Source: Raja brachyura | Lineage: Eukaryota | Length of the DNA stretch: 64,000 bases | Reading direction: 5' to 3' | Assembly (NCBI GenBank): GCA_963514005.1 | Contig: OY740797.1 | Location: 19,654,001 to 19,718,000 of the forward strand | Part shown: positions 1-64,000 of the stretch, piece after piece | Position numbering within the stretch: the stretch's first letter is position 1 | How the letters are laid out: the number at the start of each line of letters is the position of its first letter | Translations under genes and position numbers: made by a program | The notes under the pieces: generated by a model | Told to the model about the DNA's origin: nothing | What the model saw: only the letters and a program-made list of their open reading frames with translations | The model's database searches: none

Positions 1-711
1 GTGGCAACTATGGTCACTAAGTTTGCTATGCCGTCGCTGGTTTGGGAGCCTCCAGAAGAAGAGCTCGCAGCCAGCATTAACTATCTGGCTTCCCATCAGC
101 TGCAGGAGCAGGTTATGATGGAGACAGCCATGAAGTATCATGCTCCTAGCAATTGTACTGCCCTGAAGGTACCCATGGTCAATAGTTCTATCTGGAGCTA
201 TATCGGCAGCGTCATAAAGACCCAAGGGATCAAATTGCAGAGAATCCTGAATCTGCTGGCGTCAGGGCTGACAGCATTTGCCAGGTCGATGGCTGCGTAT
301 TATCGGAGGCTCAAAGGGACTGAGTTTGAAATGAACTGTTTTCGCAAGAATGCCATTCGTTCTGTTCTCAACCCCAAGTTTGCGGGGTTGTGTAAGGCCA
401 GTAATGTGCAGCCGCCCAATTTGCTGTTGGGAGACAACCTGCCCAGGCAGGTGAAGGATTTGGATGATGAGTCAAAGGCTGTGGGGCTACTGCGGGCTCC
501 ACCACCTAACAGACAACCGTTCCGACCCCAGCACCCCTACACTTCGATCAGCGGAAGACCCAATTTAGTAGACCACCTCCAACTTGAAGAACCAAAAAAC
601 CAGCCGGAGGTCTTTTTTAGGACATGGCCAAGATGCGCAGCTGGCGCACATCAGCACCTCAACTCCCCAAACATCGGGGAAGGAAATAAATGTTCAGAGT
701 CCACCGACTAA
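1..711 (+). pseudogene. DIRS gag-like ORF remnant
   Basis: P-x-N-C-x-x-L-x-V-P-x-V-N-x-x-I-W and LLGDNL-type segments resemble DIRS ORF1; lies immediately upstream of the RT. Confidence 0.65.
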
Positions 712-823
712 TGCGGAGGTAGGTGGGTCTGGGTCTCAATGTGACATACTGGGTGTGGGCTCATTGCATGTTGGTGGTAGATTACGTTTCTTTGTGCATG
801 AGTGGTGATGGTTAACTTCTGAC

Positions 824-2076
824 TTGTTCATACTGCACAGTATAGAGGGGTTCAAAATTGAGTTTGCGGGCTCTCTCCCACCCATGCAGCATACTCCAAA
901 TCGTACCTTTACTCGTTCAAAGTGGGATGATTTGGAAGTTCAGGCTGAAATTGATAAGTTATGTGCTAAAAGAGTGATTGAAAAGACCAGTCATGAACCT
1001 CATTAATTCGTATCCAATATCTTCCCTAGGGATAAGAAGGATGGGGGATGTCGCATTATTTTGGATTTAACCCAACTTAATACCTTTGTGCAGTACAAAC
1101 ATTTCAAAATGGAAAGTTTAATAACGGCAAAACAGCTAATTTCCAGGGGATGTTATATGGCATGCATTTATCTTAAAGATGCTTATTATTCTGTACCTAT
1201 TCACAAGGATCACAGAAAATACTTGAAGTTTAAATGGATGGGGCAGCTATGGCAGTTTAAAGCGTTGCCGAATGGGTTAACCTCAGCTCCCAGGTTGTTC
1301 ACTAAAATATTAAAAACCTGTGCTGGCTCTGTTAAGAGAGCAGAAACACATAGTTTGGCTTATTCGGATGATATCCTCATTATAGAGAAAACCATGGAGT
1401 TGGCGGTTTCAGCCACCAAATTAATGTTTGAACAGCTGGGGTTCTTAATTCACCCTGAAAAATCCAGGTTGACTCCATCCAGGGTTATGGATTATTTGGG
1501 ATTTACTATTAATTCCAATCACCTATTAATCACTTTGCCTGAGGGCAAGAGATTGAAGTTAATAGAAGCCTGCAATCATCTGATCACACAACAGCTGCCT
1601 TCAATTCGACACATAGCTAGCTTAATTGGGAAATTGGTGGCTACATTTCCAGCTGGCAAATACGGGCCTTTGCACTATCTGCAATTATTTTACAGACTGA
1701 TGCAAGTTCTCTGGGGTGGGGCGCCACTGACACAGTTACAAGCTGCGGTGGCAGGTGGAATATGCATGAGATATCTTTTCTGCAGATGCTTGGTGTTAAC
1801 TATTTGGAGTGGCTCGCAGCCCTGTATGGCTAGAAAGCTTATTGTGCACATATGCACGTTCAAATACAGATCGATAACACCACAGCAGTGGCATATATAA
1901 ATCACATGGGTGGTATCAAGTCAGTATCCTGTGATAATTTGGCATACAGTATCTCATTTGGAAATGGTGTATTGCTCAACATATTTGGGTTTCAGCTATC
2001 TACTTTCCAGGTAGATTCAACACGGTGGCGGACACAAGGTCACGAAAATTCAATGACAACACAGAATGGGTGTTGA
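824..2076 (+). pseudogene. DIRS reverse transcriptase / RNase H, frameshifted
   Basis: DLTQLNTFVQYKHFKME, LKDAYYSVPIH, FKALPNGLTSAPRLFTK, AYSDDIL (YxDD), YLGFTINS; RNase H-like IDNTTAVAYINHMGG; split across several ORFs. Confidence 0.9.
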
Positions 2077-2345
2077 ATCATAGAGTGTTTAAGGATATTA
2101 TTTCTAGGTATGGAGCACCGGATATGGATTTGTTCGCTTCAAAGCTAAACCATCAATTACCCAAGTATGTTGCATGGGAACTAGACCCTGGGGCAGCAGC
2201 GATAGATGCTTTTTTGCTACATTGGGGTGCAATATTTTTCTATGCATTTCCCCCATTTTGCCTTGTCAGTCGCTGTCTGCAAAAAATTCAGCAGGACTCT
2301 GCCTCCAGCATTCTGGCAGTCCCTGACTGGCCGACTCAGCCCTAG
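2025..2345 (+). pseudogene. DIRS DNA N6-adenine methyltransferase-like domain
   Basis: DLFASKLNHQLPKY ... DAF ... YAFPPF ... VPDWPTQP motifs typical of the MT domain after RNase H in DIRS elements; stop after PTQP. Confidence 0.8.
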
Positions 2346-2518
2346 TATCCTCTGGTTCTGAGCAGGGTTGTAGAACCTGTGTGGAAGGTTCCTAAAGGCA
2401 GTACGTTGTTAACAAACCCGGTGTCTGGTGAAATACATCCTCTCATGATCGGCTCAATTTATTGATTTGCAGGTTTTAAGAAGACCCGTTCCTTGGACTG
2501 GGACTAGCTGATCGCACG

Positions 2519-4976
2519 GTGGATGTGCTAACTGCGCCATGGAGAGGCAGTACTCAGAAACAATATGCTTCATATATCAGGAAATGGGAACTGTTCTGTG
2601 CACAGGCTGACATTTCTTATGAGGCAGTACAAATTGCTAATGTTCTGGAGTTCCTCTCAAAACTGTATTATGATGAAAAATTGAGCTACAGTGCCCTCAA
2701 TAGTGCCAGAAGTGCACTGTCATCATACCTGCTGCCATTTTCAGAACACCAACCAGTGGGGTCTCACCCTCTAGTGTCTAGGTTTATAAGGGGAGTCTTC
2801 AATTCAAATCCTCCTAGGCCCAGACATTCAGAAATGTGGGATGTAGGGGTGGTGTTAACTTTACTCCGGTCATGGTCTCCACCAACTTCCCTGTCTCTAC
2901 TCCAACTCGCGCATAAGGTGGCTATGCTGATGGCATTAGTTTCAGCACAGAGGGTCCAGTCCTTGCATAAGCTTTGTTTAGACAGGATGCTCACCTCGGC
3001 TGATAGTTTCACCTTCTTTGTGTATGAGCCTGTAAAACAGAGTTTATTGTTTATTTATTGTTTATTTGCACCGTGTTTTAAAAGAAGACAAACGATCAAT
3101 TTATAATACCATACAGTGCTGGGAGGGAAGGGAAGCCCAGAGAGCTTATACAAAGTCTGCTCCCACCTGAAAATGAGCGTTAATGGCAAATCAGGGGGTA
3201 GGAGAAATAAAAAAGACAATAATAAACAATAATACAGTTTAAGAATGAAAATTAAAAATATGAAAATAAATAAAATAATAAGGTATAGTATGAGATAAGA
3301 GTCAACAGAAGTAGTTTGAGCTCATAAATAGCATTACAAAAAGCTGGAGGTCAGATCTCAGGACATGATGAGAAACTTTTTAAGCTCAATCTTAAAGGTG
3401 GCTAAGGAGGTGTGAGACTTTAATAACAGAGGCAGGGTATTCCAAAATTTAGGACCTTTAAAAGTAATGCAATGTTGGTGTTTGGATGTTTGACAAAACG
3501 GAAGATGAAGATCATTTCTTCTTCTGGTTGGGTAATGGTGAATGTTAGAAGAAAGGGCAAAAAGATCATGAATAGAAACAGGCAAATCATGTTTACATTT
3601 AAGATATTTGAAAATACAAATACATATTTGGAGTGCATTCAATTTATCTACAGACAAAATTGAGTACTTCTTGAAGAGAGGGGCAGAAGGTTCTTGTGAA
3701 TTTGAGTGAGAAATTAATCTCATAATTTTATTCTGTATGAGTAGCTTCAAAAGATAGGAAGGATAGGTAGAACCCCAAACAATATTACAGTAATTGAAAT
3801 AAGAAAAAATCAAACTGTAATATATTGTTAGATGGGAAGACGGGTGAATAAATGCACAAACCTTTCTCAGAATACCAAACATTTTCATTGATCTTCTACA
3901 GACAATATTGATATGTTCTTTCCAAGTTAAATTTTGATCAATGGTTACTCCTAAAAATGTTGTATATGTTACTTCAGGAATTTCATGTCCATTGATAAAA
4001 ATTTTAGATTTGTCTTTGGGAAAAATTTTGTTTTTATTGCAGATCATGTAATTGCATTTTTTGATATTGAGAGCCTGTTCACTTCAAACCGCTTAGAGAC
4101 ATGAGACATTTCTTCATTAACTAATTCAACCAATGATTTTAAATCACTCTGTGAAGCTATAAGATTGGTGTCATTGGCAAACAGGATAGGAAGAGGTACT
4201 CTACAGGTATAGGATCAGTCATTTATATAGATCAAGAATAGTAAAGGACCAAGGATGGAGCCTTGTGGTACCCCACAGTGAATTCTCAACTTTTTGGATG
4301 AGCTTCCATTTAGATAGACAAATTGCACTCTATTTGCTAAATAGTTGGTTAACCATAGAAGCGCTACATCCTTTACCCCATATCTATTGAGTTTAGAGAT
4401 TAAGATTGAATGGTTGACTGTATCAAATGCCTTGGATAGATCTAGAAAGACACCAAGAGCAAATTTATTTTCATCTAGAGCAATAGAGATGTTGTTAATA
4501 AGTTGTAATAATGCATGCTCCGTAGAGTGCTTCTTCCTAAAGCCATATTGATGGTCATACAAAATATTATTCACAGTAGACCAGGCACCTCGGGATTGAA
4601 GTTACAGTTCATGGCATATCCTTTGGATCCCAATTTGTGTGTAGTAGCTCACCTCCTGCAGTACATTACCCTCACCAAGGGACTTCGGGGGTCTGAGTTA
4701 GCAGTATTGATTAGCTACAGGAAACCACATAAGCAGGTCTCAACTCAGACTATTTCCAGGTGGTTAAAGCAAGTTTCAATAAAGGCTGGGATTTATACTA
4801 AAATGTTTAAATCTCATTCCACCAGATCTGCAGCAACGGCGAGGGCCATGGACGTCCCGCTAGACCAGATTTTGTCAGCTGCAGGGTGGTCCTCAGCATG
4901 CACTTTTCAAACGTTTTATAATAAACCTTTAGCCAGAACCAGCGTGTTTGCTAACTCGGTTTTAAGCTCGCGTTAA
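2519..4976 (+). pseudogene. DIRS tyrosine recombinase, split by a LINE insertion (2519-3043 + 4578-4976)
   Basis: SAQRVQSL (catalytic R), KQS|RPG, HSTRSAA, AGWSS, FYNKP (catalytic Y); removing 3044-4577 rejoins the frame. Confidence 0.92.
3044..4577 (-). mobile_element. 5'-truncated non-LTR retrotransposon (L2/Crack-like RT)
   Basis: QYGFRKKHSTEHA, FLDLSKAFDTVNH, GVPQGSILGPLLFLIYIND, degenerate FANDTN, FLGVTIDQNLTWKEHI; AT-rich tandem tail at 3044-3067; agt duplicated at 3041-3043 and 4575-4577. Confidence 0.88.
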
Positions 4977-5181
4977 TGTCCTCTCGGGTAGAAGGGGAAC
5001 TGTTGTTGATTTGTTATCGTTAACTACACATTAAATTCAATTTGTTCATTATGTCATGTCTCTACAGTTTGTCCACTCTTCTTGGTCAACTATACAGTGT
5101 GTGACGCATGGATTCGTTCCACGGCATGGAGTCACAGAGCTTTAAAATCTTCACGTAGTCACTCGCATGACTCCGAAGTAA

Positions 5182-5480
5182 AATAGTAAGATTAAACGAG
5201 AACATACCAGTTTGAAGTTTGATCTTTATTTTATGAGGAGTTGCGATGAGGGGTTACGTGCCCTCTGCTCCCAAACCCCTCCTCATAAATCCAGCTGGTA
5301 GGTCTAGTTTCTCCAATCTTACTATTCTCAGGTCAATGTTCCTGTCTGACTCCACACCGCTGCTTTGAAGGTTGACGCGCATGCGCGGCTGATGGGTTCT
5401 TCACATAATCCCTCATCGTAACTCCTCATAAAATAAAGATCAAACCTCAAACTGGTAAGCTCTCATTTAATCTTACTATT
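5182..5480. repeat. DIRS internal complementary region (5182-5260) inverted against the element 3' end (5401-5480)
   Basis: aatagtaagattaaacgagaacataccagtttgaagtttgatctttattttatgaggagttgcgatgagg is the near-perfect reverse complement of the terminal ~80 bp. Confidence 0.88.
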
Positions 5481-5494
5481 ATTGTTCAGAGTTT

Positions 5495-5935
5495 TGTTTC
5501 ATTTGAGTTTAATAGCCTGATAGCTGTGGGGAACCAGCTCTTCCTAAACCTGGACGTCTCGTCATCAGGTTCCTGTAGTCTGCAGTCTTCAGGCTCCTGT
5601 ATCTTCTACCTGAAGGTAGCGGGGAGATGAGTGTGGCCAGGCTGGTGTGGGTCCTTGATGGTGCTGCCAGCCTTTTTGAGGCAGCGGTTGCGATAGATCT
5701 CCTCGATGGTAGGGAGGTCAGAGGCGATGATGGACTGGGACGTGTTTACTACTTTTTGTAGTGTTTTCCGCTCCTTGGCGCTCAAGTTGCCGAACCAAGC
5801 CACGATGCAACCGGTCAGCATGCTCTCTACTGTGCACCTGTAGAAGTTAGAGAGTCCTCCTTGACATACCGACTCTCCGTAATCTTCTCAGGAAGTAGAG
5901 CCACTGATGTGCTTTCTTTATAATTGCATCAGTGT
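5495..5935 (-). mobile_element. Rex1/Babar-like LINE 3' fragment
   Basis: LTGCIVAWFGN...LQKVVNTSQSII..LPTIEEIYRNRCLKKAGSTIKDPHQPGH, typical C-terminal ORF2 region. Confidence 0.72.
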
Positions 5936-6059
5936 AATCAAAGTTGCTTCTGATCCATGAGATCTATGGATCAGATCACATGGATCTATTTATTTATCTA
6001 TTTATCTCTAACTTGCCTCTCACACACATTCATATATATATCTATATTATATCTATCTA

Positions 6060-6063
<4 letters not shown>

Positions 6064-6112
<49 letters not shown>
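6064..6112. repeat. (TA)n microsatellite
   Basis: Uninterrupted TA run of about 24 units. Confidence 0.97.
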
Positions 6113-6116
<4 letters not shown>

Positions 6117-6304
6117 TAAATTTAATTTTGTGCAGTGTGTGTTGAAGCAATACAAGGAAAACTGCACAAAGGAGGGGGCTGGGGAAGAAGGATGGTTGGG
6201 AAATGGGCAGAAACAGCGGGAAAACATTTACAATAAAACTAACTAAAATATGTTAAGTGATAGATGAGCTATATCACACACTGTTCCCCTACAACACTGA
6301 TTAC

Positions 6305-6460
6305 ACCAAAGATGATAGAGCGGATTACACTGCGAGAGGCATAATGGAAGGCACGTTTAGCATTGAATGATGGCGGCCGTGACGCTCCGTTACGTACTAC
6401 ACCTCAGTGCGTTGGATTACGTAGGAGTGGAGTATTTTGCTCCGCTCTATCATCTTTGGT
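6305..6460. mobile_element. MITE-like element with perfect 20-bp terminal inverted repeats
   Basis: accaaagatgatagagcgga (6305-6324) / tccgctctatcatctttggt (6441-6460); CpG-rich non-coding interior; no clear TSD. Confidence 0.6.
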
Positions 6461-6929
6461 TCTTACCTCGGCAATTTTCCAAATAGATTTATGTAGTCAA
6501 CAGCTTGCTCAGAGGTGCGTGCAGTTCTGGAGCACGTATTCAGCCAAACCACTGGGATATTCTCGATCCCTAGATCTATATCGAATACAATTTCTCCATT
6601 CTTGGCATCATATGCAGTGAAACAAATTCACTGAAAACTACCTTTTCTGGTGGTGGAGACATCAAGAATAGGAAATGGTGATCCACTTGACATTTCTGTC
6701 TGAAAAAAAGGTTGTATAGGCTCTCCCTCCATAAGAAGTCAAAAGCAAAATACTGCATGTGCTGGGATTATGAAATAAAATAGAATACACTGGAAACGCT
6801 GAACAGTTCAGATTTGGAGAAAAAGAAACATAACTGCTTCTCCCTCACAGGCGCTGATCTATCGAGTATTTCCAGATTTTAATTCTCACTTCAAAGAACT
6901 GTCTTTCTGCTTTATATTGTTTTTATTTG

Positions 6930-7212
6930 CAGCCGGAGTAGAAGCTCCCTCTGCTGGTCTCGCCAATTGCCCGCACTCGGACGGCAGCAGCAGCCCACAT
7001 GGCGGCGGCCAACTGGCCAATCACGTGCACATCCCTTCTGGCGCCGTTCTCTCACCCGGAAGTGCTGTGCTCATCCGGAAGCGAATCCCACCGGTTAAAG
7101 CGCCAAGACGGGCTCATTCGTCGATTCGAGTTCTTAGTGTTGTGGACTTTTGTCTGTTCCCGTGGCTTCGCCGTGTCCTAGAGTCTACTCCCGCAGACGG
7201 GGATCTGCTGCC
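6930..7212 (+). promoter_or_regulatory. CpG-island housekeeping promoter / 5' UTR of NUDT21
   Basis: CpG-rich; CCAAT at 6963 and 7017, E-box CACGTG 7022-7027, ETS motifs CCGGAAG at 7056 and 7075, YY1-like acatggcggc 6997-7006; Kozak ctgccATG at 7213. Confidence 0.75.
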
Positions 7213-18236
<11,024 letters not shown>

Positions 18237-18481
18237 AGTGTATGGATGCATTGCTCAAGATCCTGATGGATGTACAACTCCAATTTCTTGTGAACATCTG
18301 CAAGCCAGTAGTCTGGCTTCTCAGCCAGAGAGTAAATCAGTTCTTCAAACCAAATCCAACAGCATGCAGCACCTGACCTGCTCAGCTGATGCTCCTGTGA
18401 GATTTTGTTCAACTGTCCACCAACTATGAAGCCAAGGTGTTTTAACTGGTGCTTTTTTTTTTAAGAAATGTTTTCTGCTTA

Positions 18482-18680
18482 TGTAATTGTTTGAGTTTTC
18501 TACTTTATTAAATGGACAAATACCTTTATTTTTGAGGGTTTTAATTAGCTGTAGTTTGTGTATTTTGTATTTCACCATTTATTTGGACCTATTGTAATTG
18601 GATATGAGAGAAACCTAGTCGATGTATATTGATTAAAAACAAAACTGACCTGATTTATTCTGCTTTGGTTTATATAGTGT
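18482..18680 (+). terminator. Candidate NUDT21 polyadenylation region
   Basis: ATTAAA at 18507 and 18632, six TGTA motifs upstream of the second, U/GU-rich sequence downstream. Confidence 0.55.
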
Positions 18681-21600
18681 AAGTGATTTTGAAACAAATC
18701 TTCTGATTAATCATTCTTTTCTCCAATTTCAAGGTGAACTTTATTAGGGCTGTTTTGTAATCTGGGATATTAACTGCATATTTTGCACTTGAGTGATATG
18801 CTTGGACCATTGAGGCATATAAACAAGTGATTCTATGCAGCTATTATATGGAGTGTGTCGAGGCATTATATACTTGAGTATATTATAATGTGAAATGTTA
18901 CATCGGCAGCAAAGTAGTGATCTTGGGTATATGTGGATCTTCACAAATTCTGTCATTATGTATTCTAATTATAGATTGGTTAGGGATACTTGAAATCACA
19001 AATCGGTGCAAAACTAAATTGTGCAATGGTTGTAATTTGATCGAGCGAACATGAAAATCCATTCTTGATGTGGGTCTTGCTTGCTTTTAAGTTTAATGAC
19101 CTAGACCTTAGTGTGTATTTCCAGTTAGTTGGTGCTTGGTTCAATTTGGGGGCAAAAAACTAATTTGGAAGTTCTCACATGAAGAATCTTAGTTTATGCT
19201 GCACAATTCTGCACTTCAGTTTGGAGGATTTTAATTCCTTTCTTGGTGTATTTAAAATTATTTGCATTCCTTTTCAACAATTCCAGAAGTTGGTCATCAA
19301 AAACAGTTGGCCTTCTCAAAACGAATACCCTGACTTCAGTAACAGATGTCCTTGAATGTTTCAGATAAAGTAATGTTCAAAATGCCTTTTCTGCCATTGT
19401 TACAATATTCATGGACACATTGGAGGTCCTGAGCATTTTCCTTTTATATGTTGTCCGATTGTTTTTCATTCTGCCAAAGTTATTACAGCCTCGGCTTTGT
19501 AAGATGTGAACTGAATGAAGAAATACGTTTGCAGAATGATTAGATTTGCTTGTTTTAACTACATTCAATGCTAACTGTTTTGCCGAAATTGAACAAAAGC
19601 ATGTTGGGGTGAATTTATTGCAGAGGTGGGGTAATTCTCCGCCATTGTGTCTTGGGTGACTCTGGGCTCCCAATGGATTGTGGGGTACTGTAGATTAAGA
19701 GTCAGGCAGTGGATTTCCTTTTCTCCCCATCTATTGCCCTCAGCAACCTATCATTTTACACCAGTCCCATAATATATAATAGTACTTTGAATGCTAATTC
19801 ATGGTTGTAGATTATCCTGACCTGTACTTACCATGCTCTGCAATTTGAACATGTTGTGCCAATGTGCGTTTCCTTTACTTTCCTTCCTCTTTACTGTAGA
19901 TTGACCCTGGGTTAGCTGAGAAGGAGACGTGAATGGGCATGAGAGAAAAGAGATGTAGAAAAATGAGGAATAGGACTGCCTAGATATGATATGCATATGG
20001 CCTGCATTTAAGCCAATGTTAAATGCACCAATCTGTGCATAATAATAATAATGCACAGAAATAATTCTTTAAAATGCTGTTCTCAATTCAGCCATTCAAT
20101 GAGATTATAGATCTTCTCAACTCGATCTATGAGTATCCAAGTCTTTTCGTCCAAATATTTGAACGGGCAAAAGTCACTTCGCTCAAGGCCTTGGAGTGCA
20201 CCTTGTGGTTCCGCACTGCCGTAATCACTTTAGGGAACAATGGATTTATCTCCTGGTTCATTGGTTGGCAATTCTTTCTGTTTTGTATCAATACAGATGC
20301 CAGTCACAACAACTGATAATCTTCAAGCCGTGGATAATTTGGAAAGACAGTTTTAATGAAGTGATAATAAAATTATTTTTATAAAATTTAAGTAATGGGC
20401 ATTTTCTTATAGAACATAAGCTCACTTTGTGAAATGTTGGTAACATTGCACCAATTGTACTGTCCAGCAGCGTAAAAGAGGATAGGTTTTTATGTTTGCA
20501 CCTGTATAACACTGGTATTACTGTTCTTGCTTTCGTCTTGGAAAGCACTGGTTATTAACATGTCAGCTTCCGATTCTGTCAAGGTATTTCCTCTGTTGCA
20601 AATGATAGCGATCCTCTTCACTGATCTGCGATGTGGATCCTTACACTTGGACGTCAGCAATAAATGGCAAGTGATAAGGTTGTGCATCTTCACTCATTCA
20701 TAGTCCCGTTTCCCCTTTGAAAGATTTATTTCTGCGTATACTGGGCGTTCGTTCTTGGGTTTAGGTACTGATTTAATGGATTTGGAAAACTGCAGAGCAG
20801 CGTAAGTAGGCTTGTCAGCTTCGCTTCCTTTGGTCTGTGAAAGTCATTAAATATCGAATGTTAGTAAATACACGAATAGATTTTGTTTTCAAAAATCGAT
20901 CATTGATTAATACCAGATAGCTACTTTTAAGTATTTTTCTTACTCCAATTTTTTATTTTAATTATAAAGCAATGTTTATTTCTGCACTTAATGTTCATAC
21001 TAGGTTATTGCTAGTGTAATCTCCTAGGAAGTGTAGGTAAAGATTTAAAGTACTACTTTTTCGGTATGCTAATACATTAGTTCGGCGTTCAACTAGTGTT
21101 TGGTGTTCCTTCCCAGAAAGCGAGTGGTGTTTATACACTGCCTGTTACAACCAGGCTTGCAGGGCCAGGTACCTGGTTATGGACACGACTCACCTCTGGC
21201 ACAACCAGGCAATACAAAAGTCAGTGACCTAGTCGAAGACTCGCCCATGTGGAAGGAACCACCTTAATATGCGACAGCTGTCTGTGTGCTGCTATCGGTT
21301 GGGATGGGGCAAACACGGAGGCCGCGGTGTGTTATGCAAGGTATAGTGAAACATCCAGTGAGTGCAGGTCATTGCTACAGAAAAGCAGCTGCGCGCCCTA
21401 CAAATCCTCCCTCGCCTCCTGCCAACTGTGATGGAAGTCACCTTGTGGCCAAAATATGTATCCTACCTTATCGAGCCGTGAACCTGTCCAAGTGTCTTTT
21501 ATATATTGTAAATTTACCTGCCCCACACTTCCTCCGACTGCTCGTAAATCACCCTTTTGGTGAAAAAGTTGCTCCAAAGGCCTCTTTTACATACCTCTCT

Positions 21601-22356
21601 CACCTTAAACCCATTCTCCCTATCCTGGTGAGTAGCTGCATTTTTACCCTAGAACTGTACACAGTACTCAATGTGGCTGTATCAACATCTTAGAAAGCTA
21701 TAACATGTACTCAACCTGACTCATGAAGACATGCATGCCAAATATTTTTTTCAGCACCCTGTCTACCTGCATCACCATATTCATGGAACTATGTACCTCT
21801 AGGTCTTTCTGTTCTACAACACTCCGCAGGGCCTACCATTTATTGTATTAGCCCTGTCCAAGTTTGTCTTGCCAATGTAAAACATCTGCATTAAACTCCA
21901 TGTGCCATTCCTCGGCCCATTGTCCCAGTTCATCAAGATTATTTTGTGATCTCAGATGTGCTGATGAGACAGGACCCCTCTCAACCAATGAAGCAGCCCC
22001 ATTTTTCAGCTGTTGAGCCCATTCATTGCAAGATGCATCCATGATCCCTGCATCACAATGCTGAGTGGCTGTGCCTGGACAGTACTCATTGTCCTGTGAC
22101 AATGCAGTCGCAAGTTCATGGGTACAGAAGCACCAGATTCTCTGATGTAGCGGTAGAGTATAGGCCAACCAGGTGGATATTCTTTTTCATATGAAGCAGT
22201 GTAATTGGTCTGAGTTTTTGGATTCTAAGACTAAGAATGGTTGATAAATTCGAGTGGTGCTCAACATTTGGGTACAAGATTATGCAAAGTGCCCTGTTGC
22301 GATATTTGTGTTTGATCACTGGTTGAGGGTTTGACTAATCTTTACCCTATTCACAC

Positions 22357-23920
22357 AGTGGTGCAGCAATAAAGGTGCTGGCTTAGTGCCAGAGACCCGG
22401 GTTGGATCCTGACTGGGGTGCATGCCTGTCAGGCACGTGCCGTGAGTAATTACTCAGGGTAGGCACTCGGTCCGCTTTAAAAAAAATATATAAACCGCGC
22501 ATTCTCCCGGTTAAATAAAAAAAAACAGTGACATTTCAATTTGCCCAAGGCTTGCTAGTCCAAGACCAATTGGGGGAACCGTTCCTTTCACAGCGTGTGG
22601 AGAGCCTGTGCCAGGGGTAAAGTTGTGGGGAGGGCACGAGTGTTGAGAAGGAGGGTGTCAGGGATACTGCCAGAGATAACTCGCTCACCGCTGCCGCAGC
22701 TCTCCGGGCACAAAGCCACGCACTGTAGCTGGGGATAGAAGCAGATCGGGGAGCTACGAGCGGCCACCGGGACCCGACAGCAGAACTGGCCGCCACTTCA
22801 GCGCCTTCTGCCGGCCCGCTCACCTTTGGCAGTGCTCTCCGTCGGAACACCTGTCACCTGCCATTCGCCGACTTCGCTCATGTCAGCAGCTTCCTGCAAA
22901 TCCTTAAATTCGCACAGCCGAGTAACCTCAATCACGCTGTCGGAATTTAAGGACATGAGTGAGGCCAGCGAACGGCAGGAGAGAGGGTTTTAGACGGAGA
23001 GCTGCCAGAGGTGAGCGGAGACCGGCAGAAGGAGCTAAGGTGGCAGCTGGTTCCGCTGTCCGCTCAGCCACCCGAGCTACTTCTCTCCCCCCCCCCCCCC
23101 CCGCCCCCCGTCTCAATGCGGTGTCATTGCACGACCCCGTGCAAGGAGCGTCGCAAGTGGCATTATCCCAATCCCCTCATTCATAACATTCGTGCCCTCC
23201 CCGCAACTTTACCCCGGGCCAGACTCCCCAAACTCTGTGAAAGGAGCTCTCCCCCCACACCCCGGGAAATACAGTATTTAAAAACATAAACACAAAATGT
23301 ACTTACCACATTATTGGTACACAAACTCCATTCTTCTCTCTTTGTTACCTAACATACACTTAAAATATTGACAATCCATATTTGAAAACCCGCCAAGAAT
23401 CAGTAGAATGATGCACATGCGCAGTAGAGCAAAGGCAGAATTTCTGCTGCCTTCAGTCCCGCTTGAAACTGACGGCTTCAGGCAGCGCTGACGGCACGTG
23501 GGCTGCACAGAGCTTCTCGTGTAACAAGCGCTGCGGATGAAAGGCACGGAGAATTATGCCTACCTAAGAGATTGATCTCTTACATAGGCATAATTCTCCC
23601 ATGCCTTTATTATTTATATTTAGTTATTACTATGTTATAATTTTAGTCAGGGTAGGCAGTGCCTACCTTGCCTACCCTGACGGCACGTGCCTGATGCCTG
23701 TCTGGAGTTTGTACGTTCTCCACATGACACGTGGGTTTTCTCCGAGATCTTCGGTTTCATCCCACACTCAACGTACTGGTTTGTCGGTTAATTGGCTTGG
23801 TAAAATGTAAATTGTGCCTAGTGTGTGCAGAATAGTGTTAATGTACGGTGATCGCTGGTGTGTGCGACTCAGTTGGCCGAAGGGCCTGTTTCAGCACTGC
23901 ATTACTAAACTAAAAAAAAA
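22357..23920 (+). mobile_element. tRNA-derived V/HE1-type SINE, split by a hAT insertion (intact copy at about 62580-62870)
   Basis: tRNA-like head gtggtgcagc...gacccgggttggatcctga, V-like core tgtctggagtttgtacgttctcc, CR1-like tail ggccgaagggcctgttt...ctaaactaaa. Confidence 0.75.
22430..23693. mobile_element. Non-autonomous hAT-superfamily DNA transposon (1264 bp)
   Basis: 14-bp TIR caggcacgtgccgt / acggcacgtgcctg; 8-bp TSD atgcctgt at 22422-22429 and 23694-23701; empty site at 62646-62653 in the duplicate. Confidence 0.93.
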
Positions 23921-24119
23921 TCTGTAGTCTTGGTCATATTTCAGATCATGGCGAGGACAATTGGGTTGCACCTTGGCTGAAATCAGCCCACACAGCTAAC
24001 AGTATTTGTTAGCTGTGTGGGCTGATTTGTTAAACAGTATTTGTTTGATTGAAACTCTAAGGGATCAAAGGTGGGGGCAATGTCCATGCACCATGGAACT
24101 TTACCATGGAAAGAATCAG

Positions 24120-25130
24120 TTGGTGAATAATCTAAGCTGCACATGGACTCATTCCCTGACTGATGAAGGCCAACATACCAAAAGTCCTACTGACCACTCT
24201 ATCTGTGACACCACTTTCAAGGAACTATGTACTTGCAATACTCGATCCCTTTGCTCCACAACACTTCCCAGGGCCCTGCCTGTCACTGTGTAGGTCTTGT
24301 CCTGGTTTGACTTCCCAAAATGCAACACCATGCGCTTATCTGTATTTAACATTAACAATTTCTCAGCCCATTTGCCTAACTGATCAAATCCTGCTGTAAT
24401 TTTGGATAACTATCTACGATACCACCCACTTTAGTGTCACCTGCAAACTTATTAACCATGCCTTGTACATTCTCATTCAAATCATTGATACAAACCACAA
24501 ATAGCAATGGGCCCCAGCATCGATTCCTGAGGCATAACATTAGTCACGGGCCTCCAGTCTGTCAAAGAACCTTTCACCATCACCCTCTGCTTCCTTCCAT
24601 GAAGCCAATTCTTTCCAGTAATTTGCCTACCACAGATATTTGGCTCGTTGATCTATAGTTCCTAAGCTTTTCTTTGCAAAAACATTCAGTATCTCCTCAA
24701 CCATGAGGAAGAAGGGTCTGAAGAAGTGTCTCGACCCGAAACGTCACCCATTCCTTCTCTCCAGAGATGATGCCTGTCCCGCTGAGTTACTTCAGCTTTT
24801 TGTGATGCTCCTCAAACACAATGCATACTGTCCTCTAGATTTCTATTACTGTCCCAAGTTCCTCGGTCTCCAGCAAGGAATGTCTGGATGCCTATGAGTA
24901 AAGGTGTGCCTCGGCGATTGGTGCTGGATCCATTGCTGTTTGTGTTGCATGACAATGATTTGGGCTAGAATATAGAAGGTATTTTTGGTAAATTTGCAGA
25001 TGACATTAAGTCAGTGGTAAAGTAGATAATGAAGATAGTTATCAAATATTACAGCAGGATCTTGATCAGTTAGGTATGTGCAGATAAGTGTGAGGTATTG
25101 CATGTCGGGGAAATAAATCCAGGAAGTTTC
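24120..25130. mobile_element. CR1 LINE RT fragments (minus 24120-24680, plus 24880-25130)
   Basis: VLHFGKSNQDKTYTVTGRALGSVVEQRD and KFADD-like remnants. Confidence 0.75.
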
Positions 25131-25234
25131 TGCAGCTCAGACATGTTTAATGTTGATCTGTGTATCTCAGCCCAGATGCTATTTCTTCTCTAACTTCCCA
25201 CAGCTTAAATCCACCCATGGGTATCATTAGCAAA

Positions 25235-26775
25235 ACCTGAGACGGACACAATGCTGCAGTATTTCAGTGGGACAGGCAGCATCTTTGGAGAAAACGGATA
25301 GGTGAGGTTTTGATCCAGGGCCCTTCTTCAGGCTGGTTGTAGCAAGGAGGATCAGGAAGCAAAAAAAGACCAGGACCGATCAATGCCAGCAACAGACAAC
25401 CCCAGACTGGGTGGTTCCTGGATAGGCCAATTCTTGTCTAGGGGTGGTGCGATTCCAAGAGGGATACATAATTGTGAACTGGTTACCTGACATTTAGCCG
25501 AGGATGGGGGGGGGGGCAGAAAAGTGAGGGGAGGTGAATGTATGTAAAAAATTTATGTTTATACCACTACCCAAGGGTGTACGCCAGCCAAGTGAACTAT
25601 GAGGTGCTGTTCCACCAATTTGCATGTGGTCTTACAATGGAGGTGGCCCAGGACAGAACCTGCCTCGATATTGGTTCCAACCAGTTCAGGTGCAACCATC
25701 CCTATTGCACAGGTCACGTCTGCCTCAGAAGAGATCCACTGCTCCAACAAACCTGAATCCAAAAATCTAATTTAAGTTGTGTTTGAGAACAATCACTTTG
25801 AAAACCAGGCCTAGAAATAGAAAGGTGTCCATGGTGACAAATTGTGAAAGCAATCCATCAACGGGTAATCGCAACAATGCTGTTTGTACACTTGCACATG
25901 GTGTCAATTCTAAATATAAACAAAGATACAAGGCCATCCCTTTAACTTGAAGAAAGGGAGAGGAGTCAAGAGTAGTTGTTAAAGTTGAAGACGTGTTCTG
26001 CCAGATGGAAGAAAGTGTTAGTTGAGGGGAACTGATTGGATCTCCATGAAAAGATTGGGAATGCCCTGAGACCTTCCTGGTGGGGAATGGAGATAGGTAT
26101 AAGGGACATGGTGAAGATTGGACAATGGGGATCCAGGAACTGAAAGTTATTGTTGTGTTGAAGAGCGTGTAAGTTGCCTCTGATGTAGGCCGGAAGGGTC
26201 TGGCCAATTGGGAACAATGGAGAATCAAGGCATTTGGAGATGAGTTTAGTGGAGAAGGAGCAGGCAGAAGCAATGAGTCTGCCTCAGCACTCCTGCTTGT
26301 GCATTTTCGGGAGGAGATTGAAATAGCCAATGTAGAGTTTGGGAACAGCAAGGTTGGATGTTGTGGAGGGGAGATTCCTGGAGGTAATAAGAGGAGTGAC
26401 AGTCTGGAAGATGATGGCTTAGTGTTGCTCCACATTGGAGATTACCCGGTCAGGCTACAACTGTATCTCCCTTGTTAGTGGGGTTGATGACAATATTGTG
26501 ATTGTTACTGTGTGAACATAGGCTGCACATTCAGAGTGGGTGAGACTGGAGTGGGTAAGGGAAGTGGAGAAGTTAAGATGGTTGATGTTGCACTGCAGAT
26601 GGAAATGAAAAGGTCCAGAGAGGGTAGAAGGTGGCAGAGTGTCCAGGAGGAGAAAAGATGATGGAGATGGGAGTGGCGATCTGAAGAAGGGTCCAGACCT
26701 TAAATGTCCTCTGTCCATTTCCTCCACTAATTTGGACTGACGGCTGATTCCCTCCAGCACTTTGTGCTTTGCTCT
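25235..26775 (-). mobile_element. Penelope-like element remnant with inverted terminal repeat copies
   Basis: PTYIR..., IPIPHQEGLRA, HLAEHVFNFNNYS / FLQVKGMAL resemble Penelope RT; terminal repeat family (ctgaagaagggtc...ctccagca) at both ends in opposite orientation. Confidence 0.78.
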
Positions 26776-27044
26776 AAATATAAACACTTGGGCTCTGAAT
26801 GCAGAATAGTTTTCAAGCAATGGCTTACATCTAACCCATGATTAATATGTATTTCTAATTCCCACATCAACTAACAAACAGACCTGACTGATGGGGTTCG
26901 CTCCAATAGTAAGTATATCCAAGGTGACTGGAAACAAGGCACTGTTACACAGACGTTTCATACAAGGAACAAAGCTTGACATGAACTTAGAAACCAGGGC
27001 TCATCAATGTATCTTACAAACTTGTACTCTTCCCTTGCAAAAAA

Positions 27045-28608
27045 CAGTGGCTTGCAAAAGTATTCATACCCCTTGAACTTTTCCACATTTTGTCACGTTA
27101 CAACCACAAAAGTAATGTATTTTATGTGGTAGACCAACACAAAGTGGTGCATAATTGTGAAGCGGAGGGAAAATGATACATGGTTTCCAAATTTTATTAC
27201 AAATAAAAAAACTGAAAAGTGTGGCGTGCAAAAGTCTTCAGACCCCCATGAGTTAATACTTTGTAGAACCACCTTTCGCTGCAATTACAGCTGCAAGTCT
27301 TTTGGGGTATGTCTCTACCAGCTTTGCACATCTAGAGACTCAAATCTTTGCCCATTCTTCTATGCAAAATAGCTCACGCTCAGTCAGATTGGATGGAGAG
27401 CGTCTGAACAGCAATTTTCAAGTCTTGCTAGAGATCCTCAATTGGATTTAGGTCTGGACTTTGACTGGGCCATTCTAACACATGAATATGCTTTGATCTA
27501 AACCATTCCATTGTAGCTCTGGCTGTATGTTTAGGGTCGTTGTCCTGCTGGAAGGTGAACCTCTGCCCCAGTCTCGAGTCTTTTGCAGACTCTAACAGGT
27601 TTTCTTCCAAGATTGCCCTGTATTTGGCTCCATCCATCTTTCCATCAACTCTGACCAGCTTCCCTGCCCCTGCTGAAGAAAAGCATCCCCACAGCATGAT
27701 GCTGCCACCACCATGTTTCACAGTGGAGATGGTGTGTTCAGGGTGATGTGCAGTGTTAGTTTACCGCCACACATGGTGTTTTGCATTTAGGCCAAAAACA
27801 TCAATTTTGATCTCATCAGACCAGAGCACCTTCCTCCACATGTTTGCTGTGTCCCCCACATGGCTTGTGGCAAACTGCAAACGGGACTTCTTATGGCTTT
27901 GCTTCAACAATGGCTTTCTTCTTGCCACTCTTCAATAAAGGCTCGATTTGTGGAGTGCACGACTAATAGTTGTCCTGTGGACAGATTCTCCCACCTGAGC
28001 TGTGGATCTCTGCAGCTCCCCCAGAGTTACCATGGGCCTCTTGGCTGCTTCTCTGATCAATGCTCTCCTTGCCCGGCCTGTCAGTTTAGGTGGACGGCCA
28101 TGCCTTGGTAGGTTTGCAGTTGTGCCATACTCTTTCCATTTTCGGATGATGGATTGAACAGTGCTCCGTGAGATGTTCAAAACTTGGGATTTTTTTAATA
28201 ACCTAACCCTACTTTAAACTTCTCCACAACTTTATCCCTGACCTGTCTGGTGTGTTCCTTGGGCTCCATGATGCTGTTTGTTCACTAATATTCTCTAACA
28301 AACCTCTGAGGCCTTCACAGAACAGCTGCATTTATACTGAGATTAGATTACACTCTATTTACTAATTAGGTGACTTCTGAAGGCAATTGATTGCACTGGA
28401 TTTTATTTAGGGGTATCAGAGTAAAGGGAGCTGAATACGTTTGCAAGCAACACTTTTCGGTTTTTTTATTTGTAAAAAAATTTCCTTCCACTTCACAATT
28501 ATACGCCACTTTGTGTTGGTCTATCACATAAAATCCCAATAAAATACATTTACGTTTGTGGTTGTAACGTGACAAAATGTGGGGTATGAATACTTTTGCA
28601 AGCCACTG
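27045..28608 (-). mobile_element. Tc1/mariner DNA transposon, near full length, frameshifted transposase
   Basis: TIR cagtggcttgcaaaagtattcatacccc at 27045 and inverted at 28581-28608, TA at right flank; [41 protein letters not shown]-terminal GGSTKY*. Confidence 0.95.
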
Positions 28609-29637
28609 TATATGTTTTGCCTTCCATCACCGTGAGGAATGTGGGGGAGTTACTGTGGCAGATGTATTTTGTGTGTCTTGTTGCTTTTTATTTATATGAC
28701 TATGCCAAATCAAATTTCTCGCATGTTGCAAAACATACATGGCTAATAAAGTGTGATTATGATATTTCAACATAGCCTGCCCCTTAAGTGCTTGATACAA
28801 TTCTGTTTTGTGCGCAACTGCGTACTAATTACTACTTTCTCACCATATTAGGTTTTTTTTTAACATTCCTACAGCATAACCACAACTGTTCAACTTCAAA
28901 CTGTGGCAGCTGCTTAACGTTAATGATTTGGAGTGCATTCTTTGAAATTGAAAATAAGGATTGGTAATTACTCGAAAATGCAGAGTTGATATAAACAGGA
29001 CAACTTCCACTGTGCCACAATAATTCGAGATTTTGCTCAATGAAATTAAAATCTTTGCTAAAGAACATTTTTGAAAAAAAATATTTGCAATACTAAGAAT
29101 GGCACCATACCGTTTCTGCACCTCGCCTTGATTCCATCGAACTTCTATTGACATCTAAAGAAAACAAGACGATTAACGTTTGTAACAACAAAATGAATAT
29201 TGTGTCTTTGAAGCTAATCAAATGTATTGGCTAAAGTAAGAACTCATGAAGGCGCCGTTATATTTGAAAGTTTAGCAATACCGGTTTTTACAATCTTGTG
29301 TTAGTGTTTTAACTTCGCATAATCGGTAATATGTAATCGAACTTGACTTTGAATTAAATTATCAAATGGTGATAGCGTGGCAGCAGCTGTGTCACATTCC
29401 AAAATTACAATGAAAATTAAAAGTGTGGTAAGTTAGAGCAGTTTGCTCACAAACAGAATCAAGATCCATATCAAATTGCTTAAGATTCAATATTTTTAAA
29501 GAATAAAATGCAATCGATCAATTCCCCGTGGTTGTGAAATAAAGACGAAGTCGATGAGCGAATAATTCGAATTTAAAAAAAATTATGTTCCACGACATTT
29601 CAACTGTCATAATGTTTTTGTTATGTGAGTTTCATAC

Positions 29638-32600
29638 CTAATAATGACCTGCAATATTTCTTCTTCTGCACTCGACATGTATTAACTCTATGTTCCTGTT
29701 TTCTGAAATACTATTAGGATATTAAAGCAATTGGCAAAAATAAATAACGGTCTTACCATTTGTTACGTTTAGTCTGCGTACTGTCAACATTATTATCGGG
29801 ACTAAAATTGCCAATCCGCCCACTACACATCCGAGAACCAGTGCGAGATTATAGTCTGCAGGAGAAGCAGATACGTTTAAAACTGTAAAACATATACATG
29901 AAGACACTGGTGAGAAATTGGGAGTCAAGAGGGCAGAGCACTCCGAATGTGTCTTTTTATCCTTGGTGTACAAGCATTCCAATATATACCTAATGGAACG
30001 AATTGCATTAATTGCAAGTTAGCGGAGAAATATATATCGTCTGCTTTAATCTGTCATTTTCAGATCGGACATCTCTTTCTACACTTCCATATGTCTAGTT
30101 ACCCTCTCCACTGACTCTCAGTCTGAAGAAGTGTCTTGACACGAAACGTCACCCATTCCTTCTCTTCAGTGATGCTGCTTGTCCCGCTGTTACACCAGCA
30201 TTTCATGTCCATTTTCGGTGTAAACCATCATTTGCAGTTCTTTCCAACACAGATGAATGTTAAACACGTAAATCGTGTCACATAATAATCCAATGAGCTT
30301 CTCTTTGTGCATGAAGGTTACTTATGAAGTGTAAAGTGAGACATGCTTTTCTCTTAGCAGATTCCATGTTTTGGGACTGGCGTACAGCACCTGATTCTAC
30401 AGCTTTTAAGGTGTAACAAAATCAACTTACTTTTACCTTTGCAAGCCTTTAACGTGTTAAAATATTTCAAGAAACTTTACAGGAAGACCTTTCAACAAAA
30501 TGTGCCTCCAAATCGCAGATTATGAGAAATTAGGAGTCATAGCACGGAAACGGGTCATTCCGCCAAACCCATCCATGCCGAGCAAATTGCCCAACCGAGC
30601 TAGCCCCAGCTGCCTGCCGTAGGAAATCAACAGGCTTAGCTGCATTGCTGGAGGGAAATGACGTTTCGAGTAGTGACCCTTCTTCAGATACCCTCCGCAG
30701 ATGCTACCTGGCATGCTAAGTATCTCCAGAACTTTGCAGATGCTGGAAACTTGTAAAAAGCAATCTCCTTTGCCTCCTACTTACCTGCTCCTGGCACATA
30801 TCTCTTCAAACCGTTCCCGTCCTTATGGAGGAGACATGGTACTTGGTAGAAATGGTAGAATTAAACTAACATTTAAGGGGAGGTTATAAGACAGAAGGGC
30901 ATGGAGGGGCATAGTGTGGGTAGTTGGAGGGTTCATGGACAGTAAACGGATGAGAGTAATTACATTTGAATACAACTGGACGAATATATTGACATTTCAT
31001 GTTGGTAAACTTATATGGACTAGAGGATAAGATCAGATGACCTCTCTGGGTATTTTGCAAGATTGTGGTCGTTCCTCGATTATAATCCATTTTTTGCCCA
31101 TTGTTTATACCTTTTGATTTTAAAACAAAAAAGATCTGGGTAAAACTGACAAGGCCAGCACACACAGTATTCCCAATTCATGCTTGTCCTTCACAATGTG
31201 GCAGTGAGCAGGCTTTGTGAATCACTGCAGTCCTCTCAGTGAAGATAATTCCACTGTGTTATTGGGTAGGGAGTTCCAGGATCAAATCCAAGCGACGATA
31301 CGGACGATTTATTTACAAGACATGATGGTGTGTGACTCGGAAGGGAATTCTGCAGGAGATGGCGCGTTCCTATACACCTGTTGCCCTTGATCATCATTTT
31401 CGAAAACTCAATTGACCTCAGCTCTGAAATACAAGATTATGGATCTGCGATGTTCCGAGGTACGGAATTACAAAGATTCACGCATCTCTGGGAAGTGAAA
31501 TTTCGCCTTAATACAAAAGTTAAAAGCCGACTTCCTGTCTTAAAGAAAATATGTCTTGTTCAGAGCATTCTCCTTCCCCGTTCGTCATATTATGTCCCTT
31601 TGTAGTCGAGAGTTGAATGTTTGCTTGCTACACCACAGTTTGCTGTTTCACACACACGATATACATTACACGTATAAATTAATCTCACGCAGTTCGAATT
31701 GAGAAAATATAGCGCTAAATGATACATTAGGTTGCTTGCACATCGATATTCTACTGTGAATAAATAGGTTAACATTTACTACTCCACGTACAGTATTCGG
31801 CCTGATGTCTTCTCTAAATCGGATCGGCGGTTCCCAGCTCTGTTTGCCAATCTTACCTGGCTTGACCGTGTAGTCAACTCTGGCCGGGAGCGCAAGGGAG
31901 ACATGTGACACTAGGCAGGTGTAAATATCAATACGCCAGGTAGGCTTCGTTACTTCGAGAAAACTGGAAGCCACATACAACCCCTCCACGCTACTGGTGT
32001 TCACAGTTTTTTCCCCGGTGAAAATTGTTACACCATTTCTTTGCCAGGATATTTCGACTTCCTTCGGAAAAAAGGCAGCCGTTTGACACACAAGGTTTGG
32101 CGGCGAACTGCCATTAACTTGGCTAATGCTCAGGGGAGTTGGCGGAGCTGTAACAGAAGAAAAAAAAGTTATGTTGTATGTCTTCTTTCCATGTCAATGA
32201 ATACTTTGTGGTACAACTTGTGAAGACAACGCAGTATCAGACTGGATGGACTCGGCTTGTACTCGCTAGAATTTAGAAGATTGAGGGGGGATCTTATAGA
32301 AACTTACAACATTCTTAAGGGGTTGGACAGGCTAGATGCAGGAAGATTTTTCCCGATGTTGGAGAAGTCCAGAACAAGGGGTCACCGTTTAAGGATAAGG
32401 GGGAAGTCTTTTAGGACCGAGATGAGAAAAACATTTTTCACACAGAGAGTGGTGAGTCTCTGGAATTCTCTGCCACAGAAGGTAGTTGAGGCCAGTTCAT
32501 TGGCTATATTTAAGAGGGACTTAGATGTGGCCCTTGTGACTAAGGGGATCAGGGGGTATGGATAGAAGGCAGGTACGGGATACTGAGATGGATGATCAGC

Positions 32601-35374
32601 CATGATCATATTGAAAGGGCGGTGCAGGCTCGAAGAGCCGAATGGACTACTCCTGCACCTATTTTCTATGTTTCTATGTTTCTAAGTCCACATGGGTTGT
32701 CGGTACGTTCACTTTTAAACTAATGGAGTTATCACTGATTTATAGTTCGTCTTACCATGGACAGTAAAATACATTCAAGGAGCACATAGGAATGTGATGT
32801 TCGATATAAGTGATATGCGGATAATGTCCCGTTGTTCTGAATGGAAGTGCCAGATTTAGCGCGCCGAAGAAGCTGGCAGCAATATTTAGTAACTACATCA
32901 GCAATGACTGTGTGTAACATGTTTGTTGCAAAGAATGATACAGGTCCGGTGTCGCCTGCACGCTGAATATTAAGCACATGTTAATGAATCCCATTTTCTT
33001 GTCGCATCCATATCAACTGTCCTCATTCTTCCCCGCCACAATCAATTATCAAGGGATAATTTACAGCTGGTTACCCTGCCAACCAGCGAAAAGTTGGCAA
33101 TGGGTACGTTAGCGTAGCAACGGAAAAAAACACGAATTTGCGAGGAGATTGTTAAACTGCACACATACCAACGAATCCAGCCCTGTATATATTCACATCT
33201 CGCCGATGCATATGGTCTAGGGTCAGGGTTTGGCTACATCTATCGATCTGAGGTTTGTCCCCATAATAGTTCAGAGACTGGGAGTGAGAGTTCAGATGAA
33301 GTAACTTTCACAAGGAAAACCTTTTTCCAGGCCGCGATATACGGTATGATTGCACACGGTATGATTGAGTTATACTGACAATTGGTTGATAATAACAAAT
33401 AAAGGTGATAGAACGTGCAAGTGACTTCCAATGTCACAACACATTTCATCTATATCTACTGCCTTTTCTAAATTTGCTCGATATATTGAACACATTCCAT
33501 CTAAGTAAGATTCTATTGAACCGAACTCCATATTTGTCATTTACGAACACTGATATTTCTCAGTTAAATCTACAGTCAGTGTTTAGCTGGAAGGACAGCC
33601 TCTTGCTAAGGTGTATTGGGAGTCTCGTACAAGCAATCTGTTGGACATCTGTTTAAATCTTCTTACATTCCGTTTTTATACTAACAAGTTATTGAATAGG
33701 GATCATTATTGCCTTCGGAAGAGAGTTTTGTGTTTATTCTCAACCTCAGCGAGTGCACTACCAGCTAACACTCAGAGTTTATCCATGACACAAAAACAGA
33801 TTATTTTATGTGGAATAAATATTCGTTGCGAAGTTCAGTGACAGCGCCGTTTTACTCGCAGACATTTCAACCGAGGGTCGATCAAATAGAACAAGTTGTC
33901 CAACAACATTAGGCTGTGCACGCCACACGAAAGAAGAGGAAGAATCGAGGGTCGTGTAAATGGAAACCACGATTTGCAAGGACAGGAGCACCGCTGTTCC
34001 CTCAAACGACCTGTACATTCTGTTCGTGCTTTACAGATATTTGGCGGTTAAATAAAAATGCTCGAATACACAAAAACGTAACTCAGCGCGACAGACAGCA
34101 TCTCCAGAAAGAAGAATTGGGTGACGTTTAGGGTTGAGACACTTCTTCAGTCTGAATCGTCACTCTTTCCTTCTCTCCAGAGATGCTGCCCGTCCCGCCG
34201 AGTAACTCCAGCATTTTTTGTCTATCTTTATTCCATCCAAATCATGAGAGTTCCCTTTATTTACCCTTTTCCTTAAGGATAACACTAATAGATTTCGGGA
34301 AATAACAATAACAAGTATTGTTTAGACAATTTGTAGCGGTTGCGTCAAAAAGGATAAGATTGTGTGTGGACTGTGGGTGGACACTGTTCTGGCGAGGTTG
34401 TAACCGTGAGGAAAAAGCCGCCATACTTCCCACAGTCCAGATTAAATATCCAAGTGGCTTGAACATCTTCCCTGAAAAACAATGTAGTCACTGAACCATG
34501 GGAATGACGAAGAGTGAATCTGAATCGTGGGCGATAGCAGCCCGACTCTACAGGAGGACAAAGGAAAAGGCTTTCTGGGAGCACGAAACGAGAACAACCC
34601 TCCCTCGCCACACACATGCTGCCCGATCAGCTAATTATTTCCAGGCATTTCAGTTTTCAAGTCGGCGGAGTGGTTTGATTTCATAACAAAAAATCCATTA
34701 TTAGTAATCACCCAGTTTTAACCCAGTGATAAAATGTAATGTTATTCGCATTGGAGAGCTTAATTTATACTACAGAGAGCTTAAGTTCTCTCCGTCATGG
34801 GATGCTTACCCATTACAGTGAGCCTGGAGCCAGGTCCATCTCCGATAGATTGCTCCTGATGTTTCACTTTACAATAATAAACCCCGGAGTCCGCGACTTT
34901 CGCATTCAGCAGAACAAAATCCGCACTGCCCTTTTTGGTATCAATTATTTTTCTGCTGTCTGGTTCTATAAATGTCTTCTCTCCCCATCTCCACCAATAA
35001 ACATCAGGAGCAACTTGTTGTATTGAGAATGTGCAGAACATGGACGCATTGCTTCCTCTGTGGACGGTCAGGTCTTTCGGGAATTGGTCCACTTTGGTCG
35101 AAGTTACTTCGTTGGCTGCCAGAAATTAAGGAAAAATACTGAAAACAGTTCCACAGACTGGACAAGGAAAATGAATCAAGAGTTGAAAATTACAAAACTA
35201 AAATAGAATTAGCGACAAGCGAGCTGGAGAAGCACTGTAACTAAATTCGCAGTGGGTAACTAAATGGAGTATTCTAAAAGAATTAAATAAGATGGACCAG
35301 CACATATATCTAAAAGTACCTTGCCAAACTGTCACCAGAAGGGTCATGTACCGAAATGATGCTTTCACTGTCAT
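29638..35374 (-). CDS. Ig-superfamily receptor A: leader - germline VJ - C1-set - TM - short tail (NKp30/SIRP-like, antigen-receptor-like, non-rearranging)
   Basis: Phase-1 GT-AG exons: L 35374-35320, VJ 35115-34810, C1 32147-31857, TM 29855-29757, tail 29702-29638 (3' end uncertain); frame open throughout. Confidence 0.85.
29757..29855 (-). CDS. Receptor A transmembrane exon (uncharged)
   Basis: DYNLALVLGCVVGGLAILVPIIMLTVRRLNVTN; tctcctgcag acceptor, gtaaga donor. Confidence 0.85.
31857..32147 (-). CDS. Receptor A C1-set domain exon
   Basis: LVCQTAAFFPKEVEISWQRNG...GLYVASSFLEV...YTCLVSHVSL; 291 nt, phase 1-1. Confidence 0.93.
32240..32685 (+). mobile_element. Young CR1 LINE 3' end in the receptor A V-C1 intron
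   Basis: YSLEFRRLRGDLIETY...TRGH...FFTQRVVSLWNSLP; (ttctatgt)n tail. Confidence 0.92.
34810..35115 (-). CDS. Receptor A single-exon V-set (VJ) domain
   Basis: VDQFP...ASMFCTF...VYWWR...ADFVLLNAKVADSGVYYCKV...GDGPGSRLTV; tttctggcag acceptor, gtaagc donor. Confidence 0.93.
35320..35374 (-). CDS. Receptor A leader exon
   Basis: MTVKASFRYMTLLVTVWQ + phase-1 donor caag|gtact, 205 nt upstream of the V exon. Confidence 0.65.
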
Positions 35375-36329
35375 GTTTCAAGAAAGTTGTTGGCCGCTTG
35401 TTGCAAATGAGGGACGTTTCCTAAAAGATTCTTGCAAGAAAGAGTTGCTGGTGAATAAATATTTTCCGCTTGTGACCATGACATAGGATGTCACATGACG
35501 GTGAAGTGGGTTTCAAATTTGGTTCAGTGTTGGTGGAGTGCTAGTATGCGCGAGGGTCCGCCCCCACTGCCAAGTGAACAGTTTCTATCGGGGGACAATT
35601 CTCTCTCAGAATTCCCTGGGTCCATGTTCAAATTATTTACTGATCATTCAGAAGAGAATCGCAGATCTTCCTCCATCGACGCAAGGGATTTACAATCTAA
35701 TATGAAAAAAAAAGTTACTGGGGGAAGGAAGGAGAATGCGGTTGAGTGGGAAAGGTTAATCAGTCATGATTGAATGGCGGAGAAGACTCGATGGGCCGAA
35801 TGGTTTATTTCGTCACCGCTCTTGGGGTTTGATGTCTTTCTAATCTCTCTTATGTTCCATATCCCAGGGCTTGAAGCCCACTGGAAAAACAAAGAGGAGT
35901 AACTAACCCAGATATTTCTTTCTTTATCTCTTTCGCTTCAACACAGGCGTCGCACCTGATTTTAATTGGAATATAAAGCAAGCAAGGATTAACTCAAATG
36001 GACGATTAGAAGGACCAAAATGTGCCACGAGGCGCTTGAAGAAGGGTCCCGAAACGTCACCCGTTCCTTCTCTCCAGAGATGCTGCCTGTCCCGCTGAGT
36101 GACTCCAGTGTAAAAGGTGCCACAAAATGGTATTGGCGAGTCGGACAACATGCAATCCCTTTTTTTAAAAACACCTACATTAAAACAAGACGGTAACGAA
36201 GAGAGGGGAGGGTGTGTGGTGGGGGGGTGGGGGCACACAATATAAAATAGCAAATTTGTGTTTAGAGTCGGGTTGAGGCAAAATACAAAACAAGTACATT
36301 GCATCTGTATTGACCGAGGAGAAGGGCAC

Positions 36330-38170
36330 GGAAGACGGCGGGTTCAGTGTTGAGAATATTAATATTCAATTACAGATTTTGGATTAAGGTACTGGGGTTT
36401 TTTAAGAACAAATAACGTGGATAAACTCACAGGGCCTAATGCGATAAATTCCAAGTGATTGAGAGAGGCAAGAGCGGAAATTGCAAGAGCCTTGACAAAG
36501 ATTTTAGCATTTTTTCTAGCTACATACAACGTTCTGGAGGACTGCAGAGTAGCTAATGTTGTTCCATGGTTTAAAAAGGGAAGTAGAGGGAATCTAACTA
36601 ATATAGGCCTGGTGCACCTCACGTCACTAGTAGGGGGGCTATTGGATAGGATTCATTTTGATAGGATTTAATCCCATTTGGAAGAGAATGGTTTCATTTA
36701 GACCAGTCAGCATGGCTTTATATGTGACAGGTCATTTTTTACTAACAATCCAGATTTTTTGAAGAGGGAGCAAAGGTGATCCATGACAGCAGGATAGTGG
36801 GTGGCATCTACATAGATTTTAGGGATGCATTTGATGTAGACTGATCCAAAAGATCAGGATCTTGTGTATTAACAGAGGATTAACAATGATTTGATTGTAT
36901 GGATTCATAAATGGCTTACTAATAGAAGGCAGTGGGTAGTGGTGGAAGAATGATATTCAGGCTGGAGGTCTGGATGATCTATTTTACATTTTTGGTGTAC
37001 TCCGTCCCCTTTGATATCTTGTTTTCACACCTTACCCTTCCATATCTTTGTGTCTCCCTCTCCACTGACTCTCAGTCTGAAGAAGGGTCTCAACCTGAAA
37101 TGTCACCCATTCCTTCTATCTAGAGTTGCTGCCTGTCCTGCTGAGTTACTCCAACATTTTGTGTTTTTCTTCGGTGCAAATCAGCATCTGTAGTTCCTTC
37201 CTACACTTAATATTTTCTCTAGCTGAAGGGCAACACTCCAGAGGACTGGAGAACAGCCAATATTGTTCCTTTGTTTAAGAAGTAAACTAGAGACGATCAA
37301 GGAAATTATAGGACTGCGGCTCATACTAGTGCTAGAACAGCTATTGGAATGGATTATTCAGGAGAGGCTTTATTTGTATTATAAAGAAAATTGGCTAATT
37401 AAAGACAGTCAGTGTGGCTTTGTACATGGAAGGCCATGTATTATGTCCCTGATTGGTGTTTATGAGCAGGAGATGAAGGTGATTGATCTGGGTGGGGCAG
37501 TGGATGCTGTCTACATTTATTTTTAGCAAGACATTTGAAAAAATCCCTCATGCTATGTAATCCAGAAGATGAAAGTGTTTGGAATCCAAGGTGATGTGGT
37601 TGTTTGAATTCAGAACTGACTTACTTAGCGAAGACTGAGTGCTGAAGTGAATTATTTTGGCTGGATGTCTGTGAACAATAACGTTTCTCAGGGATCTGCA
37701 CTAGGACCTCTGTCATTTGCAATATATAAAAATTATTTGCAAATAAATGGGTTGGTTAGTGGTTTTCAAATAATACCAAAATTGGGAAACTTGTGGAAAA
37801 GAGGTTGGCAGTCAAATTATATAAAAGGGATTATAATCAGTTGCAGAAATGGACGGAGAAATGGCAGAATGAGTGTGCAAGTGTGGTGCACTTTGGGAGG
37901 TCAAATGTAAGGCAAAAGTATACACTCAATGGAAAGTGACTCAGCAGCATCGATATACAGAGGGCTCTCGGGCTCCTAGTCCATAGCTCCCTGATAAAGG
38001 TAATACAAGTAGATAAAGTAATAAATAAAGCATCTGATATGATTGCTTGCATCAATCAGAGCATTGAATAGAAAAGTTAGGAAATTGCGTTTAATTGAAC
38101 TTGGCATCATGTTCGACATGGACATTATGGGATCAGGGTCTGTTCCTGTGCTGTACTTTTATATGTTCTA
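36330..38170 (+). mobile_element. Degenerate CR1 LINE fragments, interrupted by a Penelope terminal repeat
   Basis: REARAEIARALTKI..VLEDCRVANVVP, SQCGFVHGRPC, VSQGSALGPL. Confidence 0.8.
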
Positions 38171-39123
38171 ATGTGTTGCTATTAAATTAAATGTATTCAT
38201 TTGCAATAAATTAGTAAAATCAAGATTTGCCGAAAAGTCTTCTCTATCAGATTAGTTGACCCAAATTAGGAAGAAATAATCCTTCAATGGTGCCACTCAC
38301 ACTGCCACCCAACGTGGCCTCCTCAATGATTTGGTAACTGCAGGACAGGGATAGATTGGTAGTCATTTCCAGATTTCAGATTTGCAAATCAATTAATATA
38401 ACAAGCTGCCAAGGGAATTGGCATAAACGGGTATCATTATGACATTTAAATAAAACCCGGACAGTTCATAAGGTCATAAGTGATGGGAGTAGAATTAGGC
38501 CACTCAATCCTGGCTGATCTATCTCTCCCTCCTAACCTCATTCTCCTGCATTCTCCCCATAACTGTCACCTGTACTAATCAAAAATCTATCTATCTCTGC
38601 CATAAAAATATCCACTGGCTTGGCCTCGACAACCTTTTGTGGCAAAGAAATCCACAAATTCACCAGCCTCTGACTAAAAAAAATATCCTCACCTCCTTCC
38701 TAAAAGAATGTCCTTTAATTCTGAGTCTGTGACCCCTAGTCCTAGACTCTCCCACTAGCAGAAACGTCCTCTCCACATCCACTCTATCCAAGACTTTCAC
38801 TATTCTTTACATTCCATTAACTGTAGTCATCAATCTGCCATTCTTTGCAAACTTTTTCCCATTTACTTTGTGATTCTTAATATCATCAACACCAGAATGA
38901 AATATTTGGTTGTATTTACTTCATGTGAGGAGATGGATAACAAAACATGGATGATTTGCCAGTCCCACTTTCCGGCACCTGTTTCATGTCCCAAAAAAAT
39001 ATTTCCTCTCACTGCACCCGCCTAGCCTTTAACTGTCTCAATTATGTCTGCCTCAGCAGCTTCCTCCCATAGCTCTTACATGTATGCACACTTTGTGTGG
39101 CCCTCAAGTTCCATTAAGTATTT

Positions 39124-39480
39124 TAGACAATAGACAATAAATAGACAATAGGTGCAGGAGTAGGCCATTCGGCCCTTCGAGCCAGCACCGCCATTCAATG
39201 TGATCATGGCTGATCATCAGTACCCCGTTCCTGCCTTCTCCCCATATCCCCTGATTCCGCTATTTTTAAGAGCCCTATCTAGCTCTCTCTTGAAAGCATC
39301 CAGTGAACCTGCCTTCACCGCCCTCTGAGGCAGATAATTCCACAGACTCACCACTCATCTTCTAAATGGCTTACTCCTTATTCTTAAACTGTGGCCCCTG
39401 GTTCTGGACTCCCCCAACATCGGGAACATGTTTCCTGCCTCTAGCGTGTCCAAACCCATAACAATCTTATATGTTTCAAT
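39124..39480 (-). mobile_element. CR1 3' end with (tagacaa)n tail
   Basis: tagacaatagacaata tail plus ggtgcaggagtaggccattcggcccttcga. Confidence 0.8.
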
Positions 39481-39490
39481 GTTTCATTTT

Positions 39491-40835
39491 CCATCTCTAT
39501 AATACTAAAACTCTTCCTATTGTTTGTGTTTGTGCTGACAAGTTGCCCACGATGTTTCAATCTGCTTGTCCTATCTTCTTCCAACCGCTAGGCCACAGCC
39601 TTCCCATTTTCACATATCCTACTCACATTTTTCCCATCGAGGTGATAAACATCTTCCTGTCGCAGTCCCGCCTATATTTCCGAAGTTATTAATCCTTTAA
39701 ATTTAAAAAGCAGCCCCAAAAACTCATCCATTTTAGAAAAAAGAACCCAAATGACGTCCCAATGCACGCACAAGGCAGGGCGTGACGCTCCAGGAGGGAG
39801 GGACACTCCAGCGCTCGTGGTGAACGAGGAGGTACGGTGGCTGCAGGCGCCTGATGTCCAAACCTGGTGGGAGGGTGGTGCTGGAGTGAGAGCCGAGGCC
39901 GGGGCTTGGGATGGGGCCGTAACAGGGGCCCAAGAAAGAAGCTGCTGCTGGAACTAAGGACGCGCCTGGGTCTAGCGTTAGGGACGAACCCAGAGATGAA
40001 GTCCGGGCCTGGACTGGAGCCCAGGCAGCAGCCGCAGTGATGACTGGAGTCTGGAGATGAAGTTGGGGCCTTTACTGGAAGCCAGGCAGCAGTTCAGCTG
40101 ATGACTGGAGTCTACAGCCAGGGCCGGGCCCAGTTCCAGGCCCCGGGGCTGCTCTACGACCTGGATAGGTGCTGGGGCAGGGAATGGGGGTGAGGGGAGG
40201 AGAATGAGGGGGAGGGAGATGTGGTGGGGAATGCGGTGGTAGAGGGAGATGGGGGGGGGGGGGTGCAGTATGGAGATGGGGAAGGGTGGAGGAGGGAGAT
40301 GCCCCTTCCCTATCTACCCCCTCCCTCTCCCTCCCTTTCCCTCTCCCTCTCAACCATCCCTCCGCCTCACTCTGCCCCCTCCCTCCCTCTCTGCCCCCTC
40401 CCTCCCTCTCTGCCCCCTCCCTCCCTCTCTGCCCCTCTCCCTCTATCCCCTCCACCTCCCTCTACCCTCCCTCTCTACTCCCCCTCCCTCTCTACCCCTT
40501 CCCCCTCCCTCTCTACCACCTTTCCCTCTCTAGCCCCCTCCCCCTCCCTCTCTACCCTATCCCTTTTTGCCCCCCCTCCCTCTCTACCACCCCTCCCTCT
40601 CTACCACCCCTCCCTTCTCTAGAGATTGAAGAGGTAGGGTGAAGAGGAGGAGGAGGGAGTGCTGGGGGATGAGGAGAAACGGGCCACGCCTGCGCAGTTG
40701 GGGACTATGCGTGAGTGGTGCATTGGGGGAACGGCTTACGTTGGCGTAACGGGTGAGTGGTGTAATCTTGCGTTGGGGGAACAGGTGAGTGGTGGAATCT
40801 TGCGTTGGGGGAGTAGACCTGTGCTTGGTCTGGTC
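39491..40835 (-). mobile_element. Putative non-autonomous Helentron/Helitron-like element with internal minisatellites
   Basis: Minus strand starts accagaccaag and ends ttttagtattatagagat; GC-rich body, ttgcgttggggg repeats, C/T-rich tract; interrupts an older CR1 tail. Family assignment is from recall only. Confidence 0.4.
40300..40620. repeat. CT-rich low-complexity tract (ccctctctacc-like units)
   Basis: Polypyrimidine tandem repeats that generate spurious Pro/Ser/Leu ORFs. Confidence 0.9.
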
Positions 40836-41289
40836 TTACATTAAAACGGTGCCCTCTAGTATTTCTGACTCCCCCGCACTGATGAAAAATTTGTGGCTGT
40901 TCACTTTATCTATGCTCGTTGTGATTTCATATATAGAACCTGTAAAAGACCAGATAGGTCTCTGACGCTCTCGGGAAAATGATCAAGCCAATCCTCATTG
41001 CTCAAAGCCTCCAGATTCAATAAATACATTATAGCTCTAATCAACCGAATATTGAAACTTATAGAGAATTGCACATTAATAAATTGTGCCAATTTAGAAA
41101 AGTAAAACCAGATTCATACATGTCATTGTTAAGGGAAAATCAGGCTGATTTCTCAAAACGTAGCCTCACACTGTCACGGCTGACATCATTAATCACTATG
41201 AATTAACCCCCCCCCCCCTTCCATTTTGTATCCCTCTCTATTTTATATTTTCTCGCTCAATCATTCCCATATTTTATATCTCATATCAC

Positions 41290-41580
41290 ATGGCAGACAG
41301 ACGAGGAGTTTCAAAGACTTTCACGGAACATCTCTGAAGAGATTCAAAATTGCAACTCCGCAGGGACCAACACGCACTTGATCTGCCTGTTTTGCAGACC
41401 TCTCTAAAGAGTGGTGCTTGTTCCTATGGATAGCTAGAATGGAGGGAACAAAGATGAAAAAAGAATTTGGAAAATCAATAACCACCGATGCTACAATTTC
41501 CCTACATCTCTGTCACATGTGCGGAATTAACCTTCGTGCCAAGTTTGGTCTAATCATCCACGTTTGTGCAGGTGACAACA
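41290..41580 (+). mobile_element. Old RTE-like LINE 3' remnant
   Basis: Terminal zinc-finger-like CHMCGINLRAKFGLIIH. Confidence 0.45.
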
Positions 41581-42009
41581 TGACAAACTAGATGTCATGG
41601 TTTCCCTGGAGAACGAGTGACCAACAACAGCAATCCCAATTAAGTATATTCTTTTCAAGAACAACAATCCCTTCCTGATGCAGAGTTTCAGGCGGAATCG
41701 TCGACCATCTGTTTACACCCACAGATCCTGCTCGACCCACTGAGCTCCTCCAGCAGATATTTGCTTCAGATGTCAGCACCCCTGAACAAGTTCTTCCTGC
41801 CTCCTTCACCCATACGTGCTTCTTCTCCTCCCTCCCTTCCCAGTTAGCTTTTCTCTCTCGATCTCCAGCGGTTCTCCCAAGAAAAATGGGCGAGTGCGAA
41901 GAGACGCTTGTGGTCCCTATTCCTACTATCGTCTCAATCACCAATGCAGATCAGCATCCATATATAATGAACTATTTCCAACGTTGGGATCTCACTGCAT
42001 TAACGAATG

Positions 42010-43410
42010 TGCAGTTCTCGGGAAGATCTGTCAGCTCTTGGGATAGTACCTGCCTCAAATACTGCCCCCAGCAGCTTGTTCCATGCATGCACCTCCCTTT
42101 GTGTGAAAAAGTTACCCGTCGGGTTTCTATTAAATCTTCCCCCCCCCCCCCCCCTCACCTTAAACTTATACAATTTGGTTCTTGATTCCCCTACTCTGGG
42201 CAACAGGCTCTGTTTGTCTATCCAATCTATTCCTCCCATGATTTTGTACACTTCTATATGATCGCCTCTCATCCTATTGTGCAACAAGGAGTCCAAGGCT
42301 GCTCAACCTCCCCCTATAGCTCAGGCACTCGTGTCCAGGCAACATCCTCGTAAATCTTCTCTGCACCCTTTCCAGCTTGACAACATCTTTTCTAAAACAC
42401 AGTGCCCAGAACTGAACACAATACTCTAAATACGGCCTTACCAATGACTTATATCACTGCAACATGACCTCAAAAGTCTATATTCAATACTCTGTCTGAT
42501 TAAGGCACATGTGCCAAAAGCCTTTATGACCACTCTACCTACCTATGGTGCCACTTTCAAAGACCTATGTACCTGCACTCCCCAGAGCACTATCCTGCAC
42601 TATGTTGGTCTACCCATGTTAGTCTTCCCAAAATGTACCCACCCGCATTTCTATTAAATTCCATCAACCATTCTTCAGCCCACTTGACCAACTGATCAAG
42701 ATCATGCTGTAATCTTTTGAAAACGATCTTCACTACCTATGCAAATCCACGTCAACTATCGCTAACCATCCCACGTCCATCTCGAGGCATTTCTTTCCTA
42801 TCCCTCAGAATAATCTCCAGCAATTTACCAACCACGGATGATAAGCTCACTGACCTGTAGTTCCCAGCCTTTTCCCTGCCACCCTTCTTGAATAAGGCAC
42901 AACATTTGCCACCCTCCAGTCTTTGGACACCTCGCTTGTATTTAATGACGACATGTAAATCTCTCCCAGGGTCCTGCAATTTCCTCTCTAGCTTCCCAGA
43001 GTTCTCGGATATATCTGATCAGGCCTGGGAGATTTGTCTATCTTCATACGCTTCACGATATCCAGCACCTCTTCGACTGTAATACTGACTGCTGTCAAAA
43101 TATTTCCAGTGACGGTCCCAAGTTCCTCAGTTCTCCTGTCGCTTTCTCCATGGCTGAAAAAATAGGAGAAGTACTCATTGAGGACCTTGCCCATCTCATG
43201 TGGCTCTACCAGAGTTGATCTTTTGATTCCTTATGGATCCCACACTCTCTGGTTCCCGTTTTGTCCCTTGATATACTTATAAAATCTATTGGGATTATAC
43301 TTAATGCTATCTGTCAGGGTTATTTACTGTCCCCTTTTTGCCCTTCTGATTTCCTGTTTTAGCTTACTCCTTAGATGTTGAAACTCTTCGAGGGATACAC
43401 TTGATCACGT
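42010..43410 (-). mobile_element. Degenerate CR1 LINE
   Basis: RMRGDHIEVYKIM, FFTQREVHAWNKL, FKKGGREKAGNYRSVSLSSVVGKLLE, DKSPRPDQIYPRTL. Confidence 0.85.
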
Positions 43411-44649
43411 CAAACCTGACTCTTGATTCTGTCAACAATATTATCATCTTGTCTTATCTAGGGGAAGATGTAGATTTGGCTTTTTATTCCATTTCGTTTC
43501 ATGACCCTATCTGGATGCGAAGCTTTGTAAACTTGTTAATTCAACCCTCTACCGTTTACAGTAATTACAACATGTTTGATGACAATAAAGCACTCTGGGA
43601 CCAAAAGCAGATTTAAAACAGGTGCTCCCTCGTGTTTCTCTAGTTGTTTTCTTTGTTAAGCAGCTCATCTCTTCTTCCAAGCATATTAACCGACAAATTA
43701 TTTCTGATTTTTTTTTCAGCTAAAATTACTTTAGTGTTTCAAAATGCCCCTGTCTTGCCGTAACCGATAACACAGGGGAATGTCAGGATATTTATCCAAT
43801 TAACAATTTTATAATGATTGCCAATGTAACAATAAGTGGTTTGTCCTTCTGTGTTGCAATAGAAAGATTGGCACATTTAAAACTTGTTTTGAATTGATAT
43901 CAAGATAATTGTTTCGTAATTCCTTTTTCCAGAATGTACACAGCGCGCAATTACCAAACATAAAATTCGCAGAGCAAATATTTAGGTAATACAAACAGGG
44001 TCTCAAATAAATTACTTAAATTAGACTTTTTCCACTTCAGCGTCAAATTGGATACCGCGAGCAGTTTGCAACTTCAGATCATTGTACTCTTTGACCACAG
44101 CGAGTTTCCATGATGTCACCAGCAGATTCAAGGTGCATTACTCTTATGGGTTAATTACTTTTAGTTCGAGCTATGAATGTATTTATGGTGGTTCATTGGC
44201 TGTATCATCTTAAAAAGATGCAAATCTTAGAGAAGTTGCAAATGTGCATACTCTGGCTACAGCGAATTACAGACAGAAAGCTAAAGTTTGAAGAAAGGTC
44301 TCGACTGGAGACGTCACCTACGCATCTACGATACTGCCTGATCCGCTGAGTTACTTCAGCACCATGTGTCTTTTTAAAAATTTCCTTCCAGAGGACGTAC
44401 TCTTTCCAATCGCAATGGTACAACAAGCAAAACAAAGACACTTACAAAGGACAGGAATAAATTGAAAAGGAGGCAGACAAGCACGCATGCACAGATTTAG
44501 ATACACACATGTATTTAAACACATACATTTTACTGCGATGTTTTCTCAGAAACACACAACCACCAACTTTCATTGACACATCTTCAAACCATTTAAATAA
44601 AGTATGCAGAACGTACTTTACGGTAAGATAATGGTCTTGCAAAGTGAGT

Positions 44650-46630
44650 TTAGGGAGTTCCACAAATGTTTAAAATAAAGTCCTATCTCAGGATTCATGT
44701 GTGGGATCTGTATAGGAAACATTGATTGATCTAAACTGGAAGGGAATGAAGATCAGGGAAGAGAGGATTACTCAAGCTACTTAGAAGTGTTTAAATGAAT
44801 TTGGGAAAGGAGAATGTCGGTGGAAGCATAGAACCAGTGCAACAACCGGGGTGAAATTTGCGCAGGACAAATCAAGCATGTCTTAAGGGCAGAGTAGAGG
44901 ATGGCAGGTTCGCAAGCCGAAGAGGCTTAGCAGGCTCAGCAGCATTTACTTTAATGCAAGGTGTCTCCCTGACAAGTCAGATGACATTAGAGCATGGGTC
45001 AGAACTTGGAATGATGACTTTATTGCAATCACATAACTGTAGTAGAGGGAAGAGGGAAGGACAAGACTGGCAATGTAATGTTCCAAGTTATACAACTTTC
45101 AGGTGTGAGAAAGGGTACTGCAGAAGAGCAGGAGGATATGTTTGCACTGCCTGTTAGGCAGAAAATAACTGGCCCATTGGGAGGATATCCTGGAGGGTTC
45201 ATCCAATGAGGCCTTATGGATAGAATTTGGGAATAAGAGAGGAGCAATCACATTGCCAAATTTATATGATAGGCTTCCCAGTAGTCAGGAAAAATGAGTG
45301 GACCAGGTATGTAAGCAAGCCGCCAAAGTTTGTTATAGTGGGCATTTTGATATGCTCAATCTTAACTGGAATGTCCTGATTGTCAAGGGTTTAGATGGGG
45401 AGAAATTTGTTCTGTGTGTAACCTACATTTTGTGAGCCAATATATTATTGGGCCTGTCGGAGATGAGTCAGTATGATGCTTGACATTATCTCAGGAAAGC
45501 AAACTGGGTAGGTGGCGGAAATGTTAGTGGAGCGAGACTTTTTGAACAGTGAAAAATCAGAAATGTTCCAGTTATTTATGCAAAGGGATCAGGTTGTTCC
45601 TTAAATTCGAGAAAGGCTTGTTTCAATAGCATAACTAGAACTTGACGAATGTAGACTGCACACAGATGCTTGAGGTAAAACAACAACTGACAAGTGGAAG
45701 TCTTTTAAGGGACAATTAACCAGACTTCAGCTCCAGCAAGTTCTAATTAGGGTGAAAGCAAAGATGGCAAGGCAGGAGATATGTGTGGCCCAGGCAGAGG
45801 TTTCAGTACCTTCATTCTTCAAAGGTGACATGCAAAAAGATGGAAGGGTAACTTTCACTTAAGAAGAATATCACAGATAAGCCAGCAATTACAACTGTTG
45901 TGCTTTACTTCATTAATAGGGGAAATTAATGAGGAAGGTCTTAAGAGATATGATTTATGTACATTTGATAATTCAGGTATTTATCGGAGATAGTCAGTAG
46001 AGCTTTGTGCGGGGGTAAATCCTGCCTCACTAATTTGATTGAGGTGAGAATTTTATGAGGTGAGAACTAAGCAGTTCATCAAGACTTGGGATTGTAGGCA
46101 TTTTTTTGATGTGACCTTCACTAAAGCATTTGACATGGTTTCACATTGTAGGCTGCTTCAGGAGATTAAGACACATTGGACCCAATGTAAATTGGCTAAT
46201 TGCATCTTAAATTGGCAAGGTGAAAGTCGACAGTTTGTAGTGGTGGAAAGCTACATTTCTGACTGCCTTGGCAATTAATTCCACACAACCATGGCCTTCT
46301 GTATGGAAATAAAACTTTCCCTCACTTCTTTTTTAAATTTATCCTGTGTCAACTTAAACAATGCTATTTAATTCCAGACTCTCCTGGTGAAGGGAAATGA
46401 CTACCTACTGTCCTATCTATGCTTCTGATAAATTTATAAATCTTGATGTGTTCACACCCAGTCTTGTACACTTCAGTGAGAATAATCCAAGTCAACACAA
46501 TTTCTTCTACTAACTACAGCTTATCATTCTCGACCTGATCCTGGTGAAATTTTTCTGCAAACTCTCTATGGCTGCTATATTTTTCTGTGGTGTGGTGATC
46601 AGGACTGTATGTAGTACACCAAAGGCACAC
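44650..46630. mobile_element. Old CR1 LINE fragments (endonuclease/RT on +, 3' tail on -)
   Basis: QDWQCNVPSYTTFR, DVTFTKAFDMVSHCRLL remnants. Confidence 0.7.
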
Positions 46631-46899
46631 ATAAACAGCACATGCTTACTCACATGTTTGAGAGCTTTATGCTCCCACTGACGTCCCAGGAAAACCTACC
46701 AGCATTTTATGTTTTTCCTTCCATGTTCTTGTTCATGACACTCGGTGGAGCATACTTTTTACTTACATGGATACATTTAGCTCTAAAAATACTCAAGAAG
46801 CATAACATTATTCAGGATAAAGAAATACGTCTCATTGATACCCATTCACCAACATAAAATGAGTAGTCTCCATTACTGTTGCATCATAGCTGCAGTGGA

Positions 46900-47345
46900 T
46901 CACATTGATGGAAATAGATGGGCGGCGGCGCTGACTTTAAAACCGAGATCGCCAGTTGTGGAGCTCCGTCCAGTGCCGCCTGTTCACTAGGAAGCCGCGG
47001 TCTCCGGTAAGGAGGTGGCTGTTCCAGGCACCCCAAGCCGCTGAGAGGGCTCTCCCATGGGCCGGAGCAGCATCACCCGGCGAGAGGGCCAGAAACATCG
47101 GGCCTCCATAGCGGCGACTTGTGGAGGCCTCAATAGGCCAGAGCAAGGGTGGACATGAGGATGGGGACTGGACTTTGTGCCTTTCCCCACAGTGGGAACC
47201 AATGTGGGGGGATGTTTTTATGTTTTAATGTTAAACTTCTTTGTTAAAGCTATGTTGTATTTGTATTAGTGTGCTGTAAGGACATCTAAATTTCCCCTGA
47301 AAATGGATTAATAAAGTATTTATTATTATTATTAATTATTATTCT
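46900..47345 (+). mobile_element. GC-rich SINE-like retroposon with (att)n tail
   Basis: GC-rich body, then T-rich segment, aataaag and attattatt tail. Confidence 0.45.
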
Positions 47346-47414
47346 ATATTGCAATAACTTCAGCTACTTCCTATATTTCACTTGAAGGGGCAATCATGGA
47401 AGATGACCTACCAA

Positions 47415-48140
47415 TTTGAAGGTTGAAAGTTTGAACAAGTTAGGTCTTCATTCTTTGGAGCGCAGAAGGTTAAGGGGGGGGGAGGAGTTGATTGAGGTCT
47501 TTAAAATGATGCAAGGGATAGACAGAGTTGACGTGGATAAGCTTTTCCCATTGAGGGTAGGGAAGATTCAAACAAGAGGGCATGACATGAGAATTAAGGG
47601 ACAGAAGTTTAGGGCTAACATGAGGGGGAACTTCTTTACTCAGAGAGTGGTGGCTGTGTGGAATGATCTTCCAGCAGAAGTAGTGGAGGCAGGATCGATT
47701 TTAACATTTAAAAGTAAAGTGGATAGGTATATGGACGGGAAGGGAATGGAGCGGTATGGTCAGAGTGCAGGTAGATGGGACTAGGGGAAAATAAATGGTC
47801 AGCATGGACTGGAAGGGCTGAGAAGGCCTGTTTCCGTGCTGTAATTGTTATATGGATATTTATATGGTTATAATTTTACACGGTATTTAAAGAATACCTC
47901 AGTTACAGTTGCTTAGTTATGTTGCAGTTGCTCAAGACATTAGTGAGGCCGCACTTGGAGTATTGTCTTCAGTTTTCATCACCCTATTGTAGCGAATGTT
48001 ATTGGTGCAGAGATGATTTGCGAGGATGTTGCCAGGAGTAGATGGGGGAGGTTGAGCAGGCTAGGACTTTATTCCTTGGAGCGCAGGAGTGATCTTATAC
48101 AGATATATGATCATGAGGGTAATTGATAGGGTAAACGTCT
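47415..48140 (+). mobile_element. CR1 LINE 3' fragments
   Basis: LGLHSLERRRLRG..LIEVFKMM..TRGH..FFTQRVVAVWNDLP. Confidence 0.88.
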
Positions 48141-49987
48141 ACTCTGTCAAACCTTAAAACTTCTATTGGGCTACCCAATTACATTGTTTACCATGCAGCC
48201 AAGCCCAAATCAATGTTTTATTTCTGGATAAGTATTGCCTCATTTTGTACACTGTACTCCAGTTCAATCCACTTACCTTATTCTTTTCTGCTTTTCAATT
48301 CTGTCTAAGTAAAAATGAACAGTGCCATGTTCTTTTTATATGGCCCCATTAATCTCTATTCATAGATTTGTGTATTAATGCTCCCAAACACCTTAGCTCA
48401 TCCAATAACTGGATATTATTTGGTGTTTATCTTTCCAGGAATGTGGGCATCATCAACAAATCCAGCATTGATCATCCGTTCCCCGTTGCCCTGAGAAGAT
48501 GGACATTATCCGCAGGCTTGAATTACTGCATTCCTTCATGTGAATGAACTCCCACAATGCAATTGGGAAGGAAGCACTCAGATTTAGAAGTAAACCTGAT
48601 GATGAAATCATTTACCATTAGATTTAAACAAATCTGACATTGAGAACTACAACCATTTTGTTGCATTTGATTATGGCTCGTTTATACTTTCAATATCCAT
48701 CCAATTTCATTTAATTTGCAGTTGAAAAGGTATACATCAAGGGATACTATTACAAAAATGATGTCAATGCATAAAATGGTTAAGTTACAACTTATCTGTT
48801 ACAAGTCATTAAGTCGTAAATTCAGACAAACTGATAGAGCATATTTAATAAAGACTCGATATCTATGCAATCGATTCATTGCTCAAAAATATATTCTAAG
48901 AATTAATTTCTTGCCGATATCATTTTGTGGAAGAAATTAAAAATTTAGAATGAGTTAAATCTGGTATAAAATTAGATCTAATAAACACCAGTGATAAATA
49001 GATTACACCGTTTGAACTTTTAAAACATTTCAAGGCATAACTCTTTCCCGTCAAGATCATAGACAGTTTATTTTTCTACTCTCATAGTTTATTTCATACC
49101 ACATTTGAAGTTTGTCAGTTTTGCATTTATATATCTTTCTGGAAGAAAGGGACTGAAAAAATATACAAATTCAAATGGATGCAACCTAATAGTTACCAGC
49201 ATCTTTATATCAGATCTAATTTCGCATATTCATTATAATTTAATTGGAAACGATTTGTCAGGAAATAACTTGTCCAATATATGTTTTGAGCAGTGGATTA
49301 AGTTTATAACCTTTGCCTCATTTGTGAAATATTCTGCACTAATTAATTTGGATTCAACATTTGTGGTATAATTTGAATCAGGCAGGCGGGTTGCAGACAT
49401 CGGAGTCATGGTGACTTAACTCTTTAATCACCAGCCTCAGGCACGCTGAGGTGATGGAATGATGGGAGAGCGCAACATTCAATGTTGGCACCGCCCAGAT
49501 GGAAAAAGGTCATGATGCTAAATTGCAGAAATGGATTGACAAAGTCTGTCGTACTTCGCTGAAGCCACAAGGTGGAGCCCGCCTCTCATGCAGTGAAAAG
49601 AGGCTCTCTATGGCAGATAAAAGCAATTTCTTTTTTCTGATGAAGGATGCAGAAGAGCTAGACATCAGTTCGGAATTAGGATTTGGCCTTTCAACAACAA
49701 CAACATCAGGAAGCATATTTTTATTTAGGTCTTTGTAAAATCTGGACTCGTCTCCCAGAACAAAGCTAGAATTACTCGGCCAAATGCAGCTTTTAAGACT
49801 GAGATTGTGGTCTGGTTTTGAGTAAATAGTGCAATTTTCAGTATAATACGTTTAGATTCAGTCAGGGGTGGGAGATTGCAACCTTCACGTGGTTGTTTCG
49901 ACGAATGCAATTAACCTGGTGGTCACTTGGTCCTGCAACTTTAGGTTGTGCATGCCGTACACAAGAAGAGGATTCAGTCAGTTGTTT

Positions 49988-52900
49988 CTAGCATGATCTG
50001 TTAAAGAAACAAAGCATTTAAAGTTTATATCAACTGAATTATTGTGATACGTGTTTCTCGTCCCCTAACGTTCTTACCCGTTTTCGATCACGTGCTCGGA
50101 GGTCTTTCCATGTTCCTCTCTGTTCATAGTTTGCTCTGATGTCTCGACCAATCGGTCAACCTTTACCACGGAGCCTAGACAGGAAGACAAATTAATTGGG
50201 TGCTATAATGCAGATTTGGCGATCGTGAGTTATTTTGAATGTTAACATATTTTCTTACACCACTCTTATTATTATTATGTGCCGACAAGATATCCAATGG
50301 GCGCCGATTCCCAATTGCCCATTTTGTGCTCCCGACTAAAATCGATTTGTAGCCTTTGTCTCCAGATGGGTTCGAAGTCAAGGCGAGAGAATCACTACTA
50401 AATTATACTCTGAATAATACTCTGCATGTCAGTTTTGAAGACATTCCCAACGCTTCATCGGACAGGGATCAGCCTTGGCTGGCCTCCACCCTTCAGAAGC
50501 AAAAACAATGAGATGGGGACCAATTCGGGCAGATGCAGAAATCATAACATTCAGCGGAGTCCCGACTGTCCACAAACATGAAAGAAGGAACGGCGATAGT
50601 GCCGACAACTTTTAAATCAAGTGATTGGGAAATAACCAATTTATCCAATATGCATTGGCCCAAGATAAGCAGTTGCACAAAGCTGTTACTTGAGGAAGAA
50701 AACCGCTGCACGTGGCGACGTCTAAATTACAACCGCTCTCATTTATTTTCCTATTAATATAATCGTTTTATAACAGTTCGATTAGAAGACGGTATTGTTA
50801 TCCTTGATATTAACGATGATGAACAATTTATTTTTCTAAGCTCTTTCAATGCCCTCTTTTGATTTGGCGTTTATAAGTGAATTTGGAACACTGGTGATAG
50901 CGGAGACTTGACGGGATTGTTGTCCTCTGTGAGTCTGGGGATGGAGAACTGATATAATTCTGTACCATTTGGGGGATCACGATCTTGTTATTAACAACGT
51001 GTAAATTGTGGCCAAATAGCATAAAATGACGTCGCGATATTTGATTCTCCGCAGCACCATTTTACAGGAAATTTGAAGTTGAACTCTAGAAAGAAGCTTG
51101 ATTCACCTTTGGCAGAGCTTGATCCAAAAACAATTCGCAAGGTAGCCAACACCAGTAGAATGATCAATGTACCTCCTACATTGCGAAGGACATGGACAAC
51201 GCGAGCTGAACCTGCAGACGTAAAAAATCATTGAGCGATAAGACAATTATCTCAAGTGAATGAACAAGCTATAGAATTTTATTTGTGTAAAGAGCTTTAT
51301 CAAGTGTCACTATACTACAAAAATATCCAAATAAAATAGCAACATTAGGCAAATGGACACTGCACAAAATAAACGAGAGATCTTGCTTCCAACATGAACA
51401 ATATTGTTATTGCATTAAATGTCAACGAGTGATACATTTCCAAGTCAAGCTAGTGTGCGATTTGGAAGACAGCCTGCAGGCCATGGTGTTCACATGCACC
51501 AGCTGCCCTTGTCCTTGTTGGTGATCCAACCAGTCCAGAAATCTATCAATGTCAATCCTCCCTTTTCAAACATCCTCAATGCTTCGAGGTAGGGAATTAC
51601 AAAGATTCACACATCCCCGACTAGAGTCATTGAGTCACAGAATGATACAGTGTGGAAACAGGCCCTTCGGCCCAACTCGCCTACACCGGCCAACAATATC
51701 CCAGCTACCCTAGTCCCACTTACCTGTGCTTGGTTCATAACCCTCCAAACCTTTCCTATCCATGTACCGGTCCAACTGTTTCTTAAACGATGGTACAGTC
51801 CCAGCCTCAACTACCTCCTCTGGCAGCTTGTTCCATATACCCTCCACGCGAAAATGTTACCCCTCGGATTCCTATTAAATATTTTCCCCTTCACCTTGAA
51901 TTAATGTCCTCTGGTCCTCGATTCCCCTACTCTGGGTAGAATCTGTGTATCTACCCGATCTATTCCACTCATAATTTTGTATACTTCCATAAGATCTCCC
52001 CTCATCCTCCTACGCTCCATGCAATAGAGACCCAGCCTACTTAACGTCTCCCTGTAGCTCACACCCTCTAGTCATGGCAACATCCTCGTAAATCTGTTTA
52101 AGAAGGAACTGCAGATGCTGGAAAATCAGAGGTAGATAAAAATGCTGGAGAAACTCCTCGAAATACTCTTTGAGGTCATTACCCATCGGTGGCTCCGCAC
52201 AGAAGTGACCGCTTTTATCCCCGAGAGGTCCCAATCTCTCTCTAGTTATCTTCCCCCCCCCCCCCCCTTTATTTATAAAATCATTTCGGATTTTCTTCTA
52301 TGGTACCCGCCGGGGCTATCTCTTGGCCCATTTTTGCCCTTTTTAGTTTGTTCCTTATTTCCCGAAACTCCTACAGGGATGCACGTCCCAACTGCCTGTA
52401 CCTGTCCCATGCATCCTTCTTGTTTTTGACTAATGTCTCAGTTTCCCTTGTCAGCCAAGCTTCCTTTCGTTTGCCTGCTTCGCTTTTCACTCTAACGGGG
52501 ACGTACACATCCTGAGCTCTCTTAAGTAAACTTTTAAATACATCCCACTTGGCCGATGTTCCTTTCCCCTCAAATAACCTGCTCCAGTCAACTTGTGCTA
52601 GACCTTCTCTCATACCCTCAAAATAGTGAAATATCTCAACATTACAAAGTAAAATCCCGACTTATATATAAAGAACGTGTACCTCTATCTCCATCTCACT
52701 GATTGTGTCCTTTTGATGATTTTTTGTTTGCTAACACCCCTGTCAAATGCCTTGAAGGTTTAGTCACGTCACAGCACTATAAATATTGAAGATGCAGATA
52801 TAATTTAGAAAACAGATTATAGCATATGCGTCAGTTTGCCCGAACTCCCGCGGTGAATAAACACGGTTCACATTCAGCCCTTCTCGTCGTGTTTGAGCTG

Positions 52901-53254
52901 TATCCAACAATATTTATAAATCGGAGGTCTCCCTCTGTTCCCAGTTCTGTTTGCGAGTCTTACCTGGCTTGACTGTGCAGTCGACTCTGGCCGGGAGCGT
53001 AAGGGAGACATGCGACACTAGGCAGGTGTAAATAACAACGCGCCAGGTAGGCTTCGTTACTTCGAGAAAACTGGAAGCCTCATACAACCCATTCACACTA
53101 CTGATATTCACAGGTTCTTCCCCGGTGTAAATTGTGACTCCATTTCTTTGCCAGAATATCTTGACTTCCTTCGGAAAAAAGGCAGCCGTTTTACACACAA
53201 GTCTGGGCGGCGAACTGCCTTTAATTGGGCTAATGTTCGGGGGAGTAGGCGGCG
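49988..53254 (-). CDS. Ig-superfamily receptor B, partial: C1-set - Arg-containing TM - Tyr-free tail (no leader or V exon found in window)
   Basis: C1 53254-52964, TM 51211-51107, tail 50174-50078, last exon 49997-49988 (GSC*); GT-AG with compatible phases 1,1,2. Confidence 0.75.
50078..50174 (-). CDS. Receptor B cytoplasmic exon
   Basis: GSVVKVDRLVETSEQTMNREEHGKTSEHVIENG; ttcctgtctag acceptor, gtaaga donor. Confidence 0.65.
51107..51211 (-). CDS. Receptor B transmembrane exon (charged)
   Basis: GSARVVHVLRNVGGTLIILLVLATLRIVFGSSSAK; tttttacgtctgcag acceptor, aaag|gtgaat donor. Confidence 0.75.
51620..52620 (-). mobile_element. CR1 LINE fragments in the receptor B C1-TM intron
   Basis: MREGLAQVDWSRLFEGKGTSAKWDVFK and CR1 3' tail. 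Confidence 0.8.
52964..53254 (-). CDS. Receptor B C1-set domain exon
   Basis: APPTPPNISPIKGSSPPRLVCKTAAFFPKEVKIFWQRNG...YTCLVSHVSLTLPARVDCTVKP; 19 of 97 aa differ from receptor A C1. Confidence 0.92.
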
Positions 53255-55615
53255 CTGTAACAGAAGAAGAAAATATGTTGAATATTTCCTTTCCATTGCC
53301 TCGTCACACCGCGACCTTGCACTCTCACCATCAGATCGGTTATCGGTACAATCGCTTTTACACTCACTGATTTGTCATTGTTTTCGATTTCACCTTGAAA
53401 TATATCCAAGCAATACACAAGGAATCCGAGGTTTGGATGTAGGTAATATGCGGGGTTCTGAACAATGTTCTGAAGTGCCAAATCAGGAGCTTGGCGGGGG
53501 GTGTATCATCGCTGGTAACAACGTTTTCTGTTCAGTTCAAAAATGGCCGTTTTTTTCGCGAATTGGTGCAAAAAATGATACGTGTAGAGTGGAATATCAC
53601 AGAGACACACAGCACAGCACTGAGCAGCCCAGCTGACCTACTGCATCATCAAACCTCCATCTCCATTTATTCAATGTTCATCTCCTGTCAACTTTCCTCT
53701 TCACTCCTCACCACGACCAATCAACCGGGACAATTTACAGAGTTTTCCTACCAACCTGTGGCATGCGGAATAAACCGGAGCAACGGAGGAACATCTACGC
53801 CTTGAAGGGGAGAACTATATATGGACGCACGCAGGATCTGGGTCGAACTTGGGTCGCTGAAGTTGTGGGCAGCGCTAACCAATGTAGCACTGTATATATC
53901 CAGATATCATCAATATCAATAATCAAGAGGCAGGCCGTAGTTGCATAGATGAGAGCTTGGTCCACACTTTAGTACCTTGGATGGGGGGGCTCAAGTGATA
54001 CGGCTTTTGGCCCGGGAGGCTTCTCCACAACGTATAACTGCGCCATTTGAAGGCATGATAGAGTTACACTAATAATTATTAAGAAGGAACTGCAGATGTC
54101 TGAAGAGTGGTCTCGACCCGAAATGGCACCCATTCCTTCTCTCCAGAGATACTGCATGTCCCGCTGAGTTACTCCAGCTTTTTGTGTCTGTCTACTGATA
54201 ATTAGTATCGCCGTGCAAATATTAGACGCTTCTTCAATAAGTACAATACGCGAATGGGAAATCCAAACTTAGACCACGTCTCTTCTACAATTTTGCCATT
54301 TTCCAAATGTACTCGGTTTGATGAAGACGTTTGGTCTGAATAAGATTTCACTTATATCAGCTCAGAGTGGGTCAATTGCGAACGCTGATCTACCTCCGTC
54401 GGATCTGCAATCAGTAGATAGCTAGTAGGAGGCCTCTTGTTAAATCGCTCTTCGAGTTGATGACAACTTTACGAGTTTATCATCGAGAATGAATAATTGG
54501 GGGAAAACGTGGGGGAGACTGAGGACTGAGTCCTGTAAGAATATAATTGTAAGGACAGGAGCCCTGGCGTTTGCCCCCAAATGTCGTTAACTCTTACTCG
54601 TCTTTTACAAAGTTTACAAAGGTGTGTAAACGAGAATCCTCGGAGTGAGACGGTGATATTCTGTCCCTGGAGTAAGAATCCAGCAAATCAAACCTCTCAA
54701 CGGTTTATAGGATCCATCTGTATAATAACCACGGTGGTTTGATACGGGGTTCAGCTTCGTTTACAGCCGACGAATAAAAGAGTAGAATATTTAAGGCCGA
54801 GGCCGCTCCGTTCTTCAATTCAATCGTAGGTGGTTTGTGCGTCGGGTCTCTGTGTCACAAACCCGGTTGTCACATACCCCACGATAACTAATCCAAATGA
54901 ATATTCTAACATCCCGATCTCGAGAGATCAATTTATTTTCTTGTTTCCAGACTTTAAGTGAATAAAGTAACAGATTTCGGAGATAATTTGTAACGTGGCG
55001 CGTAAAAAGCGAAAATTATGTGTGAATCAATATGGACTGTAAACATTATTCTTGTGAGATTGCAATCACTATTGGCGTAGAGTGGTGGCGTTTGAATATT
55101 GTTTTAAAGAACCTATCCAGGATGGGGGTGTTATTCCGTTGACTTCGGGAGCAGAAATGGGACATTCGTATCACAACTAAGATTAAAACATCCACGTGGC
55201 GTCAACATTTTCCATGAAAAACAATTCGAAAAAAACTTGTAATCTAAGTCGGGGGTTACACAAAAAGCTGGAGAAACTCAGCGGGTGCAGCAGCATCTAA
55301 GGAGCGAAGGAGATAGGCGACGTTTCGGGTCGAGACCCTTCATTTGATTTACTACATTCAAGCACACCATGGGGGTAAATAAAGCATGAATCTGGATCTG
55401 GGTCGTGGGCAATAACGCGAAAGTGGACAGCGCGAATCTACAGGAGAACACTGGAAAATTAACTGGAGAAGTACGAAATGAGGAAAAGAACATTTTCTCT
55501 CTACACAGATGCCGACCCACTTACGGATTATTTAAATATATCAGATTTGGAACGGTTTACTTTTATAGTATAAATCTTATCGAGTTTTTGCCGAGTTATA
55601 AAATGTCATGTTATT

Positions 55616-64000
<8,385 letters not shown>

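Follow-up and report, generated by a model that had tools for sequence, protein, structure and literature searches.

Within a 64,000-nucleotide window of Raja brachyura DNA (the whole stretch that was analysed, to which all coordinates refer), we found a candidate receptor gene, gene A, that lies on the minus strand throughout and in which a V domain with a built-in J-like strand is followed by a C1-set domain and a transmembrane (TM) exon. Judged from its sequence, gene A is a real, intact-looking skate cell-surface receptor gene with one V and one C1 domain. We consider it slightly better than an even chance (about 0.55) that gene A is an intact germline-encoded type I membrane receptor from a multigene family of cartilaginous fish, which would be inhibitory by analogy with SIRP-alpha and the NITRs. 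The most likely identity by this analogy is a SIRP/NITR-like inhibitory receptor, possibly a short-tailed one.

Exon structure of gene A

The exons are as follows, with a slash marking the exon boundary:

35320..35374, minus strand: leader exon, ATG at 35374, encoding MTVKASFRYMTLLVTVWQ and base 1 of a split codon; donor CAAG/gtac
34810..35115, minus strand: V exon including the J-like G strand, 306 nt, phase 1 to 1; acceptor ggcag/, donor ATGG/gtaagc
31857..32147, minus strand: C1-set exon, 291 nt, phase 1 to 1
29757..29882, minus strand: stalk and TM exon, donor AATG/gtaaga; alternative acceptor 29856/29855 (start 29882 or 29855)
29638..29702, minus strand: fifth exon candidate proposed by the sequence-only reading, 65 nt, phase 1 entry, end TAG/gtatga; unverified

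The leader, V, C1 and TM exons were found as the sequence-only reading had described them, with phase 1 at all their junctions. The leader resembles those of its relatives, for example MSVRASVQYMALLGMVWP in P0152. No further Ig-like ORF was found in the 29.7-35.4 kb interval, and the V and TM exons have only one C1 exon between them.

V domain with a built-in J strand

The V exon reads C27...W40W41...DSGVYYC81...IGDGPGSRLTV without a break, and both its proposed size and its uninterrupted continuation into a J-like G strand were verified. This strand has a J-type Gly-x-Gly bulge that is encoded by the V exon itself, so that V-J joining is unnecessary for gene A. The reported lack of recombination signals was upheld: there was no CACAGTG/CACTGTG heptamer within 3 kb of the V exon and no RSS nonamer anywhere in 29-36 kb of the window. 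As the V and J-like parts share one ORF and exon and no RSS was found, identity with a rearranging Ig or TCR gene was rejected.

In Pfam, the exon matched I-set at 3e-9, ig at 5e-9 and V-set at 1.4e-8; the last of these matches spans the entire exon, G strand included. The description as a full V domain was correct as to V identity but not as to fullness, as the domain is short, with a Cys-Cys span of 54 residues, and its AF2 model (pLDDT 91.9) shows no C'' strand and a vestigial C' strand. The gene A V is a truncated, VNAR/I-set-like V. The C'' strand missing from the model is also missing in VNARs (IgNAR V), which were the best Foldseek matches (E 7e-9, TM 0.77-0.82) and gave the best V-type sequence match in PDB (4hgk, E 4.7e-6). 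However, VNAR, TCR V-alpha, VL and NCAM Ig1 were tied by Foldseek and VIA (Z 14-15), so that no special kinship with VNARs is shown. VNARs are made by RAG rearrangement and sit on five C domains.

The V domain was 69% identical to that of Heterodontus (horn shark) P0152. It scored 100-144 bits with family members and about 29 bits with IgL, TCR or VNAR (IgL V about 28.6), and hence does not fall inside germline-joined IgL.

C1-set domain

Pfam C1-set (PF07654, gathering cut-off 21 bits) matched the C1 exon with E=5.7e-14 and 52.7 bits, whereas C2-set_2, which is matched by B7-type C domains, gave only 0.0036. PDB profiles matched Ig, UrIg2 and other C1 domains, the best single-domain matches being UrIg2 C1 (28 bits) and Ig lambda C. 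With Foldseek, the AF2 model (pLDDT 86.3) was closest to MHC class II beta-2 and beta-2-microglobulin (TM 0.74-0.86). Pfam, PDB profiles and predicted fold thus back the assignment as a true C1-set exon, which is 50-57% identical to batoid and shark members of the family.

A multigene family in cartilaginous fish

Scanning 1.84 billion representatives with HMMER, we obtained single-stretch matches of 40-69% identity with V-C1-TM(-ITIM) architecture. The family is multigene and occurs in sharks, rays and chimaera, and 74 relatives were retrieved. Database predictions include XP_067906043, XP_038662025 and XP_007902825, under automatic and inconsistent names (SIRP-alpha-like, NCR3LG1-like, tapasin-related, Ig-lambda-like). 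A literature search on this chondrichthyan VJ-C1 receptor family found no paper, and no characterised orthologue appeared, in line with the proposal of an uncharacterised receptor family. Gene A is however not a private oddity beside NUDT21, as the family spans the Chondrichthyes and is already in databases as automatic predictions; given this large family, it is one more member and not a unique relic.

The V domains of the family share the motifs Q.P, G.N...C, VYWW[KR].GE, DSRK, DSG.YYC and G[ND]G.GS.L.V, and the gene A V exon has every one of the nearly invariant columns. Both the family hinge PPTPL and the C1 motif C.TA.F[YF]P...W...GLY..SS.L...YTCLVSH are also found in gene A. In the V tree gene A fell in an elasmobranch clade (98 SH-aLRT), with the base not resolved in a more careful tree. 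In the C1 tree it was placed in a batoid clade at 98, and its sister at 100 was the C1 exon of an adjacent gene in the window, gene B:

52964..53254, minus strand: lone C1 exon of gene B, 80% amino-acid identity to the gene A C1, splice sites kept

The vicinity of this exon yielded no V, leader or TM exon. By the motifs and the trees of both domains, gene A is placed as a member of the family.

Among the 74 relatives we counted 31 with ITIM-type tails, 23 with short tails, 10 with a TM of the R...DH type and 10 without TM. Because inhibitory, alternative-TM and short-tailed forms all occur, the family is likely the cartilaginous-fish counterpart of the SIRPs and the teleost NITRs.

Transmembrane exon and cytoplasmic tail

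The TM of gene A, ALVLGCVVGGLAILVPIIMLTV, has no charged residue and is homologous to those of P0169 and P0152. Its helix belongs to the class 'GC.GG.AIL', which in relatives is followed by tails with ITIM/ITSM-like tyrosines. Searching with seven relatives by tblastn (E down to 5e-6), we found a matching terminal exon about 9 kb downstream of gene A, beyond the span of the earlier gene model, and a second copy of it:

20694..20834, minus strand: family-type terminal cytoplasmic exon, encoding TKGSEADKPTYAALQFSKSIKSVPKPKNERPVYAEINLSKGKRDYE and the stop codon; acceptor cacag/, phase 0
61021..61161, minus strand: second terminal-exon copy, inside copy 2 of a 40.3-kb tandem duplication

The first copy, with a blastp value of 1.4e-8 against P0192, is homologous to the last exon of the relatives and has the identical stop position. 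Its two tyrosine motifs are PTYAAL and PVYAEI; position -2, which is Leu, Val or Thr in most relatives, is Pro in each of them. Between the two copies of the exon, 4 nt differ and one amino acid is changed.

How gene A could reach this exon is less clear-cut. Its TM exon donor is in phase 1 and the terminal exon in phase 0, so joining the canonical donor directly to the latter would shift the frame, and no in-frame route between the two was found. In relatives the link is a poorly conserved exon of about 44 nt; their isoforms show a phase 1 to 1 TM exon and, after it, a small exon that can be spliced directly to the last one (P0161, P0163, P0187). The fifth exon candidate, which is separated from the TM exon by an intron of 54 nt, is the only visible linker here and has the right phases, but it ends in TAG, and 198 of 200 shuffles scored equally well against the juxtamembrane segments of relatives. 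The five-exon model of the sequence-only reading thus holds for the leader, V, C1 and TM exons and not for the fifth, for which homology support was lacking, and its 3' end is probably incorrect or incomplete.

By analogy with SIRP-alpha and the teleost NITRs, the V domain would bind a ligand via its CDR-like loops, and the tail tyrosines in PTYAAL and PVYAEI would be phosphorylated, recruit SH2 phosphatases and dampen cell activation.

Comparison with known receptors

The SIRPs (PDB 2wng, 4i2x) are type I membrane proteins in which a C1-set domain likewise follows a non-rearranging V with a J-like G strand, and SIRP-alpha, -beta and -gamma likewise comprise ITIM-tailed, alternative-TM and short-tailed forms. 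The family profile aligned continuously with SIRP-alpha d1-d2 at 104 bits in total over two stretches, and, at 71 and 68.7 bits, with single V-C stretches of Ig lambda and kappa respectively; UrIg2 gave 52.8 bits for its first stretch. SIRP-alpha and Ig light chains score about equally. The scores of about 70 bits with Ig V-C units bear out the proposed antigen-receptor-like, non-rearranging VJ-C1-TM architecture. The SIRP ectodomain is V-C1-C1, and gene A, with its single C1 exon and its shorter, C''-less V, lacks this three-domain form. The alternative TM is of the R...DH type in the family and has a single Lys in SIRPs. Unlike SIRP, the family is restricted to cartilaginous fish.

Germline-joined Ig light chain identity was rejected because of the TM exon and the low IgL V score. 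NKp30 (NCR3) has a non-rearranging VJ-type domain, no C domain and an Arg in its TM; the C1 exon and uncharged TM of gene A led us to reject this identity as well. B7-H6 (NCR3LG1) consists of a V and a C1-like domain, and some family members are automatically named after it.

Teleost NITRs are diversified multigene germline VJ-type receptors with inhibitory (ITIM) and activating forms that are seen as innate equivalents of the antigen receptors (PMC7916673, PMC2442602), and are known only from bony fish (PMC6795676). Compared by description only, their second domain is I-type or absent, and NITR identity was rejected as that of gene A is C1-set by Pfam and fold. UrIg, which occurs in secreted form only and has three C1-type domains, and UrIg2, which has nine, are disulfide-linked homodimers linked to the MHC or an antigen-receptor complex; they too are cartilaginous-fish-specific and have a non-rearranging single-exon VJ followed by C1-type domains (PDB 9dmx; PMC12227049). 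Gene A in contrast has one C1 and lacks a stalk cysteine, the candidate terminal exon downstream of it is of the ITIM-type family kind, and it lies next to NUDT21; with at least three C1-type domains there and one C1 exon here, UrIg/UrIg2 identity was rejected.

Alternative explanations

A possible but clearly less probable reading is that gene A encodes a short-tailed, non-signalling form like SIRP-gamma, or a decoy, ending about 10-30 residues past the TM helix by read-through or via the TAG-terminated fifth exon. Such a protein would have a role only as a binding partner, adhesion molecule or competitor for the ligand of inhibitory or activating relatives. Given the TAG, the product as assembled may indeed be short-tailed and signalling-inert; the ORF of the TM exon stops 11 codons past the donor, and the TM offers no charged residue for adaptor coupling. 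The nearest batoid V sequences, Pristis P0169 and Hemitrygon P0186, are among the short-tailed relatives, with annotated tails of 3-8 residues, which favours this form, and no other tail exon was detected across 8.9 kb. However, the linking exon of relatives is short and too weakly conserved for detection by similarity, so that failure to find one means little. Some short-tailed database models may also be incomplete predictions, and the terminal exon on the same strand keeps an intact ORF and the conserved stop position, which speaks against the short-tailed form.

It is unlikely that gene A is a pseudogene or decaying copy in a region that is unstable and recently duplicated, even though the fifth exon candidate ends in a stop codon, gene B next to it is reduced to a lone C1 exon, the 40.3-kb tandem duplication truncates the second NUDT21 copy and the introns are packed with transposons. 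The reading frame is open in each of the leader, V, C1 and TM exons, their splice sites match the consensus, and V and C1 retain every family-invariant residue. Genomic contigs from three other samples had no exon indel among the differences listed, and three of the five visible exon substitutions were synonymous; the sequencing runs containing this stretch were of genomic DNA only. The dN/dS between the C1 exons of genes A and B was 0.57, not 1. We hold it to be highly improbable that gene A is a germline-joined Ig light or TCR-like chain, or a direct relic of the pre-RAG antigen-receptor precursor. The VJ-C1 order, the GxG bulge, the phase-1 exons, the profile scores across V-J-C of Ig lambda and kappa and with UrIg2, and the best PDB matches of the C1 exon would all agree with it, but SIRP-alpha scores as well as the Ig chains, and the V domain prefers its own family by far. 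Light chains have neither a TM exon nor an ITIM tail of the family type, the Phe/Trp of FGxG is missing from the J motif (DGPGS in gene A, with GNGxGS as the family consensus), and neither an RSS nor relatives with split V and J were seen.

Evolutionary significance

Of the living lineages that have antibodies and T-cell receptors, cartilaginous fish are the oldest, and non-rearranging VJ-on-C1 genes serve as models for the target of the RAG transposon. Because a J strand lies within a C''-less V that is followed directly by a true C1 and then a TM, the family could be a surviving germline lineage near the stock of the rearranging V-J-C1 receptors, or of the C''-less IgNAR V, but we regard this as very doubtful. 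If true, the origin of these receptors would become testable with the family members as outgroups, alongside UrIg and UrIg2.

The gene A locus itself is of more limited value: it contributes a family member whose V looks ancestral and is 69% identical to a horn-shark gene, and it documents recent duplication and truncation in the cluster. Besides the published UrIg/UrIg2, skates, sharks and chimaeras carry a large and diversified family of two-domain VJ-C1 membrane receptors.

Exon structure of gene A

Gene A, the receptor gene on the minus strand of the window, is predicted to consist of the following exons up to its transmembrane segment:

35374..35320, minus strand: leader exon, peptide MTVKASFRYMTLLVTVWQ, donor CAAG/gt
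35115..34810, minus strand: V exon, exactly 306 nt, acceptor ggcag, donor ATGG/gtaagc
32147..31857, minus strand: C1 exon, 291 nt
29882 (or a second good acceptor, 29855) to 29757, minus strand: stalk and TM exon

All junctions are in phase 1, and the V exon stays open from the A strand to IGDGPGSRLTV, by way of C27, W40-W41 and DSGVYYC81. No RSS heptamer was found near the V exon and no RSS nonamer across 29-36 kb. The exon coordinates, the frame and the RSS scan thus bear out the sequence-only reading, which had described leader, V, C1 and TM exons of shared phase 1, with a V domain that runs into a J-like G strand and no RSS. Very high-copy short repeats are present inside the introns (29988-30250, 32240-32700 and 33870-34255), where the summed contig depth in each genomic run examined reached from the hundred-thousands into the millions, and the repeat at 32257-32565 contains an ORF of 102 codons, as is typical of SINE or LINE tails.

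Variation was read from the genomic contigs of three other samples, a fourth run that was examined covering only high-copy repeats. Among the differences listed in these contigs there was no indel in the gene A exons, and three of the five visible exon substitutions were synonymous, which is weak evidence for constraint. The window differed from all three samples at 31932-31933 in the C1 exon (one Ile-to-Val and one silent change) and at 29875 in the TM exon (a silent change); the changes are either alleles private to the assembled individual or between-species differences.

V and C1 domains

Homology searches were run exon by exon. The V exon scored nearly equally against the Pfam I-set, ig and V-set models, with only the V-set match spanning the entire exon including the G strand. 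In the AlphaFold model (pLDDT 91.9) strands A, A', B, C, a one-residue C', D, E, F and G were found, and the G strand was interrupted at Gly-Pro-Gly, a J-type bulge. The model has no C'' strand, and the "full V domain" proposed earlier is in this respect a short one. Foldseek ranked shark VNAR domains first, and with VIA-align VNAR, TCR V-alpha, VL and NCAM Ig1 were tied at Z 14-15. Based on the modelled strands and these structural placements, the V domain is short and VNAR-like with the J built in, and not a full-length V.

The C1 exon matched Pfam C1-set with E=5.7e-14 and the B7-type C2-set_2 with E=0.0036, and its sequence matches in the PDB were Ig, UrIg2 and other C1 domains. The nearest structures to its AlphaFold model, made with 40 family sequences as input (pLDDT 86.3), were MHC class II beta-2 domains and beta-2-microglobulin. 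Judged by the C1-set score and the modelled fold, the exon encodes a true C1 domain, as had been claimed.

A receptor family in cartilaginous fish

When 1.84 billion representatives were scanned by HMMER with the V exon as query, the matches were of two kinds. Some were giant multi-Ig proteins, whose scores come from summation; the others were proteins 240-400 residues long that matched over a single stretch, at 40-69% identity. The latter relatives have the order leader, V, PPTPL hinge, C1, TM and often a tyrosine tail. They share the V motifs VYWWK.GE, DSG.YYC and GNG.GS.L.V and the C1 motif YTCLVSH, and their tails carry LTYAAL-type and VYAEV-type tyrosine motifs. They were found in Heterodontus, Scyliorhinus, Heptranchias, Mustelus, Pristis, Hemitrygon, Hypanus, Mobula, Narcine and Callorhinchus. 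Their automatic names are in conflict (SIRP-alpha-like, NCR3LG1-like, tapasin-related, Ig lambda-like, TCR beta-like, class II-like and PD-L1-like), a disagreement that marks the family as unrecognised. An ITIM-type tail was seen in 31 of the 74 relatives retrieved and a TM with a short tail in 23, while 10 had another kind of TM, containing Arg and Asp-His, and a further 10 were without TM.

The V exon of gene A showed 69% identity to a Heterodontus gene and 61% to Pristis and Hemitrygon genes, and its C1 exon 50-57% to family members. In the C1 tree gene A fell in a batoid clade (98), sister to the C1 of gene B, a second receptor gene in the window (100). The V tree placed its V exon within an elasmobranch subfamily (98), and in a careful V tree it was basal without resolution, outside the other batoid group. 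No one-to-one orthologue of gene A was identified in the collections searched, which hold no skate proteins, and a protein search of such collections with the Pristis relative P0169 likewise returned no skate orthologues. A literature search turned up nothing on the family, and did return UrIg/UrIg2 work (PMC12227049) and NITR reviews.

The 3' end and the tail type

Two further exons bear on the 3' end of gene A:

29702..29638, minus strand: fifth exon candidate, 54 nt after the TM exon, entry phase 1, end TAG/gtatga
20834..20694, minus strand: terminal exon, acceptor phase 0, 9 kb downstream of the fifth exon candidate

The terminal exon lies beyond the stretch assigned to the gene in the sequence-only reading. 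Its homology to the final exon of family members is clear, with the stop at the homologous place, and it contains the tyrosine motifs PTYAAL and PVYAEI. In isoforms of the relatives a poorly conserved exon of ~44 nt carries the reading from the TM exon, in phase 1, into phase 0, and the isoforms of relatives P0161, P0163 and P0187 show that this small exon can splice straight to the last exon. The fifth exon, which had been proposed as part of the gene, has phases that suit a linker, but for the terminal TAG (29638-29640), and the similarity of its peptide to the juxtamembrane segments of relatives was no higher than that of shuffled versions. A resemblance of 11 aa to a repeat in the Heterodontus relative P0152 (E 1.6-6.7) was put down to chance. 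In the interval from 20.8 to 29.7 kb, nothing above noise was obtained for cytoplasmic exons with the tails, TM and juxtamembrane pieces of relatives as queries, or for a linker exon among all 323 open AG...GT candidates of length 3n+2; since the ~44-nt linker is poorly conserved, failure to find it by similarity was expected. Between the TM and terminal exons, at 27431-28213 on the minus strand, are the remains of a Tc1/mariner-type transposase (HTH_Tnp_Tc3_2 and DDE_3).

Because the terminal exon with its two tyrosines is homologous to that of the family and the linker splicing is seen in relatives, we read gene A as inhibitory in type by ancestry, and most likely so to this day. A short-tailed product of this copy, like SIRP-gamma, is a substantial alternative; the nearest batoid relatives are annotated as short-tailed.

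Tandem duplication with NUDT21

The neighboring gene and the second receptor gene were located as follows:

10149-16671, plus strand: complete-looking NUDT21/CFIm25, four exons matching Pfam NUDIX_2 (E 1e-7 to 1e-23)
53254..52964, minus strand: C1 exon of gene B

NUDT21 stands tail to tail with the receptor terminal exon, ~4 kb apart. A second copy of the segment 15342-24909 is present at 55616-63854 (94-98% identity), which points to a tandem duplication with a ~40.3-kb period. The second unit begins within a NUDT21 intron, and its NUDT21 is therefore only a 3' fragment; this unit carries just the last two NUDT21 exons (near 55986; 56829-56945), along with a duplicate of the terminal exon. 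Compared to the full copy, the NUDT21 fragment has lost two residues in frame, reading LFLVQEKG at that place.

The gene B C1 exon has good splice sites, 80% amino-acid identity to that of gene A and a dN/dS of 0.57. No V, leader or TM exons were found within its reach, the V being searched for over 53.3-64 kb, and a TM exon looked for near 51.5 kb was absent. The duplication boundary lies 2.3 kb upstream of this C1 exon and has probably severed it from its 5' exons. Directly downstream is a retroelement ORF (52374-52661), of which a 'QTKGSLADK' match at 52473..52447 proved to be part.

Elsewhere, window 1-5000 holds a DIRS-like retroelement on the plus strand, with a reverse transcriptase (1007-1897) and tyrosine-recombinase pieces (2480-3103 and 4512-4973), interrupted by a minus-strand non-LTR reverse-transcriptase fragment (4218-4601). 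No gene could be assigned to the tract at 39650-40640, which is Pro/Ser/Leu-rich, of low complexity, with internal tandem repeats and open in several frames on both strands.

Relation to known receptor families

When the family profile was run against the PDB, Ig lambda (71 bits) and kappa (68.7 bits) aligned across V-J-C, UrIg2 scored 52.8 bits over its first V-C1 stretch, and SIRP-alpha d1-d2 reached 104 bits summed over two stretches. Judged by these profile scores, the family would lie about as far from antigen-receptor chains as from SIRPs. In defining features it departs from SIRP, UrIg, Ig/TCR, NITR and NKp30 alike: it has one C1 domain, whereas SIRPs have two and UrIg three or more; it differs from Ig/TCR by its TM, its ITIM tail and the lack of an RSS, and from NITR and NKp30 by a C1 second domain. 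NITRs are known only from bony fish according to reviews (PMC6795676, PMC7916673). By analogy, this family of cartilaginous fish would functionally most resemble the SIRP/NITR kind of paired innate receptor.
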